This document shows positions 1-64,000 of a DNA stretch of 64,000 bases, piece after piece. Source of the stretch: Nitrososphaeraceae archaeon (GTDB taxonomy: Archaea; Thermoproteota; Nitrososphaeria; Nitrososphaerales; Nitrososphaeraceae); the NCBI GenBank assembly GCA_044870765.1, contig JBIOZG010000054.1:1-64000 (forward strand). The letters run 5' to 3'. Positions within the stretch are counted from its first letter, which is position 1, and every line of letters begins with the position of its first letter. The notes beneath the pieces are model-generated. The model had not been told where the DNA came from. It saw only the letters and a program-made list of their open reading frames with translations, and searched no databases. Both the position numbers and the translations under genes were made by a program.

Positions 1-201
1 ATCAAAAACCCCATCAGTTTCTGTACTTTGGTACTAATTGGTTAGAAATTAGTAATTGTATATGAACAGCGTAGGATAAAAGGTTTAGACAGTCGATTGA
101 TTGAGATTGGTAGTTTGGTTGCGATAATCTACTAATAGGAGTTAACACGAAAAATTGTATTCTATTTAGTTTATAATGTACTTTCTTTCTATATAATGTG
201 A

Positions 202-378
202 ATGATAGAAAAGACACTGAAAAGTATTGAGCCCTTTACATCAAGTGCAGAAAAAAATTCGAGATTTTGTATAGGATGCGGAGAACCTGCGACCAAGCTA
301 GTCAAATACAGTACTATAGGAGCAATAATAATAGAGAAGTATTGTGATAAATGTGCCGATGCAATTAAAGAAAGTTAG
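202..378 (+). CDS. Small CxxC...CxxC zinc-finger micro-protein (58 aa; not in ORF track)
   Basis: Manual translation MIEKTLKSIEPFTSSAEKNSRFCIGCGEPATKLVKYSTIGAIIIEKYCDKCADAIKES; TATA-like tatataa just upstream; shares CxxC..(P)ATK...Y...G....EKYCDKC with 36623..36871. Confidence 0.8.
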   Translation: MIEKTLKSIEPFTSSAEKNSRFCIGCGEPATKLVKYSTIGAIIIEKYCDKCADAIKES

Positions 379-630
379 GTAATTAATGCCGACTAAATTC
401 AGTCGGGGATAACTATATCATGATAATTGCTAATTGAAGTGGAATTTGAGTCGAATCCAACGAAGCCCAAATTATTAAGCTCTACTAATGAAATGATGTA
501 AAATTCTTTTTCCGAGCTATACTTTCCTAAGAATATAATTGAAAAACTATTCAATTATCACAAGCTAAAGTGTACCTACTTTTAGTAATAATAGAAAGCT
601 ACATAAAACACGCGATGTACACATTAAATT

Positions 631-888
631 ATGACAACAAACCAAACATTAATGAATCAAAGTAATATGAAAATTAATCAAAGTATATTTCTTCTATGTG
701 ACCATTGCCTCTGGACTGCAACATGTCTCAGTAAATTACATATAAATCAGTTATTGGGAGCAAACAACATATGTCCTGCATGCAAATATGAACAATTATC
801 CAGCTTTCCTATAACTCCAAACGAGTCATTTACATATAGCCATTCCAGAACGAGAGGGCTAGAGGTTGTCTTTGGAATTAAAAAATAA
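631..888 (+). CDS. Zinc-ribbon micro-protein, family A (IFLLCxxCxW...CPxC...LSSFP)
   Basis: Paralogous motif in 7535, 22065 and 54048 ORFs. Confidence 0.8.
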   Translation: MTTNQTLMNQSNMKINQSIFLLCDHCLWTATCLSKLHINQLLGANNICPACKYEQLSSFPITPNESFTYSHSRTRGLEVVFGIKK

Positions 889-1178
889 TTTATATTTACA
901 GCGACATTCTTGGTTCACGAACACTAATTGACCCTTTTACGAATAAAGCCAATTATTGGCTCTAGCATATTTATGAAAAGTTAGTTACCGCAAAATTTAT
1001 GTTTGTAGCGCTTTTCGATTATACACCGGTTTAAAACAGAAATTTACGTCTCAAAAATCGCTCTGATACTATTCAATAGTATTTTATATCGAAATGTAAG
1101 TTGAAGTGAGAGGTCGTTCGCAAAATGGAGTTAATTACGTTCATTAATATTACGGAAAGAACAGACATTATCCTAACT

Positions 1179-1388
1179 ATGAGTTATAGAAGTGGTTTTG
1201 GAGGTCCAAAACCAGTAGAAATGGGAAAGGAATACGAAGTTGAAATATCAGAAATAAGCAGGAGGGGCGACGGAATTGCTAGAATCCAGGGTTTTGTAAT
1301 ATTTGTTGAAGGTGCAAAAAGTGGACAGAAAACGAACATAAGAATTACCAGTGTGGGAGATCGCTTTGCAAAAGCACAAATTGTGTAA
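1179..1388 (+). CDS. Stand-alone TRAM-domain protein (cold-shock-like RNA chaperone)
   Basis: PKPVEMGKEYEVEI..ISRRGDGIARIQGFVIFV motif; start moved to ATG 1179 by comparison with paralog 35953. Confidence 0.9.
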   Translation: MSYRSGFGGPKPVEMGKEYEVEISEISRRGDGIARIQGFVIFVEGAKSGQKTNIRITSVGDRFAKAQIV

Positions 1389-1612
1389 ATAAAGAAAGAT
1401 CCATCACACGAGCGTAAGTAATAGTCTTTAGTTTATTAAAAGGGTAACATTAAGACTATCACTTCTAGTTTGGGCTTAATTTGATGCCCGTATTTTTTTT
1501 GGTTTTATGCTAAAACTAAGAAACTCTTTTTATTGTTTGTAGGTTGAATTGAATCTTAAAATATAAAGTTATGTAATACTTTAGGACTAAAAGCTCTCAT
1601 TGAGTCCAGAAT

Positions 1613-1927
1613 TCAATCAGTATAATTCGTTACTCTTTTATACTCAATATAACGCCTAGAGAATTCTTTATCAATCTCTTCATTCTTAATAATCTCGCCT
1701 CTACGTCCAGGCGTCCTTACAACTTGCTGATTAACCATCTTTCTTTCATCATCCAATTCGTTGAAACCTAGATATGTATCATAGATTCGTTGCTTCATGG
1801 TCCTTAGGTAAGTGCTATATCTCTCTCTAAAGTCTACCTCGACGTCCGAAAAAATATTACTACTCAATTCCGGGTCTGTCCACATGTTAATGTATTCTCT
1901 CTCACATATAAGAATGCACTGCTCCAC
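1613..1927 (-). CDS. Hypothetical protein (true start may be the internal MWTDP Met)
   Basis: Charged helical 104-aa ORF with coding-like composition. Confidence 0.55.
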   Translation of the reverse strand: MEQCILICEREYINMWTDPELSSNIFSDVEVDFRERYSTYLRTMKQRIYDTYLGFNELDDERKMVNQQVVRTPGRRGEIIKNEEIDKEFSRRYIEYKRVTNYTD

Positions 1928-2043
1928 GATAAGAAAAACGAGAGATTATAAATTATCTTTGGTAACTTTAATTGAAAAATTGGACTCCGATATCATTGGC
2001 AAGTTCTACTATATTATAACATTCTCCAAATAATAAAGTAAAT

Positions 2044-3231
2044 CTATCTATTGATTTTTCTTACCAGAGGAGAACTAGCATGCTCAATAATTGAGTTATA
2101 GAGCAAGATATGCTTTTTGGCAACTTCCTTCCAGAGTAGATGCTTTCTAAGGTCTATAACCGCATCTTTGTATTGCTTGTAATTCATTTTAAGTTTTAGA
2201 AGAGAATTTGAGAACTCTACTGGATTGCGATTAACCATCATCCCTAACTTCATATCCGAGAATTCTTTGAAAAATTCCAACTTACTTGAAATAAATGGAA
2301 GTCCATGAGCTAACCCATCGTACATGACACCTGAACCAGAAGTTACTTTGTAAGGAAGGATCAGTACATCGGCACAATAGAAGAGCAATGATAAATCTTT
2401 TTCACTCAGAAAGCCCCTGTTCAAGTTGATCACCCCTTCATTTTCAAATTTCTCCTTCAGTTTTTCTCTTCCGTAATGGTTTCGTGAGGTGTTTATTACA
2501 ACTTTCCAGTCCTTAGGTATCTTCATCTTTCCAATTACATCCCATCCCTTGGTTGCGGTCATAAAGCCCACGGCTAAGGCAATGTTTGCGTGTTCGGGAA
2601 GTAAGAACATTTTCCTTGCCTCCTTTCTATCTAAGGGAGGCGAAGTGCTAGGCTCTGCCCCATGATATATCAAAGTACTGCCGGGGATGATATTGGCTAG
2701 ATATTTAGAAAAGACAACTCCGGCTCTATTGGAGCCTATTTTTTGCCTATTTAGGGAATTAAATGAATCATAATTTAGTAGATGTGTCCAATAGTCGTAA
2801 ACCATCCTAAGAAAAGTCCCAAAGCGTCCAAATATTCTATTATTTAATGGAACTACCAATTTCATCCATTGAGTGAAAGTGTAAGCCGAATGGAAAGTGG
2901 TGACCATAGGAACTGTGCATTCATCGTAAAATGATTCTATATTTGTGTGTGTTTTTTTAGGATTTATTGCATCTAAATGTATTCCATATAGTCCATGCTC
3001 ATATTGAACATGGACTACGTCTGGTTCAACCTCTTTGACTATTTTTAAGAGGGCTTTAGAATTATTTTGATTATTGGGTGAAATGCCACTGTAATCTCCA
3101 TTTCCATCTTCATTGCAAACGACAAATACCTGCATACCTTCGCTTCTTAACGAATCGACTAACTTCTTGCAGTAGCGTCCAACTCCACCCTGCATGGGTG
3201 GGTACTCTGTTGAAATCATCAATATTTTCAA
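2044..3231 (-). CDS. Glycosyltransferase family 4 (GT-B)
   Basis: MKILMISTEYPP..GGV N-terminus; PDVVHVQ; ADVLILPY..SGSGVMYDGLAHGLPFISS. Confidence 0.9.
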   Translation of the reverse strand: MKILMISTEYPPMQGGVGRYCKKLVDSLRSEGMQVFVVCNEDGNGDYSGISPNNQNNSKALLKIVKEVEPDVVHVQYEHGLYGIHLDAINPKKTHTNIESFYDECTVPMVTTFHSAYTFTQWMKLVVPLNNRIFGRFGTFLRMVYDYWTHLLNYDSFNSLNRQKIGSNRAGVVFSKYLANIIPGSTLIYHGAEPSTSPPLDRKEARKMFLLPEHANIALAVGFMTATKGWDVIGKMKIPKDWKVVINTSRNHYGREKLKEKFENEGVINLNRGFLSEKDLSLLFYCADVLILPYKVTSGSGVMYDGLAHGLPFISSKLEFFKEFSDMKLGMMVNRNPVEFSNSLLKLKMNYKQYKDAVIDLRKHLLWKEVAKKHILLYNSIIEHASSPLVRKINR

Positions 3232-3449
3232 ATCTATTCACTTGAATTTTAGTTATAAACAATAAATTAGTACACATCATACTATATCATCCTTTGTGTT
3301 TGTAACTGGCATAATGATGTGTCCTTATGACCATTCTGTAGTAACATCAGTCTGACAATTATTTTATAGACTCGTAGATATGGAAAATTATTTGTATGGC
3401 ATGGAATGTATCTAAACATTCTTAAGTCTTGTAGCATATATAGTAATTA

Positions 3450-3665
3450 ATGACACAAAATACTAGATATCTGATCAGCTTAGTTGAAAAGTGCCGTGAG
3501 GAGAATGACATCGGGCAGCGAATCGCGATATTAGAATTCATAAATTGTTTATTACCTATAGAAACAAAGTTAAGAATCCCTTCTCTCATTACAAATAGTT
3601 GTGTAGATAACATATTGAGTGCCTTTGAAGTTAGCTTGTCACCACCGATATACAATCAATTGTAA
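3450..3665 (+). CDS. Hypothetical protein
   Basis: 71-aa ORF with TATA-like element upstream. Confidence 0.5.
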   Translation: MTQNTRYLISLVEKCREENDIGQRIAILEFINCLLPIETKLRIPSLITNSCVDNILSAFEVSLSPPIYNQL

Positions 3666-3725
3666 TAAAACAAACTTATTGTCAATAAATCTCTGAGATT
3701 TACACGCCTAACTGCATGACGGTAA

Positions 3726-3914
3726 CTATGTGTGCTTCTTAGGTCTTACCAAAGAACACTCTTTATTTGTAAACTGTCTACATTTATCACTATGTCGCCA
3801 CTGACCGTTGTTAAAGTATTCCAAATGTTTAATATTATCTCTATTTGTAGTAATCCGCTCATTTCCATTCTTTGCAGACGTTGACTTTGCCATTATCTCC
3901 ATTCTTCTCCTCAT
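3726..3914 (-). CDS. Small hypothetical protein (GQWRHSDKCRQFTNKEC motif)
   Basis: Near-identical paralog at 18270..18467. Confidence 0.75.
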   Translation of the reverse strand: MRRRMEIMAKSTSAKNGNERITTNRDNIKHLEYFNNGQWRHSDKCRQFTNKECSLVRPKKHT

Positions 3915-4207
3915 GATTTAATCAATCATTGTTGGTAAAACATTCAATAAAAACGTTGTACATATATTGACTTAATTCCTTGGTAATGATAATATTTTCT
4001 AAAGTTTGGAAACGATTAAAAACTTAATCGCATACAAATTGTTTTTATTAGAGAAATAGTATTAAATTAGTATCAAATATGTAATTAAATGTATTTATTT
4101 CAACATAATGGATAAAACTAAGTCTTGATTAATTCGATAATTTCAAGTGAATGAGATGATATTTTATTAAACACATATAATTACACACCTAATTTTGCAA
4201 ATAAGAT

Positions 4208-4294
4208 ATAGAAAAATTAAGTCAAATATGTAATAAATATAAAATTTAGGATTATCAACTAGATATTGAAGTATGTTTTGATCGTTGTATGAAT
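4208..4294 (+). pseudogene. Decayed copy of the CxxC..CxxC micro-protein at 18735..18845
   Basis: ATG->ATA, Cys->Ser, in-frame TAG at 4247-4249, Cys->Arg relative to the intact copy. Confidence 0.7.
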
Positions 4295-4399
4295 TCCGAT
4301 TTTATCTTTGTATCATTGGCTTACCATTATTAGTAACGATAACTTATTTTATGGCGTGTCACAGTAAGCCAATAAATACATAACCAAAGATGTGCATTG

Positions 4400-5368
4400 T
4401 CATGTACCTGAAATGCCATTTGCAACTAATACCGAATAGCAACCAAGACCACAATCTTCACATATTGGTTTTAATGACTTGGCATCAGCACCACCAATGC
4501 AACAAGGCTGCTTAACTCTTCCCATATGATCCAAAGAAAGGATGGCCCACGTTGGACATTGAACGGGAGTTGTCCCATTACCTCCCCAATTTCCTTTCAT
4601 TAGGGACAATTGTTTCTCACTGTTAATCACAAATTCTGGATATTTTCTCCTGAGCTCTATAAGCCTATCGACCAAATCATTACGTAATTTTCCAAATTCT
4701 AACCAGAGAGGATCTCCTTTCATGAATGGAGTGTGAAACTGAAATCCTATTTTGTTGACTTTTCCAACCCATTCTTCAGCCAAGTCAACAGCTGTAGAGT
4801 AATTGACCGTATTGATAGTCATTGTGATCCAAATATCTTTCCAGGCAGGTTTGCCATTTCGAGGCGGCCCTTTAATATACTCTAGAATGTTACTCTTAGT
4901 TTTAGCATAGGAACCCTTTCCTCTAATAGCATCATGAGACTTTTCAGTCCCATCTAATGATATCCAATAAAAGTAAAGATTTTTGATCCTTTTCAGGGGA
5001 AAATAGCCATTTGTGACCACGCATATCCTTCTAGGCATCTCTTCACAAAATACGTCTATAATTTCTGGTCTCATAGTTGGTTCTCCTCCAACCAGTGTGA
5101 CAACAAAAAGATTTTGTTTCTTGAATGTTTTCCTGATTGTTTCTCTCCAGTCCTCAACGCTTAAATCTTGATTATCCTCCTGCCTATTTAGCCACCAGTA
5201 ACAGTGTGAGTTGTGGAGGTTACAAACATTAATTATATCGGCTGAGCCGTACAGTGCTGGCTTTGTATGAAGAAGCTTGATACCTGCAAATTTCTTGAAA
5301 ATGCTGACGTAAAGGGGTATCTCTCGAACAATGTCGGTTATTCCACGACCATAAACTAGATCCACCAT
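4400..5368 (-). CDS. Radical SAM superfamily protein with non-canonical CxxxNxxC motif and Cys-rich C-terminus
   Basis: NVCNLHNSHCYWW, VTLVGGEP, VVTNG, ISLDG..HDAIRGKGSY, C-terminal C..PCC..CEDC..C. Confidence 0.85.
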   Translation of the reverse strand: MVDLVYGRGITDIVREIPLYVSIFKKFAGIKLLHTKPALYGSADIINVCNLHNSHCYWWLNRQEDNQDLSVEDWRETIRKTFKKQNLFVVTLVGGEPTMRPEIIDVFCEEMPRRICVVTNGYFPLKRIKNLYFYWISLDGTEKSHDAIRGKGSYAKTKSNILEYIKGPPRNGKPAWKDIWITMTINTVNYSTAVDLAEEWVGKVNKIGFQFHTPFMKGDPLWLEFGKLRNDLVDRLIELRRKYPEFVINSEKQLSLMKGNWGGNGTTPVQCPTWAILSLDHMGRVKQPCCIGGADAKSLKPICEDCGLGCYSVLVANGISGT

Positions 5369-5434
5369 TTAGGTTGTAATACAGCACTTAATTTATAAAG
5401 TTAAATGATCTGGCTGATGGAATGGGTTCTCTAA

Positions 5435-5596
5435 TTACTGATTATTTGCTGCCTTCATCCTACTTACTAGCTTATACATATTGTCATGACATTGACATTC
5501 ACAAATTCTTGTTACCCTTGAGTTATTGATCATTTCTATTATATCTCCATCACACAAATCATGCTGTTGTTCAATACATTTTGCGGATTTATTCAC
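5435..5596 (-). CDS. Cys/His micro-protein, CxxxxHxxC...CxCxCH type (53 aa; not in ORF track)
   Basis: Manual translation from GTG: MNKSAKCIEQQHDLCDGDIIEMINNSRVTRICECQCHDNMYKLVSRMKAANNQ. Confidence 0.7.
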   Translation of the reverse strand: MNKSAKCIEQQHDLCDGDIIEMINNSRVTRICECQCHDNMYKLVSRMKAANNQ

Positions 5597-6245
5597 TAGG
5601 TCTTGTTACGCCGATGTCTATTAATGGTTATCCATCTTATTTTTTAGATCTACCAAATATAATTGGAAAATTTTACAAGATTTTTCCAATGATCAGTATT
5701 ATTTTAGGAGTAAATAAGCTGGATGGTAATGTGCTCATTTTAGGCATCAGATGTTAGTGGGAGTGGTACTTAGGACAGCGGTTAGATTTTAGTACTATTT
5801 TTAAAGTTTTTTCCAGCACCTAGTTACATTATTTTTGTAGTATAATCAATATATGAGATTTATCAATTAATCACATACGTTTCCAATTATAGGATTGGTC
5901 ACTTAATGCATAGTAGGTATATTTTAGTAAGAATTTTGTCCTAATTTTGGATTGACGTACTGAGTTCAAAACCTTTGCCATCTGGTAATACATTGACAAA
6001 TCCTAGTAGTTCTACTTTATGTTAGATAATACTATCATAAAGGAACCGGTATTAATACAAACAGAGGTTTAGACCTAGAGATTTTTCTTTAGGTAATCTC
6101 TGCAACATTCATCTGAATAGATTCTAGCTTTGCCTTTGTGCTTTAATAAATCGCACCGCTAAGTAAATTGTTGAATTCCTTTCCACAGATTGAACAGGAT
6201 ATACAAATGTTCAGTACATCACTCGTTCTTCAATAAGTCTTATTA

Positions 6246-6632
6246 ATGCCATTACCGAACAACTTGTCGAACGAAGTGTCCGAACAGCTAAATGTTATAT
6301 TATACTTCGTAGTATGTAGAAAACAAGGATATTTTACCATGGCAACTCTTAAGGTCTACAAGAGGAATTCAAAGTTTATTGATTTGTACGAATTAGTTGA
6401 AGAACTTAGTAGTTTGGGACTAATGGACACGCTACAAAAATACTACAATAAACCACTCGAGAAGCAAGCCAGGAGCATAGTGGCAGGACCGAGTTTCCTG
6501 CAATTCTTGAACAGATTATTTCAAATTCAAATTGCAGCTGGAGATGTTATACACTTAGAATCTGGAAATCTTGGTAAATTCTATATGTTATCAACAACTG
6601 GTACTTGGGATGAGATAATCAAATTACAATAA
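6246..6632 (+). CDS. Hypothetical protein (start probably at internal MATLKVY)
   Basis: ORF track; globular composition in the C-terminal ~97 aa. Confidence 0.55.
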   Translation: MPLPNNLSNEVSEQLNVILYFVVCRKQGYFTMATLKVYKRNSKFIDLYELVEELSSLGLMDTLQKYYNKPLEKQARSIVAGPSFLQFLNRLFQIQIAAGDVIHLESGNLGKFYMLSTTGTWDEIIKLQ

Positions 6633-6742
6633 AACACTTGTCTAGAGTAGTCCCCTATGGTTCTTTGTGATGGTGAAGTATTCGTTTGTCGATGGCGTAA
6701 TGTGTGACTCAGTTGTTTTAGCCAGGCACATCTGTTGCCACA

Positions 6743-7066
6743 TTACATTTTTTTCATTAATTCTTGGGAAAGCCTGTACTCTCTGACCTCTAGATCCGGC
6801 GTATTGTTACAATCATGTCGTTTGCCCAAATTCCAATCCAGTGGAATATATTTTCCCGAAATTGACCTATAATTTTTATCAAAATGTATGCCCTGTCCGC
6901 ATCTGAAACATTTTTGGCTTTGAAATCCAAGCTTTCGATTTTTATGTTTGCAACTGTGAAGATTACCATAATCATCCACCGGAGTTGCCACACCATTTCT
7001 ATTTCTCGATACGTTGTTAAAGGATATTTGCTGTTGGCAATTAAAACACCAAGCAATTATTTTCAT
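6743..7066 (-). CDS. Tandem CxxC...GxxxPxD...HxC zinc-finger protein
   Basis: Two internal repeats: CFNC..I.F..G..TPVD..G.LHSC and CFRC..I.F..GKYIPLD..G.RHDC. Confidence 0.75.
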   Translation of the reverse strand: MKIIAWCFNCQQQISFNNVSRNRNGVATPVDDYGNLHSCKHKNRKLGFQSQKCFRCGQGIHFDKNYRSISGKYIPLDWNLGKRHDCNNTPDLEVREYRLSQELMKKM

Positions 7067-7534
7067 TCCATATTATCCAATTAGTTTTATTTCAGATTGA
7101 GAACATTACAGCTATCATTTACTAATCTTGATAGAGTCTTCTAGTCATATAAGCCTTTGAAAGTTATTAGCACACAGGACGAGTCGTTGTAAAGAGGCGA
7201 ATAAGCTTCACTAAAAAAATGAGCTGTGTGGCATAAAATAAAAATTTCCTGCTCTCAGTAACAAAAATTTGTAATGAAACTAACCAAAGTTAAACGCAAC
7301 AATTCCCAAGAATTGGAAACATTCGTAGATTAATAGGGAAAACAATAGTATTTTGTTATGTTTCCGTGTTATAGTGGCGATATTCGTAATATCCAAGAAG
7401 TTTATACATATTTTCTAAACTACTATATTTCCTGTTCCTAATCCAAGTATTAGATATACTTAAATGCATCCAAACTGAATATAATTAATGTTAACTATAA
7501 TCAATATGCAGAAAGTGTTAGGCCATGGTTCATA

Positions 7535-7802
7535 TTGACCTCTTCGAAGATTTACCCGTTGTTCTATGAAAGCAAAGATAAGTTAATTGACAGAAATTTC
7601 TTAATCTGCAAATCATGTCATTGGTTCGCTACATGCCTTACCAACTTTATCCTTCCCAATACTTGTCCTTTATGCGGTAATAATCCAATAGAATCTATGC
7701 CTGTATCAGCTCCATGAGTCATACAGACTATTTTATGATTATGTTCATGGTTTGATCCTAGAATTCTGGTTTGATTCGAATGACGGAGTCTTAGTAAATT
7801 GA
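7535..7802 (+). pseudogene. Family A zinc-ribbon micro-protein with a +1 frameshift near 7710
   Basis: FLICKSCHWFATCL...CPLCG..IESMPVS, then the +1 frame reads HESYRLFYDYVHGLILEFWF, matching the family tail; its TGA (7800-7802) overlaps the next TTG start. Confidence 0.7.
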
Positions 7803-8059
7803 ATATTAGCGATTCAGAATCGCCCTATGGCATTATGGCAAAAACCTGTGGATGCGAAAATAAGAAAAGAAAAGTAACGTATTCCTTAATTGATAGTTAC
7901 CATAGTTTGTGTCATGATAAGAAGGATTTAATATTAGGACAGATTGAAGCATGTCAAAGGTTGGTAAAGTACACAGCACATGGTAGAGATGAGACGGACA
8001 AACAAGCAATAGAGAATGAAATAGATGAATTGAAAATGGTCTTGGATCTAATTCAGTAA
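7799..8059 (+). CDS. Small helical protein, family B (CG...KRK..YS...KKD.IL.QI.AC..L)
   Basis: Paralog at 57814..58062. Confidence 0.75.
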   Translation: MNISDSESPYGIMAKTCGCENKKRKVTYSLIDSYHSLCHDKKDLILGQIEACQRLVKYTAHGRDETDKQAIENEIDELKMVLDLIQ

Positions 8060-8286
8060 ATTTATGATTAATTGTCAAGGCTCTGTTGGTACTAGAACAT
8101 GGAACATTCAGTTCTTGTTAGTTTTCATTCATTAAACCTTGTCTTATGACTTAGTAATTAATTCCCGTAAATGTGACCTAGTCATAATCTATGTTGGATG
8201 ATCGGAAATAGTTAGTTTTTTTATTTGAAACTTATCGTAGGTAGATATTAATAGTATGAAACCGTATATGAATTAGTTTAAAATAA

Positions 8287-8475
8287 ATGCCTATGCTGAT
8301 GTTAAAATGTAAAAATTGTGGTGAGGTGTTTCCCGGTGTTTATATACCTGAAGATACCAAAGAAGGGTCCAAATTAAAGACTAATTCTATTTCTTCTCAT
8401 GTGTGTTCAAGAGGACATAAAAACGATTACTTAGCTGATGATTATATGGACTGGTCCGGACCTGAAACATTCTGA
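8287..8475 (+). CDS. Zinc-ribbon micro-protein (CKNC...CSRGH)
   Basis: CxxC and CxxxH pairs; directly upstream of and overlapping hflX. Confidence 0.75.
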   Translation: MPMLMLKCKNCGEVFPGVYIPEDTKEGSKLKTNSISSHVCSRGHKNDYLADDYMDWSGPETF

Positions 8476-9596
8476 AAATTAAACAAAATGTTATACTGGT
8501 AACGTATCCTGACGATTTCAGTATACAGGAAGGAAAAGGTTTGGTGGAATCATTAGGCAGTAATAATATCGTGAAGTGCTTTACCCAAAAAAACCTCAAG
8601 CATACACGATATGGATTGGGATCGGGCAAAGTCGAAGAGATTAAGGAATTTCTTCAACATACCAAGTATGAACAGATTATAGTTGATGAACATATGACAC
8701 CCAAACAGGTCTATAATTTAGAAAAGGCAACTGGTATAAAGGTGGTAGATAGGGAAAGGCTTATCCTCGACTTGTTTTATATTAGATCTACTACTTCAGA
8801 AGCAAAATTACAGATTCAGCTTGCAGAAATTAAATACGAGCTACCTCGGATAAGAGAAAATGCGAAACTGCTAATAGGTAATGAAAGACCAGGCAAAGGT
8901 GGCAGTGGAGAATATATAGTTGATGTAAAATTTAGGGACCTGAAGAGGAGAATGACATTTATTTTAAAAAAGTTGGCAGAATCCAAAAGAAAACGTGATC
9001 TTTACCATAATCAGCGAGTGGAGGACAGAATGCCAATAGTTTCTCTAGTTGGATACACAAGCTCAGGTAAGACTACTCTATTTAACTCGCTTACTCTCGA
9101 AAGTAATGAAACATCTGAAAATTTATTTACCACACTTTCGACTACGACAAGGTCTTTTATTATTGGAGGACGGAAACTTTTGCTTACAGATACAGTTGGA
9201 TTCATTAGAAGACTTCCTACTTACATGATTGAGGCCTTTAAGTCTACTTTGGAAGAGTCACTTCAGGCGGACATGATTATACTTCTTATTGACTCGTCAG
9301 AATCGGTAGATGAAATAAAAGTAAAATATGACAGTTGTATGAATGTGTTAGAAGAGTTGAATGTAGATAAAGAAAAAATTGTGATAGTATTTTCAAAAAT
9401 AGATAAAGCTGATTTTGATAATGTTAGAAGGGTGTTCACTGACTTAAATATAGTGGACCCATTACTTGTATCGCCCAAGTCCGGATACGGTGTTAGTAAA
9501 CTGAGAAAATCAATATCGCGTAAGATTCATTCATCCCTAGTTTTGAAAGATATGGACTCAAGTATTATTCCAGAGATATCCAACAAAGTACTTTGA
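8472..9596 (+). CDS. hflX: GTPase HflX (probable CTG start at 8472)
   Basis: DRERLILDLF, EAKLQIQLAEIKYELPR, GYTSSGKTT (G1), LFTTLSTT, DTVGF (G3), SKID (G4); frame stays open upstream of the track start as LKIKQNVILVTYPDDF. Confidence 0.92.
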   Translation: MKIKQNVILVTYPDDFSIQEGKGLVESLGSNNIVKCFTQKNLKHTRYGLGSGKVEEIKEFLQHTKYEQIIVDEHMTPKQVYNLEKATGIKVVDRERLILDLFYIRSTTSEAKLQIQLAEIKYELPRIRENAKLLIGNERPGKGGSGEYIVDVKFRDLKRRMTFILKKLAESKRKRDLYHNQRVEDRMPIVSLVGYTSSGKTTLFNSLTLESNETSENLFTTLSTTTRSFIIGGRKLLLTDTVGFIRRLPTYMIEAFKSTLEESLQADMIILLIDSSESVDEIKVKYDSCMNVLEELNVDKEKIVIVFSKIDKADFDNVRRVFTDLNIVDPLLVSPKSGYGVSKLRKSISRKIHSSLVLKDMDSSIIPEISNKVL

Positions 9597-9731
9597 ATTC
9601 CCTGTCATCTACTTGATAGTGTATGATAAACCTGAACAAAAAATGGTTGACATGATCAAAATCATTTGCCATTAAAACTAATGAATTATGATAAATCATA
9701 GGATTTAGCGTTGCATTACATTATGTAACTA

Positions 9732-10085
9732 TTATCTGGTAACAACGCTATTCCAGTTATTGTATAACTGTGGTGCCTCTTTATAACATGATTGTAGTTC
9801 ATTCAATCTGTCCATAGAACCTTCAGGAGACCTAACATCATTGTAAATGGACTCGGTTCTTATTAGTTCTAAAAATGTAAATACCTCTTCGTTCGTAACA
9901 CCATGTTTTATGTCATAATCGATTCTTTTACGAACTCTGCCTATTTTCCCATACTTGTTGTTTAGTTTTACTTCCCACCGAGACGCATTCTCAGATAAAC
10001 CTCTCACAAATCTAATAAGAGTCTGTTCCATATGTTTAACGTGCCAATCCCTCATGGGGAAACTATTTTGTTTCAAATAAATCAA
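9732..10085 (-). CDS. Hypothetical protein
   Basis: 117-aa ORF with TATA-like ttatataa upstream. Confidence 0.6.
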   Translation of the reverse strand: MIYLKQNSFPMRDWHVKHMEQTLIRFVRGLSENASRWEVKLNNKYGKIGRVRKRIDYDIKHGVTNEEVFTFLELIRTESIYNDVRSPEGSMDRLNELQSCYKEAPQLYNNWNSVVTR

Positions 10086-10380
10086 TCTACTATACTACGA
10101 TGTCTTATATAATGTAGCGTATTCTACTCTATATGTCTGCAATGGAGTAGGATTTTATGATCTTTAATTCCTTAGTTTTGTTTATTTAAGAAATATTATA
10201 GTTTGTCATTGGAATCAAGCCTTACTAATGACGATAATAATGATAATAATTAGAACAGTGAATGGACTGGATAAATCAATAATCTAAAATATTCCAAGAG
10301 ATTATTTTTATTTATTTTTAAGTAAATTTTGTCAAAATCATCACAATTGACGGTAAACTACGAATTTTAGATCTTTGAAC

Positions 10381-10590
10381 TCAATTATTGGCATATTGTA
10401 ATTCTTGTCGAGAATTAATTGTGCTTTTGCTCTTAGTCTTAGCCATAGTCATACGTTGTGGGAAATAGGTTATTCCGTGATCTAACTTCAGGTGACTAAG
10501 GAATGCTACTCCGTTATTTACAGTATCTTTAACTATTAAGTCTCTTCCACATTCACTACACCGAATTATGTGCTCGTTGGGAAGCATCAT
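10381..10590 (-). CDS. C2H2-like zinc-finger micro-protein (CSECG...SHLKxDH)
   Basis: Close paralog at 19314..19529. Confidence 0.8.
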   Translation of the reverse strand: MMLPNEHIIRCSECGRDLIVKDTVNNGVAFLSHLKLDHGITYFPQRMTMAKTKSKSTINSRQELQYANN

Positions 10591-10806
10591 ATACTATCAT
10601 ATGTCGGGCGCCAATATAAGTGGATTGAAGATCATAACTGTTTTTCTCTTCAAAACATATCAAGATTAAACGCATGAGCGAGAAGACTCTGAACTGGAGT
10701 GGGACGTACAGAAAAAATATTACAAGTGAACATCAATTAAATACATAGTTGTGAGTCTATCCTAGAAATATGTAACCTTAAAGCTATTCATCTCATTTCT
10801 ATTATA

Positions 10807-10845
10807 AGAATCCCATTTTAGAACAGATAAGTCATGGATACGCAT
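10807..10845 (+). repeat. Degenerate copy of AGAATCCCA-TTTAG repeat R
   Basis: agaatcccattttagaacagataagtcatgg aligns with 19764 and 20264. Confidence 0.6.
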
Positions 10846-11368
10846 GCCGGTTATTGAGATGTATCAATTGAGGTTCCGAATGAATATTCAGTCCTACTCC
10901 GACAGGCCCCATCTAAATACATGTATTTATAGCGTCAATGGATTACAAAACCATTATTCACACTTGGACAATACCCACGTTTTCAATCCGAGCAAACCAT
11001 TTGTAATTACGGCGCTTAATATGCTAATAATAGGTTCTATGATAGGTTCAATCTGGATGATGACCAACGGTGTGATTTTACCAGCAGAATTAATTAGCAC
11101 GATACACTTGCACAAATTACTACAATTTGACGGTTTTATTACAATGATAATAATGGGCATTGGTTATTTGATAGTTCCTCATTTTTGAAATGTTTCGATA
11201 CCCTCGATAAGATTATCATACGGTCTTATACTCGTATCGGTTATTTTCTCTATTACAGTATCATCATCAGGTATACCGCAATTGATTTACACTATTGGCT
11301 CCTCACTTGCCAGTGACGATTTTGGATTTCAGAATGTAGTAAAAGAAGTAAACGGTAACAGTTATTAG
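10844..11368 (+). pseudogene. Fragment of an NnrS-like integral membrane protein
   Basis: HKLLQFDGFITMIIMGIGYLIVPHF*NVSIPS; hydrophobic frame continues past TGA 11186-11188; N-terminal third looks non-homologous. Confidence 0.5.
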
Positions 11369-11537
11369 CAAGTCTCCTGTATGGTAAGGGGCTTTTTTCG
11401 GCCAGCTCCGTTTTTTGGCCTTTCCCCTTTACCGCAATAGTGCTTCGGGGAACGGGACAGAAACCCGAGACACCATTTATACAGAAGATAATAATCTATG
11501 CGCTAAAAAGTATAATACGGTTACAATCCTGACGGGT

Positions 11538-11994
11538 TCAGAACCTTGGAATTAATTCCTTTTCGACAAAATTCTGAAAATCAGGATCGAACCATTTCTC
11601 CATGTCAATGTTAGTTTTCCATAAATCTTTTATCGTGCCTTGTTCAAAAGCACTTCATCCACCGCAACCATCCGGTCCATTCATTATCGCTTAATACCTT
11701 TCTTTTCCGCATATGAAATACATGTGCAAACGTAAATAGAATATCATATGCGTACGCAACTTCTGGTGAATTTACGTCAACTTTGCTTACTACCTTTATC
11801 AGTTCAGGGGATTTAATTACTATCTGATGTAATGCATGCATTCTCTCTGCCAAATCGTTCAAGTCTTTTGTTTCAATATCTACAGATAGAGCCTGCATTT
11901 GTTTGCTAGAAAAATACATAATCACAAAAAGCGTTGCAATTATTCCTACTGCTTCGCCGATGCCAAAATATTCGGCTATACCAATTTCAGTCAT
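11538..11994 (-). pseudogene. Membrane-anchored hypothetical protein with a frameshift near 11655
   Basis: After WLRWM a shifted frame reads SAFEQGTIKDLWKTNIDMEKWFDPDFQNFVEKELIPRF*. Confidence 0.65.
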
Positions 11995-12122
11995 TAATTA
12001 GATATTATAAAATATACATTCATAACCATTTCTGAATTAACAATCAAGACTTTGAACTAACCTTTAGTGTCAAAAATGATCCTCAAGGTTTGCATTGAGA
12101 TCATCCTCGCTGAATCAAACTC

Positions 12123-12205
12123 GAAGAAGCAAAGAAAAAGCTAAATACCAAGCTAATAATATCCTACTGCAATCATGATTCAAATCCCGAGATCCGAAGA
12201 CATTT
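12123..12205 (+). repeat. Dispersed intergenic repeat S
   Basis: gaaaaagctaaataccaagctaata...gattcaaatcccga similar to 19657-19730 and weakly to 21630-21695. Confidence 0.55.
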
Positions 12206-12366
12206 GTTAACTTGTTACTGCTCGAATCGTCAGACTTGTAAATTCCCAAATCCTCATTCGTAGTGAATATAGAAGATCTCATCAACTAGTTATGCTTGAA
12301 ATACATTGCACGAAAGAAGAAAAGCCTTAAGACTTACGGTTTACATCTTTTAGGTAGTCCTAAATT

Positions 12367-12993
12367 GTGAAAATCTTACTTACTGGATTCGAACCATTTG
12401 GTGATCTAAAAGTAAATCCATCACAGGCTATACTAGAAAGGATAATGGATGGACACACGCTTTGTAATCTTCATGAAATTAATACAACAATACTTCCAGT
12501 AAGTTTTGATTCTGCTGGTGCTAGAATTAAAAAGACAATTCAAGAATTCAAACCTGACGCAATATTGTCTCTAGGATTGTCAGAAGGTAGCGATTCAATA
12601 ACTCTAGAAAGAAAAGCAATGAATTTGAAACAAGATACTGGTGTGCTCAATACGAAAAATATTAATGGTCCTAAATTAATACTCTTTGGACGTCCAATTA
12701 GCTATAAGTCTACTTTACCATTGGAGAGAATTTATCGGTCATTAAAGGACAGAAATATCCCAGTAACTATGTCTGATAATGCAGGAAAATATATCTGCAA
12801 TTATGTTTTTTACTTGGCATGCCATCAAATAAAACTTCTTAAAAATAGTGGTAAAGCTGGATTCATTCATGTTCCCCTTATGTTGGAACAAACGTTGGAG
12901 TCGACATCGGACATTCCTAGCCTTCCACTTAACCTAATGGTGAACGCCATTGAATCTTGTATAGAAATTATTATTACGTCCTTTAGACTATAA
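12367..12993 (+). CDS. pcp: Pyroglutamyl-peptidase I (peptidase C15)
   Basis: ILLTGFEPFG..VNPS, ITLERKAMN (Glu), AGKYICNY (Cys), GFIHVP (His). Confidence 0.92.
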   Translation: MKILLTGFEPFGDLKVNPSQAILERIMDGHTLCNLHEINTTILPVSFDSAGARIKKTIQEFKPDAILSLGLSEGSDSITLERKAMNLKQDTGVLNTKNINGPKLILFGRPISYKSTLPLERIYRSLKDRNIPVTMSDNAGKYICNYVFYLACHQIKLLKNSGKAGFIHVPLMLEQTLESTSDIPSLPLNLMVNAIESCIEIIITSFRL

Positions 12994-13295
12994 CAAATTC
13001 TCGGGACAAGGGGATTCAGAGCTTGAAGAATAATAGGTAAACATGCTCTCCGCATACTTCACTAATTATGGTCCATTCAAACCGGACCATGTGAAATACT
13101 GGCGACTGGCAGATCGCCTAGTCGCTAAGCGTGGCTTGAGTGTAAAACGACTTAATAACTGGCTCAAGTCCCGATCCTAGCTACTAGTATTTGCGCAGTA
13201 AAATACCTTTACTAATTTCTGATATTGTTTTAGCAATAATAATACTTGATCATTACTTATATAACACCCTCAATTATGTATTTCAACAATAATAA

Positions 13296-13970
13296 ATGAC
13301 AATGCATAGTGAATCATTTCGGTCGATAAGCAAAATAACAAAATGGTTGGTGATCTTGAGTATTGCAACTATAATTATTGCTCTTATAAACACTGGAGCT
13401 TTTTTTGCACTTAATTATCAGACCAGGGATGCACAGTTGCAAAGTATAGATCTTGTTTTTCTAATTATTGCGGCATTAATCTTGGTGATAGAGATTGTTG
13501 CTCTTATTGTAACCCTATATTGGTTCTATAGAGCGAACAAAAACATACACGCATTTGGTGCTAAAGAGGTATCTTCACCTATAATGGCAGTAGTATGGTG
13601 GTTTATTCCCATTCTAGATTTATGGAAACCACATAGCATTGCTCAACAAATATGGAAGGCAAGCAATCCTCAAATAATTCTTTCAAATGGTATCGAATGG
13701 AAAAACTCCCCCAGATCAAACGTCATAATATTATGGTGGGTACTATTTTTATTGAGTATTTTTATAGGAATCCCCGGTGAATTTATTACACCTCCTGAAA
13801 GTGAACAATTGTCATATAATAATACCTACGCCGAACAATCGATGCCAATTTATTTGGGATTATTAAACATACTATCTACTATCCCTGCGATAGTATCCAC
13901 TTTCTTTTTTATACGAATAATAAGACGGATATCTGCCTGGCAAGAAATTAAGTCTGGTAAGTCCATTTAA
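13296..13970 (+). CDS. DUF4328-type membrane protein
   Basis: WFYRANKN, AVVWWFIPILDLWKP..IAQQIWKAS, LWW motifs; four TM segments. Confidence 0.75.
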   Translation: MTMHSESFRSISKITKWLVILSIATIIIALINTGAFFALNYQTRDAQLQSIDLVFLIIAALILVIEIVALIVTLYWFYRANKNIHAFGAKEVSSPIMAVVWWFIPILDLWKPHSIAQQIWKASNPQIILSNGIEWKNSPRSNVIILWWVLFLLSIFIGIPGEFITPPESEQLSYNNTYAEQSMPIYLGLLNILSTIPAIVSTFFFIRIIRRISAWQEIKSGKSI

Positions 13971-14158
13971 TGACTGCAGTAGACAAGTAAATCGCATCAA
14001 TGATTGTAATATTAATAGCGACCGTCTTACTGGTTTTTAGTATAAACTCACTTTTTGACTATTCATTTTAATTTCGTTTCAAAACTTAAAAGTGAGCACA
14101 ACAGTCGAAACTAATTTCTAGAAATGCTAAAAAGGATCCGATTATTGACAAATTTAGG

Positions 14159-14866
14159 ATGGGTGAACCATATTGTAATGACCCGCGATGCCAGAGGAAC
14201 AGGAATGGAGAGAGACATAAGGTACACCTTACAAATGAAAGTCAAGCGAGCATTTTTGTTGGCGAAAATTATTGTAATGATCCACGGTGCAAGAGAAATA
14301 GGAACGGACAGAGACATGAAGCACACATAGAAAGTATTAATTCAAAAGAAATGACTGTAGAAAAACTCTCTGATACTACTGAAAGAGATACATATTCATA
14401 CTGTAATGACCCGAGATGTCTGACAAACAGGAACGGAGAGAGACATAGACCGCATTCCCCAGATAATCCAGATTCTTATTATATTAAATATAAGGGAGGT
14501 CACAGAGCATATCCCAGTCCTACTGCCACTAGAATGCACTTTTACAAAGATAGAATAGAGGTTGACAATCCCAAGCTAGCTATCCCATATAGATTTATGA
14601 AAAACATCGAAAATATACACGAAAAGAGAATCTCGGCGTTGAGAGTAGTTGTTCTTGGCCTAATTTTCGTTCCCCTTGCCATAGTTGGTGCTATGTGGAA
14701 AAAGAATCATATCTACACAATAATTGAGTTCAGAGATGATGACGATGATGACCAAAAGATAATAGTGGATTTCGAAAAAAATCTCGATTCGGCTCAATCA
14801 GTAATCTATAAGAGAATGTTGGAATTCCGGAAAGTAAGGAAATTGTTTCAGAATTCAGAGATGTAA
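14159..14866 (+). CDS. Protein with three YCNDPRCxxNRNGxRHxxH repeats plus a membrane-associated PH-like C-terminal domain
   Basis: Repeats visible at protein and DNA level; hydrophobic hairpin VVVLGLIFVPLAIVGAMW. Confidence 0.75.
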   Translation: MGEPYCNDPRCQRNRNGERHKVHLTNESQASIFVGENYCNDPRCKRNRNGQRHEAHIESINSKEMTVEKLSDTTERDTYSYCNDPRCLTNRNGERHRPHSPDNPDSYYIKYKGGHRAYPSPTATRMHFYKDRIEVDNPKLAIPYRFMKNIENIHEKRISALRVVVLGLIFVPLAIVGAMWKKNHIYTIIEFRDDDDDDQKIIVDFEKNLDSAQSVIYKRMLEFRKVRKLFQNSEM

Positions 14867-15045
14867 GATCCGGCAAAATCAATTTTTCAAAAATCCTTTA
14901 GTATTCAATTTTGAATTATTGAATTTATTTTAAGATTTTGAACGATTTGTATTAGATTTTATGGAGATCTATTAAAGTTTAAGTTCAATTAATATTACAC
15001 TTGTATTATTGAATTTATTGAATTTGTCTGATATTATTCAGACAG

Positions 15046-15932
15046 ATGGATATGATTGGTGATAAAATATTACACCCATAACCGATTTAAGTGAACTCAT
15101 AAGGTCACAGAACCTGGAGCTAAAAAGAAAAAATTCAGAGATATCTCAGCTTTATTCTGATTTACGTGAATCGTTTGAAGCCCTTAGCGAACTTAATGTA
15201 AAGCTTAGAGCAACAAATGAAGAACTCAGATACCGTAACAAGGTACAAGCTGAATTTATCAATATTGCAGCTCACGAGCTGAGGACTCCAACTCAATCTA
15301 TTATCGGCTATTGCGAAATGTTATCAATGTATCCTGATAGTAGTCAAGACTATCTTGAAAGATTGTCAAAAAATGCCGACCGTCTATATACACTTATCTC
15401 TGATTTGTTAGATGTAACTAGAATAGAGATCGGTATGTTAAAGTTAACCAAAGATGACTTTAATTTAATTGACATCACTCGTGAAGCCGTCAATGACATA
15501 AAAAGAAAGACTTATCTTTCAACCAAGAATAATGCCAGAGTTAAAGTAAAACCAAAAATTAAGTTGATACATCCATCACATCCGATTATCATTAATGCAG
15601 ATAAACACAGAATAACTCAAGTCTTGTTCAACTTGTTAGAAAACGCAATAAAGTTTACCAATTCTGGAACAATAATGGTCTCAATAAAGCCGGATGTTAA
15701 AAATTTTGTTATAATCAGTGTAAAAGATAATGGAAAGGGAATAGATACTCGAATCCAACCTAAACTCTTTGAAAAGTTTACTACAATGTCGGATGCCGGA
15801 ATCGGATTGGGCCTGTTTATATCAAAAAAGATAATCAGCGCACATGGCGGTTCTATTTCTGGTAAAAACAATGAAAATGCTCGTGGTGCTACCTTCTCGT
15901 TCACTCTTCCTAACAGTATTGCAAAAAAATAA
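15046..15932 (+). CDS. Cytoplasmic coiled-coil histidine kinase (HisKA + HATPase); 5' frameshift or non-ATG start
   Basis: Frame open from 15066 includes the H-box EFINIAAHELRTP missed by the track; N, G1, F, G2 boxes present; ATG 15046 is in a different frame across a gataaaat A-run. Confidence 0.8.
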
Positions 15933-16038
15933 TTAGTTTTTTATTTTCAATAAATTTATGTATTTAAATCCATTTTAATTGTCTAAATTACAATATTACG
16001 ATATTTATTCTACCAATAAAAAATTAATAAATAGTTAC

Positions 16039-16374
16039 TCATTTATAGTATCTACGTCTAACTTCATTCACTCTCTTCTCGAATGAAGACAAATTGTTGT
16101 TTGTTTTTGAAATTGGATGAATGTCCGCTTTTTCATAAAGAAGATTCAATAGTTTTCTTTCAACAATAGTTCTACCACCATCTATCGCATGTTCTAGTGC
16201 TTCGTCCAACGCTGCTGGATTATTTGCTGTTTTGGTTATGTTAATAGAATATCTGTTCTCTAAATAATCCGTTACTATTTTTGCTACCACGTCTCCTAAT
16301 ATCTTAATAGCTTCGCTTGAAGCTTGGGCAAATGCTTCATCAAAGGAAATTTTTTCAGACATATATAAAACCAT
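16039..16374 (-). CDS. Small helical DUF3227/NitrOD5-like output protein
   Basis: A..ILG..V..IV..YLE..Y.I.....P..L..ALE......IVER pattern; immediately downstream of the KaiC-like gene. Confidence 0.6.
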   Translation of the reverse strand: MVLYMSEKISFDEAFAQASSEAIKILGDVVAKIVTDYLENRYSINITKTANNPAALDEALEHAIDGGRTIVERKLLNLLYEKADIHPISKTNNNLSSFEKRVNEVRRRYYK

Positions 16375-16454
16375 ATTTCAGAATCGACAGTCCGTGAGAG
16401 GAAATTATGATGATATTTGTTGCTTTGTTCATGTTATTTCTAGATTCTATTTCG

Positions 16455-18002
16455 TTACCTACGAAGAGTTTTCCGTTTCACTTGCTCAGATATCTTCTTC
16501 TGACGAGCGTCCAACTTGGCCTTTCTTTTTTGTCTATCTCTGGTTTCTTTTTCTTCTATTTTTTTTTCTTCTTCCATGTACCTTTGAAAGCCTTTTTGAG
16601 CAATTCCACTCAAAATACCCTGATATTCGCTCATCTCACCTACTATTTTGATACCAATTTTATTTTGAATTGAAAATTGAAGTATGGATTGGTCATGAAT
16701 AGAAGCTCTCATTTTGAGTATCAACATGGTTCGCTTTAACTTGGCTTCTGCCTCTACGTAACGAAGCAGTATGATGTTGTGAAAAATAGAAAATATCCCA
16801 TGGGAGGTCAGACTGGGTCCCTGCTCTTGGTCCGCAAGAAATGTGAATATCGAAGAAATGTCGTATGATTCTACCAAATTTACTAGTCTCTTGGTAATCG
16901 AATACATATCTTGACTATACGAATGCTTGAATGTCGCCAAGCCATCTAAAACTAAAAGCGAGGGTTTGAGAGCATCTATACGTGATTCCAATGTTGAAAT
17001 AAAGGCGTCTGGACTTTGATTTTCAGGTATCCAAGATAACATATTGAGTCCTTTCTTCTCAAGGTCATTAACATCAATGCCCAATGATTCAGCCATAGTT
17101 CTAATTTCACCTGGTGATTCTTCGAGTGAACAGAATATCCTATTTTGACCGTCAAGGACTCCTTGTACAGCGAATTGGAATCCAAAAGTTGTCTTACCAG
17201 AACCAGCCGCTCCGGCTATTACTGTTGAAGTTCCTTTAAAAAAACCGCCTCCAACTCTTTGGTCCAGTCCTGGTACCCCCGTTCTAATTCTGCCCGTCGA
17301 TGTTGGAACAATCATCTGGAGTGGTTGTTTTGGATACACAACCATGCCTTTCTCACCAATTAGTGAGACATGAGTTTCTCTATTTATTGATGTAGACCTC
17401 ATTTTAACTATCTTCAGTGTTGACGGAATTGCGTTACTATTACCATGCTGAAGCTGTATAATTCCATCTGCTACGAATTCTTCCATCCCTGATCCAATGT
17501 TTATACTACCAATAGGAACTTCCGTTATCAACATATTTGTAATACCTTCAGATCTTAACATCTTCCCTAAAACTACGTGCAGTGCAATTCTAGCCTCGTT
17601 GATGTTATTAAAGGCAAGTAATAAAGCGGAAAAAGAATCAACTACCAATCTTTTGGCACCAATATTTCTACTGACATTCAGTACCTCCTCGAGTGCATCG
17701 GTTATACCCTCCTTGGTAATAGAAGCAAAATCCAAGTAAGCAAATTTGTTATCTCTTTCGAAATCTGAAAATGTCATTCCAAATCTGTCAAAGTTTTGAT
17801 AGAATTGACTCTTAGACTCACTAAAAGAAACGTATACGGCTGCTTCTCCTTGTAATAGTCCCTGATACAGGAAGTGCGACGTAAGTATAGTCTTGCCAGT
17901 GCCAGGGTTGCCTGCAATTAAAATAGTAAAACCTCTTGGGATTCCACCCTCGATTAGCGCATCTAGCGCAGGAATGCCAGTAGAGATGCGTTCTATCGTC
18001 AT
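16455..18002 (-). CDS. kaiC: Two-domain KaiC-like RecA-superfamily ATPase
   Basis: RISTGIPALD..GGIP, Walker A GNPGTGKT and GAAGSGKT, RLVVDS, two KMR arginine fingers. Confidence 0.88.
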   Translation of the reverse strand: MTIERISTGIPALDALIEGGIPRGFTILIAGNPGTGKTILTSHFLYQGLLQGEAAVYVSFSESKSQFYQNFDRFGMTFSDFERDNKFAYLDFASITKEGITDALEEVLNVSRNIGAKRLVVDSFSALLLAFNNINEARIALHVVLGKMLRSEGITNMLITEVPIGSINIGSGMEEFVADGIIQLQHGNSNAIPSTLKIVKMRSTSINRETHVSLIGEKGMVVYPKQPLQMIVPTSTGRIRTGVPGLDQRVGGGFFKGTSTVIAGAAGSGKTTFGFQFAVQGVLDGQNRIFCSLEESPGEIRTMAESLGIDVNDLEKKGLNMLSWIPENQSPDAFISTLESRIDALKPSLLVLDGLATFKHSYSQDMYSITKRLVNLVESYDISSIFTFLADQEQGPSLTSHGIFSIFHNIILLRYVEAEAKLKRTMLILKMRASIHDQSILQFSIQNKIGIKIVGEMSEYQGILSGIAQKGFQRYMEEEKKIEEKETRDRQKRKAKLDARQKKISEQVKRKTLRR

Positions 18003-18269
18003 GTCTAACCGATAATGTTCAAGTAATATAAGATTTTTCTGGATAGTAGATGAAATATTAACAAATCATTGATGAAATTATGAAATATTACAATGCAATT
18101 GCATACTACCGCAAGTAATTGATTGATACCACATCCGTACTGCTGAAAATTTTAGTGTTGAGAGGTTGTATTTTAGAAAGTGGTAACAAAATGATGTAGT
18201 GGGTAAGCTGATTCAATGATGTTAGAATTCGACTGCAGGAAAATCATCTGAGCATAATGCTTATCGATA

Positions 18270-18467
18270 TCAAAAAGAGCTTTTGGTTATCTTTAACGTG
18301 CACTCTTTATTTGTAAACTGTCTACATTTGTCACTGTGTCTCCACTGACCGTTGTTAAAATATTCCAGATGTCTAATATTATCTCTGTTTGTGGTGATCC
18401 GCTGTTCGCCATTTTTGGCAGCCTTTGACTTTTGCATAATCTCAACGCCTCTTCTCATAATAATCAA
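18270..18467 (-). CDS. Small hypothetical protein, paralog of 3726..3914
   Basis: RITTNRDNI.HLEYFNNGQWRHSDKCRQFTNKEC shared. Confidence 0.75.
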   Translation of the reverse strand: MIIMRRGVEIMQKSKAAKNGEQRITTNRDNIRHLEYFNNGQWRHSDKCRQFTNKECTLKITKSSF

Positions 18468-18734
18468 TTAAGTAGTATTATTCCATAAAAACCTTAGCTA
18501 TACAACTCATCGTTAAACAATACTAATTGTTGGTTGGTTGCATAAAAATCATAAAAAGTCAATAAACGTACACAAATTGATATTGGCAAAAGAAATAGTA
18601 TTAAATAAAGTATCAAATATATCATTAATTGTATTTATTTCAAGATTTTAGTAATAAAGCGAAACTTTATCATGAAAGTAACCCGTATGATTAAAATGAT
18701 ATACTATTATATCTAAGAATTACAGGTTCGTTAA

Positions 18735-18845
18735 ATGGAAAAATTATGTCAAATATGTAATAAAAATAGAATAGAGGTTTATCAGTTAGATTTTGAAGTA
18801 TGCTTTGACTGTTGGATGAATCGAACTACCCCCGAAATTTATTAA
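18735..18845 (+). CDS. 36-aa CxxC..CxxC zinc-finger micro-protein (not in ORF track)
   Basis: MEKLCQICNKNRIEVYQLDFEVCFDCWMNRTTPEIY; ttatat TATA ~25 bp upstream; decayed paralog at 4208. Confidence 0.75.
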   Translation: MEKLCQICNKNRIEVYQLDFEVCFDCWMNRTTPEIY

Positions 18846-18956
18846 GGTTATCCTCAAATTCTAAATTCTAACAAAATTTTCAGGATGCATAGTAACATAG
18901 ATTTGTAACTGGAAATAAGTAACGATTATATAATTAATCAGATTTACTAATGCACA

Positions 18957-19217
18957 ATGAAAGAAGCAAGATTGCTAAAAATACTTGTCGAGGAGAGGGG
19001 CCTTGTAAGGTTGTTAAAGACACTTGGTATTGGAAGAGGTTATCCAACAAGAGAACTGCTGACCAAATTAGGTGCATATGGATACGGACACAAACTGCTC
19101 CTTAAGGCACAAAAGCGTGGACTCGTAGCTCGAAAGAGTGTTAAAAATAAGGTATACAATAGTCTCACGGAAGACGGAAAAAGACTTGTAAAATTAGCGA
19201 AAGAGATCGGCGTATAA
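18957..19217 (+). CDS. Basic winged-helix DNA-binding protein (putative)
   Basis: GLVARK...KVYNSLTEDGKRL wHTH C-terminal signature. Confidence 0.65.
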   Translation: MKEARLLKILVEERGLVRLLKTLGIGRGYPTRELLTKLGAYGYGHKLLLKAQKRGLVARKSVKNKVYNSLTEDGKRLVKLAKEIGV

Positions 19218-19313
19218 GGACTTCCTTTTTTTTCAAAGTTGGAGGGTTCGTAGGGCAAACAACAACCTACGGGTCTTAACCAGAAAATCAATGGGTAAAG
19301 AGACAAGTCTATT

Positions 19314-19529
19314 TCATAGTTCTGAGACCGAACTAGTATCGGCTTTTTGTAATTCTTGTCGAGCATTAGTTATGGTCTTGTCCTTAGTCGTACGTTGAGG
19401 CAAGTAGGTAATTCCATGGTCTGCCTTTAGGTGACTCAAAAATGCTATCCCGTTATTTACATTATCTTTAACTATTAAGTTTCTTCCACATTCGCTACAC
19501 CGGATTATGTGCTCATCCTCATGTATCAT
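19314..19529 (-). CDS. C2H2-like zinc-finger micro-protein, paralog of 10381..10590
   Basis: HIIRCSECGR.LIVKD.VNNG.AFLSHLK.DHGITY. Confidence 0.8.
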   Translation of the reverse strand: MIHEDEHIIRCSECGRNLIVKDNVNNGIAFLSHLKADHGITYLPQRTTKDKTITNARQELQKADTSSVSEL

Positions 19530-19763
19530 GCATTATATTTTACTGCGAGCTAATTTAAGTAAACTGTAATTTTTTGATCTTTCTTTCTAATTGTCTCGAC
19601 TCCATAAAACTCGTCTATTATGCGCAGTAATTTGGATGAGAAACCTCTTGGTAGAGGAAGAAGCTAATACCAAGCAATAGAACTCTATTCCATGCAAGAT
19701 TCAAATCCCGATGAACCCTAAACATTTCAAAAGCATCGAAGATTACTAGTTAATTTTACACCC

Positions 19764-19805
19764 AGAATCCCATTTTAGGATCGATAGCGTCACGGGCACT
19801 TACGG
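19764..19805 (+). repeat. Direct repeat R, copy 1 (42 bp)
   Basis: 38/42 identical to 20264..20305, with a perfect 24-bp core cgatagcgtcacgggcacttacgg. Confidence 0.9.
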
Positions 19806-19857
19806 TCCGAAACTTAGATACTAGAATCAGTACCTCTGAAATGAAAGTACTATCTAA

Positions 19858-20181
19858 TCATATTAAGTAATATAATGACGCCATAAAAGCAGCAATTACG
19901 AAAATTAAGTAACCAAATCCAACTGCCATTATTAATATAGATGTTTTCTTAAGTTGTTCTGTATACTTACTCGTCAGGTTTGTCAGGATTGCTAGAACTG
20001 CCGATGCTGTGAAAGGGGCTATTATTGCCAATGTAATCATTAATCTGGTAAGATTCTCTGCTTTCTGAGCATTAATAGATGAATCGAATCCTATTGAGAG
20101 TGTAAGAAGTATCATAACACCTATAATTACAGTTGCGTCAACTTGAATGATGTCTTTATCTTCCAGCGTCAATAAAACCAA
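19858..20181 (-). CDS. Small three-TM membrane protein between the two R repeats
   Basis: DATVIIGVMILLTL and two further hydrophobic segments. Confidence 0.7.
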   Translation of the reverse strand: MVLLTLEDKDIIQVDATVIIGVMILLTLSIGFDSSINAQKAENLTRLMITLAIIAPFTASAVLAILTNLTSKYTEQLKKTSILIMAVGFGYLIFVIAAFMASLYYLI

Positions 20182-20263
20182 TGAATATTATTCGAGCATG
20201 ATTAAAATCTTTACATCATGTCTTGTGAGAGAAAATCAAGCTTACTAATCGATTTTGTAATTT

Positions 20264-20305
20264 AGAATCCCACTTTACAACCGATAGCGTCACGGGCACT
20301 TACGG
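20264..20305 (+). repeat. Direct repeat R, copy 2 (42 bp)
   Basis: Exactly 500 bp after copy 1. Confidence 0.9.
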
Positions 20306-20607
20306 CTTCAAACCTATCAATTGATTTTGTTGCCAAGCATGGTTCTTTGGTCACAGGAAAGGAAGGCAAATCACTATCAAACTAATATATTCGATAGAAG
20401 ACATCATACTTTGATGGTAATATTAAATATATCTGAAACATGGAATTATGGTCACAACACAACTTTCAGAGATTCGCATCTGGAAGATGACAATAGTGAA
20501 ATACTTCCCAATGGTAACGCTCCATACGTGATAAAAGGTAACGGTGACTGTATGATTATTGTACATGCAGATGCATTGGGGGTTTCCAAGAATTTTGGAG
20601 ATGGGCA

Positions 20608-21405
20608 TTGATGAAACATAAAATCGCGACACGTAAACAATGGCTTGCAGCGCGGCTCAAGCTGCTAGAGGCCGAAAAAGAGCTCACGCGGCGCAGCGAC
20701 GATGTTGCCCGGCAACGGCAAAAGCTTCCGTGGGTTAGAATCAACAAAGAGTATCGATTTGAGACCGACGAGGGCAACGCCTCTTTGGCAGACCTCTTCG
20801 GTGGGCGCTCACAGCTCCTCGTATATCACTTCATGTTCGGGCCAGACTATACGGCGGGGTGTCCGGCCTGCTCGGCCATCGCCGACGGCTTCGTCGGCTT
20901 GGTAGTCCACCTGGCCAACCACGACATTACACTTTCAGCTGTGTCACGAGCGCCTCTCATAAAACTGCAGGCATATAAACGCCGGATGGGATGGACGTTC
21001 CCTTGGGCATCGTCGCTTGGCAGCGACTTTAACTATGACTTTAATGTCTGGTTCAGTGAGGAGCAACAGCGCGAAGGAGGCATTGAATACAACTACCGGC
21101 GCGAGGGAGCGGCCCAAGAACCTCTCGCAGGGAAGACTGCTCGAAAGTGGCAGGCGCGAGATGACCAAGGTCCAGTCGCGGAGGTCGCGGCCATGACCGG
21201 AACCGACGTGGCTACGTATACCCGCGAGAGACCGGGCATGAGTGCGTTTGTGCTCGAGGACGGTGTTGTGTACCACACCTATTCCACCTATGCACGAGGA
21301 CTCGACGGGCTCTGGGGAATGTACCAATGGCTCGACCGCGCTCCCAAGGGACGCAACGAAACAGGATTCTGGTTTCGCCGCCATGACGAGTACGACAAGC
21401 GCTGA
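20608..21405 (+). CDS. DUF899 thioredoxin-like protein, GC-rich (probable bacterial origin)
   Basis: WLAAR..LL..EKELTR, LADLF.GRSQLLVYHFMFGP, GCPACS, VYHTYSTYARG, LDRAPKGRNE; about 60-67% GC in two 60-nt lines counted. Confidence 0.9.
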   Translation: MMKHKIATRKQWLAARLKLLEAEKELTRRSDDVARQRQKLPWVRINKEYRFETDEGNASLADLFGGRSQLLVYHFMFGPDYTAGCPACSAIADGFVGLVVHLANHDITLSAVSRAPLIKLQAYKRRMGWTFPWASSLGSDFNYDFNVWFSEEQQREGGIEYNYRREGAAQEPLAGKTARKWQARDDQGPVAEVAAMTGTDVATYTRERPGMSAFVLEDGVVYHTYSTYARGLDGLWGMYQWLDRAPKGRNETGFWFRRHDEYDKR

Positions 21406-21728
21406 GTGAAATCGTGGATCGTGGTAGCCCCTATTCTCCTTGGGGATACCAAAAGGATACCAAAAGATTGAACACCATTCTAATATTTTGCTGGTTATCA
21501 ACTTTACCAAAATCATTAGCAATTTGCCTGAAATTATTCTAGGCTATCGAAAGTGTGGGCTAAATTTTGAGTCAATTTGATTCACAAAGGACGAGCCTCA
21601 TGATACAAAAACCAAGGAGGTTACTAAAACCAAAAAGCTAAAAGATATAGCATGAATTAGCAGCCTACTACATGCAAGTTTCTAATCCCAATCTTCTGCT
21701 ATAGATGAGAAACTGGTCGAACTCTAAA

Positions 21729-21872
21729 TCATGACGTGCAACAAGTATCTTTACTTTCACATTTGCAATTTGCAGGTTCTTTTAGACATATCGAACAAAT
21801 TGTAGTGCCACATCCTACGCAGGTATTATCTGCTTTATTACAGGCCCAATGACTACATGTATTGCTGTTCAA
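21729..21872 (-). CDS. Metallothionein-like 47-aa peptide with 10 Cys (not in ORF track)
   Basis: TTG start: MNSNTCSHWACNKADNTCVGCGTTICSICLKEPANCKCESKDTCCTS; tttatat TATA ~27 bp upstream. Confidence 0.7.
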   Translation of the reverse strand: MNSNTCSHWACNKADNTCVGCGTTICSICLKEPANCKCESKDTCCTS

Positions 21873-22064
21873 TTATGCTTTTGTTATTCTTCCGTATGAT
21901 ATAAAATCCTTGAGCGATTTTTTGGATTTGTCGGTCACCAAAATCCATTTCTAAACCACATAGTGTCTATAACAAGGAATGAAAGCAGAGTGTACATCCC
22001 TTAACTGAAGTAATCGAAGATTAAATATCAGAAAATCCAAAATTATGATACGGCTTCGATTAAA

Positions 22065-22304
22065 ATGATACTGAACCACACCCAAAATCAAGAGTACGAT
22101 GAAAGAATATTCCTAATTTGCGATGAATGTCTTTGGAATGCAACTTGTCTGAATAAATCACGGGTGCCAAAAATCCTTGGAACTAATAATTTGTGCCCAG
22201 TCTGCAATCAGGACCAATTGTCCATTTTTCCACTAAAAGGGTGTGATACATTAAAAGTCACTAATTCAAATAATTATTTACATTTGGCTTTGACCGGTTT
22301 CTAA
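22065..22304 (+). CDS. Family A zinc-ribbon micro-protein (divergent tail)
   Basis: ERIFLICDECLWNATCL...CPVCNQDQLSIFP. Confidence 0.75.
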   Translation: MILNHTQNQEYDERIFLICDECLWNATCLNKSRVPKILGTNNLCPVCNQDQLSIFPLKGCDTLKVTNSNNYLHLALTGF

Positions 22305-22589
22305 CATTTGATACTAATTTAATTTCAACTTTTAGAACTTATCAGTATCTAGGGTATAGGACGGTCCTATACTTTCTGGATTCTGCGGGTCTTTCTCGCC
22401 ATTGCAATAGGATCATCAGATCCGAATGGATGTCCACCACCAACGCCGTGCCGTATTAGGGCAATCGCTTTATAGGTATCATTGTCCTTATATCGTGATT
22501 TAAAGAGCTCTGTAACTGATTGGAAAATGATTGGAAGTGGAATTGGAATTGGAATCTCTTTGTTAAAGCCATTAGCGGCGTGAGTACCA

Positions 22590-22844
22590 ATGACTAGAAT
22601 TATTTTCCATCGAGTTGGGCAAGAAGCCTATAGAAATACTCTCAATTTCAAAGATCTGCCAAAATCTTTTATCAACTTTAGTGCCAAGCTGTATTTTCAG
22701 TCAAGCACTGAAAGAACAAATATTGATAAGTTGGCAAAGTTATTCGAAGTTCTGGATGAACGTTGGAAAGAAGAAAATTACAAAAATACAACACAGCTTT
22801 TAAATGAGTTTGAAACTTGGGGGTTAACGGCCCCTAATTCATAG
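22590..22844 (+). CDS. Hypothetical protein or gene remnant
   Basis: ORF track; the frame continues upstream past a TGA. Confidence 0.35.
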   Translation: MTRIIFHRVGQEAYRNTLNFKDLPKSFINFSAKLYFQSSTERTNIDKLAKLFEVLDERWKEENYKNTTQLLNEFETWGLTAPNS

Positions 22845-22862
22845 AAAATTATTAAAAAGATA

Positions 22863-23084
22863 ATGCATAATAGGAGAACAAAAATGAAAGAATTTCGTCT
22901 TAAACTTAGTTCAAAGGATGAAGAGAACATCGACAGGTTGAAGGAAAAATACGGATTCAAAACTACAGAAGATCTGTTTAGATTCCTTGTAACTATATTT
23001 GCGCAGCACTATGTGGAGTTTTTATGGGGTGTAAATGAGGCTGAAAAAAATAGCAGGGATGATTTTGAGTTTTATAAAAAATAA
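22863..23084 (+). CDS. Ribbon-helix-helix/CopG-like small DNA-binding protein (putative)
   Basis: FRLKLS..DEENIDRLKEKYGFKTTEDLFRFLV strand-helix-helix pattern. Confidence 0.55.
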   Translation: MHNRRTKMKEFRLKLSSKDEENIDRLKEKYGFKTTEDLFRFLVTIFAQHYVEFLWGVNEAEKNSRDDFEFYKK

Positions 23085-23249
23085 AAATAAAATACCAAAA
23101 AGTAAATATCATGTGAAAAAAGCTGGAATTGGGCAAGCCGATAGTGTCATAGGTATCGAGGTCTGACCGAGAGGGACATGACAATATGTATTTCTTCACT
23201 AAATTCATTGGAGACAGAAATATAAAGATCCCAAATATATAATGGCTCT

Positions 23250-23867
23250 ATGCGTGTTATTTTTAAAGCCATCTCAATCCCGGCAATAGCAATTGTCTTT
23301 GCTATAACTTGCGTTCCATTTGTCGTCCATGCATCCAATTCTGTCATGGTAGATGTGGGCGGAAATGGTAGTTCATGGTCTTCTTTTACCCCTCAGAGTG
23401 TTGAAATCAAAGCAGGGGATAGCGTAACATGGCGTAATCCAATGACTGTTTCCGAACCACATACTGTTACGTTTCTAAAAGATCAAAGTTTCTATCCACC
23501 GCCTGCTGTGCCTATGCCTATTACATTTAATTCTACAGACCTAAAAGCAGACCCCGATGCGAACATTGATCCTCTTATAATAAATCAGAATGGAACAAAG
23601 TCTGTAATTGTTGATAATGCTCGACACTATAATCCAGTTTCAATAGATTCTTCTGGCAAAAACGCAACATATCTTCCTCTTAATGCAAATTATACATTAA
23701 CTGGGACTGAGAAATTTGTAAGTTCTGGATGGATGTGGCCTGATGGATTGGCACCGCTAGGAGCGCCACCGATTAAGTCTTTCTCAGTTACCTTTGAAAA
23801 TGCAGGAAAATATGATTACTTGTGTGTTGTACATCCCTGGATGACTGGAACTGTAATCGTTAATTGA
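23250..23867 (+). CDS. Secreted blue (type-1) copper cupredoxin
   Basis: Signal peptide; FTPQSVEIKAGDSVTW, EPHTVT, YLCVVHPWM ligands. Confidence 0.9.
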   Translation: MRVIFKAISIPAIAIVFAITCVPFVVHASNSVMVDVGGNGSSWSSFTPQSVEIKAGDSVTWRNPMTVSEPHTVTFLKDQSFYPPPAVPMPITFNSTDLKADPDANIDPLIINQNGTKSVIVDNARHYNPVSIDSSGKNATYLPLNANYTLTGTEKFVSSGWMWPDGLAPLGAPPIKSFSVTFENAGKYDYLCVVHPWMTGTVIVN

Positions 23868-23929
23868 GAAAATAATCCCACCAGCGAACGTATGTGGTCA
23901 CAGTAGGTCTGCGACAATCTTACCAACAA

Positions 23930-24015
23930 AGAAAAAAATAATTAGGCCGGTGGGATGAAGCGTAGTGATAAGAGAATCCCCACCGGCCATTTGTCTTAAA
24001 ATGTTTTCGGAAGTA
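23930..24015 (-). ncRNA. Candidate small hairpin RNA (CYGGTGGG-stem family) with own promoter
   Basis: Perfect 10-bp GC stem 23945-54/23979-88, followed on - strand by a T-run; promoter block 24014-24046 homologous to 54485-54517. Confidence 0.5.
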
Positions 24016-24111
24016 ATCAAACTAACTAATACAAGATATAAGAATTTGGCTTACCTTAGTTTACTTTCTCGAGATCATCGTAATTTTTAATAAGATGTCA
24101 ATCTAACGAAA

Positions 24112-24240
24112 GTGTCTTTGAGTCAGAATGACAGGTGCATATGTGGACATATAAGATCACGTCATGCTCGAAAGTCGCCCAAGAATAATCCTACTAAATG
24201 TAGTAAATGTGAGTGCCCGAAATTTAGAATTCATAATTAG
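24112..24240 (+). CDS. Cys/His micro-protein, family C (CxCGH..H...CxxCxCxxF; not in ORF track)
   Basis: GTG 24112 or TTG 24118: SQNDRCICGHIRSRHARKSPKNNPTKCSKCECPKFRIHN; paralog at 54802. Confidence 0.72.
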   Translation: MSLSQNDRCICGHIRSRHARKSPKNNPTKCSKCECPKFRIHN

Positions 24241-24426
24241 CGCATATCACAATAAAGTTTAAATCATCTTGCAACCTACGGAAACAAGAACTTGTTTTAT
24301 AATTAACACCGGTGGGCCATTTCTCGGGTGAGATGGACGGCTCCACCTGGCGCTCTACATTAATGTAGAGGTTTACCAATGCAAATAAACGATATAAAAA
24401 TCAATCTGATGGATGATATTAGTTTC

Positions 24427-24468
24427 AGAAAATTGTTACTAAATTATTTTTAGAAAATTGTTACTAAA
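24427..24468. repeat. 17-bp direct repeat agaaaattgttactaaa x2
   Basis: Copies at 24427-24443 and 24452-24468. Confidence 0.8.
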
Positions 24469-24778
24469 CTTTACTGACCACGAGTGCCATATGCCCTTCG
24501 ATAACTATTCATCCCCCAATCAAGTTTATCACCTTTTTTTAGTTTCCATCATCTCACAATACTCATCGACATCGTGGTTCGTAAAGCAGGAAATTCCGAT
24601 TATTTATTATGCATGTGCCAATATCACTAGCGATAATCGAGTTTATGCGCTATAGATGTATCAATTTGTTTTTGCGTGAGTATGTTTCAGGTTGCTATAT
24701 GTTTGAGTTTGATATTCTCAAAAATCTATTGAAAAAGGAGATCACTTGCAGAAAAAATAAATAATATGAAAGCAAACA

Positions 24779-25255
24779 TTGAATATGAGCCAAGTTAAAA
24801 TTCCAAGAGGTTATCATTCAATAACTCCTTATATCACAGTGAACGGCGGAGAAGCCGCAATAGAATTTTATAAAAACGCGTTTGGTGCCGAAGAACGCGG
24901 CCACATGAAAACTCCAGATGGTAAGACCGCACACGCTGAGTTAAAAATTGGTGATTCTGTCTTCATGTTATCTGATGAATTTCCAGAGATGAAAAATCTC
25001 TCACCAAAGTCGATTGGCGGGAGCCCTGTGTCATTGTATATGTATGTAGAGGATGTTGATGCGACGTTTGAAAAAGCAGTATCTGCTGGCGCAAAGGTTT
25101 TAGACCAGGTTACAGATCAGTTTTGGGGTGACCGTCATGGTCGACTGGAAGACCCCTTCGGCCACCAGTGGAATATAGCCACCCACATAAAAGACCTTTC
25201 AGAAGAAGAAATGAAAAAAGCGGCAGAAGAGGCATTCTCCAGAATGTCAAAATAA
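24779..25255 (+). CDS. VOC/glyoxalase PhnB-like protein
   Basis: GYHSITPY, AIEFYKNAFGAEE, HAELKIGDS, DQFWGDRHGRLEDPFGHQW. Confidence 0.92.
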   Translation: MNMSQVKIPRGYHSITPYITVNGGEAAIEFYKNAFGAEERGHMKTPDGKTAHAELKIGDSVFMLSDEFPEMKNLSPKSIGGSPVSLYMYVEDVDATFEKAVSAGAKVLDQVTDQFWGDRHGRLEDPFGHQWNIATHIKDLSEEEMKKAAEEAFSRMSK

Positions 25256-25302
25256 ACCTTCATCTGAAGTATGAAATTTTGAATATACATTAATCATAAT
25301 AA

Positions 25303-25557
25303 AAAGTATGGAAGATCATCTCAAATGTAGATGACGAAAAACAATACTGGTCTGCGTATAAGGATATAAAGAACATAAATAAGACAGGTAATATCGTTGA
25401 GAGAGAAGTAACAATTAGTGCCGGTCCCCAAAATAGTACAAGTCATCATTTAGTAACTATTTTTCCTGAACAGCTTAAAATCCAAGCAAACCTGACTGAG
25501 AGTATAATTACGGGCATTTATTTAATTGCAATATCCTACAAACACAATGTTGATTAA
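25303..25557 (+). pseudogene. Start-less fragment of a SRPBCC/polyketide-cyclase-like gene
   Basis: Manual frame KVWKIISNVDDEKQYWSAYKDIKNINKTGNIVEREVTISAGP..., preceded by TAA with no start codon. Confidence 0.55.
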
Positions 25558-25735
25558 CTAACTATAATCTTGCCGGTCAAATGGATGAATAGTACAAAAA
25601 TAGTCATATGTTCCCACAGAATGAAAGGTTTGCTGGAAACTCTTTCCTGCGGGCAGAAAACTGCGATTCTATTTAACTTTATCAATTTTTAGTACGAAAT
25701 GCTAGCTCTTAAAATACTTTTTTGAATTATGAATT

Positions 25736-26062
25736 GTGAATAGTTTGAGAGATAACTTCGTCAAGGTTGCCGAAACTAAGGATATTGGACCTTCAAGTAT
25801 GAAGGCAGTTGAGGTAGAAGGAGAAAAAGTCTGTATTATTAATGCGAATGGGAATTATTATGCTATAGGAAATGTCTGTACCCATGTTGGGGGTCCCTTA
25901 AATGAGGGCACCCTTGAAGGATATGAAGTTGAATGTCCCTGGCATGGTTCCAAATTTGACATTAGGACAGGTAACGCAACCAAACCCCCAGCAGTCCGAG
26001 CGGTTCCAAAATATGAAGTAAAAATAGATAGTAATGACATTCTAGTTAGAAAACAGAAATAA
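25736..26062 (+). CDS. Rieske [2Fe-2S] ferredoxin
   Basis: CTHVGGPL...ECPWHGSKFD. Confidence 0.93.
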   Translation: MNSLRDNFVKVAETKDIGPSSMKAVEVEGEKVCIINANGNYYAIGNVCTHVGGPLNEGTLEGYEVECPWHGSKFDIRTGNATKPPAVRAVPKYEVKIDSNDILVRKQK

Positions 26063-26372
26063 CACGCCGAGTCCGGAGTAAATAGTGGAAATCTCGGTCG
26101 GCATGTAGCCTGATCTTAGGGGAAATGTTTCTTTTGCAAGATTTGTTCCCGTTATTTGGTCATGACTTATCTTGTGGTAATTAACTGTAACGCTTTTCAC
26201 CCGATTCTATTACCCCACAATCCAAATGATCCAGAGTGCCCAAATGCTGAGTGTTCAAATGTGATTTGATTGTGTTCAAGTTTCATTTATGGTCGCAATT
26301 AAAAAATTCTAAATCAGTATCAGTGGAAGGGCATGGAAAAAATATTGATTTTACTGCGTAGTGGAATATTGG

Positions 26373-26735
26373 TTATTGATTTTTTGCGTAGGTCGTCATT
26401 CCTGTAAAGTCAATTGCCACGCATTTCTCATCTCCAACTACCCATGCATTGTGACCCGGGGGGATGATTCCAACATCACCAGGACCAAATTCTTCCTCTG
26501 TGCCATCGTCCATAACAACTTTCATTCTTCCAGAGACCACATATTGTGTGTGTGGTGCTTCACAACTATTTGTTTTCGCTATCGGCTTTACACATTTCTC
26601 CCAACTCCATCCAGGCTCGAACTCGGCTCTTCCTATCGTAACTTCACTAAAAGTTGCAATCTCCACTTTGCCCTTTTCAAATGTTCTTGTTTCATCTGCT
26701 GCAGTGTTAAGGTTTTTCTTAATTATCTTTGCCAT
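26373..26735 (-). CDS. Cupin-domain protein
   Basis: FEPGWSW, CEAPH..YVVSG, IPPGHNAWVVG. Confidence 0.9.
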   Translation of the reverse strand: MAKIIKKNLNTAADETRTFEKGKVEIATFSEVTIGRAEFEPGWSWEKCVKPIAKTNSCEAPHTQYVVSGRMKVVMDDGTEEEFGPGDVGIIPPGHNAWVVGDEKCVAIDFTGMTTYAKNQ

Positions 26736-26918
26736 TGAAATTCAAATCACAGATGATTTGATAATTATTAAACATTTATCAAATCCATAATAAGCAAAGG
26801 AGAATAACTGCAAATATTCAATAGCTAAGAACAAGTCTCTTACGTCTAGTATCATCTTGTAAAAATCCGTATTATTGTGAAAAAAACTATATTGAGTGAC
26901 AATATTAGATGAAATGAA

Positions 26919-27932
26919 ATGTCAAAGTACGAAAAAACATTGGATATAATATTTGGACGGTGGAGGAGCCAGGTACTTTATGTAGGTGTAAAGCTAGGTG
27001 TCTTTGATTGTGCAACATCGAATCCCAAAAATGCTTCTGACATTGCAAAGGAATTGAATCTTGATAATAAATTAGCTTACCGGCTCTTAAGGGCTCTTGG
27101 TTCTCTTGGGCTATTGAAGGAGGGTGTAAACCATGATTTTTCAATTACAGGAGAAGGAGAATTTCTTAAAAAAGACAATCCACAGTCATTGAGAGGAATA
27201 ACTTTGTTGGAAGAAGGTCATGAGCACTATGCACTTTGGAAGCATTTACATAATATGATTAAAGATGGGAAACAAAACGCTTTTCCACGTGAGTATGGGA
27301 AAAAACTATTTGAATTTACCGACAGTAATCCTCCATATAGAAAAGTTTTCGACGAGGCTATGAGTAGCTATTCAAGCATTCAAACTACATGGGTATCAGA
27401 AGCACTTGATCGCTATGATTTTTCAAATGTAAATTGTGTGTGTGATGTTGGCGGGGGACAAGGACATTTACTTTGTAGTTTACTTGTGAAATATCCTCAC
27501 CTTAATGGCATTGTATTGGAGCTAGAGTCAGCTATAAAGAACAAGGAATTATTATGGGCAGGAAAAATGGGTTTAGAAGATAGATGCAAGTACACAGCTG
27601 GAAATATGTTTAATGAGGTTCCAGCTGCGGATGCCTATATAATGAAAATGATTCTACATGATTGGTCCGATGACGAATGTGTTAAAATACTCTCCAATAT
27701 ATACAATGCGTCACCTAAGAAAGGAACAGTCCTCATTGCTGAACACTTGGTTCCGAGACCAGATATACCGCATTTTTCAAAGATTTTTGATATTCACATG
27801 ATGTGTGTGGCAACGGGAAGGGAACGAACAATTGACGAATACGCTCAATTGCTAAAAAGCGCCGGTTGGAAACATACCAATACATTTCATTCTCGCTCTG
27901 GATTAATGGGAGTAGTGGTGGGTAACAAGTGA
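26919..27932 (+). CDS. O-methyltransferase family 2 (dimerisation HTH + SAM domain)
   Basis: VCDVGGGQG, GNMF..VP.ADAYIMKMILHDWSD, GRERT. Confidence 0.92.
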   Translation: MSKYEKTLDIIFGRWRSQVLYVGVKLGVFDCATSNPKNASDIAKELNLDNKLAYRLLRALGSLGLLKEGVNHDFSITGEGEFLKKDNPQSLRGITLLEEGHEHYALWKHLHNMIKDGKQNAFPREYGKKLFEFTDSNPPYRKVFDEAMSSYSSIQTTWVSEALDRYDFSNVNCVCDVGGGQGHLLCSLLVKYPHLNGIVLELESAIKNKELLWAGKMGLEDRCKYTAGNMFNEVPAADAYIMKMILHDWSDDECVKILSNIYNASPKKGTVLIAEHLVPRPDIPHFSKIFDIHMMCVATGRERTIDEYAQLLKSAGWKHTNTFHSRSGLMGVVVGNK

Positions 27933-28076
27933 ATAATAATAATAATAGATCATCCAAAAACTTGACCTTTTAAATACTCACTGCAGCTAATCTAAGAATT
28001 ATCTTCTAAATTTGGGAGTGTGTTTGCCCGGATATCAACTTCTTGTAATGGATATATAAAACAGAGTAAATTTTTC

Positions 28077-28616
28077 CTACAATAGAGAAGCTTCGTGTAG
28101 GTCATCCAATAATGGAGTTAACGCAACAAGGATTTGCTTTTCTCCAAGTGTTATGTTTGAGTCGATTTCAAGAGCAATTGAAAGCATTTCCCTGTCCTCT
28201 CTTGAAGTAAATACCGCATTTCCAATTATCGCGAATTTTCTACTATTTCTCAGCAACCATTCCTTCCATAATTTGGTTCGTCCAAGATTTTGTTCCAGGG
28301 TGACAATGGTATAACGTAGGTCTATTCCTTCCTCTTTGTCAAGCAGATTCAATTTTATCATCGGAAAGAGAATATTCCCGCCTCTAACATTTTGATGTGT
28401 TTGGTTAAGTTTTTCAATAATTTCATCTTCGCTCTCATAAGTTTCTACTAACTCATAGTTTGGATAGAAGTAAGCAGCCAGATTTCTATTCCAATCATAA
28501 ATCTTGTAAATCGTATCTTCATATTCTAGCTTCCATCTAGATTTCTTGTTATTACTCCCAAACATCGAACTAATAGTAAGTTGAAAGAATATATCTAAAT
28601 TGGTTATCCTAATCAA
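28077..28616 (-). CDS. Hypothetical protein
   Basis: 179-aa ORF co-oriented with the upstream MBL gene. Confidence 0.55.
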   Translation of the reverse strand: MIRITNLDIFFQLTISSMFGSNNKKSRWKLEYEDTIYKIYDWNRNLAAYFYPNYELVETYESEDEIIEKLNQTHQNVRGGNILFPMIKLNLLDKEEGIDLRYTIVTLEQNLGRTKLWKEWLLRNSRKFAIIGNAVFTSREDREMLSIALEIDSNITLGEKQILVALTPLLDDLHEASLL

Positions 28617-28636
28617 AACTATAATATCAATTAGGA

Positions 28637-29602
28637 CTAGTCATTTCTGATACTAATTATCATCTTCTCACAATGTTCATCTGTCCAAACTCCGACACCT
28701 TGTAATTTGCCTGTCCATTTTCCATCAGTTCTATCCACGCAGACATCTGTCATCGCATTGAAATAGGCCTCCGTAACTGCAGCACTATTACTTTTATCAG
28801 CATTCTTGGTTGCTTCTGTAAAATTTACATTACTTATAGCATAGCCAGCGTTATTTTTCAGATCATCGACATATACTTTTTCTAACTGTACGTCTTCTCT
28901 AGTTCCAATGCCATGCCCCGACACGTACGTGTCAAAATCATAGCTTAGTGCCTTATCATAGGACTGAATGTAAGAAGGTACATGAGGTGTAGTTGCAAGG
29001 TGTTTCCAGGGTGTTCCTCCAGGAGAAAATTGATCTACCAACATCAATATCTTATGTTGGGGAGCATAAATGAAAATATTTCCGTTTTGATGGTATGGCC
29101 CACCATAAGCTAATTGCACAGTAGTGTTGCCAAGAGTTATTGTTGTTTCATTATCAAATATTTTTGTTGGTAACGGCCTGTCCGTATGATTACCCATTTT
29201 CAAGAAATTAGATGTATCTTTGTGTGCAATTACTTCTATTCCGGAAGGAAGCTCATGAGCGCCTCCGATGTGATCTCTATGGGAATGGCTGTAGATCAGA
29301 TATTTTATTGGCTCATTAGTAACTTCAGCAATTGCATCAACAATCTTGTGGCCTATATCCGGAGGAGAGTCAACCACAATGATACCATCTCCCGTTACTA
29401 AAAACATGCTATTGTAACCACTTGAGGTGACCACAAATGCGCCTCCCCCTACATCTATTAACTCATAACCTTTTTCGTTTGCAGATTGTGCATGAATGAT
29501 ATTCTGATTTGTCAAATCAATTAAAGAAACAAAAATTAAAAAAATACTGCCTGCAAATAATCCATTTTTACACACATTGATTATTTTTGACCTAGACTTC
29601 AT
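28637..29602 (-). CDS. Secreted metallo-beta-lactamase-fold protein
   Basis: Signal/TM segment; YSHSHRDHIGG, VSGHG. Confidence 0.88.
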   Translation of the reverse strand: MKSRSKIINVCKNGLFAGSIFLIFVSLIDLTNQNIIHAQSANEKGYELIDVGGGAFVVTSSGYNSMFLVTGDGIIVVDSPPDIGHKIVDAIAEVTNEPIKYLIYSHSHRDHIGGAHELPSGIEVIAHKDTSNFLKMGNHTDRPLPTKIFDNETTITLGNTTVQLAYGGPYHQNGNIFIYAPQHKILMLVDQFSPGGTPWKHLATTPHVPSYIQSYDKALSYDFDTYVSGHGIGTREDVQLEKVYVDDLKNNAGYAISNVNFTEATKNADKSNSAAVTEAYFNAMTDVCVDRTDGKWTGKLQGVGVWTDEHCEKMIISIRND

Positions 29603-29839
29603 ATTATTCTGTTTGAGTTTAAAGGATAATAAGGTTTGTGAGAAAAAGACGATTTTAATTAGAACAAGCTCTTAATAGAAGATTACGATAAATTAAAGAT
29701 AATTAAATGTAGTTGCACACTCTCTTTCTCTGAAATTGCCCAAGTAAAACTTGCTAATTGACATCATATTTTGCGTTTGGTGGACGTAATTTGGACATAA
29801 ATTGGATAAATCTTTTTAAAAGAAATTTTTGTAGTTTAA

Positions 29840-30433
29840 GTGAAAATAATCATGAAGAGAAATACTAGAACTATACTTCGCCTTATAGTTATTGTGGCCT
29901 TGTTGCCTTCACTACTGATGGTAACGAGATCGCAGACAACTTTTGCTGCACCACCTGATCCTCAAGCATTTGTGAATATGACAGAGGAACAAAGGGCTCA
30001 GGCTGCTAAGAATATGACTCCAAACGAAAAGGAGATGATAATGAATGAGTTTTCGAAACAGAACGCCACAGTTAATGAAAGCATGAATGAGACTAAAATG
30101 ACAAACGATACGATGACTCTAATGGGCAATTTCGTTGAGGCAGGAGATGGATTTCACAAAGCCGAAGGTATCGTCAAGGTAATCAACCTTGCAGATGGTA
30201 GAACTTTCCTAAGGCTGGAAAATCTAAAGACTACTAACGGACCAGATCTCTATGTTTATCTGTCTGTAGGTAAGGATCCATCGGATATTGTCAATCTTGG
30301 AAGGTTAAAAGGGAACATCGGAAATCAGAATTACGAAATTCCTGCAGGAACAGATCTATCAAAATACGATACAGTCCTTATATGGTGCAAAGCCTTTTCG
30401 ACCCTGTTTGGTAGCGCAAAACTATCAAGTTAA
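29840..30433 (+). CDS. Secreted DM13-domain protein
   Basis: H.AEG, LRLENL.TTNGPDLYVYL, LKGNIGNQNY, VLIWCKAFSTLFGSA. Confidence 0.9.
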   Translation: MKIIMKRNTRTILRLIVIVALLPSLLMVTRSQTTFAAPPDPQAFVNMTEEQRAQAAKNMTPNEKEMIMNEFSKQNATVNESMNETKMTNDTMTLMGNFVEAGDGFHKAEGIVKVINLADGRTFLRLENLKTTNGPDLYVYLSVGKDPSDIVNLGRLKGNIGNQNYEIPAGTDLSKYDTVLIWCKAFSTLFGSAKLSS

Positions 30434-30442
30434 TAGTCATAA

Positions 30443-30649
30443 GTGGTACTAGCATTTATGAAAAAAAGGACAGTTATTATTTTAGTCATAATATCTATAG
30501 TCGCAATTTCTATTGCATTATATACAATTCTTCCGCTATTTACTAACACAGTGGTAGATGAACCATTGCCTACAGCATCAGGCATAACTTTAGCTGGATT
30601 TGAGATTGAGAATTTAGTCAACAGAGAGGTCAATCAGATTCAGGTTTAG
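30443..30649 (+). pseudogene. Truncated N-terminal membrane anchor of a second DM13-type gene
   Basis: YTILPLFTNTVVDEPLP resembles the DM13 N-terminal anchor; no DM13 domain follows. Confidence 0.5.
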
Positions 30650-30723
30650 ATTCAAAGACAATCAAAATTCATATATTTCTTTTCTGGTAACACATAAGTT
30701 TAAAGAGGTAGGACAACAAAAAC

Positions 30724-31455
30724 ATGAACGAAAACATTCTAATATTTGATAAAATCAAAGAACTACGGAAAGTTTGCAAAATAGTTTCAATACTAAAATC
30801 ACAACTAATAAAAGAGTTACCACACTATGGACACAATGCACTTTTTTTGAATGATGATCAAATAACTACTGGTGTGTTAAACAATACAACAGAAATTACA
30901 ATACACTTGATTACTGGACAACTTCTTTACTTCTATAACGAACAGTTGTCATTTGTAGACTTGACTGAACATAATCTAGTAGAAAAATTGGAGCGGATTG
31001 TTACCAAATATGAACTTGAAATGCCACAAACGGAAGCTCTGACAAGCTTGCGTGGTGAGGATTTATCTTACTATCTCTCATTTGCAAAAAAGGCTAACAA
31101 AAGTCTCAAACTGTTTCGAATGAAATTAAGGGGGCATTTGACCCATGTGCATTTGTGGCCAGATGGATTTGATTTCTCATTAGAGTGGTTTACTGATAAA
31201 AGGAATCAACAGATTGGTATTGGGATCTCTCCAGGAGAGAATCAATACGAAACACCTTATCTTTACGTAAATCCTTATCCGTTTGATGAAAAAATGCTAG
31301 AACAACAATTGTTCATAGGACAATGGCACATGTCTGGTTGGAATGGAATTAAAGTAGAATGGAAAGAGCTTCAAAATAAGACTGTACGAGAAATCTCTGA
31401 CGATATTTATGACTTGTTTCTAATTGCTCAACTCAATTTCAGTAAGGAAAAATGA
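30724..31455 (+). CDS. DUF5996-like hypothetical protein
   Basis: VHLWPDGFDFS, GISPG, PYLYVNPYP. Confidence 0.6.
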   Translation: MNENILIFDKIKELRKVCKIVSILKSQLIKELPHYGHNALFLNDDQITTGVLNNTTEITIHLITGQLLYFYNEQLSFVDLTEHNLVEKLERIVTKYELEMPQTEALTSLRGEDLSYYLSFAKKANKSLKLFRMKLRGHLTHVHLWPDGFDFSLEWFTDKRNQQIGIGISPGENQYETPYLYVNPYPFDEKMLEQQLFIGQWHMSGWNGIKVEWKELQNKTVREISDDIYDLFLIAQLNFSKEK

Positions 31456-31749
31456 ACTAGTTTATTTACAACTTAGTCATATTTTAGAACAAAATCTAGT
31501 ATTTATTTCAAACCACAGAACAAAAAGTTCTCTTCATAAAGAAACTAGAATTCATGATTTTATTAAATAAAAATCAAAGTCAAGCTGTTCTTTCGAAGAA
31601 TAGGGATTGGATCCTGGTAACTTTTTATATTAAATTTGGAATTTAACATGAACAAGACAATATTGTAGCAATAAACTCATACATTATTCCATCTTTTTTA
31701 CTAATTAACTTAAATCTCCAGAAACATGATATAGCGTAATTGAATTGAA

Positions 31750-32994
31750 TTGAACGGTGCTGGTGAAATAAAGATACAAGAGTTAAAAGCACGTGTTCAC
31801 CAGGATGCTGGGAGAACAGATGAAAACTATCGGATAGGTGTAGAGATTGAAGGATGTTTACTTGACAACAAGGCTATCCCAGTCAATGCAGAGCCATTAA
31901 TAAAAGAACTCGAGGGTAGTATTTATGAGATAGACTACGAGTATGGTCGCTGTCAATTTGAATACAAGACGTTTCCAGTAGGAATGGACAACTTGGACTA
32001 TCTTAATATCGTATTCGAAAATTTTATGGAAAATCTGGATAAATCCATAAAAAAAGTGTACAAAGAGAAAGAAGTCATTCCAGTATTTCTTGGCGCAAAT
32101 CCCTCACCTGAAATAATGAAAGAAGGGATGATAACTGATAAACCACGTTATTACAAGATGGCATCGTGGCAGAACAATCTTCCAAATGTTGAAATTGACG
32201 GTAACAAATTTAACGCTGCTCATGTAGCCACTGCAATTCAGGGATATCATCTTCATCTACAAGGAAAAAATCCAAAAAATACTGCAATTATGTTCAATCA
32301 TATTTTAAACATATTACCGTCCGCAATCGTACTAGGTGCGAACAGTAGACTGTTTGCCGGCAGGGTATACTCCCTTCATGAACCAAGAATTTACCTATAT
32401 GATCAATCAGAACAACAGAATTCAGGATTCCCTGCAGTTCCTAGATACTTGGACGGCGTTGAAAACTACATCGACTATATTGCATCACGTGAACAAAATA
32501 CCACAAAAGATTATTTCACACTTGAGAAAGAAAGACATGACGATGCGCGAATCCGTATCGGTACTGATTCGTATCGAGTAGAAACCAGAATCATGTCTGT
32601 TCAGCCCACTCCAAAAAGCTTACTGGCAATGGTTGAGTTTTTTATTGGTTATTTGAGTAGGGCCATTCATGAAGAAAGGGAATTAAGACCGCTTCCTACA
32701 TTGAGGGAAGAGAGGATGGCAACTGTTAGATATGGATTTAATGCCAAAACTCATTTCAACATCATAGATATTGTAAGAAATCAGCTTAATTTTGCGCGAA
32801 AAGGTTTGTCTGACTTGGGTATCAATGTGGGGTTCCTTGACATACTCGATAAAAGGTTAGAAAATAGAGTTTCCCCGGGAGAGTACGTAGTTAGAATATG
32901 GAGTGAAAAATTCAACGGGTCAGTTAACCAAACTGTATATGAAATCATATCGGATATCTGGCAAAGGACTAAGGAAAATCAACCCATCACCTGA
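31750..32994 (+). CDS. Glutamate--cysteine ligase family 2 (GCS2/YbdK-like)
   Basis: IGVEIEGCL, QFEY, GYHLHLQ, GANS..FAGR, RVETR. Confidence 0.8.
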   Translation: MNGAGEIKIQELKARVHQDAGRTDENYRIGVEIEGCLLDNKAIPVNAEPLIKELEGSIYEIDYEYGRCQFEYKTFPVGMDNLDYLNIVFENFMENLDKSIKKVYKEKEVIPVFLGANPSPEIMKEGMITDKPRYYKMASWQNNLPNVEIDGNKFNAAHVATAIQGYHLHLQGKNPKNTAIMFNHILNILPSAIVLGANSRLFAGRVYSLHEPRIYLYDQSEQQNSGFPAVPRYLDGVENYIDYIASREQNTTKDYFTLEKERHDDARIRIGTDSYRVETRIMSVQPTPKSLLAMVEFFIGYLSRAIHEERELRPLPTLREERMATVRYGFNAKTHFNIIDIVRNQLNFARKGLSDLGINVGFLDILDKRLENRVSPGEYVVRIWSEKFNGSVNQTVYEIISDIWQRTKENQPIT

Positions 32995-33134
32995 CATAAT
33001 CAAAAATACCATTTATTGATAAATTTATGGCTGATAAATCTGTGGTTCATGTATAGTAGACAGGAAAAATTAACACGTATACCAATTTGTGCTGATTCCT
33101 CACGTTAAGAGTATGAAGGATAATTGTTCACAAA

Positions 33135-33554
33135 ATGAGATCAAGACATAGTGAACAAAGCCAGTCATGTGAAGGAGGCGTCCCTTTAGATCCTAATAAA
33201 TTTGGTGGATATGGGTTTGCCATCAATACTAAAGGATGGGATACAAAAAGAGAACCAACGCACAACTGTCATGATCAACACAAGTCAGGTTTAATTCCAA
33301 CGAATCTAGAAAATGATAAAGCTGCAAGATTACGACAAACGTTTAAAGATGAGTCTGGAAAGGTGCATCAGATAGGGGATATTGACTTTATGGATGGAAA
33401 TGGATTTCATAAGGTAATGGACATATTTGATAGTTCACCGAATCCATGGATGGTCGATAGGAACCTTTACGAGACAAAGTCATATTTTTGGATTAGAAAT
33501 AATGGCTCTGGTTATATTACAGTCAGGGATGTGAGCTTGGAAATTCTTTCATAG
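33135..33554 (+). CDS. Hypothetical protein, possibly an N-terminally truncated remnant
   Basis: Beta-rich sequence starting abruptly at MRSRH. Confidence 0.45.
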   Translation: MRSRHSEQSQSCEGGVPLDPNKFGGYGFAINTKGWDTKREPTHNCHDQHKSGLIPTNLENDKAARLRQTFKDESGKVHQIGDIDFMDGNGFHKVMDIFDSSPNPWMVDRNLYETKSYFWIRNNGSGYITVRDVSLEILS

Positions 33555-33567
33555 AATCAATTTTTTA

Positions 33568-34131
33568 CTAGTCCGATATCTGTACGGGATTGATAAATAG
33601 CCATTTTGCTTCATCAAAAGAAATTTCAACTACAAGTTTATAGCTTTGAGGTGCTATGTCTTTTGGTACAGTAAAACTGAAATTTGCACAATCTTGAGTA
33701 GTGAAATTCGCACAGTCATTACTTTTTATCTCAAGCGCTGTGACGTTATTATTCGCAATTACATCCTCTGTCTCAGAATCGCTAACCAAATAGATCTTGG
33801 ATAACATTGGAGCCAGATTCGTACCGCAATTATCGTTACTATCACATTCCAGTTGTAGAGATGAACCATTTATTTTCTTGTTTAATATCATGTCCTCAAT
33901 GGATATTGCATGAAGATTTTTTTCAATTACAGTTTCATCCCCATAATCAATCGAAAAGCTAGGATCTAATTTGTATTCACCTCCATCAGTAATGATTTTA
34001 GCGATAGGTATGTTATCGAATGGAACAGCGGCAAATTGAATGGCGTAAACACGACCAAAATTCGTCGCTAGCGTATTTGTCGTAAAAATGAAAATGATTC
34101 CAAATAATAAAATATACAGGCTTGTTGTCAT
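33568..34131 (-). CDS. Secreted hypothetical protein
   Basis: Signal peptide; paired Cys residues. Confidence 0.65.
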   Translation of the reverse strand: MTTSLYILLFGIIFIFTTNTLATNFGRVYAIQFAAVPFDNIPIAKIITDGGEYKLDPSFSIDYGDETVIEKNLHAISIEDMILNKKINGSSLQLECDSNDNCGTNLAPMLSKIYLVSDSETEDVIANNNVTALEIKSNDCANFTTQDCANFSFTVPKDIAPQSYKLVVEISFDEAKWLFINPVQISD

Positions 34132-34553
34132 CCATGTAACATAAGGGAGTACTTAAATAAACCTTATGAGGGTTGCAACCTACCTACAAACTAAGGGAAT
34201 TAAAGAATTTTTATACAAAATATGACTAGAACCGATGTTGAATTTTAGGTGCCTCTCTACAATAAATCGTAAATCACCGTTGCTGTAATGCACTTAATAA
34301 ATAAATTAACTGCCATCTTAAAACTGGTGATAAGGTCACATAGGGGAGCGTGGATTACCAATAAACCGAAAGGATGGCATGAAATTCATACTGCTTGGAA
34401 GGTGGTTACAAATAGATTTCCTATCTCCATTTGTTTTTTATTTCAAATGATTATTTGGATCGGAGGTTCCTTTAAGCCCTGATCCATAAGTTAAATAATA
34501 TTACAAAATTTTCTCGTGTAAAAATGTATATCCAATAGATTTAGAAATTCTTA

Positions 34554-35138
34554 TTACAATCGATTTGTTAAAGACAGGTTAGCATTATTTTCACTTTTCC
34601 AGATTAAAGAACCATTTACCTGATATTCTTTCCCCAAGGCGTCATCCCCTATGTAAAACTGAATTGTGCCATCTAGTGCTTCTTGTGATGCCTCATGTTT
34701 CTCTTCATTAGGAATGATGCTACTAAAATAACCATAAATATGAAACATTTTCGATTCACCTTCGTCTGTGACCTTCAAAAGACCATGTAACATCCGGCCA
34801 CTTGAATTGTCCAGGCGAAATCCTTCTTTATTCTCACTTGTGAAGAAATAGTTACAGTTACCTGTCGGACACAGATCGCTGCGGTTTGATATTCCGATAT
34901 CAAAATTTTGAATATCATAATAGATGAGATTTGGATCGGAGGTTCCTTCGTGGTCTTCAATAATCGAAGCATTTATTGAAATACGGTCAGCGGAAACATC
35001 GGCTAAATCCAATTGGCCATTTAACTCAAGTGACAGATTAGATAAGAAGATGACTAAGAACGAAAATAAACAGGATATGATAAGAGCAGGGAACTTCTTA
35101 TGCTGTGTGGTGCGGTTTGATATCAACCAATCTCTCAT
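34554..35138 (-). CDS. Secreted hypothetical protein (LCPTGNC motif)
   Basis: N-terminal TM segment; beta-rich body. Confidence 0.65.
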   Translation of the reverse strand: MRDWLISNRTTQHKKFPALIISCLFSFLVIFLSNLSLELNGQLDLADVSADRISINASIIEDHEGTSDPNLIYYDIQNFDIGISNRSDLCPTGNCNYFFTSENKEGFRLDNSSGRMLHGLLKVTDEGESKMFHIYGYFSSIIPNEEKHEASQEALDGTIQFYIGDDALGKEYQVNGSLIWKSENNANLSLTNRL

Positions 35139-35206
35139 ATGAACAAGATACTATTATCTATTGCTTCAGTTTTTTCTAAATCTTAAGTATAAGACAGTTC
35201 TAGTTC

Positions 35207-35234
35207 AACATAATTTTAGTAACATAATTTTAGT
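35207..35234. repeat. 14-bp tandem duplication aacataattttagt x2
   Basis: Directly visible. Confidence 0.8.
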
Positions 35235-35329
35235 AGCACGCCTTTGAAAAACCCTTGCTCTTACCGCAAAAACATTCATTTTCCTTTACGTCCTGCTGTG
35301 AAGAGAGATTTCGTGTTGGCAAGATTATT

Positions 35330-35431
35330 CTAATTGAAGATGATAATAATCGACAGTATCATAATCAATAGAATGCCAAATCCAATCATAGCCATAATCT
35401 TTAAACTTTCAAAGGTTAGTCTCACTACCAA
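35330..35431 (-). CDS. 33-aa single-TM micro-protein (not in ORF track)
   Basis: MVVRLTFESLKIMAMIGFGILLIMILSIIIIFN. Confidence 0.45.
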   Translation of the reverse strand: MVVRLTFESLKIMAMIGFGILLIMILSIIIIFN

Positions 35432-35952
35432 TGTAGTGCATTAAAGGTAATAATTATTTGTGACGGTTGTAAGCCTAATTTTCTGAAGTTTTGGTGCAGC
35501 GGAATCATAAAGGATGTATACAGCTATTATTTTTATTCTTACTTTAAACACATTGCAAGTACATTTTAGACAATAAGCATATCCTTCTTTGTCATAGTCA
35601 TGAAATTTTCTGATGATGACATTGAAGACATCTGTCAGAATTTTTGTCCGCCGAACTCTTGTTTCCACTCTCGCTTAAAACCTTTTAAATTCAAGTCAAA
35701 TTCCAATCCCTATATTCTTTGTTGGCAACAATTGGATATTGTGATGCTTTATATTATAAAATAGTAACAAATTGATTTAGATAATAGGAAAATACAGGAT
35801 CATAAGATTCGAAGGCTAATAATTTCCAAACCAAATATTTATAAAAACTTAAGTTGGATTTGCAGTTTTGATCTTATCAAGATTGAAGTAAAAAGACAAA
35901 ATCAGTTGTATTATTCATTCATATTACGGAAAGAATAGATCTAATCTTAACT

Positions 35953-36195
35953 ATGAGTTACAGTGGAAACGACGATAGCGGTCGTGAAGGCAAAAGGAGT
36001 TTTGGCGCAGGCCCAAAGCCAGTCGAAATGGGAAAGGAATACGAAGTTGAAATATCAGAAATGAGTAAAAGAGGCGATGGAATTGCTAGAGTCCAAGGAT
36101 TTGTAATTTTCGTCGCAGGTGCAAAGGCCGGACAGAAGACAAAGATAAGAATTACCAGTGTTGGAGACCGATTTGCAAAAGGAGAAGTCATTTAA
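35953..36195 (+). CDS. Stand-alone TRAM-domain protein
   Basis: PKPVEMGKEYEVEISEMSKRGDGIARVQGFVIFV. Confidence 0.92.
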   Translation: MSYSGNDDSGREGKRSFGAGPKPVEMGKEYEVEISEMSKRGDGIARVQGFVIFVAGAKAGQKTKIRITSVGDRFAKGEVI

Positions 36196-36622
36196 ATAGA
36201 AAAGATTGCCTCCAAAAAATACATAGTCGATGCTTATCTTTAACCGATCCTAATGTTAGGACTATTTTGTTAAATTACGCTTTACGTCATTGTTGTCATA
36301 TTTTGAGTATAATCCAAGTAACGCTTTTAGAAATAGTTCGTCTTCGGAATAGAAGAAATCAAGTCATAAAGGATAACGATTGGGCTTACTCGTTCAGATA
36401 AAAGAAAAATGTGATTCTGAGTAAATAACATAAAAAGCACAAGCGTCAACTACATCAATTAAACTTTGTTGTGTATTTTGATCCAATGAGTGAAAAGGTA
36501 GATAATAACAGGAACTATAAAAGACGTTAGGATTTATATTAAAATATGTGGTGCTCAAATGTGAAGATTCTAGTTCTATCTCCAAGTAGGCTAGGTAGAG
36601 ATACTCGCGAGGTGAGGTCACC

Positions 36623-36871
36623 TTGAGAAAACCTAAACCCACGATAAGTGCAATAGTATATCCGGAAGAGAAATTAAGGTTCATCGGCAAAAAATTAGCG
36701 AATCCTAGATTGTCCGAATATCGAAAAAAGGAGTATATTAGACGTTTTGTCGGTGAGCATTGTGCCATATGTCATGAAGTACCTACAAAGATTGCACATT
36801 ATGATATGGGGGGAATCTCATTGGTTGAGAAATACTGTGACAAGTGTATAGAAAAGATAAAGGTTACTTGA
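36623..36871 (+). CDS. Small zinc-finger protein (CAIC...EKYCDKC)
   Basis: Homologous to 202..378. Confidence 0.78.
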   Translation: MRKPKPTISAIVYPEEKLRFIGKKLANPRLSEYRKKEYIRRFVGEHCAICHEVPTKIAHYDMGGISLVEKYCDKCIEKIKVT

Positions 36872-37244
36872 CAGTACCATTGAGTTAATGGGTGGTCCTC
36901 TTCAACAAAACATAAAATAAAACAGTTACTATCGAAGTAATAAATATGATATTGTAGATAGGATAGAACAGAATGGAAGCAGATGTAATTGACAGGATCA
37001 AGAGATTTTTATACGAAAATGCATATTTTACAGGGAAAGGCGATATTGATTGGATATTAGACCAAAATGTGTGAAGACCTGATTGAAAAGTACGAATCTT
37101 ATCTGCATACATGGATTTTAATGAACAAGAACAAATTACGATATAAATGCGATACCACAAACAAGTACTATATGAAAAGATAGTTAACCGTCACAAATCG
37201 ATACACTGTCTTTTTACCTTTTTCATAATTAGGATTCGCACATT

Positions 37245-37535
37245 TTAATTAGGGACAGAGGTACCAGATTTAGTATACCTCCATTTTAGACATAAGAGGA
37301 AAAGGTTCAACGATACACCAATTGCATTTGCTACGACAATTATTATATCTCCCTTTAGTATTCCGTAAAATATCCACAGTGAAAGTCCACCAATAAGGGA
37401 AATTATGAGCCATTTAGATACGTCATCAGTTTTTTTCGTCTTAAGAGATTTCCTGATCTGGGGAACTGTACTCCATAAACTGAAAAACATGGCAAGGATT
37501 CCCACCAAAAAAATTAAATATTCATTTGTTACCAT
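37245..37535 (-). CDS. SemiSWEET/PQ-loop transporter
   Basis: VPQIRKS.KTKKT.DVS, LWIFYG, IIVVAN. Confidence 0.9.
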   Translation of the reverse strand: MVTNEYLIFLVGILAMFFSLWSTVPQIRKSLKTKKTDDVSKWLIISLIGGLSLWIFYGILKGDIIIVVANAIGVSLNLFLLCLKWRYTKSGTSVPN

Positions 37536-37631
37536 GGAAAGACTTGGATCTTGAACTTAATACCTTAATTTAAGTATACCAAATATTTTTAATTTACCTA
37601 ATTTATTTGGGTCAGATTCGGTACAACCACA

Positions 37632-38426
37632 CTATAAATAATCTGTGACCTTTAGATTTTTGCTAAGATTTACAATGCTTTTTGCCTCATTTATGCATGA
37701 CATCCTTGATTTGATTTTCGAAAATTCCCGCAAGAATTCAATCTCCCATTTTAGAAATCCTATTCTGGAACCGTACAGCTGATTAAAAACAATTTTTTGA
37801 TTTATTCGTTCTAATTTCGTCAGCCTGTGATAAAGTCTGTCAGCATCTTCCAATATCCCATTGTCATGCAGAATATTTACAAAACTTCTCTTTGGTAAAT
37901 TTAGCATTCCATCATTTACAAATCTGTCAAACACTGATAGGACTCTAAAATAATTTTCTCGTCCCGTGTAGCCTACAATAGTTGCAGGAAGCAAACGCAG
38001 AAACCTGAGAGATTTTTTGTTAACATGTTTTTCATCTAGAACTACGATGGACCTTCCAAAAGTCAGAATTGCATTAATTATCTGGTTTGGTAGACGTGCG
38101 TCCAATGTATCAGAGTTTGATTTAAGCTCAATCGGGTAGAACGATATAGAATCAATACTACACTTTTCGCTTTTAGCAAACTCCGTCAATTGGCCTGTCC
38201 GCATGAGTACATTGTTGTAAAAATCGTTTGCTCCACCAAACTCAGATTGCTTTTTGGTTCGAGAGAATACTGCTATTACCAGATCAAACTGACCAAAGTA
38301 AGCTTCATTCTTTATTCTTATTTCGTCTTCTGGATTGGCAAAGGATATTGAATCGCCATTATTATTTAAAATACGACCCGACTCCAGGGAGCTAACGAAC
38401 AAATCCTTTAGCTTGGTTTCGTTCAA
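37632..38426 (-). CDS. Hypothetical protein with PD-(D/E)xK-like motif
   Basis: NE...FDLVI...YPIELKSNSDTLDARLPNQI. Confidence 0.55.
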   Translation of the reverse strand: MNETKLKDLFVSSLESGRILNNNGDSISFANPEDEIRIKNEAYFGQFDLVIAVFSRTKKQSEFGGANDFYNNVLMRTGQLTEFAKSEKCSIDSISFYPIELKSNSDTLDARLPNQIINAILTFGRSIVVLDEKHVNKKSLRFLRLLPATIVGYTGRENYFRVLSVFDRFVNDGMLNLPKRSFVNILHDNGILEDADRLYHRLTKLERINQKIVFNQLYGSRIGFLKWEIEFLREFSKIKSRMSCINEAKSIVNLSKNLKVTDYL

Positions 38427-38641
38427 TGACTTACCGCCTTGCTAAGATAGTACGAAGTAAAATATGTACATGCATGGACAATATTATTTGCCTTTTGAGT
38501 TGTAGATACTTGAGCAACATCGAATTAAAATGCTGGTTGTATGCAGAGCCATAATTGGTGATGCTGGTTTGTATTTAGTTTCCTTTTTGTTAATTAGAAT
38601 ATTCGGAGAATTCCTTTTTAAATACGACCAGTAATGTAAAA

Positions 38642-39115
38642 TTGGAATTAAAAATGAATGTAGAAGTCAAAAGGAAAACATTTTCCAAAATTCTTGTTGC
38701 CATACACGAATCTAGTAAATCGGCAGATAAAGCGGTGGATTATGCAACAAGAATTGCTCAAGACTATAACGCAATATTGGTCGTCCTTTATGTAGTTCGT
38801 ACACAGTCCAATTTGGACACCGTAAACCTTCCAAGCCATGTAATTCATTTCAAGAAGCAAGCAGAAACATATCTTGGCAAGATTTCTGAAAAAATATACA
38901 AACACAGTGATACAGAAGATATTGTAAAAATTAAAACCGAAATTATTGCCTCAATCAAAATTTCTGACGCAATTGTAAGTTACGCCAAGGATAAACACAT
39001 AGATTTAATTGTAGTAGTTCCAAGAGGGAGATCCAAACTTAGGAGCTTTGTGCTCGGCAGTGTTACCTCCGATGTAGTAAGGCTTGCTCATTGTCCGGTT
39101 CTAACTGTGCGATAG
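38642..39115 (+). CDS. Universal stress protein
   Basis: FSKILVAI, DLIVV..RG....FVLGSVTSDVVRLAHCPVLTVR. Confidence 0.92.
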   Translation: MELKMNVEVKRKTFSKILVAIHESSKSADKAVDYATRIAQDYNAILVVLYVVRTQSNLDTVNLPSHVIHFKKQAETYLGKISEKIYKHSDTEDIVKIKTEIIASIKISDAIVSYAKDKHIDLIVVVPRGRSKLRSFVLGSVTSDVVRLAHCPVLTVR

Positions 39116-39225
39116 ATAGAATATAAAACACATCCTAAATTAATCTATAGAAAATAAGGCAGAATTATTAGTTCAATACTTGGTAATGTCATCTTTTTGA
39201 AATTAACTTACTCAGGCCCACAGAT

Positions 39226-39847
39226 TTAGGGACCATACTTGAACTTAGAATAGAACCCATTTTTACCAGACGAGTCCCATTCAAAACCAAGATCCCTATA
39301 GGTATTTTTGCTTGAACGAGCTATGATTGGATCATATCCGGGTGCTACGGTAAATGAAGGATTTGTTACCAAACTATCACTATCAGTATTGTTACCCTTT
39401 ATCGCTTCAATCTCTAATTCCATGAATTCTGAGATGCGTAACCTGCGACGTCTTCCTTTCATTTCAAAGGTTATAGGAGCAGTCTTTATCCCAAGGACCT
39501 CACCTATGAGATTAGCTGCTGCAGCGAAGAACCCGCCTGAATGGCCTGAAAATATTTTGGATAAAGCATTAACCTGCTCCTCACTAGAACGTTTGTCAAT
39601 GTAGAAAGCTGCCTTCATTTTGGGTCCCGTGAACGTATTGCCAGGAGCCACGAATACTGCGACTACATTTAATCCTTCAAGTTGGATACTATCATAGTGA
39701 CCTTTTTCTATATGCCAGCCAACAACTACATTGCAGTGCCCCTTATCAGGATCTTGTAGAAATATGCAATGGACAAATTGAGTCACAATTGCAGCCTTCA
39801 AAGTAGTCGCCCTCAAGTCTCCAATTTTGGGTGTTGCCCATAGTCAT
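39226..39847 (-). pseudogene. DUF1326 protein with a +1 frameshift near 39770
   Basis: Upstream frame MTMGNTQNWRLEGDYFEGCNCDSICP joins CIFLQDPDKGHC; WHIEKG, YID, IFSG..GG. Confidence 0.8.
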
Positions 39848-40037
39848 TTAATATCTATCATCAACAAGGAGTTTTTAGATATAAGGCTTGTCTTCGTTCC
39901 TTTTTTTCCAAATTACAGCCGAGACAAACTTCTATTCCTTTAAGGACAAGAATTTGACTCAAGTTTCTGAATATTTCCTGGCGCTTAGAATTGGCGAAGC
40001 ATAAAGACTTAAGTGCCAAACTTGATTTTATCTTCGA

Positions 40038-40247
40038 ATGCCCCACAATAATAGTAAAATCAATGAACTTGAAGATAGGATTAGGAATCTTCTCTTGGGT
40101 AATCCAGATCTCGCCCAACAGCTTATTGATAACATCTTAGATCGTGGATTGTTTGCTGTAAATAAACAGAAATCTGATTTAATAACTGCTACTGAATGTT
40201 TGCTAGTTACCAAAGCACTAAAAGACTTGAGTAATAATGCCCAATAG
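40038..40247 (+). CDS. Small hypothetical protein
   Basis: 69-aa helical ORF. Confidence 0.45.
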   Translation: MPHNNSKINELEDRIRNLLLGNPDLAQQLIDNILDRGLFAVNKQKSDLITATECLLVTKALKDLSNNAQ

Positions 40248-40357
40248 TCATCTTTCCAAACAATGTAAATTTCAGATTAACTGCTCTCCGAAAATAATGA
40301 ATTTATTTTACCATAAAATTTTTTTCTTATAGGCTGATTTATTTTCAGATTAATCGG

Positions 40358-40792
40358 TTACCATCCTGCTATATCCTTTTGACCAATAACTCTGATCGGC
40401 TTGATTTTTATCAATAGTTCTCCTCCTGCACTATTTCTCCTACCATAAATTTCTGACTTTTCTTGACCAACGTACCTTGCGGCAATTAGCTTGGCCCATT
40501 TAAAAACTTCGTTTGGGTCATCACTAATTATTTCTGCTATACCATCAATAGTAACAAACGAAAAAAGTGGAACTTGATCATCAACACATAAACGTACGCG
40601 ATTGTCACGGGCAATATTTTTTGCCTTTACTGATTTGTCTCCGGTATTAAAAATAACATTTTCCTCTTCATCTAGGGTATACCATATTGGCACAACATGC
40701 GATGTCCCGTTCTTGTTAATCGTTCCTAATTTACCAGTAAAAGTTCCTTGCAAGAGAAAATTTTTGATTTCATCCTTAGTCATTTCAGGCAT
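40358..40792 (-). CDS. PPOX-class F420-dependent oxidoreductase
   Basis: GKLGTINKNGTSHVVPIWY, KAKNIARDNRVRLCVD. Confidence 0.88.
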   Translation of the reverse strand: MPEMTKDEIKNFLLQGTFTGKLGTINKNGTSHVVPIWYTLDEEENVIFNTGDKSVKAKNIARDNRVRLCVDDQVPLFSFVTIDGIAEIISDDPNEVFKWAKLIAARYVGQEKSEIYGRRNSAGGELLIKIKPIRVIGQKDIAGW

Positions 40793-40938
40793 TATTATTA
40801 CAAGATAAATTTAAGTAATTTATTCCATACTATAACCAAGACTGATACCAAAATAATTCCTTGCTAATATCACCCTTGATCAATAGAGACTGCAACTTTG
40901 AAGTAATTTTATTATAATTTGTTCTTAATAATCACTTC

Positions 40939-41043
40939 ATGGCTGAGAAATCAGAAAATGAAGTAAAAGAAGGCGAAATGGAAGAAATCAAAGACAAAGT
41001 CCACGAATTACAAGATGCCGAACAAGATGAGGAAGAATCATGA
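40939..41043 (+). CDS. 34-aa highly acidic micro-protein (not in ORF track)
   Basis: MAEKSENEVKEGEMEEIKDKVHELQDAEQDEEES; TATA-like tttattata ~25 bp upstream. Confidence 0.55.
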   Translation: MAEKSENEVKEGEMEEIKDKVHELQDAEQDEEES

Positions 41044-41505
41044 TGGATGAACTAGGAGTCGCCTTAGTTTGTAGTTTCAATTTCTGAGAGAAACAAAAGA
41101 TTAATGATCTGTTCTTAATTTTAAATCCTATTTTTTAACCGTTAACATGATATGGATAGACAGTACAGTTTTTAGGCATACTAAATTACTCAAAAAAATA
41201 ATTTCAGTAGAAAATGTGGTAGTTGAAATTTGGATTCCAGCTATCAGTGCTGTATTTGGTATCGGATCGGTTATTTTGCAATGTTTATGTGTCAAATATT
41301 TAATGCTAGAAAATTTGCGAAATGATTTTAACGAAACCATTCCGACATATATTACGCAAAGGAACCTTGGGTGGGATATGCTCTAATTTTTACGATAGGC
41401 ATGATTCTGAAATTTATCTAAACCCTTGGAATGGGAGTCAATCAAATTTCATGTTACCTAAAACTATTTATCATAGCATTCGTACACTCGTGATAGCAAA
41501 AGAAG

Positions 41506-41973
41506 ATGGAAAAAAACCGCCCTTCTGGTGTTACCATAGTGGCCGTACTAGCTATAGTTAGCGGAATTATCCTTATAGTTGGAGCTGTTTTTACTATATA
41601 TCTTGTTCCAGACATAATAACTTCACAACTCACTATCGAAATGTCTAATCTTACAAGTACAAATCAGTTAAGTCCTGAATTCGGTCCCACCCTAACTAGA
41701 GCAATAATAAATATAGTCTATATCGTTTCATCTGCCGCAATCGCGCTAGGAATTGCGTGGTTTGGGTTAGCTTGGAGCTTGTTTACTGGTAAAGGTTGGG
41801 CTTGGTTGATCACTGTAATTCTTGCTATAATATCTATAGTATTTAGTATTGTGGCAATAATGGGTGCTTATATAACAAGCATTCCTACATTAATTATTAG
41901 TGGAATAATCCTTTACTACATGTACAGACCGCAAGTAAAGTCATACTTTGGGAGAGTTAAAATATCCAAATAG
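41506..41973 (+). CDS. Four-TM membrane protein (RPxGVTI...GKGWAW)
   Basis: RPSGVTIVAVL, GKGWAW, YYMYRPQVKSYF. Confidence 0.8.
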   Translation: MEKNRPSGVTIVAVLAIVSGIILIVGAVFTIYLVPDIITSQLTIEMSNLTSTNQLSPEFGPTLTRAIINIVYIVSSAAIALGIAWFGLAWSLFTGKGWAWLITVILAIISIVFSIVAIMGAYITSIPTLIISGIILYYMYRPQVKSYFGRVKISK

Positions 41974-42083
41974 GTTCTTGCTACGACGAATTCTGATATT
42001 TCTATTGAAATTAAAACCCTACAACATCCATAATTTCAGCAAGTATGGGAATTTAATTTATATTGGTAATTTCTTGATACTAT

Positions 42084-42683
42084 TCAGGATTCTGACTCGT
42101 CTCTTGAATGTCGCCTTTGTATTAGATACTTAATTGTAGATTTATGATTGCCAGGCATCTGATTATACTCCATCATGTCGCCTTTCTTTGTCATCCGATT
42201 CTTCTCTAAAACTCGTATCGAAGCTTTGTTTTCAGAATACACATATGCCCACACTTCTTCTAATCCTAGAACAGAGAGCGCAAAATTGATGACTAAGGCG
42301 ACAGACTCAGTTCCTATACCTTTGCTCCAGTATCGTTCTCCAATCCAGTACCCTAAATTTCCTTTCTTGGCAATATCTAAATCCTTTAGACCTATTATCC
42401 CAACTAAACGAATAGGATCATTAGTATTATTCTTGTACTCTATCGCAAAATTTAGACCCTTGAGTGACGTAAAATCTTTATGACTTGAATCGATAAAATT
42501 TAGAGCATCTTCTAAAGTGTAGGGAAAGGGGACTTTCCATAAAGATTTGGATATATTATGAGTAACTAACTGGCTAATATCCTTGGCGTCGTCAATTGAG
42601 AGTTTTCTCAATTTTACTAATAGACCGTTTAATTCAGGAAAGTAGCTGTAGGTTGATCCAGTCATAGTTTCTTGAAAACTCAA
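42084..42683 (-). CDS. GNAT acetyltransferase, RimJ/RimL family
   Basis: VPFPYT, LGYWIG..YWSKGIGT, NKASIRVLEK. Confidence 0.9.
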   Translation of the reverse strand: MSFQETMTGSTYSYFPELNGLLVKLRKLSIDDAKDISQLVTHNISKSLWKVPFPYTLEDALNFIDSSHKDFTSLKGLNFAIEYKNNTNDPIRLVGIIGLKDLDIAKKGNLGYWIGERYWSKGIGTESVALVINFALSVLGLEEVWAYVYSENKASIRVLEKNRMTKKGDMMEYNQMPGNHKSTIKYLIQRRHSRDESES

Positions 42684-42805
42684 AAAGTAATCTTAACTAT
42701 AAAATATTGTTATGCAACGTACAAAAATAATCTCATTTCGTTTGATTCAATTCGTTAGCAAAATTACTTGTTGATCTTGGTAGGGAATTGTCAACTTCAG
42801 GGCCA

Positions 42806-43774
42806 TTACTTATCAAATCCAATTGCACATGCGTCGGATAATAAATAATCTATTATTTCTTGCAAATCAATCGTGGCAAGACAGCAAACCTTATCTGCAG
42901 CACCGTAATAGACGAATAACCTGTTGTCCAAAACACAGGCTCCGCTAGGAAATACGACATTGTTGACATCACCTTTTAACTCATAATCTTCTTTTGGAGC
43001 AAGTAGTGGGCTTTTTGTTCTTCCCAGAATTTTATTTGGATCTTTTATATCTAGTAAAAAGGCCCCAGCACTGTAAACATGCTCTGAACTAACTCCATGA
43101 TAAATTACAAGCCATCCCTTTTTTGTCCTAATGGGCGGGACACCAGTTCCTACCTTTAACGCCTCCCAACTTTGTTCTGGTTTAATGAGCAACGAGTGTT
43201 TCACAAAATTGGTGACCGAATCACCTTCTGCGATCCATATGCTGGGTCTATCTGTATTGTATTCTGGACCTATCCAACTGCTTGGCCTGTGAAGTATCAT
43301 GTATTTTCCGAGTTCAAAATCGCCATCAGATTTTGGAAAAAGAACAACATCTTTATCTTGTGATCCCTCGACGGTTATTATGCCAAGTTTTTCATAGTTA
43401 AAAAAATCATTTGTCCTTGCAAGTGCTGATGATACTGAGGGATTATTTCTGACGTAATTTGAGAGTACAACATACGTTACATAGTTTTCACCATCAATAA
43501 TCGTTAAACGGGGATCTTCAATACCAAAACTTTCGTATTCCATCTCTGGATACATCGATGGTTCCTTACGTCTTATGAAAGACAGGCCATCATTACTTGA
43601 GGCATAACCAATCCGGGATACATAATCCTCGTATTCTCCAATTGCTCTATAGAGCATGTGTATATTTTTACCATCATTGAGAACCGAGCAATTAAACACT
43701 GCCTTTGATTCCCACCAATTTGATGGATCAGGAACCATAATCGGATTAATTTTGGATCTTTTTAATTGAAGCAT
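42806..43774 (-). CDS. GH130/DUF377 glycosidase or mannoside phosphorylase
   Basis: VFN, LYRA, GIEDPR, DKDVVLFP, LHRP, YHGV, NVVFPSG, YYGAAD. Confidence 0.9.
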   Translation of the reverse strand: MLQLKRSKINPIMVPDPSNWWESKAVFNCSVLNDGKNIHMLYRAIGEYEDYVSRIGYASSNDGLSFIRRKEPSMYPEMEYESFGIEDPRLTIIDGENYVTYVVLSNYVRNNPSVSSALARTNDFFNYEKLGIITVEGSQDKDVVLFPKSDGDFELGKYMILHRPSSWIGPEYNTDRPSIWIAEGDSVTNFVKHSLLIKPEQSWEALKVGTGVPPIRTKKGWLVIYHGVSSEHVYSAGAFLLDIKDPNKILGRTKSPLLAPKEDYELKGDVNNVVFPSGACVLDNRLFVYYGAADKVCCLATIDLQEIIDYLLSDACAIGFDK

Positions 43775-44056
43775 TTGATTCTTAAATCCTAACTACCTAG
43801 TAGCTTTTCGCTATAAATATTATATGTATCTAATTTGAAAATTCCATAACATCCTGAGAATTGGTTATAAGATTATCTAATTCTGATAATTAGTATCGAT
43901 TGTTATCTTCTCAACTAATTGGGTGTCTAAGGGTATACAGATGACCATTCAATCCTGTTATGGTTTACGTGTCACGAAGCAGGAAGACCTTACCTGAGGA
44001 GCAAAACACGGTAATAAATGTTAAATATTGTCCCGTTGATAATGTTATGATGTAAA

Positions 44057-44332
44057 GTGAATAACAAGGTTGCTGATTCATGTGAGCATATGGATAAAGT
44101 TAATCAAGATTCAAAGGGAAATACTAAAGGATGTGAAGAATGCGAAAAAATCGGATCTGATTGGGTTCACTTACGCCTATGTCTGACGTGTGGCCATGTA
44201 GGTTGCTGTGATTCTTCTTTAAATAAACATGGAACAAAGCATTTTAAATCTACAGGTCATCCAATCATAAGATCCTTTGAACCCGGTGAAAAGTGGAAGT
44301 GGTGTTATGTTGATGAACTTTTTATCAGATAG
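44057..44332 (+). CDS. Stand-alone UBP-type zinc-finger protein
   Basis: GCEEC..W.HLRLCLTCGHVGCCDSS..KH..KHF. Confidence 0.92.
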   Translation: MNNKVADSCEHMDKVNQDSKGNTKGCEECEKIGSDWVHLRLCLTCGHVGCCDSSLNKHGTKHFKSTGHPIIRSFEPGEKWKWCYVDELFIR

Positions 44333-44402
44333 CAAACTTATTACTCAGAGTAACCAATTCAGGACACTCAGGTGTTGAAACCGACAATTATGGGGTGCGA
44401 AT

Positions 44403-45080
44403 GTGAAACCAATTATTAAACCGCTACCCAACGGCCCGTATTATCTGATAAACGATCTCCAACCAAAAATAGTCAATAACCTTTTAAATTCTAAAGGAGA
44501 GCCTCTAGGTACAATTGCAGGAGTGGCATTATGTCGCTGTGGGGGATCAAAGAACAAGCCATTTTGCGATGGCACACACAGTATAATAGGATTTTCAAGT
44601 AAGAATAACACTGCAGACAAGAACGATAACCCCAATAGGATCGTTATTAAGAATATTAGACGTGACTATCCTGGAAAAGAGATTACAATTCATGATAATA
44701 GAAAAATTTGTTCACATGCAGTAGAGTGTGTTAATAATCTTTCTTCTGTGTTTAAATTAGGATCCAGTCCTTGGATCGACCCTGACGGTGCCAAAATGGA
44801 CGATATAATAAACACCGTGAGAAAATGTCCGTCTGGCGCATTAAGTTACTCCATTGATGGCGTTGAATACAGAGATCCGAAGGAACAAAGAAATCCCAAT
44901 GTTACGGTGTTAAAAAACGGACCTTACCATATTACTGGAGGAATTGAACTATTTGGTGAAGATATTCAATTTGGGCAAGGAGCGTCGAAAGAACATTATA
45001 CTCTATGTCGTTGTGGAGCTTCTGAGAATAAGCCATTCTGTGATGGCGCTCATAGAAAGGTGAAGTTTGAAGATAGATGA
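44403..45080 (+). CDS. CDGSH iron-sulfur protein (two CDGSH domains + divergent 4Fe-4S domain)
   Basis: LCRCG.S.NKPFCDG.H twice; CSHA.EC...CPSGAL. Confidence 0.9.
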   Translation: MKPIIKPLPNGPYYLINDLQPKIVNNLLNSKGEPLGTIAGVALCRCGGSKNKPFCDGTHSIIGFSSKNNTADKNDNPNRIVIKNIRRDYPGKEITIHDNRKICSHAVECVNNLSSVFKLGSSPWIDPDGAKMDDIINTVRKCPSGALSYSIDGVEYRDPKEQRNPNVTVLKNGPYHITGGIELFGEDIQFGQGASKEHYTLCRCGASENKPFCDGAHRKVKFEDR

Positions 45081-45395
45081 GAAAAATAAAAACAGATTTT
45101 TATTGTTTTTAATTTCGTTTTTATAGATTTTGAATTTTTACCAGATATGCATCATGAATATGGGAATCCATCGTAGAATACCGCCCAGGTCCCATGCCTT
45201 GTTTGGAACAAATCTGAGTAATCCTAGATCTGCCCTAATGTACATATTTAGTCTCTATTATGGTAATGTCTATTATGCTAATATAGTAGAAATCTGTCCG
45301 TATTGTTAGTTCAATGTTTGTTGTCAATAATTTTTATTCAGAATTTTAAGATATTTATAATCATGTACGTAAAGGATATTGAAAGATGGTGTAGG

Positions 45396-46598
45396 ATGGT
45401 TATTGAAATTGGTCCAATTTTGCAGGATTTTACTGTTATCATGATTGTTGCATCTGTAATGGCAATGGTTTCTTACAAACTTAAGCAACCGATGGTAATA
45501 GGTTATATCATTGCCGGTATGATAATAGGACCGTTTACCCCACCGTTCAGTTTAATCAGCAATTTTGATGTTCTAAATCTGTTTGCGGAAATAGGAGTTA
45601 TCTTGCTACTGTTTGTGGTGGGTATGGAATTTCCTATAGAAAAACTAAGAAGGATTGGTAAGAAAGCATTGGTCATAGCCTTTAGTGAGGCATTAGGCAC
45701 ATTTGCTCTAGGTTTTATTGTATGTCAGGTATTGAAATACTCTATGGCCGATAGCCTCTTCTTAGCTTTGGCCATTTCTGTAACTAGTACGGTAATTGTA
45801 ATGCGTATTTTAGATGAGCTTGGTATGATAAAAGATGAAGCTTCTACAATAGTTCTCGGTGTTGCAGTAATCGAAGATATCATAATCATATCTATGTTAG
45901 CTATCTTACAATCTGTCACATCTGCCGGTGGCCTATCCGGAATGGAATTAGTCGTGTCTATCGGTACTGTTCTTGCATTTATCGGAGGTGCTCTGTTTAT
46001 AGGTTCAAAAACAGTACCCAGATTTGTAAATCTAATTGGCAAAACCAATCAACACGATGTCCTAGTTGTTGCAATTCTTGGAGTAGCTTTTGGTCTCTCA
46101 TTCATGGCGTTTGAGATTGGCATATCTGTGGCTACAGGGGCTTTCTTTGCTGGGGTTTTGATTGCAGAATCAAAGGTTCATTCAGTTACCCGAGTGTTAA
46201 CCACTCCTCTTAAAGACATGTTTGGTGCAATCTTTTTTGTTTCCATTGGTGCCCTGATGGACATTACAATGATACCAAGTTTCATAGTGCCAGCACTTAT
46301 GCTTATAGCAATATCCATAGGGGCCAAATTCCTAACTGTTTATATCTCTTCTAGATCACAAGGTTACCCTGCCAAAGCGTCACTGAAAGCCGCCTTTGGA
46401 CTTTCATCATCTGGAGGAGAACTGGCACTAGTAGTAGCCAAAGGAGGAGCCGACGTGGGAACTACGAGTTCGTTTGTGCTGCCAATGGTAGGAGCTATGA
46501 CCATAATTACAACCTTCCTTACACCGTATTTGATAAAGATAGGATGGAAAGTTGTAGAGAATAGGGGAAGTGGGGATAAAGCACTTGAATCTGATTAA
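45396..46598 (+). CDS. CPA2-family cation:proton antiporter
   Basis: LKQP..GYI.AG..IGP, AEIGVILLLFVVGMEF, STVIV, IED, GAFFAG; start moved to ATG 45396. Confidence 0.9.
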   Translation: MVIEIGPILQDFTVIMIVASVMAMVSYKLKQPMVIGYIIAGMIIGPFTPPFSLISNFDVLNLFAEIGVILLLFVVGMEFPIEKLRRIGKKALVIAFSEALGTFALGFIVCQVLKYSMADSLFLALAISVTSTVIVMRILDELGMIKDEASTIVLGVAVIEDIIIISMLAILQSVTSAGGLSGMELVVSIGTVLAFIGGALFIGSKTVPRFVNLIGKTNQHDVLVVAILGVAFGLSFMAFEIGISVATGAFFAGVLIAESKVHSVTRVLTTPLKDMFGAIFFVSIGALMDITMIPSFIVPALMLIAISIGAKFLTVYISSRSQGYPAKASLKAAFGLSSSGGELALVVAKGGADVGTTSSFVLPMVGAMTIITTFLTPYLIKIGWKVVENRGSGDKALESD

Positions 46599-46645
46599 AA
46601 AGAAATAAATTGTATACTCAAGGTTGCATTTGAATTCTTTATAGT

Positions 46646-47032
46646 TTAGCTATCAACAATCTCTTCTATTGTTTCTTCCCTACCATCACGTCTATGCCTG
46701 CCTAGTTGTTCAACACAGATAGTAAAACCGACATGTGCGCAATCATCAGATCTACAATAGTTACAAAATGGTATACCAGATGATAACTTTACCTCAACTT
46801 CCTTTGCTAAGGATGTGTCATAAAGCACAGTGTGCTCATCATTAACAAATTTAATTAATACAAGCGCGTTATCTGAATTAAGGGATTTCTTATTAGACGA
46901 CCCCATCCACTGCATGAATGCCTCTGTCCCATCTTCTATTGTTTCACACCTGTGTAACTGCTTATTGTCGTCAGGAGGTTCATTAGGGTCGGTATTTTGA
47001 TCTTCACTTGAACTATGAGGATTTTTTTTCAA
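46646..47032 (-). CDS. Hypothetical protein with CxxC...CxH zinc site
   Basis: FCNYCRSDDCAHVGF. Confidence 0.6.
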   Translation of the reverse strand: MKKNPHSSSEDQNTDPNEPPDDNKQLHRCETIEDGTEAFMQWMGSSNKKSLNSDNALVLIKFVNDEHTVLYDTSLAKEVEVKLSSGIPFCNYCRSDDCAHVGFTICVEQLGRHRRDGREETIEEIVDS

Positions 47033-47244
47033 ATGTATTGCCTTTTTTCTGTGCTATTATGAGACTTACATTATATTTTAATATATTGTCCATATGACCA
47101 TGAGATTTAAGCTCAGGACATCATAATGAAATTGGAACTTTCGGGTATTCAGGGAGAATGATTGCATGCCTGAGTTGATTTTCACAATTAAGAGAATAAA
47201 TTGGTGAGATTATTATTTGTCCGTAATAAATTAAAGGCAACTTT

Positions 47245-47550
47245 ATGAAGGTAAGAGTCTATTTCTGCAGGGAACCTGATGTTCAAGCCAGAATACTAAG
47301 AGACAATAGACTGAGCCGACAGGCACTTGATACCATATACGATCTAGTCTGGGAATGCGAATTCAAGAACATTCTGAATGTTGGGAGGATTTGGCTTAAA
47401 TTTAATGCAGAGATACAAAAACCATTTGGAATAGCCCTGAGAAAAAAGCGGAGTCATAGCAAGATTGCTCCGGGAGATATCATACAGATGGCTGAAGATT
47501 TTTTCCTAGTTCATGACATTGGTGCTAAAAAAATAAAGATAAGCGATTAA
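47245..47550 (+). CDS. YodL-like domain protein (putative)
   Basis: YDLVWE...IWLKFN...HSKIAPGDIIQ pattern. Confidence 0.5.
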   Translation: MKVRVYFCREPDVQARILRDNRLSRQALDTIYDLVWECEFKNILNVGRIWLKFNAEIQKPFGIALRKKRSHSKIAPGDIIQMAEDFFLVHDIGAKKIKISD

Positions 47551-47927
47551 TTTATTTCTAAAAATTCAAAAAAATTGTTTGCAAGTTGAGTTTATCCCAG
47601 CTGATTCAAGAGTGAGAGTCTGGGATTGTATTTGCATCCGCCAGCCATATAGCACTTGTTCTGCGGTATTGAAAGAAGTACCCATAGTTCCAGTACCCCT
47701 CCGCTTTGATCACATTATAATATAAACATTCAATTCGGCAGTAGAGATAAAAACCATTAATTTTGTAACTCGTAATAATAATTTAGTAAAATAGGACAGA
47801 CAAATTGAAGGGATGATTAGAAAGTATTACGAAAGAAACTCAATTTCTTAATTAATTTCTGAGCCAACCTATCATACATGTGAGGAAATACCATTTTACA
47901 ACTGTTCTTTGAGAGCATTAATATGGC

Positions 47928-48278
47928 TTGTCCATAATATATGAAATAGTGATAAAAGCCAAATGCGGTCACGTGGTGGAAAAAAAATACATAGATGTAC
48001 ACGACGGACTGTGTAGAAAATGTCATTCTAACTTTTCGTTTATACTGGATATAGTTTCAAAAGGAGGCGACGATGCGTTGGTCCAGTACTGGTATGGTAT
48101 GATACTAACCAATTTATCTGGAGTAAACAAACAGGAATCTACTTGTCTTATTGAGCACCTCATTGAATATTATAGAAGCCAGTTAGTCATGGTTCCATCA
48201 AAGGAGAGGTATATAAAAAAGATGTTGTATATGTTAAATTCTTTGCGGGAACCAACAGATATTGAAAAATTAAGATAA
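47928..48278 (+). CDS. Hypothetical protein with N-terminal CGH...CxxCH zinc site
   Basis: KCGH...HDGLCRKCH. Confidence 0.65.
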   Translation: MSIIYEIVIKAKCGHVVEKKYIDVHDGLCRKCHSNFSFILDIVSKGGDDALVQYWYGMILTNLSGVNKQESTCLIEHLIEYYRSQLVMVPSKERYIKKMLYMLNSLREPTDIEKLR

Positions 48279-48629
48279 GCGTCTGGCAGATTCCACAGTA
48301 GGCATTTGAATTTTGTTGCATTTTGCTTACTATAGACGCTTTGGTACGTGGACCAATTACAGGTAACTGCAAATTCAATTCATGTCATGTTTCCAAACAT
48401 ATTGATCTGTCTTATTCTAATTGTAATATAATGCTGAAAGTTTAAAACGGTACTAATAAACTGTTTCTATACCTTTTTCAGTAACTTTACGACACTTGCA
48501 TGCTATCACCTTGTAGTTTGCATAGATGCAAGATTTTGATTATAATCGACCATCTAAATTGAGTATTTGCTATTGTAGCTACTGAGGTTCTTGGTATGAT
48601 GCTTTCACGGATTTTAGATTTGTTCTAGT

Positions 48630-49442
48630 TTACATGACCATATTATCTTCTGACTGAGTATTCATAGGAATCATACCATCATATAATATTATTAACCCCA
48701 GACTGCTCAATATTCCTAAGATAATGAGAACGATTCCAACACATCTTGCGATCCAAATGCCCCTGGGCCAAATTTTTTCTCCAAAAATTATTGTGGCAAA
48801 TACACCCATCCATGTGATATTCATCCATCCCAGCGATACCATGATTAGAAAATAAGGCCAACAGCACCCTAGGCAATAAAGTCCATGGTATATTCCCATT
48901 TTGATTGCACCTGTTATTCCGTTGTTCCATCTCCGCATGAAAAAAGACAATGGAGATTCACAATATCCAATACATGTGTTCTTTAAAGATGTGAACTGAT
49001 ATATTCCCGACACAATTAGAATACTGCCAAATATGATACCAAGGCTTTTAGCGTCTTGAAACATAACGATACTATTCATAGGAATGGACCAAGCCAAAAG
49101 TAATACCAATCCCGTTATGGACCAGATCGCCAGATATATCCCAATAAAAAGCCCGACTTTAAATGTAGTTAGTCTTGGTTGAAGAGTTTCTGTTGACGAA
49201 TCTGAATCTGACTGTCTATTTGTAAGGAGCTTACTATAAAGTAAAACGATTGGTACTATTGCGGGAAACATCATTGCTGCCATTCCAAAAGTCCAACTTA
49301 CAATAAATAGGACTATCAATAGTGGATTGTAGCTTTTCATGATGTTCATCATTTCTGGTTGATTTATGGATAGGAACCAAGAAACTCCAGAAATAGTGAT
49401 AAGTGAAACTAAGATGATTTTTTGCAGGTTATTCATTATCAA
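48630..49442 (-). CDS. DUF2182 metal-binding integral membrane protein
   Basis: MAAMMFP, GIYQFT.LK..C...C.SP, GLYCLGCCW, MN..WM, EK. Confidence 0.9.
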   Translation of the reverse strand: MIMNNLQKIILVSLITISGVSWFLSINQPEMMNIMKSYNPLLIVLFIVSWTFGMAAMMFPAIVPIVLLYSKLLTNRQSDSDSSTETLQPRLTTFKVGLFIGIYLAIWSITGLVLLLAWSIPMNSIVMFQDAKSLGIIFGSILIVSGIYQFTSLKNTCIGYCESPLSFFMRRWNNGITGAIKMGIYHGLYCLGCCWPYFLIMVSLGWMNITWMGVFATIIFGEKIWPRGIWIARCVGIVLIILGILSSLGLIILYDGMIPMNTQSEDNMVM

Positions 49443-49672
49443 TGTACACTAGACAAAGATTAGAATAAATTTACTCCTTTCAAAGTGTACTACAAGTACT
49501 ATCCAGAATCCTTATTTTTCTAACGACGTTTAGTAGCTTTTTGAACTCTAACACATGAAATATAGCGCTATATTTCAGGAGTGAAACAAAACTACCTTGT
49601 TGCGAAACAAAGGTCATAATGTGGGTTTATATGGCGTTTAATACCAATTAATACCAAGATATATATAGTATT

Positions 49673-50221
49673 TTGTGCAGATCATATTACATGTCTACAG
49701 GCAAGGAAAAAAGTAGAGAAATCTTCAACATCACTTTGGACGAAACAAGATCTACTGTTAAAAGAACAACGGATGAGGCGATAAAGGAAATTCCAAGATT
49801 TACAAAAGCGGTTAACGAATATCAAGAAGAGACAATTCAAGCGACAAAAGATATTGCAGATAATTTTCTAGATTCTCAAAAGGAAATTATTCATTCACTG
49901 CAATCCTTATGGATTCCATACGTGGAAAATGTGCAAAATTCATACTGGTCATATTGGACATCTCCAAAGAGAGTCACAGAGAATTATGCAAGAGCAGTAA
50001 GCAATGTTACCGAAAGTACTATAGCCTCAACCAGACTAGCAAATAACGCACTATTTGCAACTATGGATGTTTGGAAAACTTCAATGCAGCACACAAGAGA
50101 CAATGCAAAAGAATTTTCACGATTAAATTCTAATGTCGCAAAGTCATTTGAAAATGTTGCAAGAGACAGCTTAAGAGATTTTTCAGCCAGAGAAGAAGTA
50201 CAAGGACACACACGACAATAG
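49673..50221 (+). CDS. All-helical phasin-like protein (putative PHA-granule protein)
   Basis: Amphipathic helical composition; terminator-like hairpin downstream. Confidence 0.45.
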   Translation: MCRSYYMSTGKEKSREIFNITLDETRSTVKRTTDEAIKEIPRFTKAVNEYQEETIQATKDIADNFLDSQKEIIHSLQSLWIPYVENVQNSYWSYWTSPKRVTENYARAVSNVTESTIASTRLANNALFATMDVWKTSMQHTRDNAKEFSRLNSNVAKSFENVARDSLRDFSAREEVQGHTRQ

Positions 50222-50230
50222 GTTAATACC

Positions 50231-50261
50231 TGATAGATTCGAAATTAATCTATCATTTTTT
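50231..50261 (+). terminator. Hairpin + T-run after the phasin-like gene
   Basis: tgatagatt/aatctatca stem followed by tttttt. Confidence 0.6.
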
Positions 50262-50400
50262 ATTTCATACTCTATCAGAATGATATCTGATTTTTCATCT
50301 TGTGGAATAGGTATCTGAACTGAACTAATAAGCTATTTTGAATAGGAATAAGCTTGACTCTTTACGATGAACTATAGGCTAGAAATTCAAAGTATTACTC

Positions 50401-51588
50401 ATGAAGATAATTGACGGGATACATGAGAGTAAGGGATATGTCACTAGGATGTCTCCACTGCGTCATTGTGTTATAGGAAAGGGAGACTATCATTCAAAGA
50501 ACCCTGAACTTGATTTGAAGCCAAATGAAGTGGTTTTTTCAAACAGGTCAGAATGCTATTGTATTTCAATTATAGACATAGTTGGTTCTACACAAATTAC
50601 TTCAAAGCTATATTACTCTGGCAAAATTAAGAAATTCTATACAGTATTTATAAACGAAATTGCAGATATTGTCAAACATTATGGCGGAAGAATATTAAAG
50701 ACTGTAGGAGATGGTGTAATATTTTTCTTTCCTCAAACATCAACAGTTGAGAATATTGAACCATTCAAGCAGGCATTAGAGTGCTTACTTAAAATGGTAT
50801 CATCTCGTCAGATCATAAACGCTAATCTTCATAAAGAATTACTTCCCGAAATTTCATATAGAATCAGTGCAGATTATGGCAAATTAGAAGTAGCAATGTC
50901 TGGTGAAATAAGTAACTCTTATGATCTGTTTGGACCTACCATAAACTTTTGCGCCAAAATGAATAGAAGGGCACCACCAAATGGTATAGCCATAGGAGCT
51001 GACTTGTGGCGGATCATAAATTCTTTTCCAACACTTGCAAGGCGCTACCACTTTCAAGAAATAAAAGAACTATCTTGGAAAGAGAACAGATATTCATATC
51101 CAGTATACCTGCTCAAACCACCTACCGAAATATCCATCGATAGAAAGTTAGGACTGTCAGCAAGAACTGATTCTCTAGTTGAAGCAAGTTCTGGGCCCAA
51201 GGTCTTAAGAATAATGCTAATAGATGATGATCCATCCATCTCATTCCTGTTTACACAATATCTGAAATCGGCAGGAATGGTTGTTGAACCATTTACTGAT
51301 CCAGAAAAAGCTCTGGCCCACTTTATAGAATCAGATTATCGTCACTATGATTTGGTCATTACCGATATTAGGATGTCTAGTTTGAATGGATTTGAGCTAT
51401 ACCAACAATTAAAGTCCCTTGACCCAAACCTTCGAGTAATATTTGTAACCGCTCTCGACATTGCTGAGGAAATAACTACGTTACTGCCTGAAGTAAAGCT
51501 GAGCCAATTCATTATCAAGCCGGTAAACCCAAGTGTGCTAATTAATAGCGTTAAACAACAGGCAAATAGACACATTGATGGAGTATAG
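50401..51588 (+). CDS. Class III adenylate/guanylate cyclase fused to a C-terminal receiver domain
   Basis: IDIVGST, KTVGDG, YDLFGPTINFCAKM; REC motifs IDDD, ITDIRM, VTA, IIKP. Confidence 0.88.
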   Translation: MKIIDGIHESKGYVTRMSPLRHCVIGKGDYHSKNPELDLKPNEVVFSNRSECYCISIIDIVGSTQITSKLYYSGKIKKFYTVFINEIADIVKHYGGRILKTVGDGVIFFFPQTSTVENIEPFKQALECLLKMVSSRQIINANLHKELLPEISYRISADYGKLEVAMSGEISNSYDLFGPTINFCAKMNRRAPPNGIAIGADLWRIINSFPTLARRYHFQEIKELSWKENRYSYPVYLLKPPTEISIDRKLGLSARTDSLVEASSGPKVLRIMLIDDDPSISFLFTQYLKSAGMVVEPFTDPEKALAHFIESDYRHYDLVITDIRMSSLNGFELYQQLKSLDPNLRVIFVTALDIAEEITTLLPEVKLSQFIIKPVNPSVLINSVKQQANRHIDGV

Positions 51589-51625
51589 TCGAAGCTATCG
51601 AAATTAAGGTAAGTGAAAATAAAAG

Positions 51626-53740
51626 TTGGCCCCTACAACACGAATTATCTTTGGAAAAGGCAAAGCGATAAATACTGAAGTTGGTATTTTCCATAACGCA
51701 GCTACTAGTATTGACACTTGTATGACTTATACTAGACCCTCATTGGCCGTTTCCTTAAAACCAATCAAGGATGCATTTTTAGCTGCCAAGAGAGGAGGTA
51801 TAAAGCTTAGGTATATCACTGAGATCAATCATCATAATTTTGAAGACTGTAAGGAGCTATTAGGTATCGTTCATGAATTGAGACATTTAGATGGGGTCAA
51901 AACCAATTTCATGATAAGCGAGAAAGAATATCTTGCTCCTTTGATTCAAGAGAAAAGTGAAGCTATAGCATCAGAACACATCTACAGCAACACGGATCAA
52001 ATTGTAGAACACGGACAATGTATATTTGATACTCTATGGAGTAAATCCATTCCAGCCGAAGAAAGAATTAAGCAATTAATGGATGGTGAGGTTGCCCCAG
52101 AGACTAAGATAGTGGACAGCGAGGATGAGATTATGAAACATTTCATTCATCTGTCTGAGGTTTCTTCCGGTCTGTCAGTTGTATCAAACCATGGAGGGAT
52201 GCAATTAACCTACAACAGCTTTTTGGAATTATGTAAGAAAGTATTAGAAAAACAGAAGAGAGGAAAAGGGGATGGAATTAGATGGATTATGAGAATTGAA
52301 AAAGATAGCATTAATCTAGTCAAAAAGTTTCTAAAACTTGGAGTTAAAATAAGACATGTTAAAAATTTAGCTCCCATTAATTTTGCGGTTAGTAAACATG
52401 GACTAATTGCTACGGTAGAAGAGATCGCTGGTGGAGGAATGATGCAGAATCTATTGACTAGTAATGAAGTATCCTATATAAAACACTTTACTTCGATGTT
52501 TGAGCAATTATGGAAAGAAGGTGTTGATGCACGATACCGAATTAAGGATATCGAAGAAAAGGTTGGAATTGCAGAGATAGAAATAATTCGGAATCCGATA
52601 GATTCCATAGCCCGTGGCTGGGATATGGTAAAATCAGCGCGAAAAGAGATAAATGTATTATTTTCCTCCTCGAATGCACTTAAACGACAAATTGCAATGG
52701 GAGCATTACCACTCTTGAGAAATGCTTCTGAGAAACAAAAAGTAAAAATAAGAATGCTACTTCCATCCTCTGACAGGTCGGATCAGCTTATAGAAGAAAC
52801 AAAGTCTAATGTTCCTAACATAGATATTAGAACTATAAGTAGCAGCTTAGAGACCAAGATCTCCATACTCATAGTAGACAATAAGCAATGTTTGATATTA
52901 GAATTAAAGGACGACAAGCAAAATACATCTCACGACGCGGTTGGCTTAGCCACATACTCAATTAGCCCTACTATAATATCATCTTATTTGGCAATCTTTG
53001 AGAGCTTTTGGAGACAGGCAGAACTTTTTGAAAAGATGAAAGAGGTAGAAATATTAGAAAAAGACTTTATTAATTTTGCTGCCCATGAATTACGAAATCC
53101 CGTTCAACCAATAATCGGTTTTTCAGAATTACTTTATTCAAAGATTGAAAATCAGGAACATAGACGTCTGCTTGACGAAGTAATATTGAACGCAAGAAGG
53201 CTTGAGAGGCTCGCTCGAGTCATGTTGGATGTAACTCGCATAGAGAACAATTCGTTAATTCTAACAAAAGAAACCGTTGATACTGCTAAAGTCGTAAAGG
53301 ATATAGTTGATAGTTATAACCAAAACCTGAGAGAAAAAAATGTAGTTAACAAAAGCAAGAATTTGGAGGAATTAATGATAATTCAAAATGGAGTAAAAGA
53401 CCTGGAGGTTACTTTAGACAAAGTCAGGATAACGCAGGTGATCTGCAATATCCTTGATAATGCCTTGAGTTTTAGTCACGAAGGGAAAATAAAAGTTGTA
53501 CTCAAAAAAGAGAAACGAAACAGACAAAACTTTCTTCTCGTAAGAGTGAAAGATACGGGACCAGGTATAGATCCGGAAATCTTGTCTAAATTATTTACAA
53601 AATTTGCCTCCAAGTCTGACATGGGAACAGGACTGGGTTTATTCATTTCAAAGGGAATTGTTGAAGCACACGGAGGAAAGATATGGGCAGAAAATAATCC
53701 AAACAGAGGTGCAACATTTAGCTTTATCCTTCCGATCTAG
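51626..53740 (+). CDS. Cytoplasmic sensor His kinase with three TrmB/PLD-like repeats
   Basis: Repeat ends FDTLW, FEQLW, FESFW; AAHELRNP, NILDNA, DTGPG, GTGLGL. Confidence 0.9.
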   Translation: MAPTTRIIFGKGKAINTEVGIFHNAATSIDTCMTYTRPSLAVSLKPIKDAFLAAKRGGIKLRYITEINHHNFEDCKELLGIVHELRHLDGVKTNFMISEKEYLAPLIQEKSEAIASEHIYSNTDQIVEHGQCIFDTLWSKSIPAEERIKQLMDGEVAPETKIVDSEDEIMKHFIHLSEVSSGLSVVSNHGGMQLTYNSFLELCKKVLEKQKRGKGDGIRWIMRIEKDSINLVKKFLKLGVKIRHVKNLAPINFAVSKHGLIATVEEIAGGGMMQNLLTSNEVSYIKHFTSMFEQLWKEGVDARYRIKDIEEKVGIAEIEIIRNPIDSIARGWDMVKSARKEINVLFSSSNALKRQIAMGALPLLRNASEKQKVKIRMLLPSSDRSDQLIEETKSNVPNIDIRTISSSLETKISILIVDNKQCLILELKDDKQNTSHDAVGLATYSISPTIISSYLAIFESFWRQAELFEKMKEVEILEKDFINFAAHELRNPVQPIIGFSELLYSKIENQEHRRLLDEVILNARRLERLARVMLDVTRIENNSLILTKETVDTAKVVKDIVDSYNQNLREKNVVNKSKNLEELMIIQNGVKDLEVTLDKVRITQVICNILDNALSFSHEGKIKVVLKKEKRNRQNFLLVRVKDTGPGIDPEILSKLFTKFASKSDMGTGLGLFISKGIVEAHGGKIWAENNPNRGATFSFILPI

Positions 53741-54047
53741 CCTTCTAGTAAACAACCTAGGTCTTGTTTCATGATGATTAATCAAGGTTAGCGATATGGC
53801 CAGCGAATTTATCTATTTATAAATAGTGTAGACCATATCGCTTATTCTATATAATCTCAATATGACTACCACTATACCTCCTTTGGCTTCATATTGCTTT
53901 TAGCCTATGTTTTAATGCCAGTAGAAAAATAACCGAAAGCTCTAAATTGAGTAACACAGTTTAGCATTCTAACTTTTGATTGGAATACTCAAATAAGTAA
54001 GATTGATTATTACCCAACAAAAAGTTACCAATAATGAATCTAACTGA

Positions 54048-54296
54048 ATGATTATGAGCAACTCCCAAAACCCAAAGAGTAATGAAAGGATATTTCTATT
54101 ATGTGACAAGTGCTTCTGGACCGTAACGTGTCTTAACAAGGTTTATCTGAAGAAAATTTTGGCAAAAAATAATCGATGTCCTAATTGCAGTCAGGACCAG
54201 CTGTCCAGTTTTCCGGTAATGCCTAATGATTCGTTTACTTATAGCTACTCTAAAAAACGAGGCATTGAGCTAAATTTTGGTCTAAGAAGGATATAA
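54048..54296 (+). CDS. Family A zinc-ribbon micro-protein
   Basis: ERIFLLCDKCFWTVTCL...CPNC...LSSFP..PNDSFTYS..KRGIE..FG. Confidence 0.82.
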   Translation: MIMSNSQNPKSNERIFLLCDKCFWTVTCLNKVYLKKILAKNNRCPNCSQDQLSSFPVMPNDSFTYSYSKKRGIELNFGLRRI

Positions 54297-54514
54297 CTAT
54301 ACCCACTGAAATCGAGTTAGACGATAGACTTCATTGCATATAGTAATGCTGTCGAAGTCCGAATTTCAATGTTGAGATAAGCTAATTTCTACAATCTGAA
54401 GATTTAGGTAAAATGAAACAGGTGGAGGAATATTGTTTTTTGTTTGATCTTATGCAGATAAACCCTCACACCTCTACATGTTACAATTCTTTTATCTTTT
54501 GTTGTGCAAATTGA

Positions 54515-54605
54515 TTATAGGTAAAGCACCAAGAGAACACCGTTTCATGACTGGTGGGTCTTACATTTATACCACCTATTGAATAGACCCACCAGTTTAC
54601 TTATC
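54515..54605 (+). ncRNA. Candidate small hairpin RNA (CYGGTGGG-stem family)
   Basis: Perfect 12-bp stem 54550-61/54585-96; promoter block 24/33 identical to the reverse complement of 24014-24046. Confidence 0.5.
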
Positions 54606-54801
54606 GACGTAAATCGTTGATATGAGCATTGTTGTCTACCTACAATGCTTGGTATTTTATTCAGGCACATCAAATCGATATGATTCTTTAATATCCTGTA
54701 ACCTGCCTTGAGGATTCATATTGGAAACAGCACGGGATTCGGAGTAGGATTGTGGCTTTAAGTCATTAAGTGATATAACCTATTATGAACAAAGAGCAGT
54801 A

Positions 54802-54927
54802 ATGAGCAGTGCAGACGATCTGTGTGCATTTTGTCATCACCAACGGATTGGTCACAGGAATGACCTTGGAGAGCAGAACTCAACTTGTTCTTGGCCTAAT
54901 TGTGGCTGCAAGGAATTTATCGAATGA
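54802..54927 (+). CDS. Family C Cys/His micro-protein (41 aa; not in ORF track)
   Basis: MSSADDLCAFCHHQRIGHRNDLGEQNSTCSWPNCGCKEFIE; atataa TATA ~25 bp upstream. Confidence 0.72.
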   Translation: MSSADDLCAFCHHQRIGHRNDLGEQNSTCSWPNCGCKEFIE

Positions 54928-55129
54928 ATTTAGTCGATCATATTAAGAACAGTACCGTTACCAATAACCTAACATAGCATATGGGGCGATAATGGGTGAT
55001 TTGACTGACCGCAACATGTATACCTTAAATTAGTTAGTATTATCTACCAAAGATTGAAACGTTTGATGACACAAATTCCAATAGGTCATGAGATACTCTT
55101 ATTACGTGGATGGTCCCTGAAAAGAAATA

Positions 55130-55933
55130 TTGAAAAGGACCAGCGACTTGTTGATTCATCCCGGAGAGGATTTGAATCTTTCTGACTTTGATCCTGATAA
55201 TACATTTGGCAAGAGTCAGGAGGATATTAATGGCGAGCTGCCGAAGCTAAGATCATTAATGGCAGAAATGCAATACAAACTTTATATCGAAAATGAAAAA
55301 TCACTTTTAGTTATTCTTCAAGGCATGGACACTTCAGGTAAGGACGGAGTAATAAGGCATGTGATAACTGCTTTTAATCCAGTTTCCTGCACTGTCAAGT
55401 CTTTCAAGGTGCCCACGCCAGAAGAATTAGCACACGACTTTTTATGGCGAGTCCATGAAGTCGTACCTAGGAATGGCTTTGTAGGAGTGTTCAATCGTTC
55501 TCATTATGAGGATGTAGTAGCGGTTCGCGTCCATCACTTGATATCTGAATCTACGTGTTTCAAAAGATTTAATCAAATTAAGCATTTTGAAATAATGCTT
55601 ACAGAGAATAAGGTAAGAATATTAAAGTTCTTCTTACACATAAGTAAACAAGAGCAAAAGAAAAGACTTGCTGACAGGTTGTCAGACCCCGAAAAACGAT
55701 GGAAATTCAACAAAGAAGATATTAAAAAGCGAAAAAAATGGGGAGAGTATATGCGCGCATATGCTGACGCAATTAGCAACTGTAGCGTGGAACAAGCTCC
55801 CTGGCATGTAATTCCAGCTAATAAAAAATGGTTTAGAAATTGGGCAGTAGCAAAGATTATAACAGATACGTTGACACAAATGAAAATAAAATATCCCAAA
55901 ACTGGTTCTGATTATAAAAACATCAAAATTTGA
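55130..55933 (+). CDS. ppk2: Polyphosphate kinase 2, class III-like
   Basis: LQGMDTSGKDG, FKVPT.EE..HDFLWR, FNRSHYEDV, KFFLHISK. Confidence 0.92.
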   Translation: MKRTSDLLIHPGEDLNLSDFDPDNTFGKSQEDINGELPKLRSLMAEMQYKLYIENEKSLLVILQGMDTSGKDGVIRHVITAFNPVSCTVKSFKVPTPEELAHDFLWRVHEVVPRNGFVGVFNRSHYEDVVAVRVHHLISESTCFKRFNQIKHFEIMLTENKVRILKFFLHISKQEQKKRLADRLSDPEKRWKFNKEDIKKRKKWGEYMRAYADAISNCSVEQAPWHVIPANKKWFRNWAVAKIITDTLTQMKIKYPKTGSDYKNIKI

Positions 55934-56162
55934 ATATTATTTCTGGAATATTACGAATTTATTGTTCGCAAAATTGATATGCAGAGTTATAAGCATGTAT
56001 CAGAAGGCCGTTATAAGGAACAATTTGTCATAAGCTATCGCACATATGTACTTTTCTCAAAGACTTTGTAACACTAATAAATATAACCATTACCATTATC
56101 ATGATACTACGATACATTAAAAAGAAGTATAAATCCAAGATATAAGACGACTTGATTTTGAA

Positions 56163-57701
56163 ATGACGCACCCTCAAAATGGTAACAATAAATCAAATCC
56201 ATCGCCTGCCTTTAATCAAAAAGTGACTAAAAAAGCGTGGATGTCACTAGCGATATTGGGTTCGGCGCTTTTGATAGCAATGTATGGAGAAACAATGTTA
56301 CTACCTGCGATACCTGATATAATTAAGGAATTTAATATCAGTTATAGTACCTCATCATGGATTCTCTCGGCATATCTAATAGCTGGTGCCGTGTCCACTC
56401 CAGTCGCAGGTAAGCTTTCTGATATCTATGGCAGAAAAAAAATGGTAATGATTATTATGATCATTTATATCGTTGGTATTAGTTTGGGTGGACTTTCAAC
56501 CAATATTACATTTCTGATAGTTGCCAGGGTAATCCAAGGAATTGGCATCTCTATGTTCCCAATTGCTTTTGGTATTATACGAGATCAGTTTCCAAAAGAG
56601 AAGCTAGCAATAGGCGTCGGTGTATTCAGCTCTATGTTCGCAGCTGGTTCTGTGATTGGATTGGCCCTGGGAGCAAATATAATTGAGCATTTTGGCTGGC
56701 GAACTACATTCTTTTCAATCGTATTTGTTGCAATTGGCTTATGGTTTGTTATTAGGAGATATATTCATGACAGTACAGATTCCACAGATATGATTGAATC
56801 ACTGGAGTCGAAAATTCCTGTTCCCTCAAAAGATAAGAAAATAAAAATTGCTCAGGAGGCAAACATAATTACTAACTCTAAAAATATAGATATAAAAGGA
56901 ACAATAACCCTAGCAGTCACGATAATTTCGTTTTTAATGATTCTATCATATTCACAGACTAATGGCATTGAAAATCCTCATTTGTATGTGTTCATGGTGG
57001 TCGGCGTTGCATCGTTGGTACTTTTCGTGTTTATAGAAAAGCGATCAAATTCACCCTTGGTTAATTTCCAATTGATGACGAATAAAGTGATTCTTTCGGC
57101 TAACATCATTCTTGTTATTGCCTTTCTGTCTATGTTTACAGTTTTTCAAACTATACCTGTGTTAGTAAGGAGTCCTCAGCCATTGGGATTTGGAGAAAGC
57201 GTCATAACGACTGCAAGTATTCAACTTCCATTCATGATTGTATTTTTATTATTCGCTCCTTCTTCGGGATTTATAGTTTCCAAATTAGGTAATGTGAAAC
57301 CAACTATTATTGGAAGTACAGTGAGTACTATAGGATTTTTTAGCCTTTTCCTTTTTCACTCAAATGGGATTGTCGTTTCTACAAACCTGGCTATAATCGC
57401 GGGAGGTTTGTCATTAATGCAAGTCGGTGGTTTTGATATCATACTACAATCTACACCCCGAAGGTTCAGTGGAATATCTCTTGGAATGACTGTTCTCTTT
57501 ACTCTTATTGGAGCTTCGGTCGGACCGGCTGTTGCAGGACTCTTCATGCAGACAAATCAAGTATTCATAAAAGATTTAGCTGGTTGGTTTCCCTCACCAG
57601 ATTCATACAATCTAATATTTCTAACTATAGCTTTAATGTCATTGGTTCCAGTAGTATTGGCAATTTTCATAAAGAGATTGCCCTTGCAAAGTTCTGATTG
57701 A
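56163..57701 (+). CDS. MFS drug-efflux-type transporter (14 TM)
   Basis: GKLSDIYGRK, ARVIQGIG, GWR. Confidence 0.92.
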   Translation: MTHPQNGNNKSNPSPAFNQKVTKKAWMSLAILGSALLIAMYGETMLLPAIPDIIKEFNISYSTSSWILSAYLIAGAVSTPVAGKLSDIYGRKKMVMIIMIIYIVGISLGGLSTNITFLIVARVIQGIGISMFPIAFGIIRDQFPKEKLAIGVGVFSSMFAAGSVIGLALGANIIEHFGWRTTFFSIVFVAIGLWFVIRRYIHDSTDSTDMIESLESKIPVPSKDKKIKIAQEANIITNSKNIDIKGTITLAVTIISFLMILSYSQTNGIENPHLYVFMVVGVASLVLFVFIEKRSNSPLVNFQLMTNKVILSANIILVIAFLSMFTVFQTIPVLVRSPQPLGFGESVITTASIQLPFMIVFLLFAPSSGFIVSKLGNVKPTIIGSTVSTIGFFSLFLFHSNGIVVSTNLAIIAGGLSLMQVGGFDIILQSTPRRFSGISLGMTVLFTLIGASVGPAVAGLFMQTNQVFIKDLAGWFPSPDSYNLIFLTIALMSLVPVVLAIFIKRLPLQSSD

Positions 57702-57813
57702 ACCATGACAAAATCGAATAGAAATTAAAATAAAGGAATATGTAATGACAACATTAGTTACTGGATGCGCAGTAACAACGAATATTGTAATAATATTGTT
57801 ATTTTTATTACAA

Positions 57814-58062
57814 TTATTCCATTAGATCAAGCATTAATTTCAGATCTGATATTTCTTTTTTGAGAACGTTAATGTCAAAAATATCAGTAGTATATTTATA
57901 AAGTAGCTCGCATGCGCGAATCTGTGCCAATAATATATCCTTCTTGTTTATATAAAGTGAGTGACAAAACTCAATAGTAGAATATGCTATCTTTCTCTTG
58001 TGGACTGAGCCACAAAGCTTGGCATCGATTTGGATCAAGTATTCATGATCTGTTAGATTCAT
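57814..58062 (-). CDS. Family B small helical protein
   Basis: Paralog of 7799..8059. Confidence 0.72.
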   Translation of the reverse strand: MNLTDHEYLIQIDAKLCGSVHKRKIAYSTIEFCHSLYINKKDILLAQIRACELLYKYTTDIFDINVLKKEISDLKLMLDLME

Positions 58063-58124
58063 CTATTTATGATCAACTCAAATCGATTTGAATCTTCCAA
58101 TCCTAACTCTAGCCTTCTGCTCAT

Positions 58125-58274
58125 TCATATTGTGCAATAATAATTAGAATGTATCACCTCATCCATTTTATTACAATTTTTACACGTCCATGAAACAGAT
58201 TCTTTACAAAATTTGCAAATGGCGGATGGTATCAAACTAGAACCGCACATTTTGCATGAATTTCTATTGAACAT
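58125..58274 (-). CDS. 49-aa triple-CxxC micro-protein (not in ORF track)
   Basis: MFNRNSCKMCGSSLIPSAICKFCKESVSWTCKNCNKMDEVIHSNYYCTI. Confidence 0.75.
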   Translation of the reverse strand: MFNRNSCKMCGSSLIPSAICKFCKESVSWTCKNCNKMDEVIHSNYYCTI

Positions 58275-58506
58275 ATTAAGAAATATAAGTATTATTCTTA
58301 TTAGGATTATGGATATTGATCTTATTGATCCTATTGACCTATATTGAATATATGCTTATATCGAGTTTTCGAGCTTTTGTTTTTTCATTTAAATATTTGT
58401 ACCACAAGCTTTTAACTACTAAAAATTTAAAGATTAGATTAGATATGACTGAGGCTCCGTACTTGTGTTACGATTTCACTATTAAAATTCAAAGATTGAA
58501 GTAGAT

Positions 58507-59376
58507 ATGAGCAGAATTCAGTATATACTATTCTCATCGTCAATATTGATTTTAGCCACCATATTTGTTTCTTTTGCTTCATCACAAAATGTTACTAATC
58601 AAAGTAATTCTAATTCATCCATTATAGCTGATAAGATAAATAAAACAATAGATATAACAGTGATTGATACTGTAGGCGATATAGATTGTTCAAATAATTT
58701 AGATGAGCAAATCAAAAAAGATAATCCTGATCTCTTTATTGCGCTAGGAGATTTATGCTATAAATCTGACCTTAGCAATTTTACTGGTACTTACGGTGAT
58801 TTGAAAAAAGAGGGCATATTTGCTTGTATAATAGGCAACCATGACTCAGAAGAAGATGGTAATATAAAAATTCTAAATCAAACACGTGAATATTGTGGAG
58901 ATCATTGGTATCGCAAAATTGCAAATAATACCACTCTGTTGATTGGACTAAATACAAATGGAGACACTAAACTGCAGACAAAATGGGGACAATCAGTGGT
59001 AACAAATTCAACATTGATGAAAGGGGTCAAAAATGTTATGTTAATATCTCATAAACCTGCACACACACCACCCGAATCACATCACCCAGTAAGAAATTCA
59101 ACTATCAGGATGATATCTGGTATTGAGAGCAATATAACAAAGAGTATTCAAGTATATGAAATTGCTGCGCATAATCATTTCATGGCCGAATCAAGTAATG
59201 GACGTTGGTTCATTTCTGGAGCAGGAGGAAAGAGTCATTACGAAGGAGATACTAGTGAAGTGTGGCCATTTGTGAACACCAAGCAATACGGATACCTGCA
59301 AATCAGAATAAATAATACGAACGGAACGGTGAATAGTAGTAATTTCTACGGACTGGATGGCAAACTCATTCGTTAA
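58507..59376 (+). CDS. Secreted calcineurin-like metallophosphoesterase
   Basis: GD, LGDL, GNHD, SHKP, AHNH, SGAGG. Confidence 0.88.
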   Translation: MSRIQYILFSSSILILATIFVSFASSQNVTNQSNSNSSIIADKINKTIDITVIDTVGDIDCSNNLDEQIKKDNPDLFIALGDLCYKSDLSNFTGTYGDLKKEGIFACIIGNHDSEEDGNIKILNQTREYCGDHWYRKIANNTTLLIGLNTNGDTKLQTKWGQSVVTNSTLMKGVKNVMLISHKPAHTPPESHHPVRNSTIRMISGIESNITKSIQVYEIAAHNHFMAESSNGRWFISGAGGKSHYEGDTSEVWPFVNTKQYGYLQIRINNTNGTVNSSNFYGLDGKLIR

Positions 59377-59527
59377 GAGGTTATTAAAGAGAAATGTCGT
59401 AACATTTTGTTGTAGAGTTAGCTCATCCCAATACAGAGCATTACAATCCTTGGTGATCATCTAAATGAAAAGGTCCATCTGATGAAAAAAGATTTCTAGT
59501 ATTTTTACATAGTACTTCTTGTTACTT

Positions 59528-59947
59528 TTACTCGCCCATAATCTGCACATTGACATTTCGGTTCCTCGGTCTTGTATCCATTTCCAGTATGACTATTTGC
59601 TGCCACGTTCCCAATGTCAATTTGCCCTGCAGTATTGGAATAGTTAGACTTGGCCCTATTAGTGACGCTCGGACATGTGAGTGACCATTGCCATCATGCC
59701 ATGTGTTGTCATGTTTATATTCTATATTTTTTGGTACAATCCTAGACAACATCGCAGGAAAATCATGTATAAGTCCTGGTTCATATTCAATAGTAGTTAT
59801 TCCGGCCGTGGATCCTGAAACAAAAATAATGACAATCCCCTTTTCAATATTGCTCTCTTTTACTATATTTGATAACTGTTGCGTAATATCAATTACATCA
59901 TTTTCACCTTCAGAATGTATCTGAATTGTTCTGGTTACAACTTCCAT
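59528..59947 (-). CDS. yjbQ: YjbQ/UPF0047 family protein
   Basis: STAGITTIEYE, HDNTWHDGNGHSH, LGTWQQI..EMD. Confidence 0.9.
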   Translation of the reverse strand: MEVVTRTIQIHSEGENDVIDITQQLSNIVKESNIEKGIVIIFVSGSTAGITTIEYEPGLIHDFPAMLSRIVPKNIEYKHDNTWHDGNGHSHVRASLIGPSLTIPILQGKLTLGTWQQIVILEMDTRPRNRNVNVQIMGE

Positions 59948-60156
59948 ATGACAATTTGTACCCTACTCTACTATCTGCTTTTCTAAGTTTACTTGAATCA
60001 TGTTAACTAGTGGGCTTTAATTTCTTTTATCATTAACTTCAAATGACATCCACATGGAATTACTATTCGAAAGCAAACTCACCTATATTTCATATCATAT
60101 CATTTGCATCTTTATTTTTCAAGTAATAATAAATAGGATGAACGATAAAATAACTT

Positions 60157-60630
60157 ATGAGTCAAATAAAAAAAATTCCAGAAGGATATCATTCAATAAC
60201 TCCTGTTTTGATCGTGAAAGATGGGAATGCAGCAATTGAATTCTATAAGAAGGGATTTGATGTAGAAGAGCGACATCGGTTGAAGAGTCCCGACGGCAAG
60301 GTCGCGCACGCTGAATTAAAGTGAGGTGATTCTATCTTTATGTTGTCAGATGAATATCCGGAGATGAAATGTCATTCACCCAATTCAATTGGTGGAAGTC
60401 CAGTTTCCATGTATGTCTATGTTGAAGATGTTGATGAACTTTTCAATAAAGCTGTCTCTGCAGGCGCTAAAGTTCTGGATCCTGTGAAGGATCAATTCTG
60501 GGGCGATCGCCATGGTCGACTAGAAGATCCATTTGGACATCTTTGGTCAATAGCGACTCACAAAAAAGACCTCTCAGAAGAGGAAATGAAAAGAGCAGCA
60601 GAAACAGCTTTTTCTCAAATGTCAAAGTAA
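60157..60630 (+). pseudogene. VOC/PhnB paralog with an in-frame TGA at 60322-60324
   Basis: MSQIKKIPEGYHSITP...HAELK*GDSIFMLSDEYP, collinear with 24779..25255. Confidence 0.85.
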
Positions 60631-60818
60631 ATTTTCATCTTAATCATTTTCCCTCATTGTTTCAATATTAGGATTCATTAGGAAAGTACAATATAGACAA
60701 ATAATACCCTTGTGTTCACAATATTCCAATCATTTTGTACTTGCTATTTGGTAACAAAAACGTAGACTTTATACTATATATTGATCATGAATCAATCTGA
60801 TATAGCTAATGTAAATAA

Positions 60819-61190
60819 GTGGTAAATGTGGTTAATATTCTAATTAATTTTGCAGGTGACGTATTTCTAGCTGAAGCCGTTAAAGATTACTTATCGTCTA
60901 AGGGATTTATCTTAGACATACATATGACGCCCAACAAAGACGAAATAAGCATATCAATACAAGAAAATAATATACGAAAAGGAAATAACCTGATTAAAGA
61001 AATTCTGCGAAATTATTTAGACGAACATAATCTGACAAAGTATAATGTCTCCGAATTTGAGAATATCCTCACTGTGGGAATTCCAAAGAAGATCGAAGAA
61101 ATCTCAAATCTCCTGATGTGTGAGATATGTGGGTGGAGATTAAACACAGAAGAGGAATTACTCATCCATAGAAGGACACATTGGTTTTAA
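60819..61190 (+). CDS. Protein with C-terminal C2H2 zinc finger
   Basis: CEICG.....EEL.IHRRTH. Confidence 0.75.
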   Translation: MVNVVNILINFAGDVFLAEAVKDYLSSKGFILDIHMTPNKDEISISIQENNIRKGNNLIKEILRNYLDEHNLTKYNVSEFENILTVGIPKKIEEISNLLMCEICGWRLNTEEELLIHRRTHWF

Positions 61191-61234
61191 AAATATAATG
61201 AGCCTTAAATCAACAATAACATTTACTTAATATC

Positions 61235-62479
61235 ATGGCAATTCGTGTCTTTTTTTTAATGAAAGTAGCGATGCTTGTGATTTTTCTTTGTATCGGAATA
61301 TTTTATTCTTTATTGATTGCCTTCGCACTGTATTCAAATGTGCTTTTCGTTTTGTCTCAAGTTGTATATGATCCTATCCACTTGTTGTCTAAAAACATAG
61401 ATCACCAAGGAATAATACAGGAAATAAATGCTCAAAACGGTATTAAAAATGGTAATAATAGTTTGACAACTTCAAGACAATTAAACACAGAAGATATAAC
61501 TGTTGGTCTATGGACGCCTATGAACAATAGTTTTGCTCTTCAGCATCTAGAAGGCGAGAAGCAGAAAAAGGCAATAGATACACTTCTCAATAAAGGTTAT
61601 CAGGAGTATTATTACGTCATGAATAACTTTGAAGATCCCAAATCTCTGAAATTGACAGAATCGTTACTAAAGACAGCTAATAAAACGAATCTAAAAATAA
61701 TAATCATACTCCTTCCTCCGTCTGAAGGTGGATCGGATACAAGTTACGATTGGGACGGATGGATGACATACTTTAATTCTCTTGAAAAGAAATATCCATC
61801 ATCATTTGAGGGTTTTACAATAGATGATTTTAACTGGATAAGTACGAAAACTACCACTAAATTCAAGAACAATATAGATTTTATGGAATATACCATGCTC
61901 TCCAAATCTCTTGAGCACAAAAGTAAGAACGTAAAGTTTTATCCAACAATTTATTTTGAAGGGAAAAAAACTGGAATAATTGTAAAGAAATACAATAATT
62001 TTATTGATGGTTTAGTGGTGGCCAGTGGATGTTACTATAATGTATCAATTTTAGAAAGGCAACTAGATATATTCTCAGAAATTTTCAAAAAGCCGATGAG
62101 GTATATCGTATATCCTACTATAACTTATAATTATTCGAGACTTGATTATAGTCCTCCCACGGACCGGCTAATAATGGCGACCTTATCAATAGCATCAAAA
62201 ACTTCTGATGGTTTGATAGTTTGGCGTGATCTAGATAATCCTGTAATACAGGAACATATGAGATACAGACATGATAAACAATATCTCTTGGATATCTCAA
62301 ATTCTAAACAAGCACAAATTAAAGAAGAGATGATGGACACAAATGGCAAGTCAAAGATAAGCAATTTGCATACTGGCTGTAGTAATTGGGCTAAGAAGTA
62401 TAATGAAGCATATGATAAATGGAAAAATTCACCAAAAGGGGAAGTAGATGATAAATGGAAAAAAACGATTCTACACTAA
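61235..62479 (+). CDS. Membrane-anchored hypothetical protein, possible TIM-barrel glycoside hydrolase
   Basis: N-terminal TM segment; alternating beta/alpha pattern, GFTIDDF motif. Confidence 0.55.
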   Translation: MAIRVFFLMKVAMLVIFLCIGIFYSLLIAFALYSNVLFVLSQVVYDPIHLLSKNIDHQGIIQEINAQNGIKNGNNSLTTSRQLNTEDITVGLWTPMNNSFALQHLEGEKQKKAIDTLLNKGYQEYYYVMNNFEDPKSLKLTESLLKTANKTNLKIIIILLPPSEGGSDTSYDWDGWMTYFNSLEKKYPSSFEGFTIDDFNWISTKTTTKFKNNIDFMEYTMLSKSLEHKSKNVKFYPTIYFEGKKTGIIVKKYNNFIDGLVVASGCYYNVSILERQLDIFSEIFKKPMRYIVYPTITYNYSRLDYSPPTDRLIMATLSIASKTSDGLIVWRDLDNPVIQEHMRYRHDKQYLLDISNSKQAQIKEEMMDTNGKSKISNLHTGCSNWAKKYNEAYDKWKNSPKGEVDDKWKKTILH

Positions 62480-62581
62480 TTCGATCAAAACTAATTAATT
62501 TATATTTACCAAATCAAGGAATGTTTGAACTAAACGACATTAGATAAGACCATTATGCAAATTGAATTTGAAAATTGCTAG

Positions 62582-63763
62582 TCAGTCCAAATATTCTACC
62601 GCTTTTTTCTCGCCTTGTCTAATTAGTTCCTTTATTGTCTCTACAGAAAAATCAGCGTTTTGTAGGGGGTAAGGACTTTCTGGAATAATTCTAGTAATTC
62701 TTTTTAGTTTCAGAATCTTAGCTCCGTGCTTTTCAACCAGTATATAGTGTTCCTTATTAATGTAGTCGATCTTTTCTTTCTCTATTTTCTTTTGATCAGA
62801 AGCCTGGACTATATCATATAGCTCTTCAATTAAATTTACATGCCTTGTTATAAGTCTAGACATTTTTTCGAGGCTTTCTGTCTTGTCGCTAAACATTATA
62901 TCTTTGGCCCTTGACATAACTTCACTCATATTTGCAGGCAGTTTTTCTATTTTTCTGGGATAGTTTTCCACGACAAAGATGTTTTTATTCTTACTCGGAG
63001 ATGAGACCATTACCTCGCGAATCGGCGTATTGCTTAATAAAGAACCATCCCAAGCAAATTTGCCATCGCTTACTTTCACCCATGGAAATCCATATTGTGG
63101 GTATCCGATAGTGGCAAGAAGGTGTTTCATCTCAATAGTCCTCTTGTAACTATCAAAGATAAGCGGTTCTGCACTAAGAACATCAACTGCAGTAATTATA
63201 AGTCTAGTATTGCCGTTACTATTACTTTCATTAGTATTATTCTGTTGGCTTCTTGGGGAAAGTTTCTTAAAATCGATGTACTTTTCTAAGGTCTTACTTA
63301 AGACAGAATTGTCATAAATATAAGTCCATTTCCATGGAGGTTGATAATATTGTTCTATTTGTGAACTATCTGGATTAGAAATATTAAAGTTAAGCCACCT
63401 TGGTATAAAGAAATCCGGAACCCCATAAAATGCTGCATTTAGTGATGCTGCAGGAGATCTTTTCAGTTTCGTTTGATATTTTTGATAGTCAAAGTCAAAG
63501 GTGAAAATATCAGGGATTATATTGTAACTGCTTTCTGCCAAATCCAACCAAAAATTCTCCAAGTCGACTTCAGGTCTATCATTATTGCTGCCAGCAGCTA
63601 TTGCGCCATTGATACCACCTATTGATGTTCCTGCTATTATGTCAAATTTCTTATTTTTTTTCGCAAATGCTTTAAAAACTCCACACGCAAAAGCTCCTAA
63701 GGAGCCGCCGCCTTGTAGTATCAATACATTTTCTACACCTTTCTCATGCTTGTGATTGGCCAA
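62582..63763 (-). CDS. Patatin-like phospholipase (DUF3734-type C-terminus)
   Basis: LQGGGSLGA, GTSIG, WDGSLLSNTP, ADFS. Confidence 0.9.
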   Translation of the reverse strand: MANHKHEKGVENVLILQGGGSLGAFACGVFKAFAKKNKKFDIIAGTSIGGINGAIAAGSNNDRPEVDLENFWLDLAESSYNIIPDIFTFDFDYQKYQTKLKRSPAASLNAAFYGVPDFFIPRWLNFNISNPDSSQIEQYYQPPWKWTYIYDNSVLSKTLEKYIDFKKLSPRSQQNNTNESNSNGNTRLIITAVDVLSAEPLIFDSYKRTIEMKHLLATIGYPQYGFPWVKVSDGKFAWDGSLLSNTPIREVMVSSPSKNKNIFVVENYPRKIEKLPANMSEVMSRAKDIMFSDKTESLEKMSRLITRHVNLIEELYDIVQASDQKKIEKEKIDYINKEHYILVEKHGAKILKLKRITRIIPESPYPLQNADFSVETIKELIRQGEKKAVEYLD

Positions 63764-64000
63764 TACATCTTATTGTATTACAAATAATCTTAACGTTTCT
63801 TTTTCAAAAATTTCGCAATATGGAAATTGATATACAAATCTCACATGACGATAAAAAAATTCGTTACGCAATAAATAATGTACAGCTATGGTAAATTATG
63901 GTAACTTTACTTTCCGATTATTTTGACCATGAAATGAGATCTATCAACTATTAAAACAATGTTGCCCATGTTGTTATGATGAAAAAAGAACTAATTATCG

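What the first reader, a model, noticed from the sequence alone, without database searches (positions are those of the whole stretch)
23930..24370. Candidate promoter + GC-hairpin small-RNA family that travels with a Cys/His micro-protein (locus 1)
Seen: on the - strand, a TATA block (aattcttatatctt...ttgatta, 24046-24014) is followed by atggccggtggg...cccaccggcc (10-bp perfect stem) and a T-run. At 54485-54600 on the + strand the same layout recurs: the promoter block is 24/33 identical without gaps, followed by atgactggtggg...cccaccagt. The stems differ by compensatory changes (C-G to T-A), and both loops contain ttat-ac. A third looser ccggtggg hairpin plus an 18-bp palindrome (24309-24370) lies on the other side of the micro-gene. 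Both loci sit next to an unannotated family C gene (24112, 54802). Inference: a recurrent sRNA + zinc micro-protein module, either a regulatory RNP or a type I/III toxin-antitoxin-like pair, that I do not recognise as described.
Basis: partly seen in the sequence, partly recalled or inferred. Interest (0 to 1): 0.82.

Follow-up and report, generated by a model that had tools for sequence, protein, structure and literature searches.

The report
Multicopy hairpin small-RNA genes in soil archaeon
The promoter-plus-hairpin element is real and belongs to an apparently undescribed family of dozens of small RNA genes found only in one genus of soil ammonia-oxidising archaea, while the tiny zinc-protein gene beside it is tightly paired with a different, even better conserved small RNA gene.

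Summary
Both loci carry a 24/33-identical promoter block followed by a GGTGGG/CCCACC-clamped hairpin, and this is far beyond chance (15 exact hairpins in the genome against 0.35 expected).

- **A family of small RNA genes.** There are about 30-42 copies per genome. Each has a TATA box about 50 nt upstream, a leader of about 30 nt, a hairpin and a T-rich tail that often runs into the next unit's TATA, giving arrays.
- **Selection at RNA level.** G·U pairs far outnumber A·C on the promoter-defined strand, and some stem changes are compensatory.
- **Narrow distribution.** The family was found in 21/24 genomes of the genus, 0/129 genomes of 17 sister genera and 0/16 other families. There is no Rfam match, and seven literature searches found no description.
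- **Loose link to the micro-protein.** 12 of 69 micro-genes lie within 1 kb of a hairpin, against about 1.5 expected. The geometry is not fixed, and three of six genomes show no such pair.
- **The tight partner is a different element.** The "third hairpin + palindrome" is an ~84-nt two-hairpin RNA gene on the minus strand, convergent with the micro-gene and contiguous with it in 24/26 occurrences.
- **A variable block.** The cupredoxin, sRNA, micro-gene and second RNA together form a 1.49-kb indel.

Function is inferred, not shown.

The parts
24048..24064 (-). Conserved upstream element GTAAACTAAGGTAAGCC, directly 5' of the TATA box of the locus-1 (A-type) RNA gene
   Evidence: Majority fraction 0.92 across 23 aligned units from at least 14 genomes, against 0.56 for the flank. 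In this genome it stands upstream of clamp hairpins at four places: 0 mismatches at C54 and C17, 1 at C12 and 2 at C19.
24014..24046 (-). Promoter block of the A-type RNA gene: TATA TTATAT at 24041-24036 and the start-site box TTGATTACTTCC at 24020-24009
   Evidence: 24/33 identical to 54485-54517. TATA-like motifs fall 41-60 nt upstream of the model start in 15 of 30 family copies, against 1.7 expected.
23932..24018 (-). Predicted A-type small RNA of about 86 nt: 5' leader, 10-bp GC clamp hairpin (23945-23988) and a 7-T run (23938-23932)
   Evidence: Fold -22.4 kcal/mol, z = -2.5. CM R1 hit at E = 2.3e-5. Leader majority fraction 0.83 and stem arms 0.91-0.92, against 0.48 for the 3' half of the loop. 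G·U 36 against A·C 2. Both ends are predicted, not mapped.
23877..23884 (-). Lone CCCACCAG arm (plus-strand reading): remnant of a second, B-type hairpin unit, abutting the cupredoxin stop codon
   Evidence: In the homologous modules on C12, C17 and C56 a second promoter and a CTGGTGGG hairpin follow the A unit. Here only one arm remains.
23250..23867 (+). Cupredoxin (plastocyanin/azurin-like) gene, convergent with the A-type RNA gene
   Evidence: PF00127, E = 7.7e-9. Covered by contigs of four RNA runs.
24112..24240 (+). Micro-protein gene, 42 codons: CxC-x-H-x4-H ... C-x2-C-x-C-x2-F. Its TATA-like AATTTTTAATAA lies at 24082-24093.
   Evidence: 11 paralogues in the genome with seven invariant Cys/His positions. 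Variable columns by codon position are 16, 17 and 36 of 42 in 19 orthologues. The profile hits 24/24 genomes of the genus. No Pfam family.
24295..24378 (-). Second small RNA gene (SL3-RNA), convergent with the micro-gene. Hairpin 1 is the '18-bp palindrome' (24353-24370). Hairpin 2 (24309-24350) has a nearly invariant loop of about 22 nt.
   Evidence: Alignments A4/A6 of 19 loci. G·U 12 against A·C 0 in the minus orientation. Loop-length differences are not multiples of 3. Minus-strand fold z = -6.5. CM R2 gives 26 hits in 19 of 40 genus genomes, all at E <= 3e-18.
24389..24403 (-). Predicted promoter of SL3-RNA (TGATTTTTATATCGT on the minus strand)
   Evidence: Invariant or nearly invariant in 19 of 19 aligned loci, about 25 nt upstream of the conserved GGTAAACC.
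54485..54600 (+). Locus-2 unit of the same RNA superfamily: promoter block 54485-54517, leader, hairpin 54550-54596
   Evidence: Best CM R1 hit in the genome, E = 1.9e-7. Fold z = -4.2. The unit is conserved in 9 other genus genomes.
54802..54927 (+). Second micro-protein gene of the same Cys/His family
   Evidence: It stands beside the locus-2 RNA unit in the own genome, G012, G016 and G046, but the RNA unit or the micro-gene occurs alone in other genomes.
23169..24655 (.). Variable 1.49-kb block: cupredoxin, A-type RNA, micro-gene and SL3-RNA
   Evidence: Absent from G042, where 7 nt join the flanks. In G012 about 490 nt replace it, carrying another clamp-hairpin unit and a gene for a small secreted-looking protein.

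Best explanation
**The locus-1 element is a small RNA gene.**
- It most likely encodes an RNA of about 86 nt, transcribed from the minus strand.
- The predicted start is near 24018 and the predicted end near 23933.
- It has its own archaeal promoter: an upstream element, a TATA box and a GATTA start box.

**It belongs to a superfamily restricted to one genus.**
- These 'GC-clamp hairpin' RNA genes number about 30-42 per genome.
- The stem consensus is C-Y-GGUGGG ... CCCACC-R-G.
- Each unit is a promoter, then a 5' leader of about 30 nt, then a hairpin with a conserved stem and a variable loop, then a U-rich tail.
- In arrays, the tail of one unit merges into the TATA box of the next.

**Most likely function (inferred).** I read them as sibling regulatory small RNAs.
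- The clamp would stabilise or terminate the RNA, and may serve as a protein handle.
- The leader and the loop would carry the specificity.

**Why they lie near the micro-protein genes.** They sit in variable intergenic stretches rich in small genes. That is why they often, but not always, lie near Cys/His micro-protein genes.

**The fixed partner of the locus-1 micro-gene is a different RNA gene.**
- It spans 24378-24295 on the minus strand and folds into two hairpins.
- It converges on the micro-gene's 3' end.
- It probably regulates the micro-gene in cis, or is bound by its product.

**Shown:** the family, the promoter spacing, the strand-specific wobble pattern, the distribution, the linkage and the indel.

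**Inferred:** transcription, RNA ends and function.
For: **(1) A real family.**
- 15 exact hairpins against 0.35 expected.
- The covariance model R1 gives 42 matches at E <= 1 in the genome.
- At E <= 1e-4 it hits 0 of 129 genomes of 17 other genera. This also serves as a false-positive control.

**(2) A promoter at a fixed distance.** TATA-like motifs lie 41-60 nt upstream in 15 of 30 copies, against 1.7 expected. In the reverse orientation the peak is at -20 to -1, which is the next unit's promoter.

**(3) Selection on one strand.**
- In 23 A-type units, oriented by homology of the whole unit, there are 36 G·U cells and 2 A·C cells. Of the G·U cells, 19 are a conserved G·U pair at the stem base, so 17 against 2 without it.
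- In 29 copies from this genome there are 17 G·U and 2 A·C cells, or 7 against 2 without the outermost pair.
- Stem position 2 is U:A in 21 copies and C:G in 5.
- Fully compensated GAUGGG/CCCAUC and GGUGGA/UCCACC stems also occur.

**(4) Constraint by segment in the A-type unit.**

| Segment | Majority fraction |
|---|---|
| Upstream element | 0.92 |
| TATA | 0.85 |
| Leader | 0.83 |
| Stem arms | 0.91-0.92 |
| TATA-to-start spacer | 0.69 |
| 3' half of loop | 0.48 |
| Flank | 0.56 |

**(5) Position in the genome.** All 25 clusters are intergenic.

**(6) Distribution.** Hits in 21/24 genomes of the genus at E <= 1e-3 and in 0/16 other families of the order.

**(7) SL3-RNA.**
- 19 of 19 aligned loci keep the promoter, both stems and the loop.
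- G·U 12 against A·C 0.
- 26 clean hits with model R2, 24 of them contiguous with the micro-gene.

**(8) RNA libraries (weak).** Contigs of one RNA library (X2) cover 23829-23978, 24005-24145 and 24117-24275.
Against: **No direct proof of a discrete transcript.**
- Only assembled contigs could be laid. These cannot show strand, start or end, and DNA may be present in RNA libraries.

**Weak termination signals.**
- Only 10 of 30 copies have a run of four or more T within 20 nt downstream, against 4.4 expected.
- Locus 2 has none, so read-through into downstream genes is possible.

**No predicted target.**
- Duplex energies of the leader and the loop against 2187 start regions do not beat shuffled controls.
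- No complementary match of 16 nt or more was found in the genome.

**Limits of the comparative evidence.**
- The orientation of the 29-copy alignment was partly chosen from promoter evidence, so the test is partly circular.
- Copies and genomes are related, so cell counts overstate the number of independent events.
- Conservation of the leader could partly reflect recent copying.
Confidence: 0.55

Rival explanations
1. The units are composite terminator-promoter cassettes, like the PeSLs of T4-type phages. In this reading the hairpin ends the upstream transcript and the following TATA starts the next one. Their main roles would be to insulate and express small accessory genes and to provide homology for modular shuffling. 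The short leader-hairpin RNAs in arrays would then be by-products.
For: - About half of the hairpins are followed within about 10-25 nt by a TATA-like box.
- The units sit in a variable block with three states at one chromosomal site: empty in G042, one cassette in the own genome, and a different cassette with another hairpin unit in G012.
- G016 shares the cupredoxin and the A unit up to window position 24066, then diverges.
- There is an exact tandem duplication of a unit on C56.
- PeSLs are described as small composite terminator/promoter sequences that mediate indels in hyperplastic regions (abstract of PMC4122927).
Against: - The leader and the 5' half of the loop are conserved across species, which a pure promoter/terminator role does not need.
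- Many units follow one another with no gene between them.
- The breakpoints of the 1.49-kb indel do not fall on hairpin units, and no repeats are seen at them.
- Hairpin position relative to the micro-genes is not fixed.
Confidence: 0.2
2. The micro-gene and its adjacent RNA form a toxin-antitoxin-like pair or an RNP. Either the RNA counteracts or regulates the micro-protein (type I-like, by 3'-overlapping antisense), or the zinc micro-protein binds the RNA.
For: - For SL3-RNA only: the linkage is strict and convergent. 24 of 26 occurrences are contiguous with the micro-gene, and 6 of 6 full-length hits in five genomes lie about 60-80 nt from one.
- The RNA is more conserved than the protein.
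- The micro-protein is basic and Cys/His-rich, so it could plausibly bind nucleic acid.
- Convergent, 3'-overlapping antitoxin RNAs are known from type I systems such as txpA/RatA and bsrG/SR4. This is recalled, not tested here.
Against: - The micro-protein has no hydrophobic helix of the kind type I toxins have.
- No overlap of transcripts has been shown.
- For the clamp-hairpin family the association is loose: 12 of 69, and none in 3 of 6 genomes.
- 9 of the 11 micro-genes in this genome have no clamp hairpin within about 200 nt.
- SL3-RNA itself has a single copy in this genome, at the locus-1 micro-gene, and folding the 170 nt downstream of the other ten micro-genes showed nothing comparable.
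Confidence: 0.13
3. The hairpins are selfish or neutral repeated extragenic palindromes (REP- or MITE-like DNA repeats) with no RNA function.
For: - They are multicopy, intergenic and restricted to one lineage.
- They often lie at contig ends in other assemblies.
- Two of the three tyrosine-recombinase genes lie within about 3 kb of hairpins or a micro-gene.
Against: - No terminal inverted repeats or target duplications are seen at the unit ends.
- No TnpB-type gene is present: 0 hits to PF07282.
- The promoter sits at a fixed distance, and the wobble pattern is strand-specific.
- The nearest neighbours are ordinary chromosomal genes or ORFans: 17 of 37 have a Pfam hit at E <= 0.001, several of them below Pfam's own cut-off. 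The clear ones are TGT, MsrA, helicase, NurA, MFS and Hsp20.
Confidence: 0.07
4. The locus-1 hairpin is simply the 3' end or terminator of the cupredoxin mRNA.
For: - It lies 78 nt after the cupredoxin stop codon.
- An A-run precedes it and T-rich sequence follows it on the plus strand, so it could act as a bidirectional terminator.
Against: - The 23 aligned A-type units include copies in this genome (C12, C17) that have no cupredoxin beside them. One search matched cupredoxin sequence next to a unit on the same contig only at G016:C42, G010:C9 and G022:C49.
- The whole unit, with a minus-strand promoter, is conserved.
- The wobble pairs fit the minus strand.
- An RNA-library contig covering the cupredoxin runs into sequencing-adapter sequence at 23925, before the hairpin, in run X4. 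This is a weak hint.
Confidence: 0.03

Closest known systems
Sibling (multicopy) small regulatory RNAs in tandem, e.g. LhrC1-5 of Listeria, Qrr1-5 of Vibrio (recalled, not from a call)
   Same: - Several to many related RNA genes of about 80-100 nt.
- Each has its own promoter and a terminal hairpin with a U tail.
- They are partly arranged head to tail.
   Different: - The host is an archaeon, with a TATA/BRE promoter.
- There are dozens of copies.
- Only the 8-10-bp stem is shared across the superfamily, while the leaders and loops differ.
- No targets or chaperone are known, and no Rfam family matches.
PeSL promoter-early stem-loop cassettes of T4-type phages (PMC4122927, abstract read; PMC2839356, search listing only)
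   Same: - Short repeated units combine a stem-loop with a promoter.
- They lie among small variable genes.
- They are associated with insertions, deletions and replacements.
   Different: - The setting is a cellular archaeal chromosome, not a phage.
- The order in a unit is promoter, leader, then hairpin.
- The leader is conserved.
- The observed indel breakpoints do not lie in the units.
Type I toxin-antitoxin loci with convergent 3'-overlapping antisense RNA (txpA/RatA, bsrG/SR4; recalled)
   Same: A gene for a tiny protein is strictly linked to a convergent small structured RNA gene (the SL3-RNA / micro-gene pair).
   Different: - The protein is a basic Cys/His zinc-type domain, not a membrane peptide.
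- Neither overlap nor toxicity has been shown.
Repetitive extragenic palindromes, MITEs and integron attC sites (recalled)
   Same: Intergenic imperfect palindromes with conserved arms and a variable centre, in many copies, near small genes.
   Different: - Each unit has its own promoter.
- The wobble pattern is strand-specific.
- There are no TIR/TSD and no RAYT or TnpB-like gene.
- The arms do not match the attC R-box consensus (recalled).
- The orientation towards the adjacent ORF is not fixed.
Archaeal C/D-box and H/ACA guide RNAs
   Same: Small archaeal RNAs of similar size, sometimes clustered.
   Different: - No RUGAUGA or CUGA boxes, and no ACA after the stem, in the A-type consensus (read).
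- No Rfam hit at gathering score.

Membership tests
Any Rfam 15 family | Covariance-model score at or above the family's gathering score | tested here: not met
   0 hits in the 64-kb window. The permissive scan of 23800-24450 gave only sub-threshold hits; the best was P26 at 27.2 bits against a gathering score of 36.
Independent small RNA gene (sRNA) | Own promoter at the proper distance | tested here: met
   A TATA-like motif lies 41-60 nt upstream in 15 of 30 copies, against 1.7 expected. The upstream element, TATA and start box are conserved in 23 A-type units.
Independent small RNA gene (sRNA) | Structure conserved at RNA level (compensatory and wobble changes on one strand) | tested here: met
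   G·U against A·C is 36:2 for the A type, 17:2 for the family and 12:0 for SL3-RNA. U:A changes to C:G at stem position 2.
Independent small RNA gene (sRNA) | Discrete transcript with defined 5' and 3' ends | not testable with these tools
   Only contigs of public RNA runs could be laid. They show no ends or strand.
Type I toxin-antitoxin | Small hydrophobic (membrane) toxin peptide | tested here: not met
   The micro-protein sequences are basic and Cys/His-rich and have no hydrophobic stretch.
Type I toxin-antitoxin | Antisense RNA overlapping or pairing with the toxin mRNA | tested here: inconclusive
   SL3-RNA is convergent, and its hairpin ends about 55 nt from the stop codon. Overlap depends on transcript ends that have not been mapped.
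PeSL-like promoter/terminator cassette | Stem-loop joined to a promoter, repeated between variable small genes | tested here: met
PeSL-like promoter/terminator cassette | Indel or replacement breakpoints lie within the repeated cassettes | tested here: not met
   The breakpoints of the 23169-24655 block in G042 and G012 are not in hairpin units. Only one site was examined.
MITE / IS200-IS605-derived element (omega RNA) | Terminal inverted repeats with a target duplication, or an associated TnpB/TnpA gene | tested here: not met
   The unit ends show no inverted repeats. PF07282 has 0 hits in the genome, and the control search hit 8 of 14 named genomes.
Integron attC | Fixed position and orientation downstream of each cassette ORF, with an integron integrase | tested here: not met
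   The geometry varies. Three tyrosine recombinases are present, but none is adjacent to an array. The IntI-specific domain was not tested.
C/D-box or H/ACA guide RNA | C (RUGAUGA) and D (CUGA) boxes, or an ACA box 3' of the hairpin | tested here: not met
   Absent from the A-type consensus and from the locus-1 and locus-2 sequences.
Pfam zinc-finger families (for the micro-protein) | Score above a Pfam gathering cut-off | tested here: not met
   The only hit is FAM221 at E = 0.079, 13 bits against a cut-off of 25. Ten longer proteins with 3-6 copies of the domain have no Pfam family.

The most novel reading that the evidence does not exclude
The GC-clamp RNAs and the Cys/His micro-proteins are the two halves of one RNP system, specific to this lineage of soil ammonia oxidisers.

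- The invariant GGUGGG/CCCACC clamp, and the invariant loop of SL3-RNA, would be the protein handle.
- The variable leader and loop would act as exchangeable guides.
- The result would be an RNA-guided regulatory or defence network carried on variable cassettes.
Probability: 0.1. Interest if true: 0.85.

Novelty: new variant of a known kind. Interest (0 to 1): 0.62.

Why it matters
- **A gap in knowledge.** Seven full-text searches found no paper describing regulatory RNAs in ammonia-oxidising archaea.
- **Testable candidates.** Two clean, promoter-defined RNA families give concrete targets for transcript mapping and RNP biochemistry in Nitrososphaeraceae. One has dozens of copies per genome. 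The other is locked to a gene for a 42-residue zinc-type protein.
- **Annotation gaps.** Gene callers leave the micro-genes unannotated.
- **Genome evolution.** The units mark variable cassette sites, which bears on how these genomes gain and lose small genes.

Tried and rejected
- **Rfam.** The gathering scan and the permissive scan gave no family. There are no tRNAs in the window.
- **Coding reading of the hairpin** (ATG-GCC-GGT-GGG...). Rejected, because the ATG is missing in the closest paralogues on C12 and C17.
- **Target search.**
  - blastn-short with the leaders and loops found only other family members or matches of 15 nt or less.
  - Duplex energies against 2187 start regions were no better than shuffles.
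  - The SL3-RNA loop has no complement in the genome.
  - An 8-nt complementarity between the A-type leader consensus and the micro-gene start region is not kept in the own locus, or in G014 by inspection, so I dropped it.
- **Public RNA runs.** 18 RNA runs hold 29-45% of the sampled words of 23200-25300.
  - The laid contigs of X1, X3 and X4 cover the two flanking genes. X2 also covers the intergenic part.
  - Contigs show no strand, ends or level.
  - The X2 contigs over 23981-24051 run on, past 24042, into sequence like the paralogous C12 locus (loose end). I draw no conclusion on expression.
- **Micro-protein structure and look-alikes.**
  - The AlphaFold2 model has pLDDT 54.7, too poor for a fold search.
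  - The PDB profile search gave only E > 1 similarity to zinc-ribbon stretches.
  - The ESM Atlas returned only 'hypothetical' clusters.
- **Viral contigs.**
  - The scan with the micro-protein alignment could not run, because the alignment has no stretch conserved enough.
  - Six viral contigs hold the exact 17-mer of the upstream element, but none has a clamp hairpin. By my rough estimate these are chance matches.
- **Neighbouring genes.** The nearest neighbours of the arrays share no common partner gene.
- **Earlier notes of this scan.** Nothing on this genome.
- **Literature.** Seven searches found no description. The thaumarchaeal mobile-element paper PMC6563490 has 0 occurrences of 'hairpin', 'MITE' or 'stem-loop'. 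Supplementary files of papers were not available.
Full report

- Locus 1, minus strand:
  - the promoter-like block runs 24046-24014;
  - a perfect 10-bp stem GGCCGGTGGG/CCCACCGGCC lies at 23945-23988;
  - a run of seven T lies at 23938-23932.
- Locus 2, plus strand:
  - the block runs 54485-54517;
  - the stem ACTGGTGGGTCT/AGACCCACCAGT lies at 54550-54596.
- The two blocks are 24/33 identical without gaps.
- The stems differ by one C:G to U:A double change.
- The pattern GGTGGG-N10-40-CCCACC occurs twice in the window, against 0.00 in 100 shuffles.
- Genome-wide there are 15 exact cases, against a mean of 0.35 in block shuffles. Five other hexamer pairings of the same composition give 0-1 each.
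- The window is contig C54 of a 2.0-Mb assembly of 59 contigs with 36% G+C.
- Names attached to relatives of its proteins place it in Nitrososphaeraceae.

**A large family.**

- Allowing one mismatch gives about 41 hairpins with arms YGGTGGG/CCCACCR and loops of about 15-40 nt.
- Many are clustered:
  - five within 450 bp on C56, including an exact tandem duplication;
  - three on C59;
  - pairs on C12, C17, C28 and C54.
- I aligned 29 copies (A2) and built a covariance model from them (R1).
- R1 finds 42 matches at E <= 1 in the genome.
- All 25 clusters lie between ORFs of at least 80 codons.

**Anatomy of a unit.**

- Printing the flanks shows a recurrent TATA-type box, such as CTTTTTTATAAAATGTTGG, about 50 nt upstream of the stem.
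- In about half of the copies another such box follows the stem directly, which gives head-to-tail arrays with a spacing of about 110 nt.
- TATA-like motifs fall at -60 to -41 in 15 of 30 model hits, against 1.7 expected.
- In the opposite orientation the peak is at -20 to -1.
- That orientation was partly chosen from promoter evidence, so only the sharp spacing counts as independent.
- Only 10 of 30 copies have a run of four or more T within 20 nt, against 4.4 expected.

**The locus-1 (A-type) unit across genomes.** A DNA search of the genus showed that window positions 23935-24066 recur as a self-contained unit of about 130 nt. I aligned 23 copies from at least 14 genomes. The majority fraction by segment is as follows.

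| Segment | Majority fraction |
|---|---|
| 5' flank | 0.56 |
| Upstream element GTAAACTTAGGTAAGCCA | 0.92 |
| TATA | 0.85 |
| TATA-to-start spacer | 0.69 |
| Start box GATTACTTCC plus leader | 0.83 |
| Stem arms | 0.91-0.92 |
| Loop, 5' half | 0.68 |
| Loop, 3' half | 0.48 |

- This alignment is oriented by homology of the whole unit, so it is free of the circularity above.
- In it the stem has 198 Watson-Crick, 36 G·U and 2 A·C cells.
- Of the G·U cells, 19 are a conserved G·U at the stem base, which leaves 17 against 2.
- In the 29 copies from this genome the counts are 17 G·U against 2 A·C, or 7 against 2 without the outermost pair.
- Position 2 of the stem is U:A in 21 copies and C:G in 5.
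- Fully compensated GAUGGG/CCCAUC stems and a GGUGGA/UCCACC stem also exist.
- A·C on one strand would be G·U on the other. The asymmetry therefore argues for selection on an RNA, or on a single strand, of the promoter-defined polarity. That polarity is opposite to the cupredoxin gene.

**Distribution.**

- R1 hits 21 of 24 genomes of the same genus at E <= 1e-3, and 0 of 16 other families of the order, sampled at one genome each.
- At E <= 1e-4 it hits 13 of 21 genus genomes and 0 of 129 genomes from 17 other genera of the family.
- The tally includes one unpublished genome, G020. Without it the count is 20/23.
- No Rfam family matches.
- Seven literature searches found no description.

**The micro-protein.**

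- Eleven ORFs in the genome share seven invariant Cys/His positions, C-x1-2-C-x-H-x4-H...C-x2-4-C-x-C-x2-F/Y.
- In 19 orthologues of the locus-1 gene, the variable columns by codon position are 16, 17 and 36 of 42. It is therefore a real coding gene under purifying selection.
- The profile hits 24/24 genus genomes and 1/16 other families.
- It has no Pfam family.
- Database relatives are 'hypothetical'.
- A search of the 1.8-billion-protein representative library found 420 clusters at E <= 1e-3. Many are longer proteins with 2-6 tandem copies of the same motif. The ten I scanned have no Pfam family either.
- The AlphaFold2 model was unusable, with pLDDT 54.7.

**Does the hairpin RNA travel with the micro-protein?** Only loosely.

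- In six genomes, 12 of 69 micro-genes lie within 1 kb of a family hairpin, against 1.5 expected on a uniform null. Three genomes have none. The hairpin may be upstream or downstream, on the same or the opposite strand.
- In the own genome the count is 4 of 11. The expectation is 0.87 when positions are drawn only from intergenic runs of at least 300 nt.
- The locus-2 RNA unit is conserved in 9 other genomes and its micro-gene in 5 others. Besides the own genome they stand together only in G012, G016 and G046.

**The real RNA partner.** Aligning the locus-1 micro-gene region from 19 loci showed that the sequence downstream of the gene is more conserved than the gene itself.

- Read on the minus strand, it has a nearly invariant promoter, TGATTTTTATATCGT (24403-24389).
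- About 25 nt further on, an RNA of about 84 nt begins (24378-24295).
- Hairpin 2, GGUGGAGCC/GGCUCCACC, has a nearly invariant loop of about 22 nt.
- The loop of hairpin 1 varies in length by 1, 2 or 3 nt, so the element is not coding.
- The stems show 12 G·U and 0 A·C cells in the minus orientation.
- The minus-strand fold has z = -6.5.
- A model built on it (R2) finds 26 matches in 19 of 40 genus genomes. All have E <= 3e-18, with nothing weaker up to 0.01.
- By the DNA matches, 24 of the 26 are contiguous with the micro-gene.
- In five genomes, 6 of 6 full-length BLAST hits lie 60-80 nt from a micro-gene and converge on it.
- The own genome has a single copy of this RNA, at the locus-1 micro-gene, and the 170 nt downstream of the ten other micro-genes showed nothing comparable.

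**A variable block.**

- Compared with G042, window positions 23169-24655 are an insertion or deletion with a 7-nt junction. The block holds the cupredoxin gene, the A-type RNA, the micro-gene and SL3-RNA.
- In G012 the same site holds about 490 nt with a different clamp-hairpin unit and a gene for a small secreted-looking protein.
- G016 shares the cupredoxin and the A unit up to 24066, then diverges.
- The breakpoints show no repeats and do not lie in hairpin units.

**What it is not.**

- There is no TnpB-type gene and there are no TIRs, so it is not an omega RNA or a MITE.
- C/D and ACA boxes are absent.
- The ATG at the stem is not conserved, so the hairpin is not coding.
- Three tyrosine recombinases exist, two of them within about 3 kb of hairpins or a micro-gene. 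None is adjacent to an array.
- The nearest neighbours are ordinary genes or ORFans.

**Mechanism.**

- I judge it most likely (0.55) that these are independently transcribed small RNAs, comparable to sibling sRNA families.
  - The GC clamp would be a stabilising or terminating stem, and perhaps a protein handle.
  - The leader and loop would be the specific parts.
- SL3-RNA would be a cis-linked regulator or ligand of the micro-protein.
- The main rival (0.2) is a PeSL-like terminator-promoter cassette role (abstract of PMC4122927).
- The two readings do not exclude each other.
- Transcription, RNA ends, targets and binding are all inferred. The public RNA data could be laid only as contigs, and target prediction gave nothing above the controls.

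Noticed in passing
proteins P0032-P0044: The CxxCGHxxxxH...CxxCxCxxF motif of the micro-protein also occurs as 2-6 tandem copies in proteins of 150-640 residues from other, apparently high-GC, organisms. The library holds 420 representative clusters at E <= 1e-3. None of the ten proteins I scanned has a Pfam family, so this looks like an uncatalogued zinc-type domain.
   Followed up: partly
window 23169-24655 versus L037 (G042) and L035 (G012): One chromosomal site has three states: empty, a 1.49-kb cassette, or a different cassette of about 490 nt. Both cassettes carry clamp-hairpin units and small genes. No repeats are visible at the breakpoints.
   Followed up: partly
own genome C56:16863-17297: Five hairpin units lie within 450 bp. 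They include an exact 47-nt tandem duplication, joined where the CCCAC of one unit abuts the TGGTGGG of the next, which suggests slippage or recombination at the clamp sequence.
   Followed up: no
own genome C21:11060-11130, C21:21492-21557, C28:36800-36880, C59:20668-20720, C30:827-879: A subfamily of the hairpins shares a conserved loop motif, GGTTGTTTCTTGTTCAT(C)A. Its complement reads ATGAACAAGAA, like a start codon region. No matching gene start was found.
   Followed up: partly
window 24427-24470: A direct repeat of about 17 nt (agaaaattgttactaaa, twice) lies downstream of the SL3-RNA promoter. One RNA-library contig skips 36 nt here, and relatives have one copy.
   Followed up: no
own genome C59:22829-23374 and C11:51147-51683: Two of the three tyrosine-recombinase genes lie within about 2-3 kb of clamp hairpins (C59) or of a hairpin and a micro-gene (C11). 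This hints that some units sit in integrated elements.
   Followed up: no
L067 (G012:C73:520-1000): In this copy the micro-gene has a 2-nt gap and in-frame stops in my extraction, although the adjacent SL3-RNA is 96% identical. It may be a decaying gene beside an intact RNA gene.
   Followed up: no
window 60122-60631: A paralogue, 73% identical in DNA, of the gene at 24779-25255 lies 35 kb downstream in the same window.
   Followed up: no
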